From Escherichia coli (lineage in GTDB: Bacteria > Pseudomonadota > Gammaproteobacteria > Enterobacterales > Enterobacteriaceae): a DNA stretch of 64,000 nucleotides. Below the pieces are notes generated by a model that did no database searches, was not told the DNA's origin, and saw only the letters and a program-made list of their open reading frames with translations. The stretch lies in the NCBI RefSeq assembly GCF_022846255.1, contig NZ_AP025682.1; one strand, given 5' to 3'. The position numbers and the translations under genes were made by a program. Positions 1-64,000 of the stretch are shown in pieces; within the stretch, counting starts at the first letter, position 1; each line of letters starts with the position of its first letter.

Positions 1-1115
1 TGCGGTGTGCGGGTTTTCTCGCTCCATTCCATCGCCTGGTGACCGCCGTCGTAACAGGAAATATAACAGCGTCCACAGCCAACACATTTATCAAGATTGA
101 TATGGGGATAGACAATATAACTGCGGTCTAAATCTTCCGCCGGGACAATATTGTGATTCGCCAGACCCACCATCTCCTGCAACGAATCAAACCCTTGATC
201 GGCGAGATAATGCGACAACCCGCTTGCCATATCTTCCACTATCCGATACCCGTACTGCATAATGCCGGTGGTCACCTGCAACGTTGCTGCGCCGAGCAAT
301 AAAAACTCCGCCGCATCTTCCCAGGTTTCAATGCCGCCGATACCGCTGATCGGGAAATCGTGCAGTTCTGGATGGGTGCGCATTTGCTGAATAAAGCGTA
401 GGGCGATCGGTTTTACCGCTTTACCGGAATATCCGGAAATACTCGATTTACCGTTAACGATCGGCATACCAATTTTCTGATTAAGATCGATATTGGTGAT
501 GGATTTAACGGTGTTAATCGCCGCAATGCCATCTGCGCCGCCGCGCTTCGCCGCCAGCGCCACTTCGCACATATCACCAATATTCGGCGTCATCTTCGCC
601 AGCATTGGCAGCGTGGAACCACGTTTTACTGCCCGACAATATTTTTCTACCAGCTCCGGGCTTTGCCCGACATCGCTACCCATCGCATGAGAAGTCATTT
701 GCGGACAGGAGAAGTTACACTCGATCATATCCGCGCCAGCTTCTTGCACCAGACGCGCCAGCTCTTCCCATTGCTGCTCATTTTCGCCCATGATTGAAGC
801 GATCAATACTTTGTCCGGATAATCTTCTTTCAGCCGACGCAGGGCGGCCAGATTCTCTTCCAACGGATGTTCAGCAATCTGCTCCATATTTTTGAAGCCG
901 ATAAAACCGGTATCTTCTTTCACCAGATGATCAAAACGCGGCGAGACTTCGTTGGCGATAAAAAAACCGATCGTTTTAAACACCACGCCGCCCCAACCTG
1001 TGTCGTAGGCTTTGGCACACATCTCATAGCAGTTGCCTACCGGTGAAGAAGAAAGGCAGAACGGGTTAGGAAACTTCACGCCGCAAAAGGTAATCGAAAG
1101 ATCTTTCGTTAACAT
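1..1115 (-). CDS. preA: NAD-dependent dihydropyrimidine dehydrogenase subunit PreA (N-terminal portion; C-terminus lies beyond window start)
   Basis: Minus-strand frame opens with ATG at complement 1113-1115 ([19 protein letters not shown]...) and stays open to position 1; start overlaps preT stop (ATGTTAA). Recognised as PreA/YeiA. Confidence 0.85.
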
Positions 1116-2347
1116 GAGCAAGCTCCCTCTAAATAGTGATGAATCGCCTCGGCGGCTTCTTTCCCGGTTTTCACTGCATAGACCACGGTTTTGTCACCCT
1201 CAACAATATCGCCAGCAGCAAAGACTTGCGGGTCGCGGGTCTGGTAATTTTGCGTTTCGATGGTGTTACGCTGCGGCTCTAACTCCGCAAAGGCATCCAG
1301 TCTGGCATGCTGACCGATGGCGAGAATAATTTTATCTGCCGCCATCGTCAGTTCGCCCGGTAACCGTACATGCTTAAACGTGACTTTATTGCCTTCCACG
1401 GCTACTGGTGTAAATCCATCGATGATCGAAACGCCCAGCTCTCTGGCGCTGGTAAACTCTTTTTCGCTTGCCGGAAACTCATCTAACTCTTCACGCGCTA
1501 CGCAGGTTACCGCCTGACAGCCGAGAACTTTCAGCGTGCTGGCTACGTCCATCGCGACATCACCGCCGCCGATAATTAATGCACTTTGTGGAATGCTGAT
1601 ATCGCCTTGCGCCTGTCGTGCACGTTGCAGGAAGTCTACGGCAATCTCAACGTCGCTATGCTCAAACAGCGATAACCCGGAACCGCTCGATAACCCTACG
1701 GTGACCAGTACCGCGCGGTTTTCCGCTTTCAGCTGCTCCAGGGTGAGTGTTTTACCGATTTCGTTATTGCACTTAATGGTCACGCCCATTTTTTCTATAC
1801 GGGCGATTTCTGCATCCAGCACCGATTGCGGTAACCGGAATTGCGGAATGCCGTTACGCAACCAGCCACCGGGTTGTGCTTCTTTCTCATAGATCGTGAC
1901 GTCATAACCCTGGTTTGTCAGCGTCACACTGGCCTGCAATCCGGCAGGACCTGCGCCAATAATGGCGACTTTGCCGAGCGTTTTAGTACCGGGCAGATAA
2001 ATTTCCATCCCAGTTTGTTGTTCAAAATCAGTAACAAAACGCTGTAAGCGACCGATATCAATGGGAGCATCAACACCGGCACGTGTACAACCGCTTTGGC
2101 ATAATTTCTCCGTCGGGCACACTCTGGCACAAACGGCACCGAGGGCATTATTTTCGCGAATTGTCTCGGCAGCGCCTTTAAAATTACGAAAGTAGATTGA
2201 GCGAATAAATTTCCCCGGATCGGTCTGTGCCGGGCAAGCCTGACTACAGGGAGCGTCATGACATAATAAACAGCGAGAGGCTTCTTTAATCGCCAGTAAA
2301 GGCGTAAAAGCCGGAGTGAGTTCATCCAGATAATTTTGTTGCGGCAT
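1109..2347 (-). CDS. preT: Dihydropyrimidine dehydrogenase subunit PreT (FAD/NAD-binding, 412 aa)
   Basis: ORF track 1109..2347; translation [14 protein letters not shown]... recognised as PreT/YeiT; Rossmann GxGxxG (IIGAGPAG) visible. Confidence 0.92.
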
Positions 2348-2540
2348 GTGATCTTCCTTAATGCTATGAGTAATTAAGGCGAACGCTAAATAAATATTGC
2401 GTGCTGATATTAAGGCTATGCGCGTGGGGAAATTTAAACTGTGAAAGGATTCACAAATAGCTGCGGTTCAGAATGTGATATCCGCAGCTTATTGAGTGAA
2501 GTAATAATTATTCTCAATAATTAACAGAAAAGGGAAAATA

Positions 2541-4536
<1,996 letters not shown>

Positions 4537-4595
4537 GGCGTTGCCTCATAATCATGTAATGGGATAACAGTTTACGAACCCGTTATGGCTTTATA

Positions 4596-4661
4596 TGTGA
4601 TCTGAATCTCATTAATTATGCAACGCGTGAAACTTACATCAAAAATGCGCGACGCATCGCA
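4596..4661 (-). promoter_or_regulatory. cdd promoter region with two CRP-like sites about 50 bp apart (CytR/CRP-type nucleoside promoter)
   Basis: Plus-strand tgtgatctgaatctca (about 4596-4611) and tgcgcgacgcatcgca (about 4646-4661), both TGTGA-N6-TCACA-like, upstream of the cdd ATG. Confidence 0.55.
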
Positions 4662-4665
4662 AATT

Positions 4666-5792
<1,127 letters not shown>

Positions 5793-5994
5793 TTAATTCG
5801 TAAAACGTGCTACCGATCACATTAAGAAATCAGCGCTTATTTTTTCGCTCCCCGGTATTACGCAATGCGCAGCGAACTCAGGCATACATCAAGCATAGAG
5901 AGGGATTGCAGTTTGCAGCAATCCCTCTTTGCAGACCTTTAATCCGTTGACCGGAGGCGCTAACATAGCGCCTCATTTTTTTGCGGGTGATGAT

Positions 5995-6945
5995 ATGCGT
6001 GTGTTACTGGCTCCGATGGAGGGTGTACTTGACTCTCTGGTGCGGGAATTACTGACCGAAGTTAACGACTACGATCTGTGCATCACCGAGTTTGTCCGCG
6101 TGGTGGATCAACTGCTGCCAGTAAAAGTCTTTCATCGCATTTGCCCTGAGCTACAAAATGCCAGCCGGACACCATCCGGTACGCTGGTGCGCGTGCAGTT
6201 GTTAGGGCAGTTCCCACAGTGGCTGGCAGAGAATGCCGCCCGTGCGGTGGAGTTAGGTTCCTGGGGCGTGGATCTTAACTGCGGCTGCCCGTCGAAAACG
6301 GTTAACGGTAGCGGTGGTGGGGCAACGTTACTGAAAGATCCTGAACTCATCTACCAGGGTGCAAAAGCGATGCGCGAAGCTGTACCGGCGCATTTGCCTG
6401 TCAGCGTAAAAGTGCGTCTGGGCTGGGACAGCGGTGAGAAGAAATTTGAAATCGCCGATGCGGTGAAACAGGCTGGCGCTACGGAGCTGGTAGTACATGG
6501 GCGGACAAAAGAGCAGGGTTACCGCGCGGAACATATTGACTGGCAGGCGATTGGCGAGATTCGCCAGCGGCTTAATATTCCGGTGATTGCCAACGGTGAA
6601 ATCTGGGACAGGCAGAGTGCGCAACAATGCATGGCGATCAGCGGCTGCGACGCAGTGATGATTGGTCGCGGGGCGCTCAATATTCCCAACCTGAGCCGGG
6701 TAGTAAAATATAACGAACCGCGAATGCCGTGGCCGGAGGTGGTTGCTTTGCTGCAAAAATATACCCGTCTGGAAAAGCAGGGCGATACCGGGTTATATCA
6801 CGTTGCGCGGATTAAACAGTGGTTGAGTTATTTGCGTAAAGAATACGATGAAGCAACGGAATTATTTCAGCATGTTCGGGTGTTGAATAATTCCCCTGAT
6901 ATTGCAAGGGCTATTCAGGCAATTGATATCGATAAGCTGCGATAA
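5995..6945 (+). CDS. dusC: tRNA-dihydrouridine synthase C
   Basis: ORF track 5929..6945; start placed at [10 protein letters not shown] (5995); Dus-family TIM-barrel motifs (DLNCGCP) visible. Confidence 0.9.
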
Positions 6946-7332
6946 TAGTGGAATCGCAGTTTATCAGAGACAATGAATCGCTTATTCAGCTTCATCATCT
7001 TGTTGCGCTCCTTTCATGAGCTAAGCCACATATTGCCACTGGCGCAAGGAGCGCGCAGGGGGAGGACAATCGCCTCCTCCCCCTGCACCCCCGGGCTCTG
7101 GCGAACAAAATCGCCGCTGCGCGGTACCTTCAGCTTATCCCCTTCGTCTACCGGGTCGGGCGCGAGGTAACGTCCTTGTAAGACGCGCCCTCAGCCCACA
7201 TCCATGTGGGCTGCCCCGGCCTTCGGGGAACGCTTCAGCGATTTTGACGCCACCAACACCGGAGCTGTTTGCAAATCAAGTACACAAAATATCTAGTTCC
7301 TGACCTGACAACTTATATGCCATATCTGATTT

Positions 7333-7416
7333 TTAAAATATCATCTTAAATACGCCAGTCACCACCAGTAGCCCAATCAGGAAAATAATCAATACAGCCC
7401 AGAGTATAATTTTCAT
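7333..7416 (-). CDS. yohP: Small membrane protein YohP (27 aa)
   Basis: Reverse complement of 7333..7416 translates MKIILWAVLIIFLIGLLVVTGVFKMIF*, a single TM helix recalled as the K-12 small protein YohP; below the ORF-track size cutoff. Confidence 0.7.
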   Translation of the reverse strand: MKIILWAVLIIFLIGLLVVTGVFKMIF

Positions 7417-7639
7417 TGGCGTTCCTTTATTTGTGAGTGCTGAATAAGTATAGGAAAAAACGAAGCCCTTTGCCGTTATCCATAAACGATTAAGATAAAT
7501 CGGAAGATATCATTCACTTAGTGTATATTTTTCTGGATATGTCGTTTTATTGCTACTGATGTATTGCCACGCGAAACTAAAAAATATATCGCAACACACG
7601 GTAATCTCCGCGCACCTTTTCTTACCTGATTATTCCCCC

Positions 7640-9076
7640 ATGAATCGTGATTCCTTTTATCCCGCCATCGCCTGTTTTCCGCTGTTACTGATGCTGGCCG
7701 GGTGTGCGCCTATGCATGAAACCCGCCAGGCGTTAAGCCAGCAAACGCCCGCTGCACAAGTTGACACCGCATTACCCACGGCGCTGAAAAATGGTTGGCC
7801 AGACAGCCAATGGTGGCTGGAGTATCACGATAATCAACTCACTTCCTTAATTAACAATGCACTACAGAACGCACCGGATATGCAGGTGGCTGAACAGCGC
7901 ATTCAGCTAGCTGAAGCCCAGGCGAAGGCAATTGCTACTCAGGATGGTCCGCAGATCGACTTTTCTGCGGATATGGAGCGGCAAAAAATGTCGGCAGAAG
8001 GCTTAATGGGGCCGTTTGCTCTGAACGATCCGGCCGCAGGTACGACCGGTCCGTGGTACACCAACGGAACTTTTGGCTTAACGGCGGGCTGGCATCTCGA
8101 TATCTGGGGAAAGAATCGGGCGGAGGTTACTGCCCGCCTGGGTACGGTTAAAGCACGGGCGGCGGAACGCGAGCAAACCCGCCAATTGCTGGCTGGCAGC
8201 GTAGCCCGCCTGTACTGGGAGTGGCAAACCCAGGCGGCGTTAAACACGGTCTTGCAGCAAATAGAAAAAGAGCAGAACACCATTATCGCGACCGATCGCC
8301 AGCTATATCAGAACGGGATTACTTCTTCAGTTGAAGGTGTGGAAACCGATATTAATGCCAGCAAAACCCGGCAGCAGCTCAACGATGTCGCGGGGAAAAT
8401 GAAAATTATTGAGGCACGGTTAAGCGCACTTACAAATAACCAGACAAAGTCATTGAAGCTTAAACCGGTCGCGTTGCCGAAAGTGGCAAGCCAGCTTCCT
8501 GATGAACTGGGGTACTCCTTACTGGCCCGGCGGGCAGATTTGCAGGCGGCGCACTGGTACGTTGAGTCATCGCTAAGCACCATTGATGCGGCAAAAGCGG
8601 CATTTTATCCTGACATCAACCTGATGGCCTTCCTGCAACAGGATGCGTTGCACTTAAGCGATCTGTTCCGTCATTCCGCGCAGCAAATGGGCGTTACGGC
8701 AGGCCTGACGCTACCCATTTTCGATAGTGGTCGTCTTAACGCCAATCTCGATATCGCAAAAGCCGAAAGCAACTTGTCTATCGCCAGCTACAACAAAGCG
8801 GTGGTTGAAGCGGTGAATGACGTGGCGCGGGCAGCCAGTCAGGTTCAGACACTTGCGGAGAAAAACCAGCATCAGGCGCAAATTGAGCGCGATGCCTTGC
8901 GTGTGGTAGGTCTTGCGCAGGCGCGCTTTAACGCGGGCATCATTGCTGGTTCCCGCGTCAGCGAAGCCAGAATCCCGGCGCTGCGTGAGCGGGCCAATGG
9001 CCTGTTATTGCAAGGGCAGTGGCTGGATGCTTCCATTCAACTCACTGGTGCGTTGGGCGGGGGTTACAAACGCTGA
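7640..9076 (+). CDS. mdtQ: Outer-membrane efflux lipoprotein MdtQ (OprM/TolC family), apparently intact (478 aa)
   Basis: ORF track 7550..9076; start placed at MNRDSFYPAIACFPLLLMLAGC (7640), a lipobox; single uninterrupted frame. Confidence 0.85.
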   Translation: MNRDSFYPAIACFPLLLMLAGCAPMHETRQALSQQTPAAQVDTALPTALKNGWPDSQWWLEYHDNQLTSLINNALQNAPDMQVAEQRIQLAEAQAKAIATQDGPQIDFSADMERQKMSAEGLMGPFALNDPAAGTTGPWYTNGTFGLTAGWHLDIWGKNRAEVTARLGTVKARAAEREQTRQLLAGSVARLYWEWQTQAALNTVLQQIEKEQNTIIATDRQLYQNGITSSVEGVETDINASKTRQQLNDVAGKMKIIEARLSALTNNQTKSLKLKPVALPKVASQLPDELGYSLLARRADLQAAHWYVESSLSTIDAAKAAFYPDINLMAFLQQDALHLSDLFRHSAQQMGVTAGLTLPIFDSGRLNANLDIAKAESNLSIASYNKAVVEAVNDVARAASQVQTLAEKNQHQAQIERDALRVVGLAQARFNAGIIAGSRVSEARIPALRERANGLLLQGQWLDASIQLTGALGGGYKR

Positions 9077-9128
9077 TGATATGCGCCTTCTATACTTAAC
9101 GTTTATTCAGCGTTAAGTGGAGAACTCG

Positions 9129-9890
9129 ATGGCACAGGTTGCGATTATTACCGCCTCCGATTCGGGGATCGGCAAAGAGTGCGCGTTATTACTGGCGCAG
9201 CAGGGGTTTGATATTGGCATTACCTGGCACTCAGATGAAGAAGGGGCAAAAGATACCGCGCGTGAGGTAGTTAGCCACGGCGTACGTGCGGAGATCGTGC
9301 AGCTGGATCTCGGTAAACTGCCAGAAGGTGCGCAGGCGCTGGAGAAACTCATTCAACGGCTGGGGCGTATTGATGTGCTGGTGAATAATGCGGGCGCAAT
9401 GACCAAAGCGCCGTTTCTTGATATGGCTTTCGATGAGTGGCGCAAGATTTTTACCGTTGATGTCGATGGTGCATTTTTATGCTCACAAATTGCGGCCCGC
9501 CAGATGGTGAAACAAGGGCAGGGCGGTCGCATCATCAACATTACGTCGGTACATGAACATACGCCGCTGCCGGATGCCAGCGCTTACACAGCCGCTAAAC
9601 ATGCGCTCGGCGGGTTAACCAAAACGATGGCGCTGGAGCTGGTCAGGCATAAGATTTTGGTGAACGCAGTCGCGCCTGGGGCGATCGCCACGCCAATGAA
9701 TGGCATGGATGACAGCGACGTGAAGCCCGACGCGGAGCCTTCGATTCCTCTGCGGCGTTTTGGCGCAACGCATGAGATTGCCAGCCTGGTAGCGTGGCTG
9801 TGCTCAGAGGGCGCAAATTACACCACCGGGCAGTCGTTGATAGTGGATGGCGGCTTTATGTTGGCGAATCCGCAGTTCAACCCAGAATAG
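9129..9890 (+). CDS. yohF: Short-chain dehydrogenase/reductase YohF (253 aa)
   Basis: ORF track 9117..9890; start at MAQVAIITASDSGIGK; SDR cofactor motif and YxxxK catalytic motif (YTAAK) present. Confidence 0.88.
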   Translation: MAQVAIITASDSGIGKECALLLAQQGFDIGITWHSDEEGAKDTAREVVSHGVRAEIVQLDLGKLPEGAQALEKLIQRLGRIDVLVNNAGAMTKAPFLDMAFDEWRKIFTVDVDGAFLCSQIAARQMVKQGQGGRIINITSVHEHTPLPDASAYTAAKHALGGLTKTMALELVRHKILVNAVAPGAIATPMNGMDDSDVKPDAEPSIPLRRFGATHEIASLVAWLCSEGANYTTGQSLIVDGGFMLANPQFNPE

Positions 9891-9930
9891 CGCAGTGAGG
9901 TGCGTGGTTATTTCAATGGGTAAAATTTTG

Positions 9931-10008
9931 GTAGGCATGATAAGACGCACAAGCGTCGCATCAGGCATGGTGCACCGGATGTCGGATGCGGCGCGAACGC
10001 CTTACCCA
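9931..10008. repeat. BIME-like pair of REP elements
   Basis: gtaggcatgataagacgcacaagcgtcgcatcaggcat and cggatgtcggatgcggcgcgaacgccttaccc between convergent yohF and yohD. Confidence 0.6.
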
Positions 10009-10019
10009 GGGCAATGGTT

Positions 10020-10598
10020 TTACGCCTGATGATCCGGCTTTTTCTTCCCGCGCCGTTTCAGCCACCAGCGCACGCCCACCACCAGAACCACGACCAGAAT
10101 CAACCAGACCCAGTGCTTCAAATGCTGGTCGAGATTGTGCAACCACGGCGCAATCACCTGACCACCAGCGTAACCAATAGTGGTAAAAATCAACGCCCAG
10201 GCAAATGCGCCGAGAATATTCAGCGGCAGAAAGATTTTCGGCGGCAGCTGGCTGGCACCAATCAGCGTCGGGCCAATCACCCGAAAGCCATACATAAAGC
10301 GCGTACCAATGACAAACAGATACGGATGGCGTTGGATAAGTTTCTGCGCCCGCTCAATTTTATCCTGATGTTTCGAGAAACGGCGTAACAGCTTGCCGCC
10401 AAAGCGCCGCCCGCACAGATAAAGCACCTGGTCGCCAATCATGCCGCCAAGCGCCACAGAAAGTACCACCAGCGGGAACTTTAATAGCCCCTGATGTGCC
10501 GCAACGCCTCCCAGCAAAGTCACGGTTTCACCTTCCGCCAGGCTACCGATCACCAGCGCGGCATAACCATATTGTGAGATGAGTGTATTGAGATCCAT
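10020..10598 (-). CDS. yohD: DedA-family inner-membrane protein YohD (192 aa)
   Basis: ORF track 10020..10634; start placed at MDLNTLISQYG (10598). Confidence 0.85.
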   Translation of the reverse strand: MDLNTLISQYGYAALVIGSLAEGETVTLLGGVAAHQGLLKFPLVVLSVALGGMIGDQVLYLCGRRFGGKLLRRFSKHQDKIERAQKLIQRHPYLFVIGTRFMYGFRVIGPTLIGASQLPPKIFLPLNILGAFAWALIFTTIGYAGGQVIAPWLHNLDQHLKHWVWLILVVVLVVGVRWWLKRRGKKKPDHQA

Positions 10599-10767
10599 AG
10601 GACAGTCTGTCTCCCTTTGCTTGCCTGTAAGCATACACCCTGTGAATCATTCACGCTGAAAAAGGACGTACATCAGACGGTGCAAATTACATGAGTGAAC
10701 AAAAAATAATCACAAGCTGACTTATACTTGAACTGTCAGGTTCATGAACTCACAACAAGGGGGCGGT

Positions 10768-11355
10768 ATGAGCCATGTCTGGGGTCTGTTTTCCCATCCC
10801 GATCGTGAAATGCAGGTGATTAATCGTGAAAACGAAACGATTTCTCACCATTACACCCACCACGTTTTGCTGATGGCGGCGATTCCGGTGATTTGCGCCT
10901 TCATTGGCACTACACAGATTGGCTGGAATTTTGGCGATGGCACTATCCTGAAGTTATCCTGGTTTACCGGACTGGCGCTGGCTGTCTTGTTTTACGGCGT
11001 TATGCTCGCTGGGGTCGCGGTGATGGGGCGGGTCATCTGGTGGATGGCGCGCAATTACCCGCAGCGTCCGTCACTTGCGCACTGCATGGTCTTCGCGGGC
11101 TACGTTGCAACTCCGCTGTTTTTAAGCGGTCTGGTGGCGCTTTACCCGCTGGTCTGGTTGTGTGCGCTGGTCGGCACGGTGGCGCTGTTTTACACCGGCT
11201 ACCTGCTGTATCTCGGTATTCCGAGCTTCCTGAATATCAACAAAGAGGAAGGCCTTAGCTTCTCCAGTTCGACACTGGCGATAGGCGTGCTGGTGCTGGA
11301 AGTGCTGCTCGCCCTTACCGTTATACTATGGGGCTACGGTTATCGTTTGTTCTAG
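10768..11355 (+). CDS. yohC: Yip1-family inner-membrane protein YohC (195 aa)
   Basis: ORF track 10744..11355; start at MSHVWGLFSHP (10768). Confidence 0.85.
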   Translation: MSHVWGLFSHPDREMQVINRENETISHHYTHHVLLMAAIPVICAFIGTTQIGWNFGDGTILKLSWFTGLALAVLFYGVMLAGVAVMGRVIWWMARNYPQRPSLAHCMVFAGYVATPLFLSGLVALYPLVWLCALVGTVALFYTGYLLYLGIPSFLNINKEEGLSFSSSTLAIGVLVLEVLLALTVILWGYGYRLF

Positions 11356-11528
11356 AAAGTTCTTTTGCGCTGCATTGCTGGCGTAAATGTCAGCAATGCA
11401 GCATTTCCTCACGATTCTTCTTTGACGATCGCACTTTTTGCTCGTTATGATGGCGTCGCTAGCCTCAGTAAATCCTTACTCCGGCGGTGCGCAACCCGTG
11501 CGCGTGAACCACTATCTGAATGCTCATC

Positions 11529-12461
11529 ATGCCGAAATTTCGAGTTTCTTTATTTAGCCTGGCCCTGATGCTGGCTGTGCCTTTTGCACCGCAGGCCGTT
11601 GCGAAAACGGCAGCCGCTACCACCGCGTCACAACCGGAAATTGCCTCCGGTAGCGCGATGATTGTTGATCTGAATACCAACAAAGTGATCTATTCGAACC
11701 ACCCGGATCTGGTGCGTCCGATTGCGTCTATCAGCAAATTAATGACCGCGATGGTTGTGCTGGATGCACGACTGCCGCTGGATGAAAAACTAAAAGTGGA
11801 TATCAGCCAGACGCCGGAGATGAAAGGGGTCTATTCGCGCGTACGACTGAACAGCGAAATCAGCCGTAAAGATATGCTGTTGCTGGCGCTGATGTCTTCA
11901 GAAAACCGCGCGGCGGCAAGCCTTGCGCACCATTATCCCGGTGGTTACAAAGCCTTTATTAAGGCGATGAATGCGAAAGCGAAATCGCTCGGAATGAACA
12001 ACACGCGCTTTGTTGAACCAACCGGATTGTCGGTGCATAACGTTTCAACCGCCCGTGACTTAACCAAACTACTTATTGCCAGCAAACAATATCCGTTGAT
12101 CGGGCAGTTAAGTACTACCCGGGAAGATATGGCAACCTTCTCTAACCCGACGTATACGCTGCCGTTTCGCAATACTAACCATCTGGTGTATCGTGATAAC
12201 TGGAATATTCAGTTAACCAAAACCGGTTTTACCAATGCGGCGGGCCATTGTCTGGTGATGCGCACGGTTATCAATAATAAACCGGTGGCGCTGGTAGTGA
12301 TGGACGCGTTTGGCAAATATACCCATTTTGCCGATGCCAGCCGCCTGCGTACCTGGATTGAAACCGGTAAAGTGATGCCTGTTCCGGCAGCAGCGTTGAG
12401 CTATAAAAAACAAAAAGCCGCCCAAATGGCGGCGGCGGGGCAGACGGCGCAGAACGATTAA
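11529..12461 (+). CDS. pbpG: D-alanyl-D-alanine endopeptidase PBP7
   Basis: ORF track 11520..12461; signal peptide; SxxK active-site motif (ASISKLMTA); recognised as PbpG. Confidence 0.9.
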
Positions 12462-12499
12462 ATGAATGACGGATGGCGATACTCTGCCATCCGTAATTA

Positions 12500-14215
12500 T
12501 TACTCCACTTCCTGCCAGTTTTTCCGCTTACTGGTTTTACCGATCCCCGGATTCATACTGTTGGTCGGATCGTTCTCGCGATAAAACTTCTGCAACGTCT
12601 CCGGTGCTTTATACAAATGACCGACGTTATGTTCGGCAGGGTATTGCGCGCCGCGCTGCTGTAGCAGTTCCAGCATCTGTTCTTTCAACGCATGCACATC
12701 CACGCCTTTTTTAACGATGTAATCCTGATGGAAGACATAGCACATAAAATGGCCGTAATAGAGCTTGTGCACCAGCTGGCAGTCGATCTCCGGCGGTAAA
12801 TGCTCATACCACTCGGTGTCGTTACGCCGCAGAGCGATATCCAGTGCCAGAATGTCTTCGACTTCATCGGAATGCACCGCCTGATAACGAATTGCTGCGC
12901 CCGCAGCGGCGAAACGGTGTAAAAACGCTTTGCTGCCTTCCTCCGGCGTACAGACAAAGAAATCGCCTTCGGCCTGTTTGAAATAATCCACCAGCCACGA
13001 TTTGGCTTCACCGACGCCATCGCCCGCCATTTTTAACAGCAGATGATGTTCGTATTTATCGCGCCAGTTTTTCATGCGCGGCGGTAAATGGCTGGGGAAC
13101 AGGTGACCGAATTTTTGCATCGCACGGTCGGTAAAATGCGGACGGAAGAATTTCACTTTCTCCAGCATCGCATCGGTGCGCCCCTTGAGATTAAAGAAGA
13201 ACGGCATCTTGTCGGTGCCTAACTTATCAATCATCAGGAAGGTGTCTTTGCCGTATTTTTCCGCTATATCGTAGATATCCCGGTGCATATATTCCCCGGC
13301 AACCGGCAGATTTTCGAAATTAGCCAGAATATGACGGCGGATTTCGGTCAGTACTTCCGGCTGGTTGGTGCCGATATAAAACACCTGCTGATTTTTTTCC
13401 GCTTCGAAGGTATCAAGACGAACCGCAAAGACGGCCAGTTTTCCGGCGCAACCGGAGGATTCAAACAGGCGATCCGGGTCGGCGTTATAACGTGCGGGCG
13501 TGTCGGCTTCAATATCACGAACGCGGTGGACATAGTCATAATCGTGGGCGTGACGGCCATCGTGGCGCACATCGTCATCTTTGATGCGATCGTCATCCAG
13601 CTTGCTAAGGATCTGCTCCGGCGTTTCGCCCAGATCAATCCCCAGATGGTTCACCAGCGTCAGTTTGCCATCTTCATTTATACGCGCGAATAATGACATT
13701 TCGGTATACGCCGGGCCACGTTGCACCAGCGAGCCGCCCGAGTTGTTACAAATACCGCCGATGACCGATGCGCCTATACACGATGATCCAATCACTGAGT
13801 GCGGTTCGCGTCCCAGCGGTTTGAGGGCTTTTTCCAGTGAATAGAGCGTGGTGCCCGGATAGGCCAGCACTTGTTCGCCCTTGCCGAGAACGTGCAGCTT
13901 GTCGAGACGCAGGGTGCTGATGATCACGATATCGCGATCATAATCGTTACCGTTTGGCGTCGATCCTTCGGTCAGGCCTGTATTGGCAGCCTGCATCAGA
14001 ATAATTTTGTCAGCGGTGACGCAGGCTTTCAGCACCCGCCACAATTCCAGTAGTGAGCCAGGGAAAACGACAGCCAGCGCGTCGCCCTGACCAGAACGGA
14101 AGCCCTTGCGATAGCGGGCCGTTTTGGCGGGATCGGTGAGCAGGTGTGAATGACCGACCAGACGGGCAAGTTCATTCAAAAAGGCTTTATTATCAGTTGT
14201 TGTCATGGAAGACAT
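12500..14215 (-). CDS. dld: FAD-dependent D-lactate dehydrogenase (571 aa)
   Basis: ORF track 12500..14248; start at MSSMTTTDNKAF (14215); recognised as Dld. Confidence 0.92.
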   Translation of the reverse strand: MSSMTTTDNKAFLNELARLVGHSHLLTDPAKTARYRKGFRSGQGDALAVVFPGSLLELWRVLKACVTADKIILMQAANTGLTEGSTPNGNDYDRDIVIISTLRLDKLHVLGKGEQVLAYPGTTLYSLEKALKPLGREPHSVIGSSCIGASVIGGICNNSGGSLVQRGPAYTEMSLFARINEDGKLTLVNHLGIDLGETPEQILSKLDDDRIKDDDVRHDGRHAHDYDYVHRVRDIEADTPARYNADPDRLFESSGCAGKLAVFAVRLDTFEAEKNQQVFYIGTNQPEVLTEIRRHILANFENLPVAGEYMHRDIYDIAEKYGKDTFLMIDKLGTDKMPFFFNLKGRTDAMLEKVKFFRPHFTDRAMQKFGHLFPSHLPPRMKNWRDKYEHHLLLKMAGDGVGEAKSWLVDYFKQAEGDFFVCTPEEGSKAFLHRFAAAGAAIRYQAVHSDEVEDILALDIALRRNDTEWYEHLPPEIDCQLVHKLYYGHFMCYVFHQDYIVKKGVDVHALKEQMLELLQQRGAQYPAEHNVGHLYKAPETLQKFYRENDPTNSMNPGIGKTSKRKNWQEVE

Positions 14216-14410
14216 TTTCCACTCCTTGTGGTGGCGAAAAAATATCACAAACTAGAATAGCGCCTTGTATGACAATTCAGCGAGTGAATATTTTGAAAAT
14301 TCAGACAATAAACTGAGCATTCTTTTTCTCTCTCCATCATGCTTATGGCAAACTACGGTTTTTGCACCATTTTCGCTGCCACGTCGGGCAACAAAGGAAG
14401 AAAAATCCAT

Positions 14411-16708
14411 ATGAAATGGCTATGTTCAGTAGGAATCGCGGTGAGTCTGGCCCTGCAGCCAGCACTGGCGGATGATTTATTCGGCAACCATCCATTAACG
14501 CCCGAAGCGCGGGATGCGTTCGTCACCGAACTGCTTAAGAAAATGACAGTTGATGAGAAAATTGGTCAGCTGCGCTTAATCAGCGTCGGCCCGGATAACC
14601 CGAAAGAGGCGATCCGCGAGATGATCAAAGACGGTCAGGTTGGGGCGATTTTCAACACCGTAACCCGTCAGGATATCCGCGCCATGCAGGATCAGGTGAT
14701 GGAATTAAGCCGCCTGAAAATTCCTCTTTTCTTTGCTTACGACGTGCTGCACGGTCAGCGCACGGTGTTCCCGATTAGTCTCGGTCTGGCCTCGTCTTTT
14801 AACCTCGATGCGGTGAAAACAGTCGGGCGTGTCTCTGCTTATGAAGCGGCAGATGATGGCCTGAATATGACCTGGGCACCGATGGTCGATGTCTCGCGCG
14901 ATCCGCGCTGGGGACGTGCTTCCGAAGGTTTTGGCGAAGATACGTATCTCACCTCAATAATGGGCAAAACCATGGTGGAAGCGATGCAGGGTAAAAGCCC
15001 GGCAGAACGCTACTCAGTGATGACCAGCGTCAAACACTTTGCCGCTTATGGCGCGGTAGAAGGCGGTAAAGAGTACAACACCGTCGATATGAGTCCGCAG
15101 CGCCTGTTTAATGATTATATGCCGCCGTACAAAGCGGGGCTGGACGCAGGTAGCGGTGCGGTGATGGTGGCGCTGAACTCGCTGAACGGCACGCCAGCCA
15201 CCTCCGATTCCTGGCTGCTGAAAGATGTTCTGCGCGACCAGTGGGGCTTTAAAGGCATCACTGTTTCCGATCACGGTGCAATCAAAGAGCTGATTAAACA
15301 TGGCACGGCGGCAGACCCGGAAGATGCGGTGCGCGTGGCGCTGAAATCCGGAATCAACATGAGCATGAGCGACGAGTACTACTCGAAGTATCTGCCTGGG
15401 TTGATCAAATCCGGCAAAGTGACGATGGCAGAGCTGGACGATGCTGCCCGCCATGTACTGAACGTTAAATATGATATGGGATTGTTTAACGACCCATACA
15501 GCCATTTGGGGCCGAAAGAGTCTGACCCGGTGGATACCAATGCCGAAAGCCGCCTGCACCGTAAAGAAGCGCGTGAAGTGGCGCGCGAAAGCCTGGTGTT
15601 GCTGAAAAACCGTCTCGAAACGCTGCCGCTGAAAAAATCTGCAACCATTGCGGTGGTTGGCCCGCTGGCAGACAGCAAGCGTGACGTGATGGGAAGCTGG
15701 TCGGCAGCAGGTGTCGCCGATCAATCTGTTACTGTGCTAACAGGGATTAAAAACGCCGTCGGTGAGAACGGTAAAGTGCTGTATGCCAAAGGGGCGAACG
15801 TTACCAGTGACAAAGGCATTATCGATTTCCTGAATCAGTATGAAGAAGCGGTCAAAGTCGATCCGCGTTCGCCGCAAGAGATGATTGATGAAGCGGTGCA
15901 AACCGCGAAACAATCTGATGTGGTGGTGGCTGTAGTCGGTGAAGCACAGGGGATGGCGCACGAGGCTTCCAGCCGTACCGATATCACTATTCCGCAAAGC
16001 CAACGTGACTTGATTGCGGCGCTGAAAGCCACCGGTAAACCGCTGGTGCTGGTGCTGATGAATGGGCGTCCGCTGGCGCTGGTGAAAGAAGATCAGCAGG
16101 CTGATGCGATTCTGGAAACCTGGTTTGCGGGGACTGAAGGGGGGAATGCGATTGCCGATGTGTTGTTTGGCGATTATAACCCGTCCGGCAAGCTGCCGAT
16201 GTCCTTCCCGCGTTCTGTCGGGCAGATCCCTGTGTACTACAGCCATCTGAATACCGGGCGTCCGTATAATGCCGACAAGCCGAACAAATACACTTCGCGT
16301 TATTTTGATGAAGCTAACGGGGCGCTTTATCCGTTCGGCTATGGTCTGAGCTACACCACTTTCACCGTCTCTGATGTGAAACTTTCCGCGCCGACCATGA
16401 AGCGTGACGGCAAAGTGACCGCCAGTGTGCAGGTGACGAACACCGGTAAGCGCGAAGGGGCGACGGTAGTGCAGATGTACTTGCAGGATGTGACGGCTTC
16501 CATGAGTCGTCCGGTGAAGCAGCTGAAAGGCTTTGAGAAAATCACCCTGAAACCGGGCGAAACTCAGACCGTCAGCTTCCCGATTGATATCGAGGCGCTG
16601 AAGTTCTGGAATCAACAGATGAAATATGACGCCGAGCCTGGCAAGTTTAATGTCTTTATCGGCACTGATTCCGCACGCGTTAAGAAAGGCGAGTTTGAGT
16701 TGCTGTAA
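14411..16708 (+). CDS. bglX: Periplasmic beta-glucosidase (GH3), 765 aa
   Basis: ORF track 14339..16708; start at MKWLCSVGIAVSLALQPALA (signal peptide); recognised as BglX. Confidence 0.92.
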   Translation: MKWLCSVGIAVSLALQPALADDLFGNHPLTPEARDAFVTELLKKMTVDEKIGQLRLISVGPDNPKEAIREMIKDGQVGAIFNTVTRQDIRAMQDQVMELSRLKIPLFFAYDVLHGQRTVFPISLGLASSFNLDAVKTVGRVSAYEAADDGLNMTWAPMVDVSRDPRWGRASEGFGEDTYLTSIMGKTMVEAMQGKSPAERYSVMTSVKHFAAYGAVEGGKEYNTVDMSPQRLFNDYMPPYKAGLDAGSGAVMVALNSLNGTPATSDSWLLKDVLRDQWGFKGITVSDHGAIKELIKHGTAADPEDAVRVALKSGINMSMSDEYYSKYLPGLIKSGKVTMAELDDAARHVLNVKYDMGLFNDPYSHLGPKESDPVDTNAESRLHRKEAREVARESLVLLKNRLETLPLKKSATIAVVGPLADSKRDVMGSWSAAGVADQSVTVLTGIKNAVGENGKVLYAKGANVTSDKGIIDFLNQYEEAVKVDPRSPQEMIDEAVQTAKQSDVVVAVVGEAQGMAHEASSRTDITIPQSQRDLIAALKATGKPLVLVLMNGRPLALVKEDQQADAILETWFAGTEGGNAIADVLFGDYNPSGKLPMSFPRSVGQIPVYYSHLNTGRPYNADKPNKYTSRYFDEANGALYPFGYGLSYTTFTVSDVKLSAPTMKRDGKVTASVQVTNTGKREGATVVQMYLQDVTASMSRPVKQLKGFEKITLKPGETQTVSFPIDIEALKFWNQQMKYDAEPGKFNVFIGTDSARVKKGEFELL

Positions 16709-16717
16709 TGCTTTAGT

Positions 16718-16750
16718 AAGGGCGCGACGTCTGCGCCCTTTAAGTATTTA
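16718..16750 (+). terminator. Putative intrinsic terminator after bglX
   Basis: GC-rich stem aagggcgc/gcgccctt with 7-nt loop, followed by ttaagtattta. Confidence 0.45.
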
Positions 16751-16856
16751 TCTGATTCTGCAACTGAATCCTTCCGCTCAGGCTAACCCCGCCATTATCA
16801 ACTATGCTTTTCTCTTAATTCGCTGAAAACAACAGTAAAAGAATGAGGAAAGCATC

Positions 16857-17774
16857 ATGCCACTCTCAAAGGTCTGGGCAGGTTCACTGGTTTTGTTGGC
16901 AGCCGTGAGCCTGCCGCTACAGGCGGCTTCCCCCGTTAAGGTTGGTTCAAAAATCGATACGGAAGGCGCGCTGCTCGGCAATATCATTTTGCAGGTGCTG
17001 GAAAGTCACGGCGTTCCTACGGTAAATAAAGTGCAACTGGGAACGACTCCCGTAGTGCGCGGGGCGATCACTTCTGGCGAGCTGGATATCTATCCGGAAT
17101 ATACTGGCAATGGCGCGTTTTTCTTTAAAGATGAAAACGATACGGCATGGAAAAACGCGCAGCAAGGCTATGAGAAAGTCAAAAAACTCGATGCAGAGCA
17201 AAACAAGTTAATCTGGCTGACGCCCGCGCCTGCAAATAACACCTGGACCATCGCCGTGCGTCAGGATGTGGCAGAGAAAAACAAACTCACTTCGCTTGCC
17301 GAGCTGAGTCGTTATCTGAAAGAGGGCGGCAACTTCAAACTGGCAGCCTCGGCAGAGTTTATCGAACGTGCCGATGCCTTACCCGCGTTTGAAAAAGCCT
17401 ATGGCTTTAAGCTCGGTCAGGATCAGTTGCTGTCACTGGCCGGTGGTGACACGGCGGTGACGATCAAAGCCGCTGCCCAGCAAACTTCTGGTGTTAATGC
17501 CGCAATGGCTTACGGCACCGACGGCCCGGTTGCGGCGCTGGGGCTGCAAACCTTAAGCGATCCGCAAGGCGTGCAACCTATCTACGCGCCTGCGCCAGTG
17601 GTGCGTGAGTCGGTGCTGAAAGAGTATCCGCAAATAGCACAGTGGCTACAGCCAGTCTTCGCCAGCCTCGATGAAAAAACATTGCAGCAGCTGAATGCCA
17701 GCATTGCAGTGGAAGGACTGGATGCCAAAAAAGTGGCAGCCGACTACCTGAAACAAAAAGGGTGGACGAAGTAA
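16857..17774 (+). CDS. osmF: Periplasmic substrate-binding protein OsmF (YehZ) of the YehZYXW ABC transporter
   Basis: ORF track 16857..17774; signal peptide; recognised; first gene of a four-gene ABC operon. Confidence 0.9.
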   Translation: MPLSKVWAGSLVLLAAVSLPLQAASPVKVGSKIDTEGALLGNIILQVLESHGVPTVNKVQLGTTPVVRGAITSGELDIYPEYTGNGAFFFKDENDTAWKNAQQGYEKVKKLDAEQNKLIWLTPAPANNTWTIAVRQDVAEKNKLTSLAELSRYLKEGGNFKLAASAEFIERADALPAFEKAYGFKLGQDQLLSLAGGDTAVTIKAAAQQTSGVNAAMAYGTDGPVAALGLQTLSDPQGVQPIYAPAPVVRESVLKEYPQIAQWLQPVFASLDEKTLQQLNASIAVEGLDAKKVAADYLKQKGWTK

Positions 17775-17780
17775 TTTCCC

Positions 17781-18938
17781 GTGACTTATCTACGTATTAA
17801 TCCTGTTCTGGCGCTGCTGCTGTTGCTGACGGCAATCGCAGCGGCGCTGCCGTTTATCAGTTACGCACCTAATCGTTTAGTTTCGGGTGAGGGGCGTCAT
17901 CTCTGGCAGCTGTGGCCGCAAACTCTCTGGATGCTGGTGGGCGTTGGTTGCGCCTGGCTGACAGCCTGTTTTATTCCCGCTAAAAAAGGCAGCATTTTTG
18001 CACTCATTCTGGCGCAATTCGTCTTCGTATTGCTGGTGTGGGGAGCTGGAAAGGCGGCGACACAACTGGCGCAAAATGGCAGTGCGCTGGCGCGTACCAG
18101 CCTCGGCAGTGGTTTCTGGCTGGCTGCGGCGCTGGCACTGCTGGCCTGTAGCGATGCCATCCGCCGAATCTCCACGCATCCGCTGTGGCGCTGGTTGTTG
18201 CATATGCAGATTGCCATTATTCCGCTGTGGTTGCTGTACTCCGGCACGCTTAACGATCTCTCGTTAATGAAAGAATACGCCAACCGTCAGGATGTGTTTG
18301 ACGACGCGCTGGCACAACATCTGACGTTGCTGTTTGGTGCGGTGCTGCCTGCGTTAGTGATTGGTGTGCCGTTGGGCATCTGGTGCTACTTTTCCACCGC
18401 GCGGCAGGGGGCGATTTTTTCTCTGCTGAATGTCATTCAGACCGTGCCTTCGATAGCGCTCTTTGGCCTGTTGATTGCGCCGCTTGCCGCGCTGGTTACG
18501 GCCTTTCCGTGGCTGGGAACGCTCGGCATAGCAGGAACCGGAATGACACCCGCACTGATTGCACTGGTGCTCTATGCCCTGTTACCGCTGGTGCGCGGCG
18601 TAGTAGTCGGCTTGAACCAGATCCCGCGCGATGTGCTGGAGAGCGCCAGAGCGATGGGGATGAGCGGGACGCAGCGTTTCCTGCATGTTCAGTTACCGCT
18701 GGCGTTACCGGTATTTCTGCGCAGCCTGCGGGTGGTGATGGTGCAAACCGTTGGCATGGCGGTGATTGCGGCGTTAATCGGCGCAGGCGGTTTTGGTGCG
18801 CTGGTTTTTCAGGGGCTGTTAAGCAGTGCCATTGATTTAGTGTTGCTGGGGGTGATCCCGGTAATTGTTCTGGCGGTGCTTACCGACGCGCTGTTCGATT
18901 TGCTTATCGCACTGCTGAAGGTGAAACGTAATGATTGA
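17781..18938 (+). CDS. yehY: ABC transporter permease YehY (GTG start)
   Basis: ORF track 17781..18938; polytopic permease; overlaps yehX start. Confidence 0.88.
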
Positions 18939-19857
18939 ATTTAGCCATGTCAGCAAACTGATCGGCGCACAAAAAGCCGTTAACGATCTCAATCTCAATT
19001 TTCAGGAAGGGAGTTTTTCGGTGCTGATTGGCACATCTGGCTCCGGCAAATCCACCACCCTGAAAATGATTAATCGCCTGGTGGAGCATGACAGCGGCGT
19101 GATCCGCTTTGCCGGAGAAGAAATTCGTTCGCTGCCAGTGCTGGAGCTGCGCCGCCGGATGGGCTATGCCATTCAATCTATTGGCCTGTTTCCCCACTGG
19201 AGCGTGGCGCAAAACATTGCCACCGTGCCGCAATTACAAAAATGGTCGCGGGCGCGGATCGACGATCGTATCGACGAATTAATGGCGCTGCTGGGGCTGG
19301 AGCCGGATTTGCGTGAGCGTTATCCGCATCAGCTTTCCGGCGGTCAGCAGCAACGTGTGGGAGTGGCCCGCGCGCTGGCTGCCGATCCGCAAGTCTTGCT
19401 GATGGATGAGCCATTCGGCGCACTGGACCCGGTAACGCGTGGCGCGTTGCAACAAGAGATGACGCGCATTCACCGTTTGCTGGGGCGCACTATTGTGCTG
19501 GTCACTCATGATATTGATGAGGCGCTACGGCTGGCAGAACATCTGGTATTGATGGATCACGGTGAAGTGGTGCAGCAGGGCAATCCGCTGACGATGCTGA
19601 CTCGTCCGGCGAATGATTTTGTTCGCCAGTTTTTTGGACGTAGTGAACTGGGTGTGCATCTGCTTTCGTTACGTAGCGTGGCGGATTACGTGCGCCGTGA
19701 AGAACGGGCTGAAGGTGAGGCACTGGAAGAAAGGATGACGCTACGCGATGCGCTCTCCCTGTTTGTTGTGCGGGGATGCGAAGTGCTGCCGGTGGTGAAC
19801 ACGCAGGGGCAGCCTTGCGGCACACTGCATTTTCAGGATCTACTGGTGGAGGCGTGA
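18931..19857 (+). CDS. yehX: ABC transporter ATP-binding protein YehX
   Basis: ORF track 18931..19857; Walker [13 protein letters not shown] signature LSGGQQQR, Walker B LLMDEP. Confidence 0.92.
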
Positions 19858-19861
19858 GTGT

Positions 19862-20593
19862 ATGAAGATGTTGCGCGATCCGCTCTTCTGGCTCATTGCT
19901 CTGTTTGTGGTGCTGATTTTCTGGCTACCCTATAGCCAGCCGCTGTTCGGTGCTTTATTTCCGCAGCTGCCACGGCCCGTTTATCAGCAAGAAAGTTTTG
20001 CAGCTCTGGCGCTGGCTCATTTCTGGCTGGTGGGGATCTCAAGTTTGTTTGCTGTAATTATCGGCGTTGGTGCCGGAGTTGCCGTCACTCGCCCGTGGGG
20101 AGCAGCGTTTCGCCCGATGGTAGAAACCATTGCCGCCGTTGGGCAGACTTTTCCACCTGTAGCGGTGCTGGCGATTGCCGTTCCGGTGATGGGGTTTGGT
20201 CTGCAACCGGCGATTATCGCGCTGATCCTTTACGGCGTGCTACCCATCTTGCAGGCGACACTTGCCGGGCTGGGAGCGATTGATGCCAGCGTGACAGAAG
20301 TTGCGAAAGGTATGGGAATGAGTCGTGGTCAGCGACTGCGTAAGGTCGAGCTACCGCTGGCGGCTCCGGTGATTCTGGCGGGCGTGCGAACTTCGGTGAT
20401 TATCAACATTGGTACGGCGACGATCGCCTCAACGGTAGGGGCCAGCACGCTGGGTACGCCGATCATCATCGGGCTTAGCGGATTTAATACCGCGTATGTG
20501 ATCCAGGGGGCGTTACTGGTGGCACTGGCGGCGATCATCGCAGACCGCCTGTTTGAAAGGCTGGTGCAGGCGTTCAGCCAGCACGCAAAATAA
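19862..20593 (+). CDS. yehW: ABC transporter permease YehW
   Basis: ORF track 19862..20593; membrane permease. Confidence 0.88.
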
Positions 20594-20681
20594 AGGTATA
20601 ACCTGCGAGCATGACGCCACCAATTCCGCCTAACGCCATAAACAGGAACAGGGCGATGACCCCAATTTTAGCTATGCGCAT
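20574..20681 (-). CDS. yohO: Small membrane protein YohO (35 aa)
   Basis: Reverse complement of 20574..20681 translates [35 protein letters not shown]; recalled as the K-12 small protein YohO; 3' end overlaps yehW 3' end by about 20 bp. Confidence 0.65.
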
Positions 20682-20740
20682 AATGCACTCCTTATGTTAA
20701 CGAAAGGATTGTACAGTAAAGCGCATTTGTTAACGAATCA

Positions 20741-21472
20741 TTAAATGCCGAGTGGGAAAATATCATGGCCTTGTTCCTGCCAACTGGTGAGTTGCTGCTG
20801 TTGGGCAGAGGTTCGATTTTCACCGCACCACACCAGCAATGTACGGCCTTCGAACAGTTCAGGGCGTAGTTGATTGAGCGAGTGAGCGAGGACATCAATG
20901 CGCCATCCTTGTTGACTGGCAATCCAGCCCTCCAGCCACAGACGGGTGGTATCGTGAATATTCCAGCCAACCACCAGCGCATCTTTACCCTGTTTTTTAC
21001 GTGCCGAAGCCAGACAAATGGCGATGTAGTTGATCAGTACGCCGTCGAGGATCGCCAGCAGCGCCTGGAGAGTCGGTTGTTGGCACTGAAGCCGTCGGCG
21101 CAGAGGAATAAACAGATGTGTGGTGAGTGTCTGGGCGGGGTAATCCTGACCGCGCTCTTTGATCCACGTTCGCAGGCTATGCAGATTGCCGCTTTGCAGG
21201 TAAGTCAGTAATGTTTCTTGCTGATCGCGCCAGCCGTTCTGCACATCAACATTTTCATTACTGAGCAGCATTTTTACTTTGCTGACCTGCACGCCGTTGT
21301 CGATCCAGCGTTTGATCTCGCGGATCCGGTCAATATCGGCATCGTTGAACAGCCGATGACCGCCGTCTGTCCGTTGTGGTTTCAGCAATCCGTAACGCCT
21401 CTGCCACGCGCGTAACGTGACAGGGTTAATATCACAAAGCAACGCCACTTCACCAATTGTGTAAAGCGCCAT
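20741..21472 (-). CDS. mlrA: MerR-family transcriptional regulator MlrA (csgD activator)
   Basis: ORF track 20741..21472; N-terminal MerR HTH (MALYTIGEVALLCDINPVTLRAWQRRYGLL). Confidence 0.9.
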   Translation of the reverse strand: MALYTIGEVALLCDINPVTLRAWQRRYGLLKPQRTDGGHRLFNDADIDRIREIKRWIDNGVQVSKVKMLLSNENVDVQNGWRDQQETLLTYLQSGNLHSLRTWIKERGQDYPAQTLTTHLFIPLRRRLQCQQPTLQALLAILDGVLINYIAICLASARKKQGKDALVVGWNIHDTTRLWLEGWIASQQGWRIDVLAHSLNQLRPELFEGRTLLVWCGENRTSAQQQQLTSWQEQGHDIFPLGI

Positions 21473-21693
21473 CGTCTCACCCTTGCTCGCGAGGTCCCGG
21501 TTTAACTTTAGACGCAGTTTTGCGAACCAGGTAGTTTTGCCCGTTTTTTGTGCATCTATAGGGTGATTTTATTTTTGCCAGGCGATTTTGAGTGATCGTA
21601 CTCACGAATTCTCATTTTTCTGCAAGAGTTCAAAGAAAGTTAAACGCAAGCAATGTATGTTACGCGTTTTAAAGGGAAGTGTGGTTTGCGGGT

Positions 21694-23379
21694 ATGTACG
21701 ATTTTAATCTGGTGTTGCTGCTGCTTCAGCAGATGTGCGTTTTTTTAGTCATTGCGTGGTTAATGAGTAAAACGCCATTATTCATACCGTTAATGCAGGT
21801 CACGGTTCGTCTGCCGCATAAATTTCTCTGCTACATCGTCTTTTCCATCTTCTGCATCATGGGCACCTGGTTTGGGTTGCACATTGACGATTCTATTGCC
21901 AATACCCGTGCGATAGGTGCGGTAATGGGCGGCTTACTCGGCGGTCCGGTCGTCGGTGGGCTGGTTGGTCTGACCGGCGGGTTACATCGATATTCGATGG
22001 GGGGCATGACCGCGCTAAGTTGCATGATCTCGACCATCGTTGAAGGATTGCTCGGCGGCCTGGTACACAGCATCCTGATCCGTCGCGGGCGCACTGATAA
22101 AGTCTTTAACCCCATTACCGCCGGTGCCGTCACGTTCGTCGCTGAAATGGTGCAAATGTTGATCATCCTGGCGATCGCCCGACCTTATGAAGATGCGGTG
22201 CGTCTGGTGAGTAATATTGCTGCGCCAATGATGGTCACCAATACCGTCGGCGCGGCACTGTTTATGCGTATATTGCTCGATAAACGCGCGATGTTTGAAA
22301 AATACACTTCGGCTTTTTCTGCCACTGCGCTGAAAGTGGCGGCCTCGACGGAAGGCATTTTGCGCCAGGGGTTTAACGAAGTGAACAGCATGAAAGTGGC
22401 ACAGGTGCTGTATCAGGAGCTGGATATTGGTGCAGTCGCGATTACCGATCGAGAGAAATTGCTGGCCTTTACCGGAATTGGTGACGACCACCATTTACCC
22501 GGCAAACCAATTTCTTCGACTTATACCTTAAAAGCGATTGAAACCGGTGAAGTGGTCTACGCTGATGGCAACGAAGTGCCTTACCGTTGCTCTTTGCATC
22601 CGCAATGCAAACTGGGGTCGACGCTGGTCATTCCGTTGCGTGGTGAAAATCAGCGAGTGATGGGTACCATCAAATTGTATGAAGCCAAAAACCGTTTATT
22701 CAGTTCAATCAACCGCACGCTGGGCGAGGGGATTGCGCAACTGCTTTCGGCGCAGATCCTCGCCGGGCAATATGAGCGGCAAAAAGCGATGCTCACCCAG
22801 TCAGAGATCAAACTGCTTCACGCCCAGGTGAATCCCCATTTTTTGTTTAATGCGCTTAACACCATTAAAGCGGTGATCCGCCGCGACAGCGAACAGGCCA
22901 GCCAGCTGGTGCAGTATCTTTCTACTTTTTTCCGCAAAAACTTAAAGCGGCCTTCGGAGTTTGTTACTCTCGCCGACGAAATTGAACATGTGAACGCTTA
23001 TCTGCAAATTGAAAAGGCGCGCTTCCAGTCGCGGTTGCAGGTCAACATTGCTATTCCGCAAGAATTATCCCAGCAGCAATTGCCCGCGTTTACCCTGCAA
23101 CCGATAGTGGAAAACGCCATTAAACATGGGACATCACAACTGCTGGATACAGGGCGAGTGGCAATCAGCGCCCGACGTGAGGGGCAACATTTGATGCTGG
23201 AGATCGAAGACAATGCCGGTTTGTATCAACCGGTAACCAATGCCAGTGGGCTGGGGATGAATCTGGTGGATAAGCGTTTACGTGAACGGTTTGGCGATGA
23301 CTATGGGATAAGCGTCGCCTGTGAGCCTGATAGTTACACCCGAATAACGTTACGACTACCATGGAGGGACGAGGCATGA
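21694..23379 (+). CDS. btsS: LytS-type sensor histidine kinase BtsS (YehU), 561 aa
   Basis: ORF track 21679..23379; start at [11 protein letters not shown]; N-terminal membrane domain and C-terminal kinase domain. Confidence 0.9.
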
Positions 23380-24095
23380 TTAAAGTCTTAATTGTCGATG
23401 ATGAACCGTTAGCACGGGAGAACCTGCGCGTATTTTTGCAGGAGCAGAGCGATATTGAAATCGTTGGAGAGTGTTCAAACGCCGTAGAAGGGATCGGCGC
23501 GGTGCATAAACTGCGCCCGGATGTGCTGTTTCTCGATATCCAGATGCCGCGCATCAGTGGTCTGGAAATGGTGGGGATGCTCGACCCGGAACATCGCCCG
23601 TATATTGTTTTTCTCACCGCGTTTGACGAATACGCCATTAAAGCCTTTGAAGAACATGCCTTTGATTATCTGCTGAAGCCAATTGATGAAGCGCGACTGG
23701 AGAAAACGCTGGCGCGATTGCGTCAGGAGCGCAGCAAGCAGGATGTTTCGCTGTTACCGGAAAATCAACAGGCGCTGAAATTTATCCCTTGTACGGGGCA
23801 TAGTCGGATTTATTTGCTGCAAATGAAAGATGTGGCATTTGTCAGCAGTCGGATGAGCGGTGTCTACGTGACCAGTCACGAAGGGAAAGAGGGCTTTACC
23901 GAACTGACATTACGTACCCTGGAAAGTCGTACACCACTACTGCGCTGCCATCGTCAGTATCTGGTTAACCTCGCGCATTTACAGGAGATCCGTCTGGAAG
24001 ATAACGGCCAGGCCGAGTTGATTTTGCGTAATGGCTTAACCGTGCCGGTCAGCCGCCGTTATCTGAAAAGCTTAAAAGAGGCGATTGGCCTGTAA
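23376..24095 (+). CDS. btsR: LytTR-family response regulator BtsR (YehT), 239 aa
   Basis: ORF track 23361..24095; start at [16 protein letters not shown] (receiver domain); ATGA overlap with btsS stop. Confidence 0.9.
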
Positions 24096-24141
24096 AAGAC
24101 TGCTAAAATGGCTTTTTGCCTCATCAACACCTGAAGGCCTC

Positions 24142-24612
24142 ATGCTAAGTAACGATATTCTGCGCAGCGTGCGCTACATTTTGAAAGCCAATAATAATGA
24201 CCTGGTGCGTATTCTGGCGCTGGGTAATGTCGAAGCCACCGCGGAACAGATCGCCGTCTGGCTACGTAAAGAAGACGAAGAGGGTTTTCAGCGTTGTCCG
24301 GACATTGTTTTGTCTTCATTCCTCAATGGCCTGATTTATGAAAAACGCGGCAAGGATGAGTCTGCTCCGGCACTGGAGCCGGAACGTCGCATTAATAACA
24401 ACATCGTGCTGAAAAAATTACGCATCGCGTTTTCGCTTAAAACCGATGACATTCTGGCAATCCTCACCGAACAGCAGTTCCGCGTTTCGATGCCGGAAAT
24501 TACGGCGATGATGCGTGCACCGGATCATAAAAACTTCCGCGAATGCGGCGATCAATTTTTACGGTATTTTCTGCGTGGACTGGCAGCGCGCCAGCATGTG
24601 AAGAAAAGCTAA
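24142..24612 (+). CDS. yehS: DUF1456-family protein YehS (156 aa)
   Basis: ORF track 24085..24612; start at MLSNDILRSVRY (24142). Confidence 0.85.
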   Translation: MLSNDILRSVRYILKANNNDLVRILALGNVEATAEQIAVWLRKEDEEGFQRCPDIVLSSFLNGLIYEKRGKDESAPALEPERRINNNIVLKKLRIAFSLKTDDILAILTEQQFRVSMPEITAMMRAPDHKNFRECGDQFLRYFLRGLAARQHVKKS

Positions 24613-24621
24613 GACGGGTAT

Positions 24622-24646
24622 GGCGGCCATGCGAAACATGGCCGCC
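24622..24646. terminator. Hairpin shared by convergent yehS and yehR (putative bidirectional terminator)
   Basis: Perfect 10-bp stem ggcggccatg / catggccgcc with 5-nt loop cgaaa, lying between the two stop codons. Confidence 0.5.
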
Positions 24647-24652
24647 GACAGA

Positions 24653-25114
24653 TTATTTCACTTCTTTAAAACCAGCGGCTTTCATCACCAGTTCCATTTG
24701 CGCCATAGTGATACCTTTTTTGGCATCTTCAGCAGAAACGTTGATTCCTGAAATACCCTGCAGGGCTTTAAAATCCACTTTTTCCATATCAATAGTCACG
24801 TTTTCCTGCGCGTAGGTATCGGTATAGGTTAATTTTTCTTCAACACCTGCGATGTTTTTGTATTTGGCGCTTAACGGCTCAAGTGTCCTGGCGGCATCTT
24901 CTTTGGTGGTTGCACCAATGGAGGCAAATTGAATTTTGGTTTCAGAAGATTGCTTAAGCACCTTGTCACCTTTGTAGACATAGGTAATGGCAATTTCAGT
25001 GCCGTTCAGATTGGCGCTGAATTTCTTTGATTCTTCTTTGTCACCGCAGCCAGCAAGAGAGAAAACCAGAACAGATGCAACAACAAGGGAAAACAGCTTA
25101 TTGAAAGCCTTCAT
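24653..25114 (-). CDS. yehR: Lipoprotein YehR (DUF1307), 153 aa
   Basis: ORF track 24653..25126; start at MKAFNKLFSLVVASVLVFSLAGC (lipobox). Confidence 0.85.
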   Translation of the reverse strand: MKAFNKLFSLVVASVLVFSLAGCGDKEESKKFSANLNGTEIAITYVYKGDKVLKQSSETKIQFASIGATTKEDAARTLEPLSAKYKNIAGVEEKLTYTDTYAQENVTIDMEKVDFKALQGISGINVSAEDAKKGITMAQMELVMKAAGFKEVK

Positions 25115-25238
25115 GTAAAACTCCATTTTATTTAATCAAGGAACTGGTGACTCTCACCAGGGGCTATATAGGATATGCCTAATACTGTGGCGTGAGCAGT
25201 CCGGAACAGGAGTAGAACTCTTAATAAAAAGCACTATT

Positions 25239-27242
25239 TCATCCTTGTTGCTGAAGCATGGGGAATAATTGTTCGCAAAGCAAAACACCGTTATTCATTG
25301 CTTCTACCCGTGCCTCGCTTTCTGTATTACGAAATTGTCCCAACACATGTGCCAGCCGATAAAAACCCACCGCGGTGAGGTCATTCGCCAGCAACTCTGC
25401 CTGACCAATAGCACTCTGTTCCTGATAGCGCCAGCCGTTATGGAGCAGTTGAATAAGTAACGCCTGGCAGCGCATCAGCAACTGATGAGCGGTAGACGGC
25501 ACAGGCAGAACGCTGGCAGAAGGTAGCGGTGCCACAGGCGCAGTTTCTGCGTCCAGCGCCCAGGCGCGGGTTTTTGTCATCATCACCCGTGGTTCCAGTG
25601 TTAATTGCCCCTCTACAAAACTGACAAAGCCAGAAACCAGGCTCACGGGGTCGTCTGTTTGTTGCAAAAGCGCCGCCATGCGTTCAACGGCAAAAGGAGA
25701 ACAGGCAGATGCCGGAAGGGATAACGTCAGCACATTATCTTCCCCTTCGCCGCTGATTACCTGCGCATCCAGTGTCTGGCGGCTGCTATCCCAACCGAGC
25801 GAAATACACTCCGCTACCGGCAGAATAAATAAGTTATCGACCTGGTTGAGTGGTCGTATGCAGGCGGGGGGACGCTGGCGTAAATATTCCCGCAAAGCCA
25901 CAATGCCCGGCTGGCGCAACGGCGCGCTCAACATTAGCCAGGCGTCTGGCGACAGTGGAACAACGCCACTCAAGCGGTTACGGGTCGCGAACAGCAGCTC
26001 GCAATCGGCACTGCGTTTTGCAGCTTGTGAAACAATTTGCCCACCTGCCAGTGCGCCAGCCTGAAAACTAAACAGCCGACGCGTCGCTGCCGGTGAGTTT
26101 TCCTGTTCGCTTCTCTGCCAACTACGCGAAAGATGCAAAATACTTCCTGTGTCGGGATCGGTAAACCAGATGCGTAAACCATACTGCTCAATATCCTGCC
26201 AGCAACGCATACCTAAAGACACCAGCCGCAGATGATCAAGTTTTGCTTCTCCGGCAATACCAGCGCCAACGACCGTGCGCCACGGCATGGGAGGAACTTC
26301 ACCGATACTGTCGCGTCGCGCCATCTCTTGTACGCAATTTAATCGACTGTTTAATGCCGCAAGCTGACGTAAGCATTCTCCGGCATGGTAGTGGCTGGCA
26401 CGGGCGTGGAAGGCATCAACACTGGCGCGCAATTGCCGTAGCGATTCACTCACCCATCGCCAGTTGCAGCGTTCCGCCGCTTGCTGCGCGCGACTGAAAG
26501 CGGCCTCGTAATGGATTGGCGGTTGACTTATCCCGCCCAGCCATAATGCCTGGCTTAATTGCTGAACATATTGACGACACGTTTTGCCTTCTTCGCTGGC
26601 AAACGGATCATCAGATGATGTGGCGTGTTCACTGCGCATCTGCCAGATTAAATGAGTAAATTCCGCTTGCTGAGTTTTGGCCTCGACGAAGGCCTGCACA
26701 GCCAGTACGACATGTTCGCAAAGTGTGCCTTCAATGCAATCACAGCGTGCGAAGCGAATGCTGCTGCGGGAATAAAAACGCACATCGCTCATCGGTAATC
26801 GGGCAGAGGGAATTTCGCCAGGCGCACAGAACAACTCAATGGTGATGCCTTTAGCGACCAGCGCCTGCGCGCGTTTGCGGGTGGCATCGGGCAAGGTAGC
26901 CAGTTCTTTCAGCCAGATTGCCGGATCCCACTCTTCTTCTTTTTTTTCCGTAGGCTGGGCGGTGGCACAAAGTCGTTGATAACTTAACACCAGCATCACG
27001 CGATGACGGCACATGCCGCTGGCCCCGCAGGTGCACTGAGCCTCTTTCAGTGCCTGACTGTTCGCCAGCTGTGTACGGACACCGTCACTGAAAGTGGCGA
27101 TTAAAGCGCCGTTCTCATGGCTGATCTCCGGGACGTTGCCATTTTCCAGTTCCTTAAGGCTGCGCTTAACAAAACCGGCATTGCTTAACGCCGTCAGTGC
27201 CTGTGGTGTCAGTTCTAATAATTCCGGACGTAGTGAATTCAT
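25239..27242 (-). CDS. yehQ: SWIM-zinc-finger protein YehQ (last gene of yehLMPQ)
   Basis: ORF track 25239..27266; start placed at Met overlapping the yehP stop (ATGA); two CxCx5CxH SWIM motifs (CTCGASGMCRH, CDCIEGTLCEH). Exact start uncertain. Confidence 0.8.
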   Translation of the reverse strand: MNSLRPELLELTPQALTALSNAGFVKRSLKELENGNVPEISHENGALIATFSDGVRTQLANSQALKEAQCTCGASGMCRHRVMLVLSYQRLCATAQPTEKKEEEWDPAIWLKELATLPDATRKRAQALVAKGITIELFCAPGEIPSARLPMSDVRFYSRSSIRFARCDCIEGTLCEHVVLAVQAFVEAKTQQAEFTHLIWQMRSEHATSSDDPFASEEGKTCRQYVQQLSQALWLGGISQPPIHYEAAFSRAQQAAERCNWRWVSESLRQLRASVDAFHARASHYHAGECLRQLAALNSRLNCVQEMARRDSIGEVPPMPWRTVVGAGIAGEAKLDHLRLVSLGMRCWQDIEQYGLRIWFTDPDTGSILHLSRSWQRSEQENSPAATRRLFSFQAGALAGGQIVSQAAKRSADCELLFATRNRLSGVVPLSPDAWLMLSAPLRQPGIVALREYLRQRPPACIRPLNQVDNLFILPVAECISLGWDSSRQTLDAQVISGEGEDNVLTLSLPASACSPFAVERMAALLQQTDDPVSLVSGFVSFVEGQLTLEPRVMMTKTRAWALDAETAPVAPLPSASVLPVPSTAHQLLMRCQALLIQLLHNGWRYQEQSAIGQAELLANDLTAVGFYRLAHVLGQFRNTESEARVEAMNNGVLLCEQLFPMLQQQG

Positions 27243-28375
27243 GACTGAAGATTCTCCGCAAGCCATGATGCCAGCTCGCCCGGTGTCATGGCGGCTATTT
27301 GTGCGCCGACATTTACCAGCGCCTGGGCCGTATCGTGGTCATAGCAAGGTGTTGCGCTGCTATCGAGCGCCGCCAGTCCCAGCACTTTGATGCCGCTCTG
27401 GACACACTTTTTCACCTGATGCGTCAGCAATGATGATGACCCACCTTCATAAAAATCGCTCACGAGAATAATGACACTTTTTGCAGGTTGTTCAATAAGT
27501 TGCCGACCATACTCCACGGCACTGGCGATATTGGTCCCGCCGCCCAGTTGTACTTTCATTAATAACTCTACCGGATCGGCAACGTCTGCCGTGAGATCAA
27601 CCACGCTGGTGTCAAAAGCGACCAGATGGGTACGAATGCCGGGTAACTGCCATAAACAGGCCGCCATCACTGCGGAGTGGATCACCGAATCAACCATCGA
27701 TCCGCTTTGATCAACCAGTAGGACCAGTTGCCATTGTTCGCTATGGCGTTTAATGCGGCTGTTAAAGCGGGGGGATTCGATATACAACTTGCCGTGTTGC
27801 GGGTGCCAGTGTTGCAGGTTGGCGCGCAGAGTACTTTTGAAATCAAAGTTTCGCGCCAGTGAAATAAATGAGCGGCGACGGCGATCGCGTACTCCAGAAA
27901 AAGCCTGACGAACTTCCTTTGCCAGTCGCGCCATAATCTCTTCAACAACCTGGTGCACTATCCGGCGGGCGGCAGCCAGTACTTCGGGATTCATCAGATG
28001 TTTGGCGTGCAAAACGGCGCGTAGCAGGCTTTCAGAAGGCTGCATACGTTCCAGCACGTCGAGATTCGTCACCACATCTTCAATGCCGTAGCGCAGCACG
28101 GCATCGCTTTCCAGCCGCTCGATCACCCGTTGCGGAAACAGCGTGTGAATGCTGTTGATCCACTCAGGGGTGGTGAGATTTGAACGACCTAATCCACCGT
28201 AACGTTCACCACGCTGGAGCCGTTCAGGATCGCGCCCATACAGCCACTCCAGCGCGTGGTCTATCTGCCGGGCGTTGTCATCCAGCCCACAAAGCGTCGT
28301 TTCTGCCGCTTCGCCAAGAATTAATCGCCAGCGTTGTAGCTCACGGGTGGTCAGAAGATCGTTCAGTTCAGACAT
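27239..28375 (-). CDS. yehP: von Willebrand factor A (VWA) domain protein YehP (378 aa)
   Basis: ORF track 27239..28603; start at MSELNDLLTTRELQRW; MIDAS DxSxS motif (LVDQSGSM). Confidence 0.88.
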   Translation of the reverse strand: MSELNDLLTTRELQRWRLILGEAAETTLCGLDDNARQIDHALEWLYGRDPERLQRGERYGGLGRSNLTTPEWINSIHTLFPQRVIERLESDAVLRYGIEDVVTNLDVLERMQPSESLLRAVLHAKHLMNPEVLAAARRIVHQVVEEIMARLAKEVRQAFSGVRDRRRRSFISLARNFDFKSTLRANLQHWHPQHGKLYIESPRFNSRIKRHSEQWQLVLLVDQSGSMVDSVIHSAVMAACLWQLPGIRTHLVAFDTSVVDLTADVADPVELLMKVQLGGGTNIASAVEYGRQLIEQPAKSVIILVSDFYEGGSSSLLTHQVKKCVQSGIKVLGLAALDSSATPCYDHDTAQALVNVGAQIAAMTPGELASWLAENLQS

Positions 28376-30646
28376 GGAAAACTCCCCAGTGTTGCAGCGA
28401 TGCCAGTGCCTGCTGTTCGAGTTGTTGATGATGTGCAATGTCTTGTGGTGGACAATGCAACGGCATTTGCAGTGCCGAAACGGGAAGTTGCACCAGTTGA
28501 TAATGCTCAAGCACCTGATGTGCCAGCGTCCCGCGTTCTCGTGGTGGTAGCCAGGCCATCGCCGCGCGTAAATCGGGCAGGGCATTGATAAAATCGGCAT
28601 CACTCAGTTGATTTAAATGACTGCTGAAACCGGCGATAAATACCGGCTGACAGGCCAGTTGATGACGGGCTAATGCCAGCAAACCGTGCAGCGCCTCGCC
28701 GGATTGTGCCGGGGATAACTGCGCCAGCATCGTCAGCGCCGTTTCGGCACTGGCGTTGGGATGTTCCAGACGCATCAGTGCGCCAAGAGTCGCGCCGCGA
28801 TCCAGCGCCGGGGCATGAATCGCCTGACTGCGGCGCTCCAGTAAGGCTACTGCCGCAGAAAGCGAAACGCCGGGTAAATTAACGCCGCTATGTAGATCGC
28901 GCAGGATATGGCAAAGCGCCTGCCAGCTATGCAGGTGAGTGTGAAACTCCTTTTCATCCGGTCTGCCGTTGGATTCACATAGCCAGAGTGTGCGATCGAT
29001 AGCCGCGCATAACGTCGTCTGTAATATCTGCGCGCCTTGCATACCGCTAATTTCATCCAGCCGCCATAAGGCATATAGCACTTCCAGCGCCTGGCCCATT
29101 TCGGCGAATTGATTTTCCTGGGCGATTAATAATGTGAGTTGCTCCAGTAATTGTTGACTGAAGGACGCCAGACCCGCTAACGCCGCCTGGCTAAGACATG
29201 TGGTGATACTGCCGATTCCACCCGCGTCCAGCATATCGGCTTCTAATTTATTGCGTGCGGCTTCCTGGAGTGTGGCACCAAAGCAGGCGGCCTCAATTAA
29301 TGCCGCATGTTGCTAAGCGGGCGGGTTAATTTCCAGCGTTCTTCACCGTTGCCTGCAAGTGTCAGTGTGCTTCCCTGCTGGCGTACAATCCCTGGGATCT
29401 CCAGTATTGCCAGCCGATGTAACACCTGACTTTGCGCTAGTCCATTGGGGGTAAAGCGATTTAAGGTAAGCTCCGCCGGAAGAGAGATTGCGGTACGTTC
29501 CAGTTCGCAGGTGACATCTTTTGGCAGAGGCGGTTGTGGCGTAGAAGGGGCAAGTTTACCGAATCCGTCACCCGCTAATGTGTCTATCAACGTTAGCAGA
29601 ATCGGATCGGTATCGGGATGAATAACGCCGCGATAGCTCCACGGCAACGGCGCATTCAGGGCTTCTTTAATCAGCGATCCTGCTATGGCATCCAGCCAGT
29701 CAGTGCGTAACGGTAGTGTATGACCGCGCAACTGTGCCAGTGCCATCGCATGCAGATGAGCGGCAGCCATATCCGCGGTCGAAGCAGGCAACTTGTGCTG
29801 GCGCAAACGGGTGAGAACCGTTTTTAGCAATTGTTCTCCCGTCTGCTGTAAGCCCCACTGCCAGCACCAGTTTTGCCAGACCGGGGCAGGCATTCCTGAA
29901 AGGTATCCTGCCAGCACATCAAGGCGCTTTTCACTGTAGGGGGTGAGATAACAACCTGTAACGGCATCTGCCAGCGACGGCAATTCTGGCGTGTTAATTA
30001 CCTGCGGACATTCGCGCCACATTTTTGCCAGTGCCGGAGCGTGCCAGCCACCGCAGACAACTAACACGTCGCCATTATTTTGCTGCATCGCCCATGTAAT
30101 CCAGCGGGCCATAAAGGCTTCGCGCTGACGATTGAGAGCATCTCCGGGGGAGTCGCCCCGCAGTTGGGCAAAATAGTGCGCCAGTGCAGAGGGTAATGCA
30201 GTTTGCTGGCTTTCATCTTCGAACAAGTGATCCCACAGGGTGTCGCTGTTATCCATGCGGGTGGCACGCAGCAGCAAGGTCTGGCTTTCCTCTTGCGTAT
30301 CAGGCGAATCGTCCTCTTCTTCACTCTGCGCCCAGCAAGGCAAATCGATGAAGTAAGTTTGTGCCTGAATACGACGAGCGGCTTGTAGCGCCTGCCACTC
30401 CGGCGAAAATTCAGCATATGGCGTCCAGGCACCACGCCCGGGGGCTGCACCGTCCTGATACTGGCAATAACTGTAAATAGCTACCGGAAGCTGGTGGGCT
30501 AAAAACAGTTCGTCTACCCGGTCATTAAAATCAGCCGGGCCTTCAATCAACACGTATCGTGGCCGCTGGCTTTCGATTAACGATTTCACCAGCCGGGCGC
30601 AGGCCGGACTATGATGCCGGATGCCGACAATTAACGGCTCGCTCAT
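28368..30646 (-). pseudogene. yehM: yehM, split into two overlapping reading frames by an apparent 1-nt frameshift near 29300-29312
   Basis: N-terminal frame (ORF track 29297..30814, yehM start MSEPLIVGIRHHSPA at 30646) ends at a stop at 29297-29299; C-terminal frame (ORF track 28368..29234) is open upstream to about 29312. Span is 2279 nt, one short of the 2280 expected for the 759-aa protein. Confidence 0.7.
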
Positions 30647-30656
30647 GCATCTTTCC

Positions 30657-31745
30657 TCACGGCAGGCGGTGGCGGGCTTGATAATAAGCCTGCCAGTGAG
30701 CTTCTTTATGTGTGGCGACTCGCTGTTCGAAGTAACGGCGCAGACGAGCGCGATCTTCTTCGTTATCTTTGACGATGGTTCCGGCAATACAGTCCACCAG
30801 ATCGGCTGGCTCACCTGCGCGATTCGCTAAAAACCAGGCGCGGACGCCCACTGCGTGGGCCACGTTCACGGCTTCAGCGGTGGACATAATTGCCGTCAGG
30901 GTATCCATTGACGTTTTCTTTTCGCCGTTGGCACGCAGATCGCGGAAGGTGCGGACCAGTAACTCCAGTACCGCGTCAGGCACTTTATGCGGAATACCGC
31001 TATGGGCCAGCAAACGCGCCGAAGCACTGGCGACCAGTTCCAGCTCCTGGGCGAAATCCATAATCGGAAAGACGGTTTCAAAATCGAAGCGACGCTTTAG
31101 CGCGGCACTCATCTCATTGACGCCGCGATCGCGTGTATTGGCAGTGGCAATAATATTAAAGCCTTCCCGCGCATAGAGCTGACTGGCTTCACCGGTGAGT
31201 TCCGGCACCGTCATCACCCTGTCAGAAAGCATACCTAACAGACAGTCTTGTACTTCCAGCGGTGTACGCGTTATCTCTTCAAAACGGACGATTTTGCCGT
31301 CGCGCATTCCCTGGTAAAGCGGGGCAGGGACCAGTGCTTCCGTTGACGGACCATGGTTGATAAGCAGGGCGTAGTTCCAGCCGTACTTGATTTGATCTTC
31401 GGTGGTAGATGCGCCGCCCTGGATGGTTAACCCGGCATCGCCGCTAATAGCGGTTGCCAGTAATTCAGACAGGAGAGATTTTGCGGTGCCAGGTTCCCCC
31501 ACCAACATCAAACCGCGCCCGGTGGCAAGAGTGACTAACATACGTTCGACAGCGGAGGGACTAATCACCACTTTACGGCTAATATTTTGCGCGCTATCGC
31601 CAAGGATAAAAGCACGGGCCGCAGGCAAACTTAACTGCCAACCGGGCGGGCAAGGTGCGTGATCATTTTGTTTTAATTTTGCCAGTTCATCGGCGTATAA
31701 CACAGCGGCAGGCGGACGCTGCAGATGATTATTCTGCGGTGACAT
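30657..31745 (-). CDS. yehL: MoxR-type AAA+ ATPase YehL (362 aa)
   Basis: ORF track 30657..31811; start at MSPQNNHLQRPP (31745); Walker A GEPGTAKS; MoxR-like architecture. Confidence 0.88.
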   Translation of the reverse strand: MSPQNNHLQRPPAAVLYADELAKLKQNDHAPCPPGWQLSLPAARAFILGDSAQNISRKVVISPSAVERMLVTLATGRGLMLVGEPGTAKSLLSELLATAISGDAGLTIQGGASTTEDQIKYGWNYALLINHGPSTEALVPAPLYQGMRDGKIVRFEEITRTPLEVQDCLLGMLSDRVMTVPELTGEASQLYAREGFNIIATANTRDRGVNEMSAALKRRFDFETVFPIMDFAQELELVASASARLLAHSGIPHKVPDAVLELLVRTFRDLRANGEKKTSMDTLTAIMSTAEAVNVAHAVGVRAWFLANRAGEPADLVDCIAGTIVKDNEEDRARLRRYFEQRVATHKEAHWQAYYQARHRLP

Positions 31746-31854
31746 ATATTCATCCCTGAAATGTATTAATGAAATAAACGATATTTTACGCGCAATAAAT
31801 GTTTGCCGCATTAGTTGTTTGAGCGAAAAATATCTGGAAAGCAGATCACAGTAA

Positions 31855-31939
31855 ATAAAAAAACCTGCTGGTGAGGCAGGTTCTTTTATTTACTATTTTC
31901 AGGCCTAACACCACAGCCTGTGCAACATCGTGTTCCAAC
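31855..31939 (-). ncRNA. Candidate antitoxin small RNA (OrzO-like), about 85 nt
   Basis: Minus-strand sigma70-like promoter (-35 TTGCAA at 31969-31974, 17-nt spacer, -10 TATAAT as complement of 31946-31951); intrinsic terminator (7-bp stem 31862-31868/31876-31882 followed by a U-run on the minus strand); 5' segment complementary to 32086-32105 of the toxin 5' UTR. Confidence 0.5.
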
Positions 31940-31945
31940 GAACGA

Positions 31946-31996
31946 ATTATAACCACGGCTGGACCCCGTTGCAATTAAGATAATGAGATTTATAAT
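31946..31996. promoter_or_regulatory. Divergent back-to-back promoters sharing one palindromic -35 hexamer (TTGCAA)
   Basis: Plus strand: TTGCAA (31969-31974), 16-nt spacer, TATAAT (31991-31996), predicted TSS about 32001-32004. Minus strand: the same TTGCAA read in reverse, 17-nt spacer, TATAAT (complement of 31946-31951). Confidence 0.5.
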
Positions 31997-32177
31997 CCAG
32001 ACCGTTGGGACGTTGCGCCGGATCGAACCTATTTCAAGTCCTGGCTACCGGACGGGTGGTGCTGCAGGTGGTGCCCTGATCCGGAGTGCAACATCGTGGT
32101 CCAACATACGTAAACCAGTATCGACAGGCAGTGTAAGGGTAAGGTGCTGGTGTTGCGCTCCTTAATAAGGAGAGCGG

Positions 32178-32267
32178 ATGGACACGCTGACACAAAAGTT
32201 AACCGTGCTCATTGCTGTACTGGAGCTATTAGTGGCTCTGTTACGGTTGATTGATTTGTTGAAGTAA
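32178..32267 (+). CDS. zorO: 29-aa hydrophobic type I toxin candidate (ZorO-like / TisB-like)
   Basis: ATG at 32178 preceded by SD TAAGGAGA (32166-32173); product MDTLTQKLTVLIAVLELLVALLRLIDLLK is a single amphipathic/hydrophobic helix with a basic C-terminus; predicted 5' UTR of about 174 nt; own terminator follows. Gene name assigned from memory of the Zor-Orz family, not verified. Confidence 0.6.
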   Translation: MDTLTQKLTVLIAVLELLVALLRLIDLLK

Positions 32268-32290
32268 CGGGCAAATTGAAACGCATCTAA

Positions 32291-32319
32291 GGGGGAATAC
32301 CGTTTCCCCCTTTAATAAA
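32291..32319 (+). terminator. Intrinsic terminator of the small toxin gene
   Basis: ggggga-ataccgtt-tccccc hairpin followed by tttaataaa. Confidence 0.6.
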
Positions 32320-32507
32320 GCTATACTCGCCATACTTCAAGTTGCATATGCTGCGACTTGAAGTATGATGAGTATATTATTCTATTTCTTGGTTGAATAT
32401 ATTCTGTAGTTCACAATTAAAAATTGCTATTACAGTTTCATGTGATTCACCTCGTAATTTCCGCTCATCAATAAACTCATCTCTTGTATAAATCAACGCA
32501 TCATTTA

Positions 32508-32693
32508 TTAGTGGTCGGCATCTTCTCGATCACGTTGATGAAATGTTGGATGTAGCCGGAATCGTTCCAGTCGATAGACGGAACCTGTAAATAATTCAGA
32601 GAATTTATGGATCTCAAGTCTGAAGGAAAACGGATCTTCAGGAGCAGGAACCTCATAATCGTAAATAGCAACCAGCTCTTTTTGCACGATCAT
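32508..32693 (-). CDS. Hypothetical small protein (61 aa); possibly a remnant or variant of the yehK-position gene
   Basis: ORF track 32508..32693; a 15-codon ATG-initiated frame immediately downstream of the yehI stop runs into it out of frame; no recognisable domain. Confidence 0.3.
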   Translation of the reverse strand: MIVQKELVAIYDYEVPAPEDPFSFRLEIHKFSELFTGSVYRLERFRLHPTFHQRDREDADH

Positions 32694-32753
32694 CGCTTTT
32701 CCCGGTGGTAGGTCGTGTTGATAACGGGCAGTTGCATCACTGCCCGCTGTGTT

Positions 32754-35700
32754 TTAATGGAAAATAACGTCGGGTGCGCTTAACGCTTCACTCAAATCAA
32801 ACACATCAAGTTCGGCAAAAGTGACGGATTTATTGTCACGGTAAACCCGAAGAGAACGGAAGCTCATTAGCGCTTTGCTATCAACATTGTAGTGGTTAAA
32901 GCCGGGTGAAAACTTAAGGACCAGCCGGTACGCACCTAAGTCATAGACAAATGCGTCCTCATAGCCTGACTCCCAGCCTTTGTATCGCATTCCCATAAGT
33001 TGACCAACGGTAGCGGATTTACCTTCCCAGCGAGTCAGGCTGTTACTGGCTGACTCGTCAGGTGTGAGCAGCACCGTGCGCCGCGCCAACTGGCGAAAAG
33101 GCGGCATAATTTCGTAATCGGCAAAAAGCTGTGCAAATTCACTGCGCATTTCTGCTGCCATTTCTAACGGGTGGGCAATGCCAATCAGAGCATCTGCAGG
33201 CAGGTCAATGGACTCATCTTGTGCATTGCAGAACTCCCCCTCTGCGGCCACACGAAAGGCGTTGAGTAAACGACGCGGTTCATTTGCCGGATAAACCCCC
33301 CATATTAATCGCTGGGTAACCAGGCGGGTAAAGGGATGATTAACAAACAGAGAATGAAAATCTGCCAGCGACCAGCGTCGGGTGGTGCGCAGGGCAGTTT
33401 CAAGACGCGGGAGCAGGTTTTTGCTCACCTGAGAGGCATCTTTTTTTAGCCCTTTTAGTCGGGCCAGTGCCTCGGGGGCTTTCAGTTGATCGTCATCGGC
33501 GCGCAACCGGGGAACGCTTTTCTGGCGAACGTTTTGTTGATCGTAGATAACCGGGTTGAGGTTTTCATCGAAGCGAACGGTAAATTGCCGTGGACCAAAA
33601 TCAAAAATCAACGCCTGCGGATCATCAAGACCCAGTGTTGGGACTAATCTGTCCGCTAACTCTTCCTGGCTTAGCCCGCGATTTTCTGCGACCACCTGAA
33701 GAAATTCCGCCGCGTTATCACGTAAGGAGCGGGATTTCGCCCGTTGGGATATATGGTGCAGCTGTATCAGCGCCATATCATTATTCATCAGGGTAAGGAT
33801 GTTCAGGCCACTGACAGCACGGGCAGATTTGCCTTCTTGTGGCCAGGCGAGGATCTGTGTCGTCAGATCCCGAGCCGTGCTTTCGTCACCAAAGAGACTT
33901 AACGCCAGAAATGCCCAGTTGTCTTTTGCGGGGGCTCCAGCTTGTTGCCATGCGGTGAAAAGATCCCAGGCAAAAGCTGCCAGCGTTTGCGGCTGGCAAA
34001 ACGTTTTCAGCTGTTCCAGTCCGCCATAAAAACGTCCGCCCTGGGTAAAGCGCAGCATTTCGCCGATAATTTCCAGAGCGTCATCGGTAACAGGCTGATT
34101 ATTCTTGATAAGGCGCGGCCTGGACCACATTGCCGGATGCCAGAAATCAGGAGCTTTTGGAATACGTGCCGGGTAAATTTCTATTGGACCCAGTTTAAGT
34201 AATTGCTCCAGGGCAGGCCATACATCTGTACGCTGCCAGCGGTTTGCCACGGTTTGCAGTAATTCGCCATGCCCTTGTTCATACAGTAAACGCAGGGCAA
34301 GTAATGCAGCTTCGCTATTATCGCTGGGTTTTGTAAAGACAAGAGGGATAAGTGCAGTAGCCGTATGTTCCGGCCATTGTAAAATCCACTGGCGAGCCAG
34401 ATCACGCTGCGCCGCGAAACGTCGCCAGACGCGGGCAACGGGCAGGGCCAGTTCTGTTGCGCCGAAATTTAAAATTAACGGAAATGTTTCTTTTGGATGA
34501 TGTGAAAAAGCCAATAACAGGCCAGGTAATGTATCCAACCCGAGGATACTGAGAAAATAGTCCTCACCCGCGAACAGATGCTTTTTCTCATTGATACGCA
34601 GCCAGAAAGTCAAAGCCATCTCACGCGGCAACTGTGCCAATAAATACAGGTTCCAGACACTCTTTTCCGGACGATAACGTGAGTAGCTATCATTTTCCCA
34701 GGTGTTAATTAACGCTTCAACGTCGCCGGAACGAAGCGCCTGTTCGGCTGATTTTGCTTCCGTGGAGTGCCAGCCATTGTTGATTTCCTCTACTCTGCGC
34801 GGGGAGTAATGCCACTGACCCACTAATGATTTGCGCGCCGCATCCAGTTTGCCGGGCAGTATATAATTCCGGAACAGCCATACATCATCCCCAAAACCTA
34901 GCTCCTGTAGTACAACTCGACCACTTTTTCGTTCCATGCGTTCCGTAAAAGATCCCGTGCTGAAATAACGGGCAGACTCTGTGGCGGCAAGTCTCTCTCG
35001 TTCGCCTGGTTGCCAGCGGGCTTTGGGCGCTAATTCAAGAGGCACTAAATCAAGGCGCAGCAATGCCGTTTTTTTCTTACCTCGCCACGGTGGAGAAACA
35101 AGTATTTCTGGCAGGTCGTTGCTATGAGTACTCTCGAAAGCAAGTTTTGGCGATGCCGATAAATAACCATTCACCACTGCCTGGGCTTGTGTACTTAAGC
35201 ACGGCATCACCTCTTCTGCCAGTTGTGGCTGCGATGCCATCAGCGTTTGTAACAGCGTATGCCAGTATTCATCACGTGCTTTTTGCTGTGCAGGCAGCTT
35301 TTTGTCTTCGATGATGGGATAACCAGGGCGCGCAGGGGGGGCTTTTAACGCCAGCAGTTCTGCCAGTGCGGCGAGCGTCGCATGGGGGAAGTTTTTACTG
35401 TATTTAGCCACACGTTGCAGGCTGGGTTTGTTTTTATCAGCCACCAGTAGCAAGGTGCGGATGACTTGCGGATGGTTAATTTGTACCAGCAGACTGCCGC
35501 AATCTTCTTTATGTGCATACATCGAGAGGCGCGGAACGGCTGCCAGTCCTTGTTCGCGCAAAAGGGCAGCGCAGGCCGCGTAGCCGAAGTGGTTTTCATG
35601 CGACATGTAGCTGGCTTCTCGATCGCTAAATATATCCTGGCTCCAGTAACGTGCGAGTTCTTTCACCGCCTTAGGGTCATCAGCAACAACTTTTAACCAC

Positions 35701-36386
35701 TCTTTTGAGCGAAAATGAGTTTGCGAACATTCAAGGCTTACCAGCTCGTTGGCGATTTCGGGTTTTTCCGGGAGGTTCAGAGCAATAAAAGGGCGGCGAA
35801 CTTTGGTTATTCCTGGCAGTGCGGCAATGAGTTTGTCGGCGCAACGCTGCCAGCAGGTTTCCTCTGCCAGAGAGAGATGCTTACGTAATCGGAGATCGAA
35901 TTCGTTATAGGTTTCTGAGCGATAACCATAGCCATAGTCCTCGTTCTGATACTGCAATGTTACTACCAGAGGATCACTCTCATAACACCGTACAATAAAC
36001 TGGCGTGCAATCACCACCTCAGTTGCATATTCCAGCCCCTCTTGTTGGACGATTTCGTCGAGCAACTGTTGGCTATCATTTTGCGCGATACAGGCTAGCG
36101 CCGCCATTGTCCGGGCCGTGATTGAGGGTTTGTGTTCGCCGATCAAGTTGATGGCCTGCGTGATGGCGGACTGCCACTCCAGTGAAAAGTTTTCATAACG
36201 CCAGACAATGTTTTTTTTCTTCTCTGCTTTTTGTAGCAATTCATCACCCAGTGTCTGAATGATGCTTTCAGTGATAACAGGCACCGGTTCGCCTGGCCAA
36301 TTGCGATGGCTGAGTGGTGTTTTGCCTTTTTTATATTTAAGTTCCAGTTGGGCGTTATCCGCCAGCCACGGTAATTCCTTGTCCAT
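32754..36386 (-). CDS. yehI: Large uncharacterised protein YehI (1210 aa), paralog of MolR
   Basis: ORF track 32754..36386; shares multiple sequence blocks with the adjacent MolR ORF (for example FxLRLRKHLSLAEE and LPEKPEIA). Confidence 0.85.
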   Translation of the reverse strand: MDKELPWLADNAQLELKYKKGKTPLSHRNWPGEPVPVITESIIQTLGDELLQKAEKKKNIVWRYENFSLEWQSAITQAINLIGEHKPSITARTMAALACIAQNDSQQLLDEIVQQEGLEYATEVVIARQFIVRCYESDPLVVTLQYQNEDYGYGYRSETYNEFDLRLRKHLSLAEETCWQRCADKLIAALPGITKVRRPFIALNLPEKPEIANELVSLECSQTHFRSKEWLKVVADDPKAVKELARYWSQDIFSDREASYMSHENHFGYAACAALLREQGLAAVPRLSMYAHKEDCGSLLVQINHPQVIRTLLLVADKNKPSLQRVAKYSKNFPHATLAALAELLALKAPPARPGYPIIEDKKLPAQQKARDEYWHTLLQTLMASQPQLAEEVMPCLSTQAQAVVNGYLSASPKLAFESTHSNDLPEILVSPPWRGKKKTALLRLDLVPLELAPKARWQPGERERLAATESARYFSTGSFTERMERKSGRVVLQELGFGDDVWLFRNYILPGKLDAARKSLVGQWHYSPRRVEEINNGWHSTEAKSAEQALRSGDVEALINTWENDSYSRYRPEKSVWNLYLLAQLPREMALTFWLRINEKKHLFAGEDYFLSILGLDTLPGLLLAFSHHPKETFPLILNFGATELALPVARVWRRFAAQRDLARQWILQWPEHTATALIPLVFTKPSDNSEAALLALRLLYEQGHGELLQTVANRWQRTDVWPALEQLLKLGPIEIYPARIPKAPDFWHPAMWSRPRLIKNNQPVTDDALEIIGEMLRFTQGGRFYGGLEQLKTFCQPQTLAAFAWDLFTAWQQAGAPAKDNWAFLALSLFGDESTARDLTTQILAWPQEGKSARAVSGLNILTLMNNDMALIQLHHISQRAKSRSLRDNAAEFLQVVAENRGLSQEELADRLVPTLGLDDPQALIFDFGPRQFTVRFDENLNPVIYDQQNVRQKSVPRLRADDDQLKAPEALARLKGLKKDASQVSKNLLPRLETALRTTRRWSLADFHSLFVNHPFTRLVTQRLIWGVYPANEPRRLLNAFRVAAEGEFCNAQDESIDLPADALIGIAHPLEMAAEMRSEFAQLFADYEIMPPFRQLARRTVLLTPDESASNSLTRWEGKSATVGQLMGMRYKGWESGYEDAFVYDLGAYRLVLKFSPGFNHYNVDSKALMSFRSLRVYRDNKSVTFAELDVFDLSEALSAPDVIFH

Positions 36387-36395
36387 GCTCTTTCC

Positions 36396-39300
36396 TTATT
36401 CAAACAGGGCTTCAATATCGTTAATTAGCTCGCTGGCGGTGATGGCATCGAGTACGGAGAACTGCGCTTCCTGTGTTGAATTACTCCCCCAGCCATAGCT
36501 TTCCGCTTTGCCTTCCCATAGCCACAGCTTGCTTAAGAGTTGCTCGGCACTCAGTTCGGCTGGCGACATGCCTACCGCAAAACCTTCATCGATTTCCATG
36601 ATTAACGACCAGCGGCCCAGGGGGTTGATCATCCAGCCGATCCAGCCAGCATCCTGCGGGGTGCCCTTTATCCAGCCTTTATTCGCCAGCCCCATTATCC
36701 GACCACTCGGGCATTTTCTGCCTGTCCAGCGTGTCAGTTCGCTGGCGTTGCGCTCGGCTTCTGTCAGCGCGTAACTGTTACGATCAAGCTGGCGGAACGG
36801 TGGTAACAGTTCGTAGTCGGCAAAAAGCTGCCCGAAGGCGGCAGCATCCGTCGGTGATATTTCCAGAACGTGAGGAATACCAATAGAGATATCGCCTTCC
36901 GGCAGGGTGAAAAGATCATCGTCAGCGGTGCTGTAGCTGTTATCTTCCGCTACGCGAAAGCAAGCCAGTAGCTGGTTTTCGGCGCTATAAACGCCCCAAA
37001 TCAGACGGCGGGTTAAGTGGCGGACCAGCGGATGCTCAACCAGGAAGAGCTGAAAGTTTTCCGGTGACCAGCGGCGACGCAGGCACATGGCGGATTCCAG
37101 CCTTGCTACCTGCTGGGCGGCGACGGTACGCGCATCTTTTTTCAGCAATTTGTAGCGGTTAACAGCATCGTTCGCCTGTGATTCATCATCGCTTTTGTTT
37201 GGTTTGGGCAGGTCTTTCAGACGACTGCCGGAAGCGTCACGCACAAACGGTTTTAAGGTTTCATCAAAGCTGACGGTGAACTGGCGTGGGCCGAAATCCA
37301 GCAACAACGAACCATTATCATCCAGACCGAGATCCGGTGCTAACCGATCTTCAAGCTCCGCCACCGTGAGTTCGCGGCTCTCGGCAATGTCGGCAATTTT
37401 TTCTTTTGCCCGCTCCTGTAATGCTTTGAATTTCAGTTTCTGGGCGATGCCGTTAAGCTGCATCAGGGCGATATCACTACCGATAGCAGCGAGAATATCC
37501 AACCCGACGGTGGCGCGTTTATGCTGGGATTCACCAGGCCAGGCGCGAATCAAAGGCGTCAGTTTGCGGGCGGTGTCATCGTTACCGAGAACGCCTAACG
37601 CAGTGAACGCCCAACTCTCTTTCGACGGCGCGCCAGCGGTCTGCCAGGCGGTAAACAGATCCCAGGCAAATTCAGCCAGTGAGTCGGCGGTACAGGCATC
37701 TTTCACCTGCAATAATCCCGGATACAGCGCCTCCTCCTGATGGAAGCGGAGCATTTCACCGAGGTGCTGGAGTGCGCTATCGGGCAGTGATTGGGCGTTT
37801 GCTTTTAATACCGGGCGGTTCCAGAGCGATGGCTGATAAAAGGCCGGAAGAGTGGGGATTTTTGTCGGGTGATTATCTAAGGGATCGAGCGCAAGCAGAG
37901 CGTTCACCGCGTCTGTTACTTCCGGCTGGTTATAACGCCGGGCGATTTCTTGCAGTAATGGCTGATGACCGTTTTCGGTAAGCATACGCAAGGCAGCGCG
38001 GGCGTTATCCTGGGCTTCACCGGCTTTGCCGAGCGCCGCAGGCAGCAGGCCGGTAATGGCGTGTTCCGGGTATTTCAGCAGCCAGATACGGGCATCTTGT
38101 CGTAGGGTTTTGAGTTTGTTGAAGGCGCGGGCGACGGCAGGTGCCAGCTCACTCGCTGCGAAGTAATTCGTTATGGGCAAGGCTTCCTGTGGATAGCGTG
38201 CAAGTGAGTTTACTAACCCAGGTAATCCTTTGAGTCCAAAATGTAACATGGCGTATTCGGTATCGGTATGCGGAGATAGAGTAAGGGCATTCCATGCTCT
38301 TACTGCTTTCTCCAGCGGCAATGTTGTCAAAATCCCCAAATGCCAATAATGCCCGGTAGGTGAATGAAACACCTTAAATTCACTTATTAAAGTTGAATAA
38401 TCTTCATTTAGCCATGCCTCAACTACCGCTTCGGGAGCTTTAATATATGTACCAGCGATCCGTCGTTGAAAACCCATCCTTGCCAACAGATTGGCAGTAC
38501 TTTCTTCATGACTAACCGTGATGTGTTTTGAATACCAGATATATTTCGCCAAAAGTTGATTACTGATTTCTTCTGTCAGATAACTGATTGGCTCAATACC
38601 TAATGGTGCTAAATCAAGCACTGGAATCGGCGATTTTTTCTTTTTCGAAAGCCATGGTGGGGAGACTACTATGACCGGCAGTAGATCGGCGCTGGCATGG
38701 TTTGAGGGCTGTGTCAGTTGTTGCTGGCATGATTTCAGCACTGCAACTGCGGGTGTCGAAAGCCAGGGAATGACCTGTTCTGCTAGTGTCGGTTGCGAGA
38801 TAAGCATCGTCATTAGCATAATGCGCCAACTATTCTCTTCTTTTTGCACTAGAAGTTCCGCCAGTGCTGCCAGTGCTGCGTGTGGGAACGCAGCGCAGGC
38901 TTTCGTCATTCGATCGTGACAGCGTTTAGTATGCCCGGCTACACGTATAAGCAGTGTTAATGCGAATGGATGATTGATATGACGCAACACATCGGCGCAG
39001 TAGTCACTTGCGACATAGGGAGCAAATCGGGGCAGGGCCGCAACACCTTGCTCCTGTAATACGGTGGCTGACCATATCGCACCACAATAGTAATCATCAA
39101 AAATGGCATATGGCTCGTGATATTTTTCTAATGAGGCAAGAATGTGCTCATCAGTCGCCACTATTTTTAGCCACTCAAGCGAGGGTAATTTCTTTTGCCC
39201 CAGTAGACGCTGGGCAATTTCATGTGCAATTTCTGGTTTTTCGGGTAATAACAAAGCAATTAATGGTTGCCGCCATTCTGGAATATGTGGAACTGCGGCA

Positions 39301-40190
39301 ATAAGTTTTTGTGCACATTTTTGCCAGAGAGACTCTTCCGCCAGTGATAAATGTTTACGTAGGCGTAATTCAAAGCTGGAATATTGCTGCAAATAATCAG
39401 GTGAAATGCCAGACGACAGGAAAACAATATTATTGTTGACATAATCCCATTCAATAGATATTTGTTGAAGATGTATTATTACATCAGTAGCATATTCCAG
39501 ACCGCCTTCCTGAATAATCTGATCCATAACATCCTCACGCTCTTTATATCTCGTGCAGTGCAGTTCAAGTGCCGCGAGTACAGCCATTACCGGTGATGGT
39601 AATTTTGTCGTTTTCGGGCTGTTAATCAGATCGATCGCCTGAGCGATGAAGTTTTGCCACTCTAAAGTACAGGCGCTGAAGTCAAATGTAGCTGTTTTGT
39701 TATCCCGTTGCGACACGCCACAGGCTAAGCGACGTAACTGGGTTAATTTATCTACAGGTGTAACAGGATCTCCGGGAAAGCGGCGATGGCTTAAGGTGGT
39801 GGGTACGACTTCAAGCGGAAAAACGACAGCAATATCTTTTGCCAGCCACGGTAAAATAACGTCTGTATTTTTGTCAGCCACGTAGATTTCTGGTGTAACT
39901 GAGGGCTGTTCCTGAATGATGGTAGAAAAGTCAGATAATTCGAGAGTTTTCGTTACCGTTCGAGTATGTTTCGATGTAGCATTCTCCGCTTGTTCCACAT
40001 ACCCCTTTTTCGTTTTCTCCGCAATCAGCTTGAGTTCCGCTTTTTCCGCCGCCGCAGCATCTGCAAAGCTTTTTACCTGACTTTGCCCGTTGGTGCCGAC
40101 TTTGCCCCAACTGATATTCAGTTCGTTTCCCTGCTGCTCCACCGCCCAGAATTTATGTGATTTTTCGTCCTGAAAGATAAAGTGTCTCAT
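36396..40190 (-). CDS. molR: MolR-like large protein with N-terminal WGR domain (1264 aa), apparently intact
   Basis: ORF track 36396..40190; N-terminus KFWAVEQQGNELNISWGKVGTNGQSQVKSF...KGYVE fits the WGR domain signature; single uninterrupted frame. Confidence 0.8.
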   Translation of the reverse strand: MRHFIFQDEKSHKFWAVEQQGNELNISWGKVGTNGQSQVKSFADAAAAEKAELKLIAEKTKKGYVEQAENATSKHTRTVTKTLELSDFSTIIQEQPSVTPEIYVADKNTDVILPWLAKDIAVVFPLEVVPTTLSHRRFPGDPVTPVDKLTQLRRLACGVSQRDNKTATFDFSACTLEWQNFIAQAIDLINSPKTTKLPSPVMAVLAALELHCTRYKEREDVMDQIIQEGGLEYATDVIIHLQQISIEWDYVNNNIVFLSSGISPDYLQQYSSFELRLRKHLSLAEESLWQKCAQKLIAAVPHIPEWRQPLIALLLPEKPEIAHEIAQRLLGQKKLPSLEWLKIVATDEHILASLEKYHEPYAIFDDYYCGAIWSATVLQEQGVAALPRFAPYVASDYCADVLRHINHPFALTLLIRVAGHTKRCHDRMTKACAAFPHAALAALAELLVQKEENSWRIMLMTMLISQPTLAEQVIPWLSTPAVAVLKSCQQQLTQPSNHASADLLPVIVVSPPWLSKKKKSPIPVLDLAPLGIEPISYLTEEISNQLLAKYIWYSKHITVSHEESTANLLARMGFQRRIAGTYIKAPEAVVEAWLNEDYSTLISEFKVFHSPTGHYWHLGILTTLPLEKAVRAWNALTLSPHTDTEYAMLHFGLKGLPGLVNSLARYPQEALPITNYFAASELAPAVARAFNKLKTLRQDARIWLLKYPEHAITGLLPAALGKAGEAQDNARAALRMLTENGHQPLLQEIARRYNQPEVTDAVNALLALDPLDNHPTKIPTLPAFYQPSLWNRPVLKANAQSLPDSALQHLGEMLRFHQEEALYPGLLQVKDACTADSLAEFAWDLFTAWQTAGAPSKESWAFTALGVLGNDDTARKLTPLIRAWPGESQHKRATVGLDILAAIGSDIALMQLNGIAQKLKFKALQERAKEKIADIAESRELTVAELEDRLAPDLGLDDNGSLLLDFGPRQFTVSFDETLKPFVRDASGSRLKDLPKPNKSDDESQANDAVNRYKLLKKDARTVAAQQVARLESAMCLRRRWSPENFQLFLVEHPLVRHLTRRLIWGVYSAENQLLACFRVAEDNSYSTADDDLFTLPEGDISIGIPHVLEISPTDAAAFGQLFADYELLPPFRQLDRNSYALTEAERNASELTRWTGRKCPSGRIMGLANKGWIKGTPQDAGWIGWMINPLGRWSLIMEIDEGFAVGMSPAELSAEQLLSKLWLWEGKAESYGWGSNSTQEAQFSVLDAITASELINDIEALFE

Positions 40191-40289
40191 TCTGCATCCC
40201 TGTAATTTTATCCAGTTGAATGCAGATGCTATCAGTATTTATGCGGGTTAGAGAGAGACAAAATCGCAAGAAAACAACTTTAGGAATTT

Positions 40290-40321
40290 ATAAAGAAAAG
40301 GCGCTGTCGATACAGCGCCTT
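40290..40321 (-). terminator. Putative metG terminator
   Basis: Hairpin aaggcgctg-tcgata-cagcgcctt just downstream of the metG stop on the minus strand, followed by a T-rich tract on that strand. Confidence 0.5.
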
Positions 40322-40330
40322 GAAAGGAGA

Positions 40331-42364
40331 TTATTTCACCTGATGACCCGGTTTAGCACCAGCATCCGGACTTAGCAGGAAAATATCTTTCCCGCCAGGA
40401 CCGGCAGCCATCACCATGCCTTCGGAGATACCGAAGCGCATTTTACGTGGTGCCAGGTTAGCCACCATAATGGTGTGACGACCAATTAGTGCCTGCGGAT
40501 CCGGGTAAGCAGAACGAATGCCGGAGAAGACATTGCGTTTTTCACCGCCGAGATCCAGCGTCAGGCGCAGCAGTTTGTCAGAACCTTCAACAAACTCTGC
40601 GTTTTCGATCAGCGCCACGCGCAGGTCAACTTTGGCGAAGTCGTCAAAGGTGATGGTTTCCTGAATCGGATCATCTGCCAGTGGGCCAGTAACTGGCGCG
40701 GCAGCTGCTTTCACTTCTTCTTTAGACGCTTCCACCAGTGCTTCAACCTGCTTCATATCGATGCGGTTATACAGCGCTTTGAACGGATTCACTTTGTGGC
40801 CCAGCAGCGGTTGCTGGATACCATCCCAGGTCAGTTCTGTATTGAGGAATGCTTCTGCGCGCTCGGTCAGTTTCGGCAGTACCGGCTTCAGGTAAGTCAT
40901 CAGCACGCGGAACAGGTTTATGCCCATTGAGCAAATTGCCTGCAGGTCGGCATCGCGGCCTTCCTGTTTTGCCACCACCCACGGAGCCTGTTCATCGACA
41001 TAGCGGTTAGCCAGATCAGCCAGCGCCATGATTTCGCGTACTGCTTTACCAAATTCGCGGCTTTCCCACGCCTCACCAATCACTTCAGCGGCATCAGTGA
41101 AGGTTTTGTACAACTGCGGGTCAGCCAGTTCGCTTGCCAGCACGCCGTCAAAACGCTTGTTGATAAAGCCCGCATTACGAGAGGCCAGGTTAACCACTTT
41201 GTTAACGATATCGGCATTCACGCGCTGAACGAAATCTTCCAGGTTGAGATCGATATCATCAATGCGCGAAGAGAGTTTCGCAGTGTAGTAGTAACGCAGG
41301 CTGTCGGCGTCAAAATGATTCAGCCAGGTGCTGGCCTTAATAAAGGTACCGCGAGACTTAGACATCTTCGCGCCGTTCACCGTCACATAGCCATGAACAA
41401 ACAGGTTGGTCGGCTTGCGGAAGTTGCTGCCTTCCAGCATTGCTGGCCAGAACAGGCTGTGGAAGTAAACAATATCTTTACCGATGAAGTGGTACAGCTC
41501 GGCGGTGGAGTCTTTCTTCCAGTATTCATCGAAGCTTACGCTGTCGCCGCGCTTGTCGCACAGATTCTTGAAAGAACCCATATAGCCAATCGGCGCATCC
41601 AGCCAGACGTAGAAATATTTACCCGGCGCGTTCGGAATTTCAAAACCGAAGTACGGCGCGTCGCGGGAGATATCCCATTGTTGCAGGCCAGATTCAAACC
41701 ACTCCTGCATTTTGTTTGCCACCTGCTCCTGCAACGCACCGCTGCGGGTCCATGCCTGCAGCATTTCGCTGAAAGAGGGCAGATCAAAGAAGAAGTGTTC
41801 AGAATCACGCATTACCGGGGTAGCGCCAGAAACCACCGATTTCGGCTCGATCAGTTCAGTCGGGCTGTAGGTCGCGCCGCAGACTTCGCAGTTATCGCCG
41901 TATTGATCCGGGGATTTACATTTCGGGCAGGTGCCTTTTACAAAACGGTCCGGCAGGAACATGCCTTTTTCCGGATCGTACAGCTGAGAGATGGTGCGGT
42001 TTTTAATAAAACCGTTTTCTTTCAGGCGAGAGTAGATAAGTTCTGACAACTGGCGGTTCTCTTCGCTGTGCGTCGAGTGATAGTTGTCATAGCTGATGTT
42101 AAAGCCTGCGAAATCAGTCTGATGCTCCTGACTCATTTCGCCAATCATCTGCTCCGGAGTGATACCAAGCTGCTGAGCTTTCAACATGATTGGTGTACCG
42201 TGGGCATCGTCGGCGCAGATGAAGTTGACCTCGTGGCCGCGCATTCGCTGGTAACGGACCCAGACATCAGCCTGGATGTGCTCCAGCATATGGCCGAGGT
42301 GGATTGAGCCGTTAGCGTACGGCAGTGCGCACGTCACCAGAATTTTCTTCGCGACTTGAGTCAT
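40331..42364 (-). CDS. metG: Methionyl-tRNA synthetase (677 aa)
   Basis: ORF track 40331..42373; start at [25 protein letters not shown] (HIGH motif); KMSKS present. Confidence 0.95.
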
Positions 42365-42495
42365 AGTAGGCATTACTTCTTAATAGTGAAAAGGGGTTAG
42401 ATAGTACCAAATGGGAAAATGTTAAGTAAGTACTTCTCTATATTCTTCAGGTAAACTATCAACTGATGGTTTATCTATACAAAAAAGGAGTCGGG

Positions 42496-43605
42496 ATGAA
42501 CGAACAATCCCAGGCCAAATCACCAGAAGCCTTGCGCGCAATGGTCGCCGGGACACTGGCCAATTTTCAGCACCCAACCCTGAAGCATAACCTCACAACG
42601 CTGAAAGCGTTGCACCATGTCGCCTGGATGGACGACACGCTGCATGTGGAACTGGTTATGCCATTCGTCTGGCATAGCGCGTTCGAAGAGTTAAAAGAGC
42701 AATGTAGCGCCGAACTGCTGCGCATCACCGGAGCGAAAGCTATCGACTGGAAACTGTCGCATAACATAGCCACTCTGAAACGCGTGAAGAATCAGCCGGG
42801 AATTAACGGCGTGAAGAACATTATCGCGGTCAGTTCCGGTAAAGGTGGCGTGGGTAAATCCTCCACGGCGGTAAACCTGGCGTTGGCACTGGCGGCGGAA
42901 GGGGCGAAAGTCGGCATTCTGGACGCCGATATCTACGGCCCATCAATCCCTACCATGCTGGGCGCAGAAAATCAGCGTCCAACTTCGCCGGACGGTACCC
43001 ATATGGCACCGATTATGTCTCATGGCCTGGCAACTAATTCAATTGGTTATCTGGTGACAGACGACAATGCGATGGTGTGGCGTGGCCCAATGGCGAGCAA
43101 GGCGTTAATGCAAATGTTGCAGGAAACCTTGTGGCCGGATCTCGACTATCTGGTGCTTGATATGCCGCCAGGTACCGGTGACATTCAATTGACATTGGCA
43201 CAAAACATTCCAGTAACCGGTGCAGTCGTGGTCACCACCCCGCAGGACATCGCGTTGATCGATGCGAAAAAAGGCATTGTGATGTTCGAGAAAGTCGAAG
43301 TTCCGGTGCTCGGTATTGTCGAGAACATGAGTGTGCATATTTGCAGTAACTGTGGTCACCATGAACCGATTTTCGGTACCGGTGGTGCAGAGAAACTGGC
43401 CGAGAAATACCACACGCAGCTGCTGGGGCAGATGCCGTTACACATCTCCTTACGTGAGGATCTCGATAAAGGCACGCCAACGGTTATCAGCCGTCCTGAG
43501 AGCGAATTTACCGCTATCTACCGCCAGCTGGCTGACCGCGTTGCAGCTCAGCTCTACTGGCAGGGTGAAGTCATTCCAGGCGAGATTTCCTTCCGCGCGG
43601 TCTGA
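42496..43605 (+). CDS. apbC: Fe-S cluster carrier P-loop NTPase ApbC/Mrp (369 aa)
   Basis: ORF track 42466..43605; start at MNEQSQAKSP; deviant Walker A SGKGGVGKSS; CxxC motif (CSNCGHH). Confidence 0.92.
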   Translation: MNEQSQAKSPEALRAMVAGTLANFQHPTLKHNLTTLKALHHVAWMDDTLHVELVMPFVWHSAFEELKEQCSAELLRITGAKAIDWKLSHNIATLKRVKNQPGINGVKNIIAVSSGKGGVGKSSTAVNLALALAAEGAKVGILDADIYGPSIPTMLGAENQRPTSPDGTHMAPIMSHGLATNSIGYLVTDDNAMVWRGPMASKALMQMLQETLWPDLDYLVLDMPPGTGDIQLTLAQNIPVTGAVVVTTPQDIALIDAKKGIVMFEKVEVPVLGIVENMSVHICSNCGHHEPIFGTGGAEKLAEKYHTQLLGQMPLHISLREDLDKGTPTVISRPESEFTAIYRQLADRVAAQLYWQGEVIPGEISFRAV

Positions 43606-43635
43606 CGCGTATTAACCATTCTGGTTATTCTTCAT

Positions 43636-43676
43636 ACACCGCAGAGATGTTACATTGATGCGGTGTATTTGTTTTT
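43636..43676 (+). terminator. Intrinsic terminator after apbC
   Basis: Stem acaccgca/tgcggtgt followed by atttgttttt. Confidence 0.55.
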
Positions 43677-43867
43677 GCAACATTAATGAACACTTATTTA
43701 ATGCTGCGAATATTCTGCGGACCTTCGTCCGAAACTCTACAAAGTCGATTGATCGTACCGGCGATGCTTCATTATCATCCTTCGTGGCTGTGTAGTGGAT
43801 GTACAGCTATAGTTTGTTATGCACTCATTCTTTCCAGGCATAACCTTTACTACAGGGATAACGTTCA

Positions 43868-44149
43868 ATGAATAAGTACTGGCTGTCAGGAATTATTTTT
43901 CTTGCCTATGGATTGGCTTCTCCCGCGTTCTCTTCAGAAACTGCCACATTAACGATTAATGGTAGGATCAGTCCCCCGACATGCAGTATGGCTATGGTTA
44001 ATGGTCAACCTCAACAGCATTGTGGTCAGTTAACGTATAATGTTGATACCCGTCATCAGGTTTCTTCGCCAGTTAAAGGTGTAACGACGGAAGTGATTGC
44101 TGCAGATAGCGATAGCAAACGTCGAATCGTGTTAAATCGCTACGATTAA
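43868..44149 (+). CDS. yehE: Small secreted protein YehE (93 aa)
   Basis: ORF track 43868..44149; signal peptide; upstream of the yeh fimbrial genes. Confidence 0.8.
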   Translation: MNKYWLSGIIFLAYGLASPAFSSETATLTINGRISPPTCSMAMVNGQPQQHCGQLTYNVDTRHQVSSPVKGVTTEVIAADSDSKRRIVLNRYD

Positions 44150-44179
44150 TTTGCCACCCTGGTTTAATTGGATTTAGAA

Positions 44180-44217
44180 AGCTTAAATCATTTACGTGAA
44201 TGATTTAAGCTTTTTTA
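44180..44217 (+). terminator. Intrinsic terminator after yehE
   Basis: Perfect 13-bp inverted repeat agcttaaatcatt / aatgatttaagct with 6-nt loop, followed by a T-run. Confidence 0.6.
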
Positions 44218-44440
44218 TTGATATTAATAATACCATTTATAGAAATCTACATTAATTAATAGATTTGATAAATATTTAATGTGCTTAAGTATTTGTTGTG
44301 TTTATATTGCAATGGTTAATTTGCTTTAAATCAATAAAACAATGTGTTTACATTGCGGCAACTTTTTGGGTGTGAGAAATTTGTTTCCAAGAGATACAGA
44401 CTCTTAACAACCAAAAATAGATTTTATTAAGGAGCATATT

Positions 44441-44983
44441 ATGAAACGTTCAATTATTGCTGCCGCTGTTTTTTCTTCTTTTTTTATGAGCGCTGGGGTA
44501 TTTGCCGCAGACGTTGATACCGGAACATTAACCATTAAAGGGAATATTGCAGAATCTCCGTGTAAATTCGAAGCAGGTGGCGATTCAGTAAGTATTAATA
44601 TGCCAACTGTACCAACTACGGTCTTTGAAGGTAAAGCTAAATACTCGACCTATGATGGTGCAGTCGGTGTAACCAGCAGCATGTTAAAAATTAGCTGTCC
44701 GAAAGAAGTTGCTGGTGTAAAACTCTCGTTGATTACCAACGATAAAATAACCGGAAACGATAAGGCGATAGCCAGTAGCAACGATACCGTGGGGTATTAT
44801 CTCTATTTAGGTGATAACAGCGATGTCCTGGATGTTTCTGCACCTTTCAACATCGAGAGTTATAAAACAGCGGACGGTCAATATGCTATTCCGTTTAAAG
44901 CAAAATACCTGAAGCTGACAGATAATTCAGTGCAATCAGGTGATGTGTTATCTTCTCTGGTTATGCGTGTGGCGCAGGATTAA
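44441..44983 (+). CDS. yehD: Fimbrial major subunit YehD (chaperone-usher pilus)
   Basis: ORF track 44441..44983; signal peptide; fimbrial subunit features; AT-rich upstream region. Confidence 0.88.
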   Translation: MKRSIIAAAVFSSFFMSAGVFAADVDTGTLTIKGNIAESPCKFEAGGDSVSINMPTVPTTVFEGKAKYSTYDGAVGVTSSMLKISCPKEVAGVKLSLITNDKITGNDKAIASSNDTVGYYLYLGDNSDVLDVSAPFNIESYKTADGQYAIPFKAKYLKLTDNSVQSGDVLSSLVMRVAQD

Positions 44984-45019
44984 TAAATAAAATTATAAAT
45001 TTTCCCAGGTAATAAACAT

Positions 45020-45050
45020 GGCCGCTATCCCCATGGCGGCCTTTTAATTT
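45020..45050 (+). terminator. Hairpin plus T-tract between yehD and yehC (partial terminator/attenuator)
   Basis: ggccgc...gcggcc stem followed by ttttaattt. Confidence 0.45.
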
Positions 45051-45063
45051 AAGAGGCATTAAG

Positions 45064-45738
45064 ATGAAAGGATTATTTGCTTTACTCATTTCTTCTATGG
45101 TCCTTCCTGCACATGCCGGTATTGTTATCTACGGGACGCGTATTATTTACCCGGCAGAAAATAAAGAAGTGATGGTGCAGTTGATGAATCAGGGAAACCG
45201 TTCTTCGCTGCTGCAGGCGTGGATTGATGATGGCGATACGTCGTTACCACCAGAAAAAATTCAGGTTCCTTTCATGTTAACGCCACCAGTGGCAAAAATA
45301 GGGGCAAATTCCGGGCAGCAAGTAAAAATTAAAATTATGCCGAATAAACTACCCACTAATAAAGAGAGTATTTTTTATCTGAATGTTCTGGATATTCCAC
45401 CAAATAGTCCAGAACAAGAAGGTAAGAATGCACTGAAGTTTGCGATGCAAAACAGAATTAAGTTGTTTTACCGGCCAGCGGGTATTGCTCCGGTAAATAA
45501 AGTGACCTTTAAAAAGTTACTGGTAAATCGCAGTGGCAATGGATTGGTGATAAAAAATGACTCAGCTAATTGGGTGACGATTTCGGATGTCAAAGCTAAT
45601 AATGTTAAAGTCAATTATGAAACTATTATGATTGCCCCCTTAGAAAGTCAGAGTGTTAATGTCAAAAGTAATAATGCAAATAACTGGCATCTGACCATTA
45701 TCGATGACCATGGCAATTATATTAGTGACAAAATTTAA
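45064..45738 (+). CDS. yehC: Periplasmic pilus chaperone YehC (PapD-like)
   Basis: ORF track 45064..45738; signal peptide; PapD-like N-terminus. Confidence 0.88.
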   Translation: MKGLFALLISSMVLPAHAGIVIYGTRIIYPAENKEVMVQLMNQGNRSSLLQAWIDDGDTSLPPEKIQVPFMLTPPVAKIGANSGQQVKIKIMPNKLPTNKESIFYLNVLDIPPNSPEQEGKNALKFAMQNRIKLFYRPAGIAPVNKVTFKKLLVNRSGNGLVIKNDSANWVTISDVKANNVKVNYETIMIAPLESQSVNVKSNNANNWHLTIIDDHGNYISDKI

Positions 45739-45753
45739 TTGCAGGAGCTGCCT

Positions 45754-48234
45754 ATGTTGAGAATGACCCCACTTGCATCAGCAATCGTAGCGTTATTGAT
45801 CGGCATTGAAGCTTATGCAGCTGAAGAAACCTTTGATACCCATTTCATGATAGGTGGAATGAAAGACCAGCAGGTTTCAAATATTCGTCTTGAAGATAAT
45901 CAGCCCTTGCCGGGGCAGTATGACATCGATATTTATGTCAATAAGCAATGGCGTGGGAAATATGAGATCTTTGTTAAAGACAACCCGCAAGAAACATGTT
46001 TATCAAGGGAAATGATCAAGCGGTTAGGCATTAATACCGATAGCTTTGCCAGCGGTAAGCAATGTTTAACATTTAAGCAACTTATTCAGGGCGGGAGCTA
46101 TACCTGGGATATCGGAGTTTTTCGTCTCGATTTCAGTGTCCCGCAGGCCTGGGTGGAAGAGCTGGAAAGTGGCTATGTTCCACCGGAAAACTGGGAGCGG
46201 GGTATTAATGCGTTTTATACCTCTTATTATGTGAGTCAGTATTACAGCGATTATAAAGCGTCCGGTAATAGCAAGAGTACATATGTACGTTTTAACAGCG
46301 GGTTAAATTTATTGGGGTGGCAACTGCATTCTGATGCCAGTTTCAGTAAAACAAATAACAATCCAGGGGGGTGGAAAAGCAATACCCTGTATCTGGAACG
46401 TGGATTTGCCCAACTTCTCGGCACGCTTCGTGTGGGTGATATGTACACATCAAGCGATATTTTTGATTCTGTTCGCTTCAGCGGTGTGCGGTTGTTTCGT
46501 GATATGCAGATGTTGCCTAACTCGAAACAAAATTTTACGCCACGGGTGCAGGGGATTGCTCAGAGTAACGCGCTGGTAACTATTGAACAGAATGGTTTTG
46601 TGGTTTATCAGAAAGAGGTTCCTCCTGGCCCGTTTGCGATTACAGATTTGCAGTTGGCCGGAGGTGGAGCAGATCTTGATATCAGCGTGAAAGAGGCGGA
46701 CGGTTCGGTAACCACCTATCTGGTGCCTTATGCAGCGGTACCAAATATGCTGCAACCCGGCGTGTCGAAATATGATTTTGCGGCGGGTCGTAGCCATATT
46801 GAAGGGGCGAGCAAACAAAGTGATTTTGTCCAGGCGGGTCATCAGTATGGTTTTAATAACTTATTAACGCTGTATGGTGGCTCGATGGTCGCGAATAATT
46901 ATTACGCGTTCACTTTGGGGACTGGCTGGAATACACGCATTGGTGCCATTTCCGTCGATGCCACGAAGTCGCATAGTAAACAAGACAACGGCGATGTGTT
47001 TGACGGGCAAAGTTATCAAATTGCCTACAACAAATTTGTGAGCCAAACGTCGACACGTTTTGGTCTGGCGGCCTGGCGTTATTCGTCGCGTGATTATCGG
47101 ACATTTAATGATCACGTATGGGCAAACAATAAAGATAATTATCGCCGTGATGAAAACGATATCTATGACATTGCCGATTATTACCAGAACGATTTTGGCC
47201 GTAAAAATAGCTTCTCTGCCAATATGAGTCAGTCATTGCCAGAAGGCTGGGGTTCTGTGTCCTTAAGTACGTTATGGCGAGATTACTGGGGGCGTAGCGG
47301 CAGCAGTAAGGATTATCAGTTGAGTTATTCCAACAACCTGCGAAGGATAAGCTATACCCTCGCGGCAAGCCATGCTTATGACGAGAATCATCATGAAGAG
47401 AAACGTTTTAATATTTTTATATCGATTCCCTTTGATTGGGGTGATGACGTTACGACGCCTCGTCGGCAAATATATATGTCTAACTCAACGACGTTTGATG
47501 ATCAGGGGGTTGCCTCAAATAATACGGGATTATCAGGAACCGTTGGAAGCCGGGATCAGTTTAACTATGGGGTCAACCTGAGTTATCAGTATCAGGGAAA
47601 TGAAACGACAGCTGGGGCGAATTTAACCTGGAACGCGCCGGTTGCGACAGTGAATGGCAGTTATAGTCAGTCGAGTGCTTATCGACAGGCTGGAGCCAGT
47701 GTTTCAGGGGGCATTGTCGCCTGGTCGGGTGGCGTTAATCTGGCAAACCGTCTTTCTGAAACGTTTGCTGTGATGAATGCGCCAGGAATTAAAGATGCTT
47801 ATGTCAATGGGCAAAAATATCGCACAACAAACCGTAATGGAGTGGTGGTATACGACGGAATGACACCTTATCGGGAAAATTACCTGATGTTGGATGTGTC
47901 ACAAAGCGATAGCGAAGCAGAATTACGTGGCAACCGGAAAATTGCCGCCCCTTATCGCGGCGCGGTTGTACTGGTTAATTTTGATACCGATCAGCGCAAG
48001 CCATGGTTTATAAAAGCATTAAGAGCGGATGGGCAACCATTAACGTTTGGTTATGAAGTCAATGATATCCATGGTCATAATATTGGTGTTGTCGGCCAGG
48101 GAAGCCAGTTATTTATTCGCACCAATGAAGTACCGCCATCGGTTAATGTGGCAATTGATAAGCAACAAGGGCTTTCATGCACAATCACCTTCGGTAAAGA
48201 GATTGATGAAAGTAAAAATTATATTTGCCAGTAA
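45754..48234 (+). CDS. yehB: Outer-membrane fimbrial usher YehB (826 aa)
   Basis: ORF track 45739..48234; start at MLRMTPLASAIVALL; size and composition typical of ushers. Confidence 0.9.
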   Translation: MLRMTPLASAIVALLIGIEAYAAEETFDTHFMIGGMKDQQVSNIRLEDNQPLPGQYDIDIYVNKQWRGKYEIFVKDNPQETCLSREMIKRLGINTDSFASGKQCLTFKQLIQGGSYTWDIGVFRLDFSVPQAWVEELESGYVPPENWERGINAFYTSYYVSQYYSDYKASGNSKSTYVRFNSGLNLLGWQLHSDASFSKTNNNPGGWKSNTLYLERGFAQLLGTLRVGDMYTSSDIFDSVRFSGVRLFRDMQMLPNSKQNFTPRVQGIAQSNALVTIEQNGFVVYQKEVPPGPFAITDLQLAGGGADLDISVKEADGSVTTYLVPYAAVPNMLQPGVSKYDFAAGRSHIEGASKQSDFVQAGHQYGFNNLLTLYGGSMVANNYYAFTLGTGWNTRIGAISVDATKSHSKQDNGDVFDGQSYQIAYNKFVSQTSTRFGLAAWRYSSRDYRTFNDHVWANNKDNYRRDENDIYDIADYYQNDFGRKNSFSANMSQSLPEGWGSVSLSTLWRDYWGRSGSSKDYQLSYSNNLRRISYTLAASHAYDENHHEEKRFNIFISIPFDWGDDVTTPRRQIYMSNSTTFDDQGVASNNTGLSGTVGSRDQFNYGVNLSYQYQGNETTAGANLTWNAPVATVNGSYSQSSAYRQAGASVSGGIVAWSGGVNLANRLSETFAVMNAPGIKDAYVNGQKYRTTNRNGVVVYDGMTPYRENYLMLDVSQSDSEAELRGNRKIAAPYRGAVVLVNFDTDQRKPWFIKALRADGQPLTFGYEVNDIHGHNIGVVGQGSQLFIRTNEVPPSVNVAIDKQQGLSCTITFGKEIDESKNYICQ

Positions 48235-48249
48235 TAGTCAGGTGGTTCT

Positions 48250-49284
48250 ATGGAAATTCGCATAATGCTATTTATAGTAATGATGATGGTTATGCCTGTG
48301 AGCTATGCGGCATGTTATAGTGAGTTATCTGTTCAGCACAATTTGGTTGTTCAGGGGGATTTTGCACTTACTCAAACACAAATGGCGACCTATGAGCATA
48401 ATTTTAATGATTCGTCATGCGTGAGTACAAATACTATCACACCTATGAGCCCGTCGGATATTATTGTTGGACTTTATAACGATACCATTAAATTAAATTT
48501 ACATTTTGAATGGACCAATAAAAACAACATTACGTTGTCAAATAATCAGACCAGTTTCACCAGTGGTTATTCGGTGACGGTGACACCTGCGGCCAGTAAT
48601 GCAAAAGTGAATGTTTCTGCGGGGGGCGGGGGTTCAGTGATGATTAATGGAGTTGCGACATTATCCAGTGCTTCATCATCGACACGCGGGAGTGCCGCAG
48701 TACAATTTCTACTGTGTTTATTAGGTGGTAAGTCATGGGATGCATGTGTAAATAGCTACAGAAATGCATTGGCACAAAATGCAGGTGTCTATTCCTTTAA
48801 TCTGACATTGTCATACAACCCGATAACCACAACCTGCAAACCGGACGATTTATTAATTACGTTAGAGAGTATTCCCGTTTCACAATTACCAGCCACAGGT
48901 AACAAAACAACAATAAATAGTAAAAAAGGGGATATTATTCTGCGTTGTAAAAATTTATTAGGTCAACAAAATCAAACATCACGGAAAATGCAGGTGTATT
49001 TATCAAGTTCTGATTTGTTAGCCGGCAGTAACACGATCCTGAAAGGTGCAGAAGATAATGGAGTCGGATTTATGCTTGAAAGCAATAGTTCGCCAGTCAC
49101 ATTTTTAAATATCACTGATAACAGCAAAGGGTACACAAATTTAAAAGAAATTGCGGCGAAGTCAAAAATTACAGATACAACGGTCTCAATTCCAGTAACT
49201 GCCAGTTACTATGTTTATGATAAAAATAAAGTAAAATCTGGTGCAATACAGGCAACCGCATTAATCAACGTGAAATACGACTAA
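48250..49284 (+). CDS. yehA: Fimbrial adhesin-like protein YehA (344 aa)
   Basis: ORF track 48250..49284; signal peptide; AT-rich, Asn/Ser/Thr-rich tip-adhesin-like protein. Confidence 0.85.
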   Translation: MEIRIMLFIVMMMVMPVSYAACYSELSVQHNLVVQGDFALTQTQMATYEHNFNDSSCVSTNTITPMSPSDIIVGLYNDTIKLNLHFEWTNKNNITLSNNQTSFTSGYSVTVTPAASNAKVNVSAGGGGSVMINGVATLSSASSSTRGSAAVQFLLCLLGGKSWDACVNSYRNALAQNAGVYSFNLTLSYNPITTTCKPDDLLITLESIPVSQLPATGNKTTINSKKGDIILRCKNLLGQQNQTSRKMQVYLSSSDLLAGSNTILKGAEDNGVGFMLESNSSPVTFLNITDNSKGYTNLKEIAAKSKITDTTVSIPVTASYYVYDKNKVKSGAIQATALINVKYD

Positions 49285-49340
49285 TAACAAGCAAGACGAG
49301 CAAGTGGCTAATAATAAAAAATAACAAGGTGTCTGCATTT

Positions 49341-49367
49341 CCCCCTCATGATGAGGGGGCTTTTTTT
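49341..49367 (+). terminator. Intrinsic terminator after yehA
   Basis: ccccctcat-g-atgaggggg palindrome followed by c and seven T. Confidence 0.7.
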
Positions 49368-49704
49368 AGCGATGATAAAAAATCTCACCGTCGTAGGCTT
49401 TAATGATTTTACCGTCGGTGTCGCTGATCAACACGTACGCGCCACCCATATAGGTCCAGTGCGTCCCGGCATCAGGCGCGGGCAGGTTACGTAACTGCCA
49501 CTGCTTAATGTTGTACTCATCGGTACGGTACATTTCTGGTACGGTGTCACCTGGTTTGAAATGCTTAAAGTCAGCAATGAAACTGCTTAACTCATACTTA
49601 GAAATTCCCGAGGTATTGGTCGAACCCGCGGTGGCTGGTGCGGCCCAGGCGGCACTGGTAACCAGCAAAAGCGCACCCAGCAACATCTTATTTTTAATGG
49701 TCAT
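49366..49704 (-). CDS. rcnB: Periplasmic nickel/cobalt homeostasis protein RcnB (112 aa)
   Basis: ORF track 49366..49884; start at MTIKNKMLLGALLLVTSAAWA (signal peptide). Confidence 0.85.
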   Translation of the reverse strand: MTIKNKMLLGALLLVTSAAWAAPATAGSTNTSGISKYELSSFIADFKHFKPGDTVPEMYRTDEYNIKQWQLRNLPAPDAGTHWTYMGGAYVLISDTDGKIIKAYDGEIFYHR

Positions 49705-49922
49705 AAACTCTCCACTTTGGGGATCTGTAATATCAGTCGCATATCTTTCCTGCCATACAATATAACTGACAAGCGATATTTTGTTAGTGATCCCATGATT
49801 TCGTAAAAAGTGTAAATGAAAGGATGCCCTAAAAGCATCCTTAGCGAGCAGAGAGTCAGCGGAAATAGCTGATTTAAGAATCATCCTGGGCTGAAGATAA
49901 CATGCAAGCCTAAAGGATTGAG

Positions 49923-50747
49923 TTATCGCATTATGCCCATGAAGCCATGTACGCCCATATACACACCAACTAAGCCAATCAACAGACTGGAAAAATAGGG
50001 AGCGCGTTTAGCGAGAGTGTTAAATCCGCTCCAGCGTTTTGCGACCTGCTGAACGCTGATTGCTGCGCCAACGCCTACGGTGACAAGCGTTAACGCCAGG
50101 CCGAGGCTGAAACTGACGACCAGTGTTGCGCCCAGTGTCAGGGCTTTCAACTGAATGCAAATCAACAGCACGGTAATTGCTGCCGGGCAGGGGATAAGGC
50201 CACCGGTTAAGCCAAATAGCAAAATTTGCCAGTTGGTGACCTCTCTACCATCAAAGCGTCGTTTAATGTCATTGGCATGGGCTCGTGCATGGGCATCCTG
50301 ATACTCGCCATGTTCGTGATGGTGATGATGTCCATGGTCGTGGTGATCTTCGTGATCGTGGTGATGATGCTCATGATCATGCTCGTGCATATTCTCCAGC
50401 CAGTTGCGTTCGCCGCGCCAGGTACGCCAGAACATCCAGAACGCGGTGCTAATAATGATCACTGCGGAAATCAACTGGAGCCACGGTTCTGCTGATTGAG
50501 CAGTAAAGCGTTTGCTGATCACCATCCCGCCAAAGGCAATTAACCAGACCACTGCGGTATGCGAAATAGTTGCTGCCAGTCCGAGCATCACCGCCTGTTT
50601 AATGGTGCCTTTGATGGCGATGATAAACGCCGCCATCATCGCTTTTGAGTGCCCCGGTTCCAGGCCATGAAGCGCACCAAGTAAGATGGCGCTGGGGATG
50701 AAGAACCAGGCGTTTCCTTGCTGAAGAAGTGTTGTAAATTCGGTCAT
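49923..50747 (-). CDS. rcnA: Nickel/cobalt efflux protein RcnA (274 aa) with His-rich loop
   Basis: ORF track 49923..50747; His/Asp/Glu-rich loop HEHDHEHHHHDHEDHHDHGHHHHHEHGE. Confidence 0.92.
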   Translation of the reverse strand: MTEFTTLLQQGNAWFFIPSAILLGALHGLEPGHSKAMMAAFIIAIKGTIKQAVMLGLAATISHTAVVWLIAFGGMVISKRFTAQSAEPWLQLISAVIIISTAFWMFWRTWRGERNWLENMHEHDHEHHHHDHEDHHDHGHHHHHEHGEYQDAHARAHANDIKRRFDGREVTNWQILLFGLTGGLIPCPAAITVLLICIQLKALTLGATLVVSFSLGLALTLVTVGVGAAISVQQVAKRWSGFNTLAKRAPYFSSLLIGLVGVYMGVHGFMGIMR

Positions 50748-50784
50748 GATAATAATTCTTAGTATTAATTCGGCAATCTGATTC

Positions 50785-50819
50785 TACTCCCCCCCAGTAC
50801 CTGATACTACCCCCCAGTA
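50785..50819. promoter_or_regulatory. Tandem RcnR operator sites (TACT-G6-N-AGTA type) in the rcnA-rcnR divergent promoter region
   Basis: tactcccccccagta (50785-50799) and tactaccccccagta (50805-50819); reverse complements read TACT-G7-AGTA and TACT-G6-T-AGTA. Confidence 0.7.
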
Positions 50820-50867
50820 GATTAATAGTGCTATGATTTTTCATATTCTTGTTAACCAGGTGTTGCC

Positions 50868-51140
50868 ATGTCTCATACAATCCGTGATAAACAGAAACTG
50901 AAAGCGCGTGCCAGTAAGATTCAGGGCCAGGTCGTGGCGCTCAAGAAAATGCTCGACGAGCCGCACGAATGCGCTGCAGTTTTACAACAGATTGCTGCTA
51001 TCCGTGGCGCGGTGAACGGTCTGATGCGGGAAGTGATTAAAGGTCATCTGACGGAACACATCGTTCACCAGGGGGATGAGCTAAAACGTGAAGAAGATCT
51101 GGATGTCGTTCTGAAGGTGCTGGATTCATATATCAAATAA
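50868..51140 (+). CDS. rcnR: Ni/Co-responsive repressor RcnR (CsoR/RcnR family, 90 aa)
   Basis: ORF track 50868..51140; [21 protein letters not shown]... Confidence 0.92.
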
Positions 51141-51235
51141 TTTATTAACGCGATTGTAAAACTGCCGTTTTTCCTCGTTTACAACGCGTGCGCTGGACAT
51201 TACCATCCTCCTTTGCGATTTATCATCGCAACCAA

Positions 51236-51362
51236 ACGACTCGGGGTGCCCTTCTGCGTGAAGGCTGAGAAATACCCGTATCACCTGATCTGGATAATGC
51301 CAGCGTAGGGAAGTCACGGACCACCAGGTCATTGCTTCTTCACGTTATGGCAGGAGCAAACT
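51236..51362 (+). ncRNA. TPP (THI-box) riboswitch in the thiM leader
   Basis: Conserved THI-element segments ggggtgccc...ctgagaaatacccgtatcacctgatctggataatgccagcgtaggga immediately upstream of the thiM start, with the SD caggagcaaa in the expression platform. Confidence 0.8.
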
Positions 51363-52151
51363 ATGCAAGTCGACCTGCTGAGTTCAGCGCAATCTGCGCA
51401 CGCGTTACACCTTTTTCACCAACATTCCCCTCTTGTGCACTGTATGACCAACGATGTGGTGCAAACCTTTACTGCCAATACCTTGCTGGCGCTCGGTGCA
51501 TCGCCAGCGATGGTTATCGAAACCGAAGAAGCCAGTCAGTTTGCGGCTATCGCCAGTGCGTTGCTGATTAACGTTGGCACACTGACGCAGCCACGAGCGC
51601 AAGCGATGAGTGCTGCCGTTGAGCAAGCAACACGATCACAAACGCCCTGGACGCTTGATCCGGTTGCGGTTGGTGCGCTCGATTATCGCCGCCGTTTTTG
51701 TGTGGAACTTCTGTCCCATAAGCCAACCGCCATACGTGGTAATGCTTCGGAAATCATGGCATTAGCTGGCGTTGCTAATGGTGGACGGGGAGTGGATACC
51801 ACTGATGCCGCAGCTAACGCGATACCCGCTGCACAAACACTGGCACGGGAAACTGGCGCAATCGTCGTGGTCACTGGCGAGGTGGATTATGTTACCGATG
51901 GACATCGTATCATTGGCATTCACGGTGGCGATCCGTTAATGACCAAAGTGGTAGGAACTGGCTGTGCACTATCGGCGGTTGTCGCTGCCTGTTGTGCGCT
52001 ACCAGGCGATACGCTGGAAAATATCGCATCTGCCTGTCACTGGATGAAACAAGCCGGAGAACGCGCAGTCGCCAGAAGCGAGGGGCCAGGTAGTTTTGTT
52101 CCACATTTCCTTGATGCGCTCTGGCAATTGGCGCAGGAGGTGCAGGCATGA
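51363..52151 (+). CDS. thiM: Hydroxyethylthiazole kinase
   Basis: ORF track 51363..52151; recognised as ThiM (262 aa). Confidence 0.92.
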
Positions 52152-52948
52152 AACGAATTAACGCTCTGACGATTGCCGGTACTGATCCGAGTGGTGGTGC
52201 GGGGATTCAGGCCGATCTTAAAACCTTCTCGGCACTTGGCGCTTATGGTTGCTCAGTGATTACTGCACTAGTGGCGCAAAATACCCGTGGCGTACAGTCG
52301 GTGTATCGCATTGAGCTTGATTTTGTCGCCGCCCAGCTCGATTCGGTGTTCAGCGATGTGCGAATCGACACCACTAAAATCGGTATGTTGGCGGAAACCG
52401 ATATTGTTGAAGCGGTGGCAGAACGGTTGCAACGTTATCAGATCCAAAACGTGGTACTCGACACCGTTATGCTGGCAAAAAGCGGCGACCCGCTGCTTTC
52501 ACCTTCGGCAGTTGCCACGCTACGCAGTCGATTATTGCCACAGGTTTCATTAATAACGCCAAACTTGCCCGAAGCAGCCGCCTTGCTCGACGCGCCACAC
52601 GCGCGCACCGAACAGGAAATGCTGGAACAAGGGCGATCGCTGTTGGCGATGGGCTGTGGCGCAGTGCTAATGAAAGGTGGTCATCTGGATGATGAGCAAA
52701 GCCCGGACTGGCTGTTTACCCGCGAGGGTGAACAACGGTTTACCGCACAGCGCATTATGACCAAAAACACTCACGGCACTGGTTGTACGCTCTCTGCGGC
52801 GTTGGCTGCACTGCGCCCGCGCCATACAAACTGGGCTGACACCGTACAGGAGGCAAAAAGCTGGCTTTCATCGGCGTTAGCCCAGGCCGACACGCTGGAA
52901 GTTGGTCACGGTATTGGTCCGGTTCACCACTTCCACGCCTGGTGGTGA
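52148..52948 (+). CDS. thiD: Hydroxymethylpyrimidine/phosphomethylpyrimidine kinase
   Basis: ORF track 52148..52948; ATGA overlap with thiM; recognised as ThiD (266 aa). Confidence 0.92.
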
Positions 52949-53003
52949 GCACCGTACTATAGCTGCTTTGGTTATTGTCAGCCTTTGGCACTGACATTCA
53001 GGG

Positions 53004-53834
53004 ATGAAACCAATGCAGCTAAGAATCACCAGTCGAAAAAAACTCATCGCTTTATTATGCGCTCTTGGGCTAATATCCATCGTTGCGATTCATCCGCGTC
53101 AGACGGTGAATTTTTTCTATTCGACAGCAGTTCAGATTAAAGACTACATCCACTTCTACGGTTATCGCCCGGTTAAATCTTTCGCTATTCGCATTCCTGC
53201 CAGTTACACCATTCACGGAATAGATGTTTCGCGCTGGCAGGAACGGATCGACTGGCAGCGGGTGGCAAAAATGCGCGATAACGGTATTCGCTTACAATTT
53301 GCCTTTATTAAGGCGACGGAAGGCGAAAAGCTGGTGGACCCCTATTTTTCGCGTAACTGGCAACTAAGCCGCGAAAATGGCCTGCTGCGCGGGGCGTATC
53401 ATTATTTTTCCCCGTCGGTATCCGCTTCAGTTCAGGCGCGATTATTTCTGCAAACGGTGGATTTCTCACAAGGCGATTTCCCTGCGGTACTGGACGTAGA
53501 AGAGCGAGGAAAATTATCGGCAAAAGAATTACGCAAGCGGGTAAGTCAGTGGCTAAAAATGGTCGAAAAACGTACGGGAAAAAAGCCAATTATTTACTCA
53601 GGAGCCGTTTTTTATCACACCAATCTGGCGGGCTATTTCAATGAATATCCGTGGTGGGTGGCTCACTATTATCAACGTCGCCCGGACAATGACGGCATGG
53701 CCTGGCGCTTCTGGCAGCATTCCGACCGTGGGCAGGTCGATGGCATTAATGGTCCGGTGGATTTTAATGTGTTTAATGGCACAGAGGAGGAGTTGAGGGA
53801 TTCGTTGATGGGATTAAAGAAACGCCTTAAATAA
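53004..53834 (+). CDS. yegX: GH25 lysozyme-family glycosyl hydrolase YegX
   Basis: ORF track 53004..53834 (alternative start at 53013, MQLRITSRKK); GH25 motifs (GIDVSRWQERIDW, FAFIKATEG). Confidence 0.85.
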   Translation: MKPMQLRITSRKKLIALLCALGLISIVAIHPRQTVNFFYSTAVQIKDYIHFYGYRPVKSFAIRIPASYTIHGIDVSRWQERIDWQRVAKMRDNGIRLQFAFIKATEGEKLVDPYFSRNWQLSRENGLLRGAYHYFSPSVSASVQARLFLQTVDFSQGDFPAVLDVEERGKLSAKELRKRVSQWLKMVEKRTGKKPIIYSGAVFYHTNLAGYFNEYPWWVAHYYQRRPDNDGMAWRFWQHSDRGQVDGINGPVDFNVFNGTEEELRDSLMGLKKRLK

Positions 53835-53881
53835 GAAGCAGTGATATACTCCTACCAGACTCCCCGGCAGGAAAAAGACAA

Positions 53882-54628
53882 ATGGAACAAGCGCATACCC
53901 AGCTGATTGCCCAACTGAACGAGCGTATTTTAGCGGCGGATAACACGCCGCTTTATATTAAGTTTGCCGAAACGGTAAAAAATGCCGTGCGCAACGGGGT
54001 GCTGGAGCATGGCAATATTTTGCCCGGTGAGCGTGATTTAAGTCAGTTAACCGGCGTTTCGCGCATTACGGTGCGCAAGGCGATGCAGGCGCTGGAAGAA
54101 GAGGGCGTGGTGACGCGTTCGCGTGGTTACGGCACGCAGATCAACAACATCTTCGAATACTCGTTGAAAGAAGCGCGAGGTTTTTCTCAGCAGGTGGTAT
54201 TGCGCGGGAAAAAGCCCGATACGCTATGGGTTAACAAGCGTGTCGTGAAATGTCCCGAAGAAGTCGCGCAGCAGCTGGCGGTCGAAGCAGGAAGTAATGT
54301 CTTTTTGCTTAAGCGTATTCGCTATGTCGATGAAGAGGCGGTATCGATTGAGGAATCGTGGGTTCCGGCGCATTTAATTCATGATGTTGATGCCATCGGA
54401 ATTTCTCTTTATGACTACTTCCGCAGCCAGCACATTTACCCACAACGTACGCGTTCCCGCGTTAGCGCCCGGATGCCGGATGCCGAGTTTCAGTCACATA
54501 TTCAGTTAGATAGCAAAGTACCGGTGCTGGTGATCAAGCAAGTGGCGCTTGACCAACAGCAACGGCCTATTGAGTACAGCATCAGCCACTGTCGCAGCGA
54601 TCTATACGTTTTTGTGTGCGAGGAGTAG
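53882..54628 (+). CDS. yegW: GntR/HutC-family transcriptional regulator YegW
   Basis: ORF track 53882..54628; N-terminal wHTH (ILPGERDLSQLTGVSRITVRKAM) and UTRA-like C-terminus. Confidence 0.88.
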   Translation: MEQAHTQLIAQLNERILAADNTPLYIKFAETVKNAVRNGVLEHGNILPGERDLSQLTGVSRITVRKAMQALEEEGVVTRSRGYGTQINNIFEYSLKEARGFSQQVVLRGKKPDTLWVNKRVVKCPEEVAQQLAVEAGSNVFLLKRIRYVDEEAVSIEESWVPAHLIHDVDAIGISLYDYFRSQHIYPQRTRSRVSARMPDAEFQSHIQLDSKVPVLVIKQVALDQQQRPIEYSISHCRSDLYVFVCEE

Positions 54629-55567
54629 TTCCTCGCGCGTTGGCGCACAATCACCGCCCCGATGCCCGACAACCCACGACGCCACTGCATTGCCCAGTAA
54701 TACGGCATCCGCCAGTGGCAGACCAGAGGCCAGCCCGGCAAGTACGCCGCCGGCATGACTGTCGCCCGCCCCAATGGTGTCTACAACTTGCGTTGGAAAT
54801 GCCGGAATGCAGCCAGAAGCGTCGTTGCTGAAATACCATGCGCCCTCTTTATCGAGACGAACGATCAACGGCGCGGCAAATTTCTCCTGCCATTGCTTGC
54901 CTAGTGTTGTTATCTCTGCGGATAGAGCAAAACGTTCGGCGGCAATCTCAGCCTCCTGACGATTGAGTGATACTAAAGGTCGACAGGCCATGATCCGCGC
55001 CAGTAATGCATCCTGGATATCGCCAATACGTGGGCCAAAATCGATAAACGGCGTCACGTCTTGCAGCTTTTCCAGCCATTCCACTAACAATTCGCCGCAG
55101 GGCGAGGCCAGTTGATAACCGGAAAAATAGAGCAGGCTGCCAGGTGCAACGGTTAATCGCGCCAACCATTGGCGATTCCACTGATTTTCCACACCGCTGA
55201 ATGACATAAAAGTGCGTTCGCCATCAGGCTCAACCAGCGCCAGACACCAGCCGTTATCATCTTCGGCGTTATCGATCAGGCTGATTAAGTCCTCTTTTGC
55301 CATCCGGTTGCGAATAATCTCCGCCCACACCCCCTGACCGAGCGGCAAGGCATTACCCGCTTCGATGCCGAGGCGCTTTAATGCCACGGCAATATTCAGT
55401 GCACAGCCGCCAACGTTAACGCTCTGCTGTTTCAGTTCGATATCGCACCCACGCCAGGGGAGGGCATAAGCGTCGGCGATCACATCAATGACCGCCGCGC
55501 CGACGACCATCACCGGCTGACGCGTGGTTAATTCAGGCAGCAGCGTGTGTAATCGAGCGCTGCTCAT
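54602..55567 (-). CDS. yegV: PfkB-family carbohydrate/nucleoside kinase YegV
   Basis: ORF track 54602..55567; ribokinase-like motifs (DTIGAGDSHAGG). Confidence 0.85.
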   Translation of the reverse strand: MSSARLHTLLPELTTRQPVMVVGAAVIDVIADAYALPWRGCDIELKQQSVNVGGCALNIAVALKRLGIEAGNALPLGQGVWAEIIRNRMAKEDLISLIDNAEDDNGWCLALVEPDGERTFMSFSGVENQWNRQWLARLTVAPGSLLYFSGYQLASPCGELLVEWLEKLQDVTPFIDFGPRIGDIQDALLARIMACRPLVSLNRQEAEIAAERFALSAEITTLGKQWQEKFAAPLIVRLDKEGAWYFSNDASGCIPAFPTQVVDTIGAGDSHAGGVLAGLASGLPLADAVLLGNAVASWVVGHRGGDCAPTREELLLAHKNV

Positions 55568-56568
55568 ACCGCCTCCCGTTGTTGGCGATACTTCGCCAGC
55601 GCTGTGGCATAGCGGTTGAAATCAAGCTGATTTACTGCATCCAGTTCCGCCTTTAACGCAGGATCGATAGCGTTAACGCCATGCAACGCGCCACAAATTG
55701 CCGTCGCCATAGCACCGATGGTGTCTGTGTCGCCGCCAAGGTTAGCGCAAAGGACGGCGCAACGGTTCGGATCGGTTTGTGCCAGTTCAACCAGCGCAAT
55801 GGCACACGGCACGGACTCAATGGTGCTGGTGCCTGCGCCAACGACCTGATAAAGCTGTTCGCTGGCGGATTCGGTGCCGTCGGCATTGCGCACTATTTTC
55901 AGCGCAATCTCCAGACGTGCCGCCAGTGAGGCGCTGAAGGTAGTGATGCGTTTTTGTTGAGCATGTCGCGCAATTGAGGGCAGTGAATCAACAATCGCTG
56001 ACCAGCTTTCTCCGTCAATGGCACGAGAAATCGCCCATGCGATGACTACCGCCCCCGCAACCGCCAGATCGGATTTATGGGTCGGGCTGGAGGCCAGCGC
56101 CACATCATCAATAAAAGAGTCAATATCGCGCGCCGGAAGCAAACAACCTAATGGCGAGACGCGCATCGCTGCGCCGTTGGTCACGCCGTTATTTTCCAGT
56201 TCAGCAACGGGTTTACCGTCGCGAATGGCGTTAAGCGCAATCTTCGAGGTCGGACCTAGTACGTTTTTGTTAAAGGCGTCGAAACGCAGCGCCCAGTCGA
56301 GAATATTACGCCCAATCAGATCCGGATCGATCTTGCCTTCACGTTCCAGTAACGCATCCGCCAGACACAGCGCCATCGAGGTATCGTCGGTGAATTCGGC
56401 GCGGTTAAAATAACAGGCTGCGTTATTCTCCTTTGGCCCAGGCAGAAAACGGTCAATCCAGCCAAAGTGTGCTTTAACGCGGCTGCGTGGCCAAAGCTCG
56501 GAGGGCATCCCCATCGCATCCCCTAACGCCTGCCCATAAAGAGCACCGAGAATACGTTCTGTTTTCAT
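55564..56568 (-). CDS. yegU: ADP-ribosylglycohydrolase-family protein YegU
   Basis: ORF track 55564..56568; overlaps yegV start and yegT stop by 4 bp each. Confidence 0.85.
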   Translation of the reverse strand: MKTERILGALYGQALGDAMGMPSELWPRSRVKAHFGWIDRFLPGPKENNAACYFNRAEFTDDTSMALCLADALLEREGKIDPDLIGRNILDWALRFDAFNKNVLGPTSKIALNAIRDGKPVAELENNGVTNGAAMRVSPLGCLLPARDIDSFIDDVALASSPTHKSDLAVAGAVVIAWAISRAIDGESWSAIVDSLPSIARHAQQKRITTFSASLAARLEIALKIVRNADGTESASEQLYQVVGAGTSTIESVPCAIALVELAQTDPNRCAVLCANLGGDTDTIGAMATAICGALHGVNAIDPALKAELDAVNQLDFNRYATALAKYRQQREAV

Positions 56569-57842
56569 TTAACTTCCCCTTGTGTCAACGCAATATCGCG
56601 ATCATCGACCTTGATAGCCGTAATTTCGTTGTCGGATTCGCGGAAAAAAATCATGAACAGCACGGCGATAATGGCAATCATCACCGCGCCGAAAGTCCAC
56701 ATCCCGGCCCAGTTGAAAGTCAGTCCGTTTACCGGTTCCTGATAAGCGAACATCTTTTCCATCATCACACCGCCAAGACGATAGCCGAGCAAACTGCCGA
56801 AGCCCTGGCAGCAGAGCGTGATCAGCCCCTGCGCAGCGGTACGCATATGCACGGGGGCTTTTTTATCGACATAGATGTAAGCGGTAACGTAGTAAAAATC
56901 GTAACTTACGCCGTGCAGCAAAATGCCGAGGAACAGTAACGCGTAGGTGAAATATTCATCCGCACTACCGTAAATAAAGAAGCCATAGCGGATCGCAGCG
57001 GTGACCAGACCAAGCAACAATACCTTTTTGATACCAAAGCGTTTGGTAAAAAACGGCAATGCCAGCATAAAGAAGATTTCAGAGAACTGGCCGAGCGTCA
57101 TCCAGCCAGTGGCGTTTTTCATGCCAACTTCGGTCAGATAACCGTTGGCAAAGATGTAATAGAACGCCAGTGGCATCGCAAACAGGAATGAACAGAAGAA
57201 AAAGACGAGGAAGTTCTTATCGCGCAGCAGGATCAGCGCATCCAGGCCGAGCATGACTTTAATATCCATTTTGCCGGTGCTTTTTGGTGGCGTGTCGGGC
57301 AGGAAAAACGCAAACACACCAAGCAGAGCAGAACTTCCGGCGGTAATCAGCAGCGGGATGTTAGTCGGAGAGATATCGGCATAACCCAGCATTTGCGGCA
57401 AAAATCCACATGCCAGACCGGAGGCAATCCAGCCGATAGTGCCCATCACACGAATGCGTGGGAAATCACGCTCCACATCCGGCACGTTGGCAAAAGCGAT
57501 ACTGTTAGTCAGCGCAATGGTCGGCATATAGGTTAGCGAGTAGGCCAGCAGTAACGGGAAGAACCCGGCAAAAGTGGTTTGTTGCGCGGCGAAATACATC
57601 AGCACCGCACCAGCGAACATCAATACCGCCAGCACTTTCTGCGCCGAGAAAAAGCGGTCAGTGATGGAGCCAACCAGAATCGGCGACAGGATCGCCGCAA
57701 TGGCGGTACAGGCATACGACCAGCCAATTTCTCCGGCACTAAAACCGCTTTTACTTAACCACAACCACAATGGCACAAACCACGCGCCCCAGATAAACCA
57801 TTCAACAAACATCATGAACGACAGCTTTGCTGTTGTTTTCAT
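56565..57842 (-). CDS. yegT: MFS nucleoside-type transporter YegT
   Basis: ORF track 56565..57842; 12-TM MFS-like protein. Confidence 0.85.
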   Translation of the reverse strand: MKTTAKLSFMMFVEWFIWGAWFVPLWLWLSKSGFSAGEIGWSYACTAIAAILSPILVGSITDRFFSAQKVLAVLMFAGAVLMYFAAQQTTFAGFFPLLLAYSLTYMPTIALTNSIAFANVPDVERDFPRIRVMGTIGWIASGLACGFLPQMLGYADISPTNIPLLITAGSSALLGVFAFFLPDTPPKSTGKMDIKVMLGLDALILLRDKNFLVFFFCSFLFAMPLAFYYIFANGYLTEVGMKNATGWMTLGQFSEIFFMLALPFFTKRFGIKKVLLLGLVTAAIRYGFFIYGSADEYFTYALLFLGILLHGVSYDFYYVTAYIYVDKKAPVHMRTAAQGLITLCCQGFGSLLGYRLGGVMMEKMFAYQEPVNGLTFNWAGMWTFGAVMIAIIAVLFMIFFRESDNEITAIKVDDRDIALTQGEVK

Positions 57843-58098
57843 CTTTTAATTCCTTCATGACAGGTAATGTAAGGTACGCGATGACAATACCACTTAGTAA
57901 TACCTTTTAAATACCTTTGCGGTGAAAACTTGACCGCGGTAACATTTTTTCTGATGAATCGAGCCAACAGAAAACGCTGAAAAAACATCCAAAAGATGGA
58001 AAAACTCGCCCGTAACGACCAGGATTATGATTGCCCGCAAAAGGCGGGCCAGGACAATCCATAGCCGATATCCAATCGGAATTTACGGGAGCATAGTA

Positions 58099-59151
58099 AT
58101 GACAGATATTGCGCAGTTGCTTGGCAAAGACGCCGACAACCTTTTACAGCACCGTTGTATGACTATTCCTTCTGACCAGCTTTATCTCCCCGGACATGAC
58201 TACGTAGACCGCGTGATGATTGACAATAATCGCCCGCCAGCGGTGTTACGTAATATGCAGACGTTGTACAACACCGGGCGTCTGGCTGGCACAGGATATC
58301 TTTCTATTCTGCCGGTTGACCAGGGCGTTGAGCACTCTGCCGGAGCTTCATTTGCCGCTAACCCGCTCTACTTTGACCCGAAAAACATTGTTGAACTGGC
58401 GATCGAAGCGGGCTGTAACTGTGTGGCGTCAACTTACGGCGTGCTGGCATCGGTATCGCGGCGTTACGCGCATCGCATTCCATTCCTCGTCAAACTTAAT
58501 CACAACGAGACGCTAAGTTACCCGAATACCTACGATCAAACGCTGTATGCCAGCGTGGAGCAGGCGTTCAATATGGGCGCGGTGGCGGTTGGTGCGACTA
58601 TCTATTTTGGCTCGGAAGAGTCACGTCGCCAGATTGAAGAAATTTCTGCGGCTTTTGAACGTGCGCACGAGCTGGGCATGGTGACAGTGCTGTGGGCCTA
58701 TTTGCGTAACTCCGCCTTTAAGAAAGATGGCGTTGATTACCATGTTTCCGCCGACCTGACTGGTCAGGCGAACCATCTGGCGGCAACCATAGGTGCAGAT
58801 ATCGTCAAACAAAAAATGGCGGAAAATAACGGCGGCTATAAAGCGATTAATTACGGTTATACCGACGATCGAGTCTACAGCAAACTGACCAGTGAAAACC
58901 CGATTGACCTGGTGCGTTATCAGTTAGCTAACTGCTATATGGGCCGGGCCGGGTTGATAAACTCCGGCGGTGCTGCAGGCGGTGAAACTGACCTCAGCGA
59001 TGCAGTGCGTACTGCGGTTATCAACAAACGCGCAGGCGGAATGGGGCTGATTCTTGGACGTAAGGCGTTCAAGAAATCGATGGCTGACGGCGTGAAACTG
59101 ATTAACGCCGTGCAGGACGTTTATCTCGATAGCAAAATTACTATCGCCTGA
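58099..59151 (+). CDS. fbaB: Class I fructose-bisphosphate aldolase (350 aa)
   Basis: ORF track 58027..59151; start at [16 protein letters not shown] (58099); recognised as FbaB. Confidence 0.92.
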
Positions 59152-59178
59152 TGCGCTTCATACGAACAGCACTACCCC

Positions 59179-59214
59179 GTAGGCCGGAAAAGGCGTTAAC
59201 GCCACATCCGGCAT
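59179..59214. repeat. REP element downstream of fbaB
   Basis: gtaggccggaaaaggcgttaacgccacatccggcat matches the REP consensus family. Confidence 0.6.
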
Positions 59215-59235
59215 AAAACCACGCGTACTTTGTTA

Positions 59236-59263
59236 CGGCTTCCCCCGGGAGGCCGTTTTTTTT
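59236..59263 (+). terminator. Intrinsic terminator after fbaB/REP
   Basis: ggcttccc-cc-gggaggcc hairpin followed by g and eight T. Confidence 0.65.
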
Positions 59264-59325
59264 GCCTTTCATTCCTCGAACAATTTTCACATTATCGTTT
59301 TTGTGATCGTTATCTCGACATTTAA

Positions 59326-61525
<2,200 letters not shown>

Positions 61526-61534
61526 GGACGGTAT

Positions 61535-61987
61535 ATGACTAACCTGTTTGTTCGTAGCGGAATTTCTTTTGTCGATCGTAGCGAAGTTTTAACCCATATC
61601 GGTAATGAGATGCTCGCGAAAGGTGTGGTTCATGATACCTGGCCACAGGCATTAATTACCAGAGAAGCAGAATTCCCTACCGGGATAATGCTTGAGCAGC
61701 ACGCCATTGCAATACCGCATTGTGAGGCGATTCATGCTAAGTCGTCAGCCATTTATCTGTTAAGGCCAACAAATAAAGTTCATTTTCAGCAAGCGGATGA
61801 TGATAACGACGTGGCGGTATCGTTGGTTATTGCGTTGATTGTGGAAAATCCGCAGCAGCAATTGAAACTTTTACGCTGTTTATTTGGCAAGTTACAACAG
61901 CCCGATATCGTCGAGACACTAATCACTCTTCCTGAAACCCAGTTAAAGGAATACTTCACAAAGTATGTTTTAGATTCAGACGAATAA
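61535..61987 (+). CDS. gatA: Galactitol PTS enzyme IIA
   Basis: ORF track 61535..61987; 150 aa; synteny in the gat operon. Confidence 0.9.
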   Translation: MTNLFVRSGISFVDRSEVLTHIGNEMLAKGVVHDTWPQALITREAEFPTGIMLEQHAIAIPHCEAIHAKSSAIYLLRPTNKVHFQQADDDNDVAVSLVIALIVENPQQQLKLLRCLFGKLQQPDIVETLITLPETQLKEYFTKYVLDSDE

Positions 61988-62017
61988 ATCCCTCTGTAAC
62001 AATAAAAAGGACTATTT

Positions 62018-62302
62018 ATGAAACGCAAGATTATTGTCGCTTGCGGAGGCGCGGTTGCGACCTCTACGATGGCGGCGGAAGAAATTAAAGAGTTGTGTCA
62101 GAGTCATAATATTCCTGTTGAATTAATCCAGTGTCGGGTTAATGAAATAGAAACCTATATGGATGGCGTGCATTTGATATGCACCACTGCCAGGGTGGAT
62201 CGTAGTTTTGGCAATATTCCGTTAGTTCACGGCATGCCTTTTGTTTCTGGTGTCGGTATCGAAGCATTACAAAATAAAATTCTGACTATCTTACAGGGGT
62301 GA
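62018..62302 (+). CDS. gatB: Galactitol PTS enzyme IIB
   Basis: ORF track 62018..62302; 94 aa; N-terminal Cys ([11 protein letters not shown]). Confidence 0.9.
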
Positions 62303-62305
62303 CCT

Positions 62306-63661
62306 ATGTTTTCAGAAGTCATGCGTTATATTCTCGACCTCGGCCCTACGGTGATGCTGCCGATTGTCATCATTATTTTTTCTAAAATATTAGGCATGAA
62401 GGCAGGCGATTGCTTTAAAGCGGGTCTGCATATCGGGATTGGCTTTGTTGGCATTGGCCTTGTGATTGGCTTAATGCTGGATTCCATTGGCCCGGCGGCG
62501 AAAGCGATGGCGGAAAATTTCGACCTGAATCTGCATGTGGTCGATGTCGGCTGGCCGGGCTCTTCACCCATGACCTGGGCGTCGCAAATTGCGCTGGTGG
62601 CGATTCCGATTGCGATTCTGGTTAACGTGGCGATGTTACTGACCCGTATGACGCGGGTGGTAAATGTTGATATCTGGAATATCTGGCATATGACCTTCAC
62701 CGGCGCGTTGCTGCATCTGGCAACCGGTTCATGGATGATAGGGATGGCGGGTGTGGTTATTCACGCGGCGTTTGTTTATAAACTCGGCGACTGGTTTGCC
62801 CGCGATACCCGAAATTTCTTTGAGCTGGAAGGAATTGCTATTCCGCACGGTACATCGGCGTATCTGGGGCCGATAGCGGTGCTGGTGGATGCTATCATCG
62901 AGAAAATCCCAGGGGTTAACCGTATTAAATTTAGTGCCGACGATATCCAGCGCAAATTTGGTCCTTTTGGCGAGCCCGTCACCGTGGGTTTTGTGATGGG
63001 ACTGATTATCGGCATCCTCGCGGGTTACGATGTCAAAGGTGTATTGCAGCTGGCGGTAAAAACGGCGGCAGTTATGCTGCTGATGCCACGGGTGATTAAA
63101 CCCATCATGGATGGTTTAACGCCCATCGCTAAGCAGGCCCGTAGTCGTTTACAGGCGAAGTTCGGCGGTCAGGAGTTCCTGATTGGCCTTGATCCGGCGT
63201 TGCTGCTGGGACATACGGCGGTGGTATCGGCAAGCCTGATTTTTATTCCACTCACCATTTTAATTGCTGTTTGTGTGCCGGGTAATCAGGTGCTGCCGTT
63301 TGGCGACCTTGCCACCATCGGCTTCTTTGTGGTGATGGCGGTCGCGGTGCATCGTGGAAATCTGTTCCGCACCTTAATTTCGGGTGTCATCATTATGAGC
63401 ATCACCCTGTGGATCGCGACGCAAACTATTGGTTTGCACACCCAACTGGCGGCTAATGCGGGCGCGTTAAAAGCCGGGGGTATGGTGGCTTCAATGGATC
63501 AGGGCGGTTCTCCCATTACCTGGTTACTGATTCAGGTTTTCTCCCCGCAAAATATTCCCGGTTTCATTGTTATCGGCGCAATTTATCTTACCGGTATTTT
63601 CATGACCTGGCGTAGAGCGCGTGGCTTTATTAAACAAGAGAAAGCCGTTCTCGCAGAATAA
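62306..63661 (+). CDS. gatC: Galactitol PTS enzyme IIC permease
   Basis: ORF track 62306..63661; polytopic membrane protein, 451 aa. Confidence 0.92.
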   Translation: MFSEVMRYILDLGPTVMLPIVIIIFSKILGMKAGDCFKAGLHIGIGFVGIGLVIGLMLDSIGPAAKAMAENFDLNLHVVDVGWPGSSPMTWASQIALVAIPIAILVNVAMLLTRMTRVVNVDIWNIWHMTFTGALLHLATGSWMIGMAGVVIHAAFVYKLGDWFARDTRNFFELEGIAIPHGTSAYLGPIAVLVDAIIEKIPGVNRIKFSADDIQRKFGPFGEPVTVGFVMGLIIGILAGYDVKGVLQLAVKTAAVMLLMPRVIKPIMDGLTPIAKQARSRLQAKFGGQEFLIGLDPALLLGHTAVVSASLIFIPLTILIAVCVPGNQVLPFGDLATIGFFVVMAVAVHRGNLFRTLISGVIIMSITLWIATQTIGLHTQLAANAGALKAGGMVASMDQGGSPITWLLIQVFSPQNIPGFIVIGAIYLTGIFMTWRRARGFIKQEKAVLAE

Positions 63662-63708
63662 TTTTTACCTGAGGGGGAGGTTATCCCCCTTAACAATCAG
63701 GAGTTTTT

Positions 63709-64000
63709 ATGAAATCAGTGGTGAATGATACTGATGGTATCGTGCGCGTAGCAGAAAGCGTCATTCCTGAAATTAAACATCAGGATGAGGTGCGGGTAAA
63801 AATTGCCAGCTCGGGCTTATGTGGTTCCGATTTACCCAGGATATTTAAAAATGGTGCACATTATTATCCAATAACGTTAGGCCATGAATTTAGTGGCTAT
63901 ATTGATGCGGTGGGATCCGGTGTTGATGATTTACACCCCGGCGATGCGGTTGCCTGTGTGCCGTTATTACCCTGTTTTACTTGTCCAGAGTGTCTGAAAG
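63709..64000 (+). CDS. gatD: Galactitol-1-phosphate 5-dehydrogenase GatD (N-terminal portion; continues beyond window end)
   Basis: ATG at 63709 after SD caggag; MKSVVNDTDGIVRVAE...; zinc-ADH motif GHEFSGY; frame open to window end. Confidence 0.85.
   Translation, partial: MKSVVNDTDGIVRVAESVIPEIKHQDEVRVKIASSGLCGSDLPRIFKNGAHYYPITLGHEFSGYIDAVGSGVDDLHPGDAVACVPLLPCFTCPECLK

Follow-up and report, generated by a model that had tools for sequence, protein, structure and literature searches.

The two 15-bp repeats that lie between rcnA and rcnR in this stretch of Escherichia coli DNA are almost certainly the tandem operator native to RcnR, the sensor of Ni(II) and Co(II). We make this identification because both repeats match the operator motif exactly, their neighbours are rcnR and rcnA, the sequence does not differ from that of E. 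coli K-12, binding of RcnR to it has been published, and the two sites stand out in a phylogenetic footprint; nothing in the evidence gathered was at odds with it. A preliminary description, made from the letters alone, had proposed that RcnR represses both rcnA and rcnR from these sites until nickel or cobalt is bound, and this proposal is supported by the flanking genes, the K-12 identity and the literature. The operator is already known and characterised in E. coli K-12, and the allele present here is the canonical one. Positions given below are those of the window, the whole 64-kb (64,000-nucleotide) stretch that was analysed.

Operator sites and neighbouring genes

The repeats are located in the 120-bp divergent control region of rcnA and rcnR (50748-50867, no strand assigned), which is bounded by the rcnA start codon, read as CAT at 50745-50747 on the minus strand, and by the rcnR ATG at 50868 on the plus strand. 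Site 1, proximal to rcnA, occupies 50785-50799 on the minus strand (TACTCCCCCCCAGTA; minus-strand reading TACT-GGGGGG-G-AGTA), and site 2, proximal to rcnR, occupies 50805-50819, also on the minus strand (TACTACCCCCCAGTA; minus-strand reading TACT-GGGGGG-T-AGTA). Read on the minus strand the two repeats are therefore TACTGGGGGGGAGTA and TACTGGGGGGTAGTA, both of which conform to TACT-G6-N-AGTA. They are separated by the 5-bp spacer CCTGA (50800-50804, no strand assigned), which sets a 20-bp register of about two helical turns and so would turn the two sites to one helical face. Sites 1 and 2 are 20 bp apart both start-to-start and centre-to-centre, and the preliminary claim of two repeats 20 bp apart, centre to centre, in a 120-bp divergent region was thus borne out by direct reading and by the open reading frame table.

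The fit to the TACT-G6-N-AGTA family that had also been suggested held up in a search of the 64 kb for the pattern TACTGGGGGGNAGTA, which gave 2 exact matches, each on the minus strand, where chance would give none (0.00 matches in dinucleotide-preserving shuffles, n=100). Allowing up to 2 mismatches still recovered just sites 1 and 2 in the 64 kb, with 0.21 matches expected. Independent repeat finding returned the same pair as a direct-repeat family (D3) of 15 nt, 93% identical, at a spacing of 20. A larger imperfect dyad surrounds both sites (50773-50831, no strand assigned); its arms, GCAATCTGATTCTACT at 50773-50788 and AGTAGATTAATAGTGC at 50816-50831, form an inverted repeat (I1) with 16-nt arms and 75% complementarity. 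Just outside the outer half-sites are ATTC...GA(A/T)T flanks, which are conserved symmetrically across species and could be promoter (-10) elements, extended RcnR contacts, or both. RcnR reportedly wraps flanking DNA, going by the title of the primary operator paper.

The gene to the right, rcnR (50868-51140, plus strand), encodes a 90-residue repressor that belongs to the CsoR/RcnR family and senses Ni(II)/Co(II); the protein scored 197 bits against the NCBIfam RcnR equivalog (cut-off 138) and failed the NCBIfam FrmR model at 76.5 bits, below its cut-off of 133. His3, Cys35, His60 and His64 are all present in the protein, and this H-C-H-H motif is what sets RcnR apart from CsoR and FrmR (PMC11672702). 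No structure of RcnR, free or on DNA, was found in the copy of the PDB searched, where the nearest entries are those of FrmR (5LCY, 5LBM) and InrS (5FMN), and the missing structure has been remarked on in the literature as well (PMC11672702). To the left is the regulated target rcnA (49923-50747, minus strand), encoding a 274-residue Ni/Co efflux protein with a His-rich loop that scored 559 bits against the NCBIfam nickel/cobalt efflux transporter family (cut-off 195). Downstream of rcnA lies rcnB (49366-49704, minus strand), for a periplasmic accessory protein; an NCBIfam search with RcnB gave no match, and its identity is taken from the RefSeq annotation of the matching loci. In the literature rcnA and rcnB are treated as a single transcription unit, rcnAB. 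Annotated rcnA genes differ in length among E. coli loci (804, 825 and 864 bp), the variation being presumed to fall in the His-rich loop (around 50250-50400).

The order of genes, yehB-yehA-rcnB-rcnA / rcnR-(TPP riboswitch)-thiM-thiD-yegX, is the same as in K-12. The TPP riboswitch between rcnR and thiM (RF00059, 71 bits, 51232-51328, plus strand) also appears in the RefSeq annotation, and elsewhere in the window Rfam matches above the gathering score were obtained for the OrzO-P antitoxin RNA (99.9 bits; 31857-31932, minus strand) and for the Peptidase-S11 cis-regulatory RNA motif (72.8 bits; 11444-11524, plus strand).

Comparison with E. coli K-12 MG1655 found the intergenic region identical at 120/120 bases and RcnR without a difference, along with the same rcnB-rcnA / rcnR-thiM arrangement. 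With no difference in the operator, the window departs from the K-12 system in RcnA, where 5 residues differ, and we therefore take it to come from another E. coli strain with a canonical control region. A 401-bp query across the region found matches, annotated as rcnA and rcnR, in 5,363 of the 5,426 complete E. coli genomes, and the 120-bp region itself is present in 5,361 of the 5,426. The primary work on the K-12 RcnR operator, including EMSA and reporter assays with and without nickel, is reportedly that of Iwig and Chivers in 2009 (J Mol Biol 393:514) and of Blaha et al. in 2011 (Biochimie 93:434). For the identical sequence, published experiments reportedly cover EMSA or DNase I footprinting of RcnR in its apo and Ni/Co forms, as well as PrcnA and PrcnR reporters, with or without Ni/Co, in the wild type and an rcnR deletion.

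Published RcnR function and the putative flanking promoters

Apo-RcnR binds two TACT-G6-N-AGTA sites in the stretch between the rcnA and rcnR genes (PMC7055735). The rcn operator has been described as a tandem pair of type-1 sites bound with 1:1 stoichiometry, in which the TACT and AGTA elements are contacted in the minor groove, and the G/C tract, being unbroken and A-form in character, plays a part in shape readout (PMC3902906). In the presence of Co(II) or Ni(II), tetrameric RcnR comes off the DNA (PMC7105576); the RcnR sites lie between the two transcription starts, and rcnR and rcnAB are both under the control of RcnR as it responds to Ni(II)/Co(II) (PMC4124493). Synthetic biology has taken the operator up as a part, both for expression systems inducible by cobalt (PMC7105576) and in the "NiCo Buster" strain (PMC4124493).

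Binding, stoichiometry, metal release and dual repression are taken here from the literature on the identical sequence, and on that basis the control region would work as follows. Each 15-bp site is a G6/C6 tract enclosed by the 4-bp inverted repeat TACT/AGTA, and the divergent promoters of rcnA(B) and rcnR would lie to either side of the pair. Seated on the sites, metal-free tetrameric RcnR would block both promoters; on binding Ni(II) or Co(II) it would come off the DNA and derepress both transcription units, so that the efflux pump would be made and RcnR would regulate its own synthesis.

Other type-1 operators of the CsoR/RcnR (DUF156) family, such as that of FrmR, likewise have one unbroken G/C tract with AT-rich inverted-repeat flanks (PMC3902906), and the type-1 repressors, FrmR among them, are all-helical tetramers like RcnR. 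The FrmR operator differs in its half-site sequences, in its formaldehyde effector and in its neighbouring gene, whereas the rcn sites adjoin an rcnR gene with the H-C-H-H motif. A FrmR operator lies upstream of frmRAB, beside a gene for a P-C-H-x FrmR; the product of the gene next to the sites in the window passes the RcnR model instead. The type-2 operators, exemplified by that of Streptomyces lividans CsoR, are alike in being G-tract pseudopalindromes for which a shape or A-form-like readout has been proposed (PMC3902906). They differ in having a pair of short G/C tracts, 2-4 bases apart, and AT-rich repeats set about 11 bp from each other, whereas each rcn site has one tract of 6-7 nt and 7 bp separating TACT and AGTA.

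Conserved -10-like elements abut both operator sites. On the rcnA side we infer that site 1 overlaps a putative -10 hexamer, TAGAAT (50781-50786, minus strand), which shares its TA with the outer AGTA of the site. The sequence GATTCTACT is conserved across species, as is the GATTC directly outside site 1, which yields TAGAAT on the minus strand, and in 48 of 78 species the rcnA ATG stands 36-37 nt away from site 1; the fixed distance and the conserved GATTC together fit an rcnA -10 that RcnR would directly occlude. The -35 of this predicted promoter is poor, which is consistent with the reports that PrcnA is weak and leaky (PMC7105576, PMC4124493). On the other side, a putative extended -10 of the rcnR promoter, TGCTATGAT (50829-50837, plus strand), is found 9 nt after site 2, which would in that case cover the -35 region of the promoter. 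In 53 of the 78 species the motif TGnTAnnnT keeps this offset to within 1 nt, and in 11 species that have an extra partial operator site it is shifted by about 17-18 nt. With these promoters, rcnA transcription would be predicted to begin at about 50772-50775 (minus strand) and that of rcnR at about 50843-50846 (plus strand).

A generic promoter scan offered other candidates, namely TTGCCG-16-TATTAT (minus strand, 50776 to 50749), whose -10 ends 2 nt before the rcnA start codon, and TTAACC-18-TACAAT (plus strand, 50852 to 50881), whose -10 falls inside the rcnR coding sequence. These were rejected because their transcripts would be without the start codon or its ribosome-binding region.

The stretch 50748-50770 (CTAAGAATTATTATCATG in the minus-strand sense) covers the translation-initiation region of rcnA, CTAAGAATnATTnTCATG. 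Many genera conserve this region, its distance from site 1 being fixed at 36-37 nt, and it is partly palindromic, reading GAGAAT-N-ATTCTC in many species. The best matches to the Fur box GATAATGATAATCATTATC scored 14/19 and lie at 50742-50760 and 50748-50766, and a Fur-box score of at least 14 was reached in 5 of the 426 150-nt tiles of the window; no match to GATAATGATAATCATTATC with up to 3 mismatches was found. We set this candidate Fur box at the rcnA start aside as too weak and as confounded by the conserved translation-initiation region.

Conservation across species and on plasmids

Scanning one genome per species for loci with RcnR gave 80 loci, ranging from Escherichia, Citrobacter and Salmonella to Rahnella, Hafnia, Erwinia, Edwardsiella and Morganella, together with one Vibrio; 78 of these, all distinct in sequence, were anchored on site 1 for alignment. 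Upstream of rcnR, strict sites numbered two in 54 of the 80 loci, one in 23 and none in 3, and in several of the one-site and no-site loci the second site is present with a one-base change or another tract length. Where two sites occur, the start-to-start distance is always 20 bp, give or take 1 bp. Across the 78 aligned loci TACT-C7-AGTA carries close to the maximal information content and TACT-A-C6-AGTA a high one, and the spacer and outer flanks carry almost none; the spacer varies in sequence while its length is constant. Conservation confined in this way to the two sites is the pattern expected of a functional operator pair.

The number of operator sites differs among species (loci L082-L086 included). 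Single sites were seen in Erwinia psidii, Edwardsiella anguillarum and one Enterobacter (loci L057, L078 and L079), and the second site of Morganella is degenerate. In a group centred on Kosakonia (loci L055, L058, L059, L062-L064, L069, L070 and L075), site 2 is followed at about 20 bp by a partial third site, ACTCCCCCCCAGTT, with a matching shift of the -10.

Escherichia whittamii Sa2BVA5 (locus L014, approximately 1357-1487) has a clean 150-bp deletion relative to window positions 50704-50870. The deletion lies exactly between 17-nt direct repeats, AACCAGGCGTTTCCTTG and AACCAGGTGTTGCCATG (50704-50720 and 50854-50870 in the window), and takes out the 5' end of rcnA, both promoters and both operators, leaving rcnA coding sequence fused to the start codon of rcnR. 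It was seen in one assembly, and could be real or an assembly artefact.

A second rcnR-rcnA module occurs on large plasmids, where it adjoins pcoS of the pco copper-resistance genes. It comprises the same gene pair and operator as the chromosomal locus and differs in its diverged flanks and its mobility. On the E. coli plasmid p21AR0133A (L006, 2501-2622) the two operator sites are preserved at their 20-bp register and the flanks have diverged, the plasmid intergenic DNA being about 79% identical to the window over just 65% of the region; the rcnA copy of this plasmid is disrupted. The module was found in 412 PLSDB records, mostly from Enterobacter, Salmonella and Klebsiella with Enterobacter foremost, and 388 of these are predicted to be conjugative. 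Passages of the literature on mcr-9 plasmids mention rcnR and rcnA.

Operator alleles in E. coli and alternative readings

In the 5,426 complete E. coli genomes, exact matches of an 80-nt query centred on the operator were counted for each length of the C-tract in site 1 (50789-50795): C7, the allele carried by the window, in 4,396 genomes, C6 in at least 118 and C8 in at least 93. Several O111 strains, the reference genome 11128 being one, and pig ETEC are among the carriers of C6, and a series of O121:H19 strains among those of C8; C6 or C8 was also seen in three other species (loci L016, L054 and L084). One C8 strain, A8, has an rcnA pseudogene too. Both variants alter the distance from TACT to AGTA and therefore break the 7-bp spacing that defines the motif. 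The occurrence of C6 in O111 and of C8 in O121:H19 argues for real, lineage-stable alleles over homopolymer sequencing errors, and on their distribution the variants do look lineage-stable.

In at least 4 E. coli strains, 20 bp comprising site 2 and the CCTGA spacer are duplicated in tandem, which makes three sites in an intergenic region of 139-140 bp. These are EC26 (L088, 101-240), N39, N47 and O111:H8 8E (L089, 101-239), the last of which additionally has C6 in site 1. Among the matches listed for a 100-nt single-site query in E. coli there were just ordinary two-site loci, split in two pieces.

The variable length of the site 1 tract, which recurs in three other species, is what could be said for reading the C/G tracts mainly as slippage-prone promoter spacers that alter the geometry of the rcnA or rcnR promoter and so serve contingency or phase variation independently of any repressor. 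We consider this highly improbable, given that a pure spacer has no need of TACT and AGTA half-sites or of a 20-bp register, and these are conserved as strongly as the tracts; the tracts are moreover short, at 6-7 nt, the variants seem to stay with their lineages (C6 with O111, C8 with O121:H19), unlike the products of rapid switching, and RcnR binding to this sequence is documented in the literature. It is even harder to believe that the repeat pair arose by chance or has a purely structural role, as a G-rich or i-motif-forming element outside regulation. Nothing speaks for it beyond the presence of two G/C runs. Two G-runs are too few for a quadruplex, chance is excluded by the shuffled sequences, by the mismatch search and by sites that are near-invariant across several Enterobacterales families beside flanks that are not conserved, and the published RcnR binding also refutes this reading.

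That the sites are regulatory and yet bound chiefly by a protein other than RcnR, either an unrelated regulator or another member of the CsoR/RcnR family such as the paralogue FrmR, would draw on the similarity of the G/C-tract sites with AT-rich inverted repeats that family members recognise, FrmR being the closest relative of RcnR. The sites nevertheless lie directly upstream of rcnR in 78 species, their sequence is the one reported to be bound by RcnR, and the 64-kb window holds no further motif-like sequence, which leaves such a binder with a negligible probability.

As an RcnR operator, the pair is a textbook metalloregulator operator, and its re-identification changes nothing for this window; it serves as a positive control for reading function from sequence. 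The mildly interesting thread is whether the C6, C8 and three-site alleles of other strains change the response to Ni and Co. We regard it as possible but rather unlikely that these alleles reset the Ni/Co efflux threshold or the ratio of rcnA to rcnR expression in lineages such as O111 and O121 STEC. To our knowledge, natural tuning of metal homeostasis through alleles of the rcn operator has not been described. If it were true, operator alleles would constitute a natural tuning knob for metal homeostasis. The allelic series, comprising C6, C7 and C8 tracts, two versus three sites and the operator deletion, could serve to test how RcnR occupancy depends on the spacing of the half-sites and the number of sites.

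Follow-up and report, generated by a model that had tools for sequence, protein, structure and literature searches.

An intact copy of the Escherichia coli thiM TPP riboswitch in the 5' untranslated region of the thiMD operon

TPP riboswitches of the Bacillus type, which work with intrinsic terminators, have the same aptamer fold and the same ligand as the riboswitch in the thiM leader of Escherichia coli. The two differ in the expression platform, which is a terminator/antiterminator in the Bacillus-type elements, while the thiM leader is without a terminator-like site. Within E. coli, riboswitches of the same aptamer class and ligand are found at thiC and at tbpA (thiBPQ), and published accounts describe them as also controlling translation initiation (PMC5234074, PMC11487190); they occupy loci other than thiM. 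For thiC, a regulatory pause where translation starts has been reported (PMC5234074), whereas at thiM Rho termination is presented as following indirectly from translation repression (PMC5499598).

The closest described system is the thiM riboswitch of E. coli K-12. This RNA binds TPP, and the crystal structure of its aptamer-TPP complex has been solved (PMC1920254). Chemical and enzymatic probing produced a TPP-free model in which nucleotides (nt) 71-86 pair with nt 108-125, the Shine-Dalgarno (SD) sequence at nt 126-129 is accessible, and nt 92-103 form a hairpin with an ACCA loop (PMC1920254). Analyses of ribosome-binding site (RBS) and AUG mutants and of lacZ reporter fusions showed that translation is repressed by TPP, with Rho-dependent termination as the result; both thiM and thiD mRNAs fall with TPP (PMC5499598).

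Here we analyzed a stretch of E. coli DNA of 64,000 nucleotides (the window) that carries the thiM leader. A sequence-only reading had proposed a TPP riboswitch upstream of thiM and held that the lack of a significant Rfam TPP match would refute it. Scanning the whole 64-kb window against 4,227 Rfam families with Infernal returned a match to the TPP family (RF00059) at 51232-51328 on the plus strand, with a score of 71.2 bits (gathering score, 54.3) and an E value of 5.1e-12, well outside what chance would give. The match covers model positions 1 to 105 of 105 with no truncation, includes the aptamer and short flanks, corresponds to the 97 nt annotated as "TPP riboswitch" in RefSeq, and is the only TPP match in the window. 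The conserved THI-box segments that had been reported in the thiM leader were likewise recovered: the quoted 47-mer, ctgagaaatacccgtatcacctgatctggataatgccagcgtaggga, has a single occurrence in the window (51265-51311, plus strand). We conclude, with a probability of roughly 0.97, that the element is a native TPP riboswitch in the 5' untranslated region (UTR) of the E. coli thiMD operon, acting as a translational OFF switch. The present analysis establishes its family, its gene context, its identity to K-12 and two mutually exclusive pairings in silico; that it binds TPP and adopts the probed conformers, that translation is repressed and that Rho is required comes from published work on the K-12 element, whose sequence is identical.

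The aptamer proper, from the 5' strand to the 3' strand of P1, spans 51238-51315 on the plus strand. With helices taken from the Rfam structure line, all 23 of the 23 pairs in P1 to P5 are standard pairs. P1 joins 51238-51241 to 51312-51315; P2 joins 51242-51245 and 51247 to 51272 and 51275-51278; and P3, in the register GCC-C-UUC / GAA-GGC, joins 51248-51250 and 51252-51254 to 51260-51265. On the other arm, P4 pairs 51284-51287 with 51306-51309, and P5 pairs 51290-51293 with 51300-51303. The junctioned fold is thus present as P1, a P2-P3 arm that contains the pyrimidine sensor CUGAGA (51265-51270), and a P4-P5 arm that contains the pyrophosphate sensor ACCUGAUCUGGAUAAUGCCAGCG. Both conserved sequence blocks were found, at 51265-51270 and 51283-51305, while the optional P3a arm is missing from the window aptamer as scored by the Rfam model. 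The window element shows all the defining features of the TPP family that can be tested in silico except comparative helix support, for which only P3 is informative. On the 3' side of the aptamer, a hairpin at 51319-51330 is followed by the pyrimidine block UGCUUCUUC (51333-51341), the SD sequence AGGAG (51352-51356), which was read from the sequence and lies 6 nt upstream of the start codon, and the ATG at 51363.

The gene context is that of the K-12 locus. The thiM open reading frame (ORF), encoding hydroxyethylthiazole kinase, extends over 51363-52151 on the plus strand (Pfam HK, PF02110, 354.7 bits; thiM in RefSeq) and starts 48 nt after the 3' strand of P1 on the same strand. From end to end, it shares 98.9% identity with the ORF that RefSeq annotates as thiM in E. 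coli MCJCHV-1. Next in the regulated operon comes its second gene, thiD, which overlaps the thiM stop by 4 nt and encodes a hydroxymethylpyrimidine / phosphomethylpyrimidine kinase (52148-52948, plus strand; PF08543, 318 bits; RefSeq). Upstream, the metal-sensing repressor gene rcnR (50868-51140, plus strand; PF02583) is divergent to rcnA, whose product has a His-rich loop (49923-50747, minus strand), and the pair lies just upstream of the thiM promoter region.

Sequence identity ties the window copy to the characterized element directly. The segment 51232-51365 is identical to that of K-12 MG1655 and has the same flanking genes, rcnR upstream and thiM-thiD downstream; only two substitutions separate the window from MG1655 in 51100-51420, and neither falls in the aptamer or in the SD/anti-SD segments. 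At 51213, the inferred +1, the window has T and K-12 has C; at 51381, in thiM codon 7 and within the 3' strand of the long ligand-bound hairpin, the window has A and K-12 has G. A 261-base stretch of E. coli MCJCHV-1 is 100% identical to the window, and RefSeq annotates the same 97 bases of that genome, between rcnR and thiM, as "TPP riboswitch". The sequence is present in 5,424 of 5,426 complete E. coli genomes, and in 4,369 of the 5,424 the 134-base query (51232-51365) finds its best match at 99% identity or higher. The window copy is the E. coli thiM TPP riboswitch itself in another strain, and is already known. Its description in the sequence-only reading as expected and well characterized was accurate; MG1655 is the strain used in the published structural and genetic studies (PMC1920254, PMC5499598). 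For the window, the significance lies in correct annotation: this is an intact textbook copy, and thiMD is expected to be TPP repressed; nothing new for riboswitch biology follows from it.

We examined the expression platform by folding the leader with and without the aptamer pairs enforced, the enforced pairs standing in for bound ligand. Under this constraint, the SD sequence (51352-51356) is predicted to pair with CUUCU at 51335-51339, as part of a helix in which the anti-SD UGCUUCU (51333-51339) pairs with AGGAGCA (51352-51358), the P8 helix. When additional 3' sequence was included, CAGGUC at 51325-51330 paired with GACCUG at 51372-51377 within thiM, a modeled helix that we equate with the published P7, and 51318-51323 paired with approximately 51380-51385. 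In the constrained fold, the first ~8 thiM codons (51366-51385) therefore supply the 3' strands of a long ligand-bound hairpin, the published P6/P7. In the unconstrained minimum-free-energy (MFE) structure, by contrast, the 3' half of the aptamer (51298-51316), comprising the 3' strands of P5, P4 and P1, acts as an anti-anti-SD and pairs with 51333-51352, with the anti-SD occupied by the aptamer segment GGGAAG; GGAG is largely unpaired, and a ligand-free hairpin, GACC-ACCA-GGUC, forms at 51319-51330. After conversion of the numbering used in PMC1920254 (nt = window position minus 51227), this unconstrained pairing is exactly the probed TPP-free model, and the hairpin is the one with the ACCA loop at nt 92-103. 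The anti-SD is thus seen in two mutually exclusive pairings in silico, with the SD when the aptamer is closed and with the 3' strand of the aptamer when it is open, and both match the published models of the K-12 element (PMC1920254). The sites of the loss-of-control mutations G100C/G101C (M4 sites, PMC1920254) correspond to 51327 and 51328 in the window.

The same contrast was apparent in the pairing probabilities. For the leader up to ATG+8, the probability that GGAG is unpaired was 0.00 with the aptamer enforced, 0.59 without constraint, and 0.26 with the aptamer enforced and the linker shuffled; with 30 nt more of coding sequence, the corresponding values were 0.002, 0.55 and 0.24. The earlier proposal that the SD is sequestered in the expression platform thus holds for the TPP-bound conformer, in agreement with published chemical probing (PMC1920254). 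The AUG itself, although enclosed by the hairpin, is unpaired in the constrained fold (0.98), unlike the published description, in which the RBS and AUG are both sequestered (PMC5499598). The fold of the whole leader has an unremarkable z-score of -0.54, as would be expected for a bistable RNA. In the sequence-only reading, the element was given as 51236-51362, from 2 nt upstream of P1 (51238) to the last base ahead of the thiM ATG; this interval takes in the aptamer and the portion of the expression platform in the 5' UTR but stops short at the 3' end. Because the ligand-bound fold draws on 3' strands in the coding region, the platform probably reaches approximately 51385, inside thiM.

Together with the published work on K-12, these folds give the following account of the switch. 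When TPP is scarce, the aptamer's 3' half (51298-51316) would pair with the pyrimidine-rich anti-SD region (51333-51352), and the SD at 51352-51356 would be free, allowing translation of thiM. At high TPP, the aptamer (51238-51315, P1 to P5) would fold around TPP and release the anti-SD UGCUUCU (51333-51339), which could then pair with AGGAGCA (51352-51358) within a longer hairpin that uses thiM codons 2 to 8, and ribosome binding would be blocked. The untranslated message would in turn expose a C-rich tract (approximately 51400-51444), so that Rho would terminate transcription early in thiM and both thiM and thiD mRNAs would be lowered.

The DNA around the leader can be aligned with the published transcript. 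We place the transcription start (+1) at 51213 on the plus strand by coordinate transfer from Bastet 2017 (PMC5499598), since only then does G142C, the RBS mutant, fall on G51354 and U152A, the AUG mutant, on U51364; this start would give a 150-nt 5' UTR. A consensus scan found a candidate sigma-70 promoter on the plus strand (51178-51206), with TTTACA at 51178-51183, a 17-nt spacer and TACCAT at 51201-51206 (9 of 12 consensus positions). The scan yielded 1 site against 0.5 expected from shuffles, which is weak by itself, and the candidate fits the start implied by the numbering of PMC5499598, 7 nt after TACCAT. In the coding region, a C-rich, G-poor tract on the plus strand at 51400-51444, with no G and a GC skew of -1.0 over 51410-51434, matches the published rut site near +200 (PMC5499598). 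By the same coordinate transfer, the Rho termination sites at +231, +237 and +262 (PMC5499598) correspond to 51443, 51449 and 51474. As a separate observation, the 73 nt between the end of rcnR and the putative thiM +1 hold no terminator-like site, so that read-through from rcnR into the thiM leader is possible.

Other explanations of the region can be weighed against this evidence. The decrease in thiM and thiD mRNA with TPP (PMC5499598) could, taken alone, suggest transcriptional control, with intrinsic (Rho-independent) attenuation, the mechanism of many Bacillus TPP riboswitches, as the main action of the leader in place of RBS occlusion. A scan for stems followed by U-runs found no terminator-like site anywhere in 51000-51500, and an intrinsic-terminator mechanism was rejected on that ground; the leader 3' of the aptamer lacks a U-tract, and the effect on mRNA needs thiM codons 20 to 34 and Rho and follows translation repression (PMC5499598). 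We regard attenuation of this kind as very unlikely. It is more improbable still that the match is due to chance or to a degenerate, nonfunctional THI-box relic, with thiM regulated by other means. Broken copies do occur in the species, since in ~90 other E. coli genomes an insertion-split aptamer falls below the gathering threshold, but the window offers this notion no support: the match is full length with an E value of 5e-12, all 23 aptamer pairs are intact, identity to the functional K-12 element is 100%, and rcnR lies directly upstream without an insertion.

That the region is instead protein coding has the least probability of all, and we consider it next to negligible. Two ORFs that overlap the leader do appear in the mechanical ORF list, one of 68 amino acids on the minus strand (51332-51126) and one of 79 amino acids that starts at an out-of-frame TTG on the plus strand (51332-51571), but neither is annotated in the five RefSeq genomes inspected (MCJCHV-1, MG1655, strain ExPEC, NRZ105822 and strain 117), and their coding potential was rejected. 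The plus-strand ORF, moreover, overlaps thiM out of frame, and conservation across genera follows the RNA helices, with compensatory changes in P3 and variable loops, rather than codons. A TPP riboswitch that controls translation of thiM remains the reading that we prefer.

We also compared the thiM leaders of other Enterobacterales. A pattern scan of species-representative genomes, with a fetch pattern that spans CUGAGA through P5, returned 120 loci, and in 85 other species thiM lies 92 to 106 nt downstream of CUGAGA; these species span Escherichia, Citrobacter, Enterobacter, Kosakonia, Pantoea, Erwinia, Serratia, Pectobacterium, Edwardsiella, Hafnia and other genera. In the resulting MAFFT alignment of Enterobacterales thiM leaders (86 rows), three pairs of P3 are changed on both sides, each in 8 to 11 of the 86 species, and 99% of P3 cells are paired. 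P1, P2, P4 and P5 never vary, which is uninformative, and from CUGAGA through P5 the fetch pattern itself accounts for part of this constancy; also unchanged across the alignment are the P1 strands and GGGAAGUC, both of which lie outside the pattern. The linker is variable except for a conserved CUUCUU block and GGAG. At the level of single bases, G51354 and A51355 do not vary among the 86 leaders, conservation of G51353 and G51356 is 90% or higher, and C51335, U51337, U51339 and U51340 either do not vary or reach at least 90%.

Sequestration of the SD did not stand out in this comparison. With the aptamer enforced, partition-function folding of the leaders of the 86 species gave sequestration no better than that with shuffled linkers (Wilcoxon P = 0.23), and the result was still not significant when 30 nt more of coding sequence, which holds the 3' strands of P6/P7, was included (P = 0.22). 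In an equilibrium model, a clean switch was obtained in the Escherichia clade and in ~35 species, and not in the others. The duplex energies of anti-SD/SD and of anti-SD/aptamer 3' strand were indistinguishable from those of shuffles (window fractions, 0.12 and 0.27), a test that is uninformative because short pyrimidine-rich linkers pair with the purine-rich SD by chance. Counting pairs by column for P8 and the ligand-free switch helix was compromised by a slip of one column in the MAFFT alignment between the "GCTTC-TTC" and "GCCTTCTTG" clades, and covariation is not possible for either helix since both partners are nearly invariant. As these comparative tests gave no support, the SD sequestration step in the window rests on its own constrained fold and on the published probing; the nonsignificant cross-species result bears on the comparative claim only and not on the E. 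coli element.

The alignment also contains a covarying long-range helix between columns 95-101 and 128-134, corresponding in the window to 51321-51326 and 51348-51354, which joins bases just after P1 to bases 5' of the SD and the first two SD Gs. Examples among the 86 leaders are CCUGUCCGG...CCGGACAGG and CCUGACCG...CGGUUGGG. In this helix 79.5% of cells are paired, compared to 72.1% in shuffles; its covariation score is 0.288 versus 0.163, a value that 0 of 500 shuffles reach, and slid controls score lower. One pair occurs in four types (AU, 27; CG, 23; UG, 13; UA, 11). In E. coli the helix is weak, consisting of CC/GG plus CCA/UGG.

In ~90 other E. coli genomes, the aptamer is split by one of two different integrase-bearing insertions, and both insertion sites are unoccupied in the window. 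The first element was analyzed in E. coli NRZ105822 (NZ_OZ501607.1), where it occupies 15.1 kb between rcnR and thiM. It is flanked by a 14-bp direct repeat, AGAAATACCCGTAT, which is found at 34675-34688 and 49817-49830 of NZ_OZ501607.1 and corresponds to 51268-51281 of the window, within the aptamer (CUGAG|AAAU...). Its genes encode a tyrosine integrase, a primase, a single-stranded-DNA-binding protein (SSB), a major capsid protein, a prohead protease, a portal protein, a head-tail connector, an HNH protein, and the small and large terminase subunits, with no tail genes; by this gene content, the element looks like a capsid-forming phage satellite. The TPP remnant on the thiM side of the element scores only 35.1 bits. 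The junction of the first element was found in 76 of 5,426 complete E. coli genomes, including SMS-3-5.

The second element is a decayed remnant of ~5 kb in the same aptamer (NZ_CM172609.1), with a partial integrase gene, two IS3 copies and a DUF6453 gene, and its junction was found in 15 genomes. It is flanked by a 13-bp repeat, AATGCCAGCGTAG, which corresponds to 51296-51308 of the window, in the 3' strands of P5 and P4. Loss of the 3' strand of P1 leaves the TPP copy on the rcnR side at 50.0 bits, under the gathering score.

With either insertion in place, the aptamer is split and thiMD is cut off from both its promoter and TPP control. We think the chances somewhat favor the aptamer-encoding DNA being also an attachment site for mobile elements, one that is unoccupied in the window. 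If integration is truly site specific, the riboswitch aptamer would be a conserved landing site, like tRNA genes but without repair by the incoming element. Our searches found no literature linking thiM to prophage or PICI integration, an absence that is no proof of the link being unpublished. The insertions may be of interest for the choice of integration sites or for the natural loss of riboswitch control; they belong to other genomes and do not affect the window copy, which is intact.

A different rearrangement is present in some other genomes. In strain 117 (NZ_CP028668.1, 731-3000), an insert of ~2.2 kb lies between rcnR and the riboswitch, with its junction at window position 51229. Its contents are a gene for an outer membrane protein, a hypothetical gene and an HTH-like fragment. 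Only from 3 nt ahead of the Rfam match is the sequence again homologous to the window, and the promoter-like site and the putative +1 are replaced. Of 5,424 genomes, 697 cover less than 80% of 51140-51400.

The Rfam scan of the window also returned two full-length matches to other families. A cis-regulatory motif, the Peptidase-S11 RNA (RF03039), lies at 11444-11524 on the plus strand with 72.8 bits against a gathering score of 34.8, and OrzO-P (RF02083), the antitoxin small RNA of a type I toxin-antitoxin pair, lies at 31857-31932 on the minus strand with 99.9 bits against a gathering score of 60.

What the first reader, a model, noticed from the sequence alone, without database searches (positions are those of the whole stretch)
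53882..57842. yegTUV-yegW: nucleoside transporter / ADP-ribosylglycohydrolase-family / PfkB-kinase operon with a convergent overlapping GntR regulator
Three translationally coupled genes (4-bp overlaps) encode an MFS nucleoside-type transporter, an ADP-ribosylglycohydrolase-fold enzyme and a ribokinase-like kinase, a logical import-deglycosylate-phosphorylate route for an unidentified (possibly modified) nucleoside. The GntR/HutC regulator gene yegW converges on the operon and overlaps the yegV 3' end by about 27 bp. The substrate is, to my knowledge, not established.
Basis: partly seen in the sequence, partly recalled or inferred. Interest (0 to 1): 0.4.

Follow-up and report, generated by a model that had tools for sequence, protein, structure and literature searches.

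The report
yegTUV–yegW (GgaR) orphan riboside operon
This is the known E. coli yegTUV operon and its overlapping repressor gene yegW (renamed GgaR in 2024); its layout and regulation are published, its substrate is still unknown, and the comparisons here point to uptake, phosphorylation and then cleavage of an unusual riboside.

Summary
yegW lies at 53882-54628 (+), and yegV (54602-55567), yegU (55564-56568) and yegT (56565-57842) lie on the minus strand. There are two ATGA overlaps and a 27-bp convergent yegV/yegW overlap. The locus is present in 5424 of 5426 complete E. coli genomes and is syntenic across Enterobacterales.

It is not new. Saito et al. 2024 showed one 3.3-kb yegTUV mRNA, repressed about 30-fold by YegW (GgaR), which ADP-glucose releases from DNA in vitro. 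YegT has a crystal structure (8ZOJ) and bound no canonical nucleoside.

The substrate remains unknown.
- **Operator:** GGTAT-N6-GGTAT occurs only twice in 64 kb, at both published GgaR binding places, and is conserved as far as Vibrio.
- **Module:** the hydrolase-kinase pair is widespread, is fused in both orders, and pairs with NHS, NCS1 or PnuC transporters.
- **Kinase:** YegV lacks the Lys43 and Glu143 that define ribokinases, so it is probably a riboside kinase.
- **Regulator:** YegW keeps NagR's phosphate-binding residues.

Interest is modest.

The parts
53882..54628 (+). yegW (ggaR): GntR/HutC-type repressor with a UTRA effector domain, 248 aa
   Evidence: ORF. Pfam GntR plus UTRA. Annotated as GgaR in K-12. 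Closest solved structure is NagR/YvoA (E 6e-23). NagR's phosphate-binding residues are kept as S102, R145, R147, E157 and S175-L176-Y177. Repressor function is from PMC10819704.
54602..55567 (-). yegV: PfkB-family kinase, 321 aa; predicted riboside kinase, not a ribokinase
   Evidence: PF00294 at 190 bits. The ribokinase equivalog TIGR02152 scores 82.6 bits against a cut-off of 299.65. Kept: D28, G54, N58, N202/E205 and D269. Ribokinase N14, K43 and E143 are replaced by V26, C55 and A154.
55564..56568 (-). yegU: ADP-ribosylglycohydrolase-fold hydrolase, 334 aa, with a complete catalytic and metal site
   Evidence: PF03747 at 225 bits. D17, E24 (aligned to ARH3 E41), T60-D61-D62, H164 and D280-T281-D282-T283 are conserved. 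Closest solved structure is MJ1187 (1T5J), of unknown function. The DraG and Tri1 equivalog cut-offs are not reached.
56565..57842 (-). yegT: NHS-family (MFS) proton symporter, 425 aa
   Evidence: PF03825 at 611 bits and TIGR00889 at 653 bits. PDB 8ZOJ is this protein. The G311-x3-D315 motif and E255 are present. No ITC binding of the four canonical nucleosides (PMC11979927).
56565..56568 (-). ATGA overlap of the yegT stop and the yegU start
   Evidence: Sequence read. Conserved in other genera.
55564..55567 (-). ATGA overlap of the yegU stop and the yegV start
   Evidence: Sequence read. Conserved in other genera.
54602..54628 (.). 27-bp convergent overlap of the 3' ends of yegV and yegW
   Evidence: The same 27-bp overlap occurs in Salmonella, Kluyvera, Klebsiella, Citrobacter, Enterobacter and Pectobacterium. 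yegV-yegW is listed among overlapping-transcript pairs in PMC12288877.
54619..54637 (.). Palindromic hairpin GCGAGGA-GTAGT-TCCTCGC at the convergence point, with yegW's stop codon in the loop
   Evidence: The 161-nt region folds with z = -4.6 against shuffles. There is no U-tract on either strand, so it is not a canonical intrinsic terminator.
57863..57918 (-). Candidate primary YegW operator O1: three direct GGTATT units (57915-57910, 57904-57899, 57891-57886) followed by inverted GTACC (57877-57873) and TTACC (57867-57863)
   Evidence: An invariant block in the four-genus alignment. The GGTAT-N6-GGTAT core is conserved upstream of yegT in every yegT-carrying locus except Gilliamella (L033) and Hafnia (L034), including Vibrio, Budvicia, Tatumella, Rahnella and Pectobacterium. 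It lies within the 190 bp upstream of yegT that bound GgaR in EMSA (PMC10819704).
57020..57035 (-). Candidate auxiliary operator O2 inside yegT (ORF nt 808-823): GGTATCAAAAAGGTAT
   Evidence: This is the only other GGTAT-N6-GGTAT in the 64-kb window (2 found, 0.05 expected, 0 of 100 shuffles reach 2). It falls inside the published weaker-binding probe-5, ORF nt 571-869. It is exact in 12 of the fetched loci, including Vibrio and Budvicia, but it encodes the conserved G-I-K-K-V.
57897..57926 (-). Candidate yegT promoter: TTCACC, 18 nt, TATTAC, overlapping O1
   Evidence: Read from the sequence. K-12 has the better -10 hexamer TATTAT. The consensus scanner did not call it. This is inference only.

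Best explanation
yegTUV is a repressor-controlled uptake and breakdown (or salvage) route for a non-canonical riboside whose aglycone is unknown.

Proposed steps:
1. YegT, an NHS proton symporter, imports the riboside.
2. YegV, a PfkB kinase of a distinct 'GGC' subfamily, phosphorylates the 5'-OH of the intact riboside.
3. YegU, an ADP-ribosylglycohydrolase-fold metal-dependent hydrolase, cleaves the C1' glycosidic bond of the 5'-phosphoriboside. The products are ribose 5-phosphate and the aglycone.
4. YegW (GgaR) represses the operon by binding an array of GGTAT repeats with 11-bp spacing over the yegT promoter region, plus a weaker copy inside yegT. It is released by a phosphorylated ligand, most plausibly the YegV product. 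ADP-glucose would then be an in vitro mimic.

The convergent 27-bp overlap means that induced yegTUV transcription must run into yegW, which could reinforce induction.

Shown by others: the operon structure, the repression, the two binding regions, the ADP-glucose effect in EMSA, and the lack of binding of canonical nucleosides by YegT.

Shown here: the operator motif and its conservation, the gene fusions, the interchangeable transporters, and the residue patterns.

Inferred: the substrate class, the order of steps, the natural inducer, and any transcriptional interference.
For: 1. Functional coupling of YegU and YegV. Of 74 loci with a YegU homologue from many phyla, 62 carry a YegV-like PfkB gene beside it. 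ARH-PfkB proteins exist as fusions in both domain orders: 8 of 10 long representatives scanned carry both domains. P0203 carries the YegV-type LVEPDGERTF motif.

2. The pair sits beside interchangeable small-molecule importers. These are NHS in 28 loci, NCS1 (PF02133) in 17, PnuC-like (PF04973) in 11, and a generic MFS in Vibrio and Loigolactobacillus. A GntR/UTRA regulator is adjacent in 51 of 74 loci.

3. YegV is not a ribokinase. E. coli RbsK binds ribose through N14, D16, G42, K43, N46, E143 and D255 (PMC9604405). [quoted passage not shown] YegV has V26, D28, G54, C55, N58, A154 and D269. Across 63 ARH-linked kinases the K43 position is Cys in 55 and never Lys, and the N14 position is always hydrophobic.

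4. Three things favour kinase-first. From my own knowledge of the field, PnuC-type facilitators depend on phosphorylation of the imported substrate for accumulation. In distant ARH loci (L075, L082) a PTS EIIBCA with a BglG-type antiterminator replaces the transporter and kinase. Also from my own knowledge, every characterised ARH substrate carries a 5''-phosphate on the ribose whose C1'' bond is cut.

5. YegU has the full ARH metal and catalytic set.

6. YegT does not bind U, A, C or G, and lacks NupG's uridine-contact residues (PMC11979927).

7. YegW keeps all of NagR's phosphate-coordinating residues (PMC4333415).

8. GGTAT-N6-GGTAT occurs exactly twice in the window, at both published GgaR-binding places. 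The upstream copy is conserved from E. coli to Vibrio.
Against: - There is no biochemical assay of YegU or YegV anywhere in the searchable literature.
- The only reported YegW effector is ADP-glucose at 10-100 uM. The reported phenotypes concern glycogen, not nucleosides (PMC10819704; PMC6195507).
- The YegV-RbsK alignment is at 22-25% identity. The E143 column is less secure than the motif-anchored K43 column, and it holds Glu in 15 of 63 linked kinases.
- Known ARH enzymes act on ADP-ribosyl conjugates, not on simple 5-phosphoribosides. They prefer alpha-linked ribose, whereas ordinary nucleosides are beta-linked.
- Edwardsiella, Serratia and Brenneria keep a 63-66% identical YegU with the regulator but without YegT or YegV nearby. 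The hydrolase can therefore work without the kinase next to it.
- The internal operator copy may be a by-product of the conserved G-I-K-K-V codons.
Confidence: 0.5

Rival explanations
1. YegT imports a modified nucleoside, YegU removes the base to give free ribose, and YegV acts as a ribokinase on that ribose.
For: - Ribokinases are YegV's best-scoring characterised relatives (TIGR02152 and PDB ribokinases).
- Bacteroidetes ribose-utilisation (Rus) loci combine ribokinases and a permease with nucleoside hydrolases or ADP-ribosylglycohydrolases, and are thought to free ribose from ribose-containing nutrients (bioRxiv 10.1101/574913).
- Some linked kinases (15 of 63) have Glu at the E143 position.
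Against: - YegV misses the ribokinase equivalog cut-off by a wide margin (82.6 against 299.65 bits).
- It lacks N14, K43 and E143 (PMC7797080).
- E. coli already has RbsK.
- PnuC- and PTS-linked versions of the module fit phosphorylation of the imported molecule itself.
Confidence: 0.2
2. The ADP-glucose and glycogen model of Saito et al. 2024. YegTUV imports or makes ADP-glucose or a direct glycogen precursor, and GgaR senses ADP-glucose to set glycogen storage.
For: - ADP-glucose at 10-100 uM releases GgaR from the fbaB/yegT spacer in EMSA; glucose and ADP do not.
- The ggaR deletion gives 2-3-fold more glycogen and about 30-fold more yegTUV mRNA.
- 1% versus 0.25% glucose induces the operon about 3-fold in a GgaR-dependent way.
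- The yegV deletion was scored glycogen-deficient on ADP-glucose plates (PMC6195507).
Against: - No reaction of a PfkB kinase or an ARH-fold hydrolase yields ADP-glucose, and the authors give no mechanism.
- ADP-ribose and phosphoribosides were not tested as effectors.
- The in vivo glucose effect (3-fold) is far below full derepression (30-fold).
[quoted passage not shown] The phenotype may therefore be indirect.
- The module is linked to NCS1 or PnuC importers and is fused ARH-PfkB in many phyla. This fits a two-step small-molecule pathway.
- If the Keio deletions follow the standard design, which from my memory keeps only the last 21 nt of the deleted gene, each of the yegV and yegW deletions removes the partner's last codon and stop. 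I did not check this.
Confidence: 0.12
3. YegU is a conventional ADP-ribosyl hydrolase that reverses ADP-ribosylation of a protein, nucleic acid or drug. Its neighbours are functionally unrelated.
For: The Pfam family and the intact catalytic residues match ARH3, DraG and Tri1.
Against: - The DraG and Tri1 equivalog cut-offs are far from met (79 against 337 bits, 69 against 490 bits).
- No ADP-ribosyltransferase is nearby.
- There is tight translational coupling, conserved co-location and fusion with a kinase, plus a dedicated importer and regulator.
- The positions aligned to ARH3 F143 and Y149 are Asn and Val beside a 3-residue deletion. I recall these two residues as stacking the adenine, so this argument is weak.
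Confidence: 0.06

Closest known systems
yegTUV-ggaR (yegW) of E. coli K-12 (b2098-b2101; Saito et al. 2024, PMC10819704)
   Same: It is the same locus. It is 97.6% identical in DNA with the same gene order, overlaps and neighbours fbaB, yegX and thiMD.
   Different: There are only strain-level differences. For example, the -10-like hexamer reads TATTAC here and TATTAT in K-12.
Pseudouridine catabolism genes psuT-psuK-psuG (yeiM-yeiC-yeiN) of E. coli
   Same: The proposed logic is the same: a dedicated nucleoside importer, then a PfkB-family kinase that phosphorylates the intact nucleoside, then a glycosidase that splits the 5'-phosphate into ribose 5-phosphate and the base (from my own knowledge; PsuK/PsuG summary in PMC9247573).
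   Different: The glycosidase here has the ADP-ribosylglycohydrolase fold, not the PsuG (indigoidine synthase A-like) fold. The substrate is unknown, and the order of steps here is inferred, not shown.
Bacteroidetes ribose utilisation systems (Rus; bioRxiv 10.1101/574913)
   Same: These loci combine ribokinase-family kinases and a permease with variable ribosyl-bond-cleaving enzymes, including ADP-ribosylglycohydrolases.
   Different: Rus loci are SusC/D-type polysaccharide utilisation loci with true ribokinases and respond to ribose. yegTUV has a non-ribokinase PfkB, an inner-membrane symporter only, and a HutC-type repressor.
NagR/YvoA and DasR (GntR/HutC repressors of amino-sugar catabolism)
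   Same: NagR is the closest solved relative of YegW (E 6e-23). The domain pair is the same and the phosphate-binding residues are conserved. Both are repressors released by a phosphorylated pathway intermediate.
   Different: NagR binds a palindromic dre site. The YegW sites are built from direct GGTAT repeats with 11-bp spacing plus downstream inverted GTACC. The reported effector is ADP-glucose.
ARH3, DraG and Tri1 ADP-ribosylhydrolases, and MJ1187 (PDB 1T5J)
   Same: They share the fold and the binuclear-metal and catalytic residues. MJ1187 is the nearest solved structure (E 5e-63 to the family profile).
   Different: YegU does not reach any functional equivalog threshold. MJ1187 has no known function. 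The YegU family is defined by its linkage to a kinase and an importer, which the known ADP-ribosylhydrolases lack.
PnuC-NadR (nicotinamide riboside uptake by facilitated diffusion plus kinase trapping)
   Same: In 11 Clostridia-type loci the ARH-PfkB pair sits beside a PnuC-family facilitator. This is the arrangement in which a kinase traps the imported riboside (from my own knowledge).
   Different: The kinase here is PfkB, not the NadR kinase domain. E. coli uses an NHS symporter instead of PnuC. Nicotinamide riboside is only one candidate substrate.

Membership tests
ADP-ribosylglycohydrolase family (PF03747), for YegU | Full-length match to the family profile above Pfam's gathering score | tested here: met
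   225.5 bits against a cut-off of 26.2, covering residues 8-302.
ADP-ribosylglycohydrolase family (PF03747), for YegU | Binuclear metal-site and catalytic residues (ARH3 E41; D77/D78 in the TDD motif; D314/D316/T317 in the GGDTDT motif) | tested here: met
   E24, T60-D61-D62 and D280-T281-D282-T283 are present. D61 and D282 are invariant, and D62, D280 and T283 nearly invariant, in 30 diverse homologues.
ADP-ribosylglycohydrolase family (PF03747), for YegU | Membership of a functionally defined subfamily (DraG TIGR02662; Tri1 NF041672) | tested here: not met
   79.1 against 337 bits and 69.1 against 490 bits.
ADP-ribosylglycohydrolase family (PF03747), for YegU | Hydrolysis of an ADP-ribosyl conjugate | not testable with these tools
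   This needs an enzyme assay. No published assay was found.
Ribokinase (RbsK), for YegV | PfkB fold with the GG dipeptide, NXXE and DTxGAGD motifs and the catalytic Asp | tested here: met
   PF00294 at 189.8 bits. G53-G54, N202-x-x-E205 and D263-T-I-G-A-G-D269 are present.
Ribokinase (RbsK), for YegV | Score above the curated ribokinase equivalog cut-off | tested here: not met
   TIGR02152 82.6 against 299.65 bits; NF008353 59.9 against 341 bits.
Ribokinase (RbsK), for YegV | Lys43 and Glu143, strictly conserved in ribokinases and occupying the space where a nucleobase would sit (PMC7797080) | tested here: not met
   YegV has C55 and A154. Across 63 ARH-linked kinases the K43 column is Cys in 55 and never Lys. 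N14 is replaced by hydrophobic residues in all.
Nucleoside:H+ symporter (NHS) family, for YegT | Full-length match above the curated cut-offs | tested here: met
   PF03825 at 611 bits; TIGR00889 at 653.2 against 446.1 bits. PDB 8ZOJ is YegT.
Nucleoside:H+ symporter (NHS) family, for YegT | GxxxD motif in TM10 with the protonatable Asp, and the partner Glu in TM8 | tested here: met
   G311-V-S-Y-D315 and E255 are present in the window protein. Their role is described in PMC11979927.
Nucleoside:H+ symporter (NHS) family, for YegT | Binding or transport of canonical nucleosides | not testable with these tools
   Literature: ITC with uridine, adenosine, cytidine and guanosine gave no significant binding. 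NupG F143, Y318, F322 and N228 are not conserved (PMC11979927).
GntR/HutC repressors (NagR-like), for YegW | N-terminal GntR winged helix plus a C-terminal UTRA domain | tested here: met
   PF00392 at 58 bits and PF07702 at 126 bits.
GntR/HutC repressors (NagR-like), for YegW | Phosphate-coordinating residues of the effector pocket (NagR T90, R133, R135, S165-I166-Y167) | tested here: met
   YegW has S102, R145, R147 and S175-L176-Y177. In 51 linked regulators the counts are R145 48, R147 42, S175 50, L176 51 and Y177 45.
GntR/HutC repressors (NagR-like), for YegW | Palindromic operator of the dre type | tested here: inconclusive
   The conserved site is mainly direct GGTAT repeats spaced 11 and 14 bp apart, with inverted GTACC downstream. 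In Vibrio the third unit is inverted, giving TGGTATT-N9-AATACCA. There is no footprint at base resolution.
Kinase-then-glycosidase nucleoside catabolism (PsuK/PsuG type) | A PfkB kinase acting on the intact nucleoside, followed by cleavage of the 5'-phosphate to ribose 5-phosphate plus base | not testable with these tools
   This is inferred from the pocket residues, the transporter types and the fusions. No assay exists.
Kinase-then-glycosidase nucleoside catabolism (PsuK/PsuG type) | A glycosidase of the PsuG (indigoidine synthase A-like) family | tested here: not met
   YegU matches only PF03747. It may work like this pathway but is not a member of it.

The most novel reading that the evidence does not exclude
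The YegU/YegV pair defines a widespread, uncharacterised two-enzyme pathway. A 'GGC'-type PfkB kinase phosphorylates an imported non-canonical riboside, possibly alpha-linked or O-linked. An ADP-ribosylglycohydrolase-fold enzyme then acts as a small-molecule 5-phosphoriboside glycosidase. This would be the first metabolic role, outside ADP-ribosylation, for that fold.

Candidate substrates, none of them tested, include:
- nicotinamide or nicotinate riboside, which would make YegU an NMN glycohydrolase;
- alpha-ribazole-type ribosides;
- 2'-O-ribosyladenosine derived from poly(ADP-ribose) or tRNA.

On this reading ADP-glucose is a mimic of the real phosphorylated inducer of GgaR.
Probability: 0.35. 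Interest if true: 0.6.

Novelty: already known. Interest (0 to 1): 0.33.

Why it matters
yegTUV is one of the remaining E. coli operons with no known biochemical function, even though it now has a characterised regulator and a transporter crystal structure. If the ADP-ribosylglycohydrolase-fold enzyme proves to be a small-molecule phosphoriboside glycosidase working with a dedicated riboside kinase, three things follow.
- A fold known for reversing ADP-ribosylation would gain a role in nutrient metabolism.
- Thousands of genes annotated only as 'ADP-ribosylglycohydrolase family protein' and 'carbohydrate kinase' across gut and soil bacteria would get a function.
- The published link between GgaR, ADP-glucose and glycogen would need re-reading.

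The operator motif and the residue predictions reported here make these questions directly testable. As a genome-scan finding, however, the locus is ordinary and already described.

Tried and rejected
- **Promoter and terminator scans.** Scans of 53700-58200 and 50900-54000 gave no more hits than shuffled sequence, and none at the yegT upstream region or the convergence point. The promoter I list is read by eye only.
- **Rfam.** There is no riboswitch or sRNA in the locus. The only hit above threshold is the thiMD TPP riboswitch. There is also none upstream of ARH modules in eight Firmicutes loci that lack a GntR gene. So no ligand clue came from RNA.
- **NCBIfam.** No equivalog threshold was reached for YegU, YegV or YegW.
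- **Literature.** Searches for YegU or YegV biochemistry, ARH+PfkB, ARH+PnuC, and ARH plus nucleoside hydrolase found nothing beyond Saito 2024, Almagro 2018, Xiao 2025 and the Rus preprint. The Park & Gupta review could not be fetched.
- **Ribokinase assignment for YegV.** Rejected, because defining residues are absent.
- **Protein de-ADP-ribosylation role for YegU.** Disfavoured on genomic context.
- **Internal GGTAT site.** I considered that it is only a coding accident. I cannot exclude this, because G-I-K-K-V is conserved and Enterobacter varies at synonymous positions.
- **ORF calling.** My simple ORF caller lost the ARH gene in 9 of the 83 loci considered, most of them high-GC (L036, L051, L064, L069, L071, L077, L079, L081, L087). 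These were left out of the 74-locus counts.
- **Structure prediction and fold search.** Not used. The family has many solved members, and the tool output would not show ligand pockets.

Full report
**1. The observation.**
The ORF list reproduces the finding exactly. yegW is at 53882-54628 on the + strand. yegV (54602-55567), yegU (55564-56568) and yegT (56565-57842) are on the - strand.

Both internal junctions are ATGA start/stop overlaps preceded by purine-rich Shine-Dalgarno-like runs. The TAG stops of yegW and yegV lie 27 bp inside each other's coding regions.

The Pfam and NCBIfam scans confirm the four families:
- YegT is an NHS symporter.
- YegU is an ADP-ribosylglycohydrolase-family protein.
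- YegV is a PfkB kinase.
- YegW is a GntR plus UTRA regulator.

The DNA is present in 5424 of 5426 complete E. coli genomes under these gene names. In K-12 it is b2098-b2101. The window is 97.6% identical to K-12 over this stretch, and the best match is 98.8%.

The 4-bp overlaps and the 27-bp convergent overlap recur in Salmonella, Kluyvera, Klebsiella, Citrobacter, Enterobacter, Pectobacterium and others. The architecture is therefore conserved, not accidental.

**2. What is already published.**
Saito et al. 2024 (PMC10819704) reported the following.
- By ChIP-chip, YegW has a single genomic target, the fbaB/yegT spacer, plus a weaker site 571-869 bp inside yegT.
- yegTUV is one 3.3-kb mRNA, repressed about 30-fold.
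- ADP-glucose at 10-100 uM releases YegW from DNA in EMSA. Glucose and ADP do not.
- A yegW deletion accumulates 2-3-fold more glycogen.

Almagro et al. 2018 listed a yegV deletion as glycogen-deficient on ADP-glucose plates.

Xiao et al. 2025 solved YegT (PDB 8ZOJ). NupG's uridine-contact residues are not conserved in it. ITC with uridine, adenosine, cytidine and guanosine gave no significant binding.

ExcludonFinder lists yegV-yegW as an overlapping-transcript pair.

I found no paper with YegU or YegV biochemistry. The regulatory half of the story is already known.

**3. The operator.**
I aligned the yegT upstream region of the window with Salmonella, Kluyvera and Klebsiella. This shows an invariant block just before the start codon. 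It has three direct GGTATT units followed by GTACC and TTACC in inverted orientation (window 57863-57918, - strand).

The core GGTAT-N6-GGTAT occurs exactly twice in the 64-kb window: at 57900-57915 and at 57020-57035. The expected count is 0.05, and none of 100 shuffles reached 2. The second copy is at nt 808-823 of the yegT ORF, inside the published weak-binding probe. One motif therefore accounts for both experimentally mapped binding places.

The upstream copy is present, in the same position, before yegT in every yegT-carrying locus fetched except Gilliamella and Hafnia. This includes Budvicia, Tatumella, Rahnella, Pectobacterium and Vibrio, and it also precedes the orphan yegU of Brenneria. 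In Vibrio the third unit is inverted, giving a palindrome, TGGTATT-N9-AATACCA.

The internal copy is exact in 12 loci, including Vibrio and Budvicia. But it encodes the conserved peptide G-I-K-K-V and varies in Enterobacter, so coding constraint may explain it.

A weak sigma-70-like promoter (TTCACC, 18 nt, TATTAC; TATTAT in K-12) would overlap the repeats. That fits repression by occlusion. This is my reading only, and the scanner did not call it.

**4. The module outside Enterobacterales.**
A full-library search with YegU found 238 cluster representatives at E <= 1e-30. Among the long ones, 8 of 10 scanned are ARH-PfkB fusions, in both domain orders. The kinase half of P0203 carries YegV-type motifs.

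A scan of one genome per species returned 77 loci. In the 74 loci where my ORF caller kept the ARH gene (71 from this scan, plus Salmonella, Kluyvera and Klebsiella loci):
- a YegV-like PfkB gene is adjacent in 62;
- a GntR/UTRA gene is adjacent in 51.

The transporter is interchangeable:

| Transporter | Loci | Where |
|---|---|---|
| NHS | 28 | Enterobacterales, Vibrio, Gilliamella |
| NCS1 (PF02133) | 17 | Aeromonas, Bacilli, Lactobacillales, Dialister, Sutterellaceae, Succinivibrionaceae, Chloroflexi |
| PnuC-like (PF04973) | 11 | Lachnospiraceae, Clostridium, Dorea, Ruminococcus, Eubacterium, Gemelliphila, Epulopiscium |
| Generic MFS | – | Vibrio (as an extra gene), Loigolactobacillus |

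In two distant loci (35% identity) a PTS EIIBCA with a BglG-type antiterminator sits beside the ARH gene, and no kinase is present. An adenine deaminase (Sutterellaceae) and a PNP/UDP-family phosphorylase appear in a few loci.

No riboswitch precedes the module in eight Firmicutes loci.

Fusion, co-location and non-orthologous replacement of the importer together argue that YegU and YegV catalyse consecutive steps on an imported small molecule.

**5. Which step comes first.**
E. coli ribokinase binds ribose through N14, D16, G42, K43, N46, E143 and D255 (PMC9604405). K43 and E143 are described as strictly conserved in ribokinases and as occupying the space where a nucleobase would sit (PMC7797080).

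YegV aligns V26, D28, G54, C55, N58, A154 and D269 to these seven positions. Across 63 ARH-linked kinases:
- the K43 column is Cys in 55 and never Lys;
- the N14 column is always hydrophobic;
- the E143 column is mixed (A 18, E 15, C 9, S 9);
- D16, G42, N46, the NXXE motif and the catalytic Asp are conserved.

YegV also misses the ribokinase equivalog cut-off (82.6 against 299.65 bits).

So the residues that hold the ribose 2'/3'-hydroxyls and activate the 5'-OH are kept, and those that close the C1' side are gone. That is the pattern of a riboside kinase. Three further points fit phosphorylation of the intact riboside followed by cleavage:
- the PnuC linkage, because facilitators of that family depend on a trapping kinase (my own knowledge);
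- the PTS-linked relatives;
- the fact that all known ARH substrates carry a 5''-phosphate on the ribose that is cleaved (my own knowledge).

The products would be ribose 5-phosphate plus the aglycone. This is the logic of PsuK/PsuG with a different glycosidase fold. The order is inferred, not demonstrated.

**6. YegU and YegW.**
YegU keeps the complete ARH catalytic and metal set: E24 aligned to ARH3 E41, T60-D61-D62, and D280-T281-D282-T283. It reaches no functional equivalog. Its nearest solved relative is MJ1187, of unknown function.

YegW's nearest solved relative is NagR/YvoA. NagR holds the phosphate of GlcNAc-6-P with T90, R133, R135 and S165-I166-Y167 (PMC4333415). YegW has S102, R145, R147 and S175-L176-Y177, and these are conserved in the linked regulators.

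A phosphorylated effector is therefore expected. The YegV product is the natural candidate, and ADP-glucose could be a mimic. ADP-ribose and phosphoribosides were not tested by Saito et al..

**7. The glycogen link.**
The ADP-glucose and glycogen data are real but do not give a mechanism.
- Neither enzyme family makes ADP-glucose.
- The glucose effect in vivo is 3-fold, against 30-fold for full derepression.
- The mutant grows poorly, and glycogen synthesis rises as growth slows.
- If the Keio deletions followed the standard design, which as I recall keeps only the last 21 nt, the yegW deletion would remove yegV's last codon and stop, and the yegV deletion would do the same to yegW (geometry). 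I could not verify this.

**8. The convergent overlap.**
There is no canonical terminator on either strand. A palindromic hairpin at 54619-54637 holds yegW's stop codon in its loop. Because the 3' ends overlap, induced yegTUV transcription must enter yegW. That could lower repressor synthesis and sharpen induction. This is speculation, supported only by the geometry and the ExcludonFinder listing.

**9. Verdict.**

The locus is already known, so interest is modest (0.33). The most novel reading still open is that an ADP-ribosylglycohydrolase-fold enzyme acts as a metabolic phosphoriboside glycosidase in a widespread kinase-coupled pathway. I give this a probability of about 0.35.

Noticed in passing
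window 51232-51328 (+): A TPP riboswitch (71 bits against a gathering score of 54) lies upstream of thiM-thiD. In this window thiM, thiD, yegX and yegW are all on the + strand, separated by short gaps or overlaps. In Salmonella, Kluyvera and Klebsiella yegW directly follows thiD. Read-through from the thiamine operon into yegW may therefore be possible.
   Followed up: partly
window 53004-53834 (+): yegX, a GH25 (lysozyme-like) glycoside hydrolase, sits between thiD and yegW in Escherichia. It is absent from the same position in Salmonella, Kluyvera and Klebsiella. It looks like a lineage-specific insertion that is not part of the yegTUV-W unit.
   Followed up: partly
window 54619-54637: A perfect 7-bp-stem palindrome, GCGAGGA-GTAGT-TCCTCGC, lies exactly where yegV and yegW converge, with yegW's stop codon in the loop. 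There is no U-tract on either strand. Its role (3'-end stabiliser or bidirectional pause site) is unknown.
   Followed up: partly
window 54602-54628: Because of the 27-bp overlap, a standard Keio-style deletion that keeps only the last 21 nt of the deleted gene would remove the partner gene's final codon and stop. The yegW deletion would clip yegV, and the yegV deletion would clip yegW. This could confound the published glycogen phenotypes. The design rule is from my memory, and I did not check the actual junctions.
   Followed up: no
window 57868-57872 and 57897: Escherichia carries a 5-bp insertion (TTACA) between the GTACC and TTACC elements of the operator region, relative to Salmonella, Kluyvera and Klebsiella. 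This window also has TATTAC where K-12 has TATTAT in the -10-like hexamer.
   Followed up: partly
L035, L037 (Edwardsiella), L043 (Serratia), L032 (Brenneria): These genomes keep a 63-66% identical YegU without YegT or YegV nearby. In Edwardsiella and Serratia a GntR/UTRA gene is adjacent. In Brenneria no regulator was detected, but the GGTAT-N6-GGTAT motif lies upstream of the gene. The hydrolase can therefore be retained alone.
   Followed up: partly
L075 5051-8978; L082 196-3940: Distant ARH homologues (35-36% identity) in a Lachnospiraceae and an Erysipelotrichaceae MAG lie directly after a BglG-type antiterminator and a PTS EIIBCA, with no PfkB kinase. This suggests an ARH-fold phospho-glycosidase fed by a PTS.
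   Followed up: partly
L030 10047-11324; L031 9893-11239 (Vibrio): In Vibrio a second MFS_1-family transporter gene is inserted between yegV and yegW, and yegW is co-directional with the operon instead of convergent. The convergent overlap is therefore not universal.
   Followed up: no
window 59182-59219 (+): A weak match to naRNA4 (30 bits, below the gathering score of 59.5) lies between fbaB and gatY. It is probably a REP-type repeat.
   Followed up: no
window 58027-59151 (+): The mechanical ORF for fbaB starts 69 nt (23 codons) upstream of the annotated start, so the real fbaB-yegT spacer is about 250 bp. fbaB is divergent from yegT in all Enterobacteriaceae loci examined, but it was reported not to be regulated by YegW.
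   Followed up: partly

Follow-up and report, generated by a model that had tools for sequence, protein, structure and literature searches.

A predicted hairpin conserved between gatC and gatD coincides with an abundant RNA 3′ end in the gat operon of Escherichia coli

At the end of the 64,000-nucleotide stretch of Escherichia coli DNA analyzed here (hereafter the window), the plus strand carries gatY-gatZ-gatA-gatB-gatC-gatD in this order, and the short spacer between the last two genes raises the question of what a G/C-rich inverted repeat is doing in the middle of an operon. The spacer occupies positions 63662–63708 (47 nt), in exact agreement with the coordinates of an earlier, sequence-only reading, which had pointed to a G/C stem at this place and proposed that it could modulate gatD translation or mark an mRNA processing site. 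The identities of the gat genes were taken from RefSeq, as annotated on E. coli sequences that are identical or nearly so, the region 63560–63810 being 100% identical to E. coli Nissle 1917. RefSeq records carry no annotated feature in the spacer, and a combined promoter and terminator scan returned neither a promoter-like nor a terminator-like call in it. An internal gatD promoter was therefore set aside as a candidate, the promoter scan being blank in the spacer.

Within the spacer, the string gagggggaggttatccccctt lies at 63671–63691, and a repeat search identified in it a perfect 7-nt inverted repeat, AGGGGGA/TCCCCCT, with a 5-nt loop (Table 1). Two further pairs, G63671·U63691 and U63670–A63692, lengthen the predicted stem to 9 bp (−16.0 kcal/mol). 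The stem starts 8–10 nt 3′ of the gatC stop codon, and the gatD Shine-Dalgarno (SD) sequence starts 6–8 nt beyond it, so that the G/C stem directly upstream of the gatD SD described in the sequence-only reading is confirmed, as a perfect 7-bp repeat. With 7–9 bp, five G–C pairs and a folding energy of −13.4 to −16.0 kcal/mol, the stem is of the kind expected for an intrinsic terminator. The tail that follows it, UUAACAAUC, contains 3 U in 9 nt and is not called by the terminator scan.

Taken as a single sequence, the hairpin is only mildly unusual. Folding z-scores against dinucleotide shuffles range from −1.4 to −2.0. For the pattern GGGGG-N3-9-CCCCC, the 64-kb window has a single match where 0.11 are expected, and 10 of 100 shuffles contained one or more. 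An Rfam scan of 63300–64000 gave no family match to the hairpin, and the matches elsewhere in this region, to a snoRNA and a miRNA, were at chance level (E = 0.9 and 4.6).

Table 1. Features of the gatC–gatD spacer and its borders (window coordinates)
Feature	Position	Strand	Basis and remarks
gatC stop codon TAA	63659..63661	+	ORF 62306..63661; RefSeq CDS boundaries in identical E. coli sequences
Optional outer helix, 5′ side CCUGA, pairs with UCAGG 63697-63701	63668..63672	+	Minimum free energy (MFE) fold; E. coli-specific, not conserved
Hairpin 5′ arm UGAGGGGGA	63670..63678	+	Perfect part 63672-63678; inverted repeat, folding energy
Hairpin loop GGUUA	63679..63683	+	Holds E. coli strain variants G63680T and T63682A
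Hairpin 3′ arm UCCCCCUUA	63684..63692	+	Perfect part 63684-63690; inverted repeat, folding energy
K-12 RNA 3′-end peak	63690..63703 (TRS boundaries); Term-seq 63695, TRS dominant 63698	+	Mapped onto the identical spacer
gatD SD AGGAG	63699..63703	+	5 nt before ATG; orthologues keep GGAG or AGGA
gatD start codon ATG	63709..63711	+	RefSeq gatD CDS start in identical sequences; translation

Within E. coli the spacer is identical to that of the window in 3,477 of 5,077 records and is a single-copy sequence, with a median of one place per genome across 5,076 E. coli genomes. Among the 12 strains examined, the G5/C5 core, the SD and the lower part of the stem are free of variants; all of those present alter the loop, the pair that closes it (A63678T), the tail (C63694T) or the number of C in the C run. 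A separate case is E. coli EP91B (L088, NZ_CP149810.1), in which an IS1A element at 2594–3834 stands in place of the gatC–gatD spacer; similarity to the window ends about 8 nt before the gatC stop, gatD is annotated without its N-terminus, and both the hairpin and the gatD start are lost.

The comparison between species was based on 80 gatC loci, one per species, drawn from a genome collection, in each of which the gatC stop and the gatD start were located. Spacers of at least 30 nt occur in 72 of these loci; in 68 of the 72 a contiguous spacer hairpin of −10 kcal/mol or better was predicted, and a bulged hairpin was found in addition to these 68 in locus L019. Among the 59 loci with spacers of at most 60 nt, the stem measures 6–10 bp and the loop 3–6 nt, and the stem begins 2–16 nt (median 5) after the gatC stop. 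The position is kept while the sequence turns over, 31 different 5′ arms being present among the orthologous hairpins: (U)(G/A)AGGGGGA in Escherichia and C. amalonaticus, GGGGAGC/GCUCCCC in Citrobacter, Klebsiella, Enterobacter and Kluyvera, GCGGGGG/CCCCCGC in Rahnella, CGGGGG/CCCCCG in Erwinia and Pantoea, and CCUAGGG/CCCUAGG in Cricetibacter. In Gilliamella the arms GCUUUCACU/AGUGAAAGC are of unrelated, AT-richer sequence and the hairpin is nevertheless kept. Moreover, two compensatory series can be followed through a wobble intermediate, one in Rahnella (G–C in L037, G·U in L035, A–U in L036) and one in Citrobacter and Kluyvera (A–U in L011, G·U in L045, G–C in L025).

These pairings were scored in a loop-anchored alignment of 27 sequences, in which 94.4% of the cells pair and 7 of 8 pairs are changed on both sides; neither the pairing nor the covariation score was reached by any of 500 shuffles, and slid controls paired at 57–66%, figures that lean towards the structure, the alignment being fitted to each sequence's own predicted hairpin. 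An alignment-free control gave a compatible picture: the spacer window folds better than a median of 98% of the 40-nt windows of its own locus and is among the top 5% most stable in 48 of the 72 loci. The loop-anchored alignment had replaced an analysis of 62 whole spacers with MAFFT and RNAalifold, which recovered only three pairs, since aligning by sequence puts the stems out of step with one another. A covariance model of the hairpin (R1, 24 positions) was likewise uninformative, being too short and too palindromic (best E = 0.004, both strands matched); its matches concentrate at the gatC–gatD spacer, and E ≤ 1 is missed by the E. coli hairpin, whose loop has 5 nt. Taken together, the comparative data indicate that the hairpin is real and is kept as an RNA structure across enteric bacteria. 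To judge from the literature searched, its conservation and covariation across species appear not to have been described before.

The element has its limits. Four Pasteurellaceae (L065, L066, L068 and L069), with spacers of 10–22 nt, have no hairpin there, and it is therefore dispensable in that family; the related Cricetibacter (L071) carries a 10-bp hairpin. In two Atlantibacter loci (L029 and L031) no gatD homologue lies within 600 nt downstream of gatC, so that the gene order differs. In addition, the U content after the stem is not conserved and ranges from 0 to 8 of 9 nt. Ten of the 59 orthologues have 6–8 U in these 9 nt and look like genuine terminators; in Leclercia, Silvania and Enterobacter asburiae the hairpin carries the canonical terminator tails UCUUUUUUC, UUUUUUUUC or UUCUUUUUU. 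Tails of the Citrobacter/Klebsiella group have 5–6 U in 9 nt, and those of Rahnella 0–1, with the SD only 2–3 nt after the stem. What is conserved is the G/C stem and its position close behind the gatC stop.

Does an RNA end form at this hairpin in vivo? The spacer of E. coli K-12 MG1655 is identical to that of the window, so that published 3′ ends can be transferred directly (window position = 63661 + (2172921 − x), where x is the MG1655 coordinate). The register of the 61-nt strings that accompany the Term-seq ends was checked against thrL and CyaR, with the thrL coding sequence presumed to end at position 255. In the Term-seq data of Adams et al. 2021, the source of these strings (PMC7815308, Supplementary file 1), a 3′ end classed as primary for gatC maps to 2172887(−), and the RNA ends in CCCCCUUAACA-3′. 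Its average counts in two condition tables, 192,045 and 236,946 reads, are close to those of the end at gatD's own terminator (220,682 and 252,106 reads); for comparison, talB and thrL have 16,186 and 4,852 reads in the same table (PMC7815308). A second data set, that of Bar et al. 2023 (PMC10687069, Supplementary Data 2), places a TRS peak at 2172879–2172892 with a dominant position at 2172884, a signal of 0.9855 and adjusted p values of 0, 2.9e-251 and 6.2e-265, and classes it as "Alternative primary in TU, gatC". The mapped ends lie 3–6 nt after the 9-bp stem and 5–8 nt after the perfect stem. An RNA cut at 63695 or 63698 folds into the 9-bp hairpin with a tail of 3 or 6 nt, and RNAs that end at 63695–63698 do not include the gatD ribosome-binding site. 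In the literature searched, including PMC7815308 and PMC10687069, we found no discussion of the hairpin or of the site, and the mention of gat in a RIL-seq study of small RNAs concerns gatY as a target and not the gatC–gatD hairpin.

One property of the strain bears on these counts. All of the 3′-end data come from MG1655, in which a 2-bp insertion (GG) in gatC, near window position ~63219, creates a premature stop at codon 311 of 452 and leaves the last ~420 nt of gatC untranslated; in the window gatC is intact. Ribosomes in MG1655 do not get as far as the natural stop codon, and Rho-dependent or decay-related ends could be inflated there compared with a strain with intact gatC. The gatD 3′ end of MG1655, at 2171800(−) and outside the window, follows a hairpin CGGGCCAGC...GCUGGCCCG whose U tract, GUAUU, is poor. 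As the tails at gatC and gatD are both poor in U, both major 3′ ends of the gat operon are without a canonical U tract.

We favor, at a probability of roughly 55%, a reading in which the hairpin is a 3′-end-defining element of the gat operon that arrests 3′-to-5′ exonucleases and, in lineages that have a U tract, acts as a partial terminator as well. Exonuclease arrest is preferred because the E. coli arrangement has the signature that Dar and Sorek (2018) described for exonuclease-protective elements, namely a stable hairpin that has no U tract behind it and is closely followed by a Term-seq end (PMC5927463). According to this model, a stable G/C hairpin of 7–9 bp would form from the inverted repeat in the gat mRNA, close behind the gatC stop, and would set a discrete and abundant 3′ end a few nucleotides downstream, ahead of the gatD ribosome-binding site. 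PNPase and RNase II would enter from cleavages in or before gatD, or from the ends of read-through transcripts, and then stall at the hairpin, leaving a stable gatYZABC RNA with a tail of 3–6 nt whose fate is uncoupled from that of gatD. With a run of U behind the stem, as in some lineages, the hairpin would probably serve as a partial intrinsic terminator too. The data establish the sequence of the hairpin, its structural conservation and the 3′ end in K-12 cells; the route by which this end arises and any effect on the gatYZABC to gatD ratio are inferred. What the operon has here is an ordinary RNA end or stability element in its middle and not a new kind of regulator. The operon gatYZABCD is among the 390 operons of the rifampicin screen of Dar and Sorek (table S2), and no gat gene pair is among the 47 operons that were at least 2-fold differentially stable and abundant (table S3; PMC5927463). 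Therefore, a large stabilizing effect in K-12 is not documented; the gatC–gatD pair may have been dropped by the filters applied to each gene pair in that study.

The most substantial competitor is partial intrinsic termination, in which RNA polymerase would stop a few nucleotides past the hairpin in some transcripts and gatD would be transcribed less than gatYZABC. We regard it as possible, although on balance doubtful. In its favor are the GC-rich hairpin, whose stem runs straight into two U, the in vivo 3′ ends 5–8 nt past the perfect stem, the canonical tails of Leclercia, Silvania and E. asburiae and the U-rich tails of the Citrobacter/Klebsiella group; gatD's own mapped terminator is also poor in U, and a gatC end count near that of the gatD terminator would suit roughly 50% termination. 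Against it stand the E. coli tail, which with 3 U in 9 nt fails the terminator scan, the lack of conservation of the U tract, which almost vanishes in Rahnella, and the retention of the gat operon in the table S2 set, which had been filtered in part for internal intrinsic-terminator motifs (PMC5927463). The near-equal counts fit about 50% termination and a near-complete split into two similarly stable RNAs equally well. The latter would also fit a hairpin that, as at papB-papA, protected a 5′ end: RNase E would cut at UAA↓UUUUU after the gatC stop, and the hairpin would shield a separate gatD mRNA. The sequence AA↓UUU at 63660–63664 fits the RN↓WUU motif (quoted in PMC5927463), and a hairpin followed by the SD is a papA-like arrangement. 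However, no 5′-end data were found for the site, the U-rich stretch upstream of the stem is confined to Escherichia, the 3′ end that has been mapped is on the downstream side of the hairpin and not on the upstream side, and the proposed cut would put 8 unpaired nt ahead of the stem. From what is established for 5′ stem-loops, such a leader is longer than is usual for protection, and we consider this route very unlikely. The proposal of an mRNA processing site made by the sequence-only reading is borne out as far as the strong K-12 3′ end shortly after the 9-bp stem is concerned, but that end is also compatible with partial termination.

Control of gatD translation, in which the SD of gatD would stay hidden in the hairpin region until opened by a ribosome completing gatC or by another signal, appears quite unlikely. 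In the isolated spacer, the MFE structure does contain an outer helix that covers the AGG of the SD (Table 1), the SD pairs with the 5′ flank with p = 0.60 in E. coli and with p > 0.5 in 18 of 61 orthologues, most Rahnella included, and a terminating ribosome could, going by its footprint size, melt the 5′ side of the hairpin, the stop codon being close. This helix is nevertheless only 1 kcal/mol better than the plain 9-bp hairpin, disappears from the MFE structure once 20 nt of gatD are added, when the SD bases are 45–81% unpaired, and is absent in E. whittamii, Escherichia sp. E1V33 and C. amalonaticus (p = 0.02–0.04). The SD lies outside the conserved G/C stem, which is not the layout of an SD-sequestering operator, and RNAs ending at 63695–63698 do not carry any gatD SD to be hidden. 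Modulation of gatD translation, as suggested earlier, is accordingly weakly supported at best: a marginal outer helix reaches the SD, but this helix is not conserved and the main stem leaves the SD free. That the repeat is a chance palindrome without function, or a protein-binding site at the DNA level, is highly improbable; the weak single-sequence statistics would suit it, whereas a hairpin at the same place in 68 of 72 species, built from 31 arm sequences with compensatory changes, and an abundant in vivo RNA end at the hairpin speak against it. A DNA-binding palindrome was rejected specifically, as the sequence turns over while the pairing stays, and so was a function on the reverse strand, where an A-rich stretch comes after the complementary hairpin and no convergent gene is present.

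A more speculative scheme, which we hold to be unlikely, is a ribosome-gated switch. Here the ribosome that finishes gatC would hold the 5′ arm open, and the 3′ end, whether made by termination or by exonuclease arrest, would form mainly when gatC is poorly translated; the idea arises because the stem starts so few nucleotides after the gatC stop in nearly every lineage. If it were true, gatD output would be tied to the successful synthesis of a membrane transporter. As a variant of this scheme, the abundant hairpin-ended fragment would be a regulatory RNA derived from the gatC 3′ end.

Returning to exonuclease arrest as the preferred reading, the gat hairpin would function like a known class of elements, hairpins between cistrons by which 3′ ends within operons are formed or protected. 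Like the malE-malF element and the structures of Dar and Sorek 2018 (PMC5927463), it is a stable intercistronic hairpin without a U tract, with a stable 3′ end just downstream, and in common with that class it is conserved as a structure across Enterobacteriaceae. It differs from them in being single-copy and not a REP sequence, and in its downstream gene, gatD encoding a soluble enzyme in place of membrane subunits needed in lower amounts; the gat operon also lies outside the 47 operons with at least 2-fold differential decay (PMC5927463). With the leaky internal terminators that set the stoichiometry of ABC transporters (PMC9045158), it shares a GC-rich stem-loop right after a stop codon and a discrete 3′ end. 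In contrast to these, the U tract is not a conserved feature at gat, several orthologues having a full one and the E. coli copy none. At papB-papA, as at gat, a hairpin lies just upstream of the ribosome-binding site of the downstream gene with an AU-rich candidate RNase E site upstream, whereas the mapped end at gat is a 3′ end downstream of the stem.

REP/BIME elements are extragenic palindromes too and stabilize upstream mRNA. The gat hairpin, by contrast, has no REP consensus, is present in one copy per genome and has a much shorter stem. The same spacer is enlarged by REP/BIME-like palindromes in Buttiauxella agrestis (L010, 3881–4043, 163 nt), which retains a GGGGAGC/GCTCCCC hairpin beside the gatD SD, and in an Enterobacteriaceae metagenome-assembled genome (L076, 3875–3990, 116 nt), for example GCCGGATGGCGGCTTCGCCTTATCCGGCCTAC. 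We take the palindromes of both loci to be REP by their resemblance to the consensus. Such insertions fit a spacer in which RNA-stabilizing palindromes are tolerated or useful.

If the preferred reading is correct, a small conserved RNA hairpin, and not a promoter or a regulator, would set the expression of the transporter block gatYZABC relative to that of gatD, the first cytoplasmic enzyme. The substrate of GatD is galactitol-1-phosphate. Sugar phosphates are toxic, and the balance between transporter and dehydrogenase should therefore matter for growth on galactitol. In mouse-gut evolution experiments, there is strong selection for loss of gat function (PMC5850726). The hairpin would also explain a top-ranked 3′ end of the E. 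coli Term-seq tables that has been published but not interpreted, and in any re-engineering of the gat operon it would be an element to keep or to remove deliberately.

Two further hairpins were met in the course of this work. The only match of the gat-hairpin covariance model in the window (E = 0.82) is a second G/C hairpin, similar in composition, at 7056–7085, GCAGGGGGAGG...CCUCCUCCCCCUGC, about 110 nt after an ORF that ends at 6945, and this hairpin may be a terminator or another stabilizer. In Rahnella rivi (L043), a hairpin at 5868–5891 that also matches the model lies about 2 kb downstream of the gatC–gatD hairpin and may represent the terminator after gatD.
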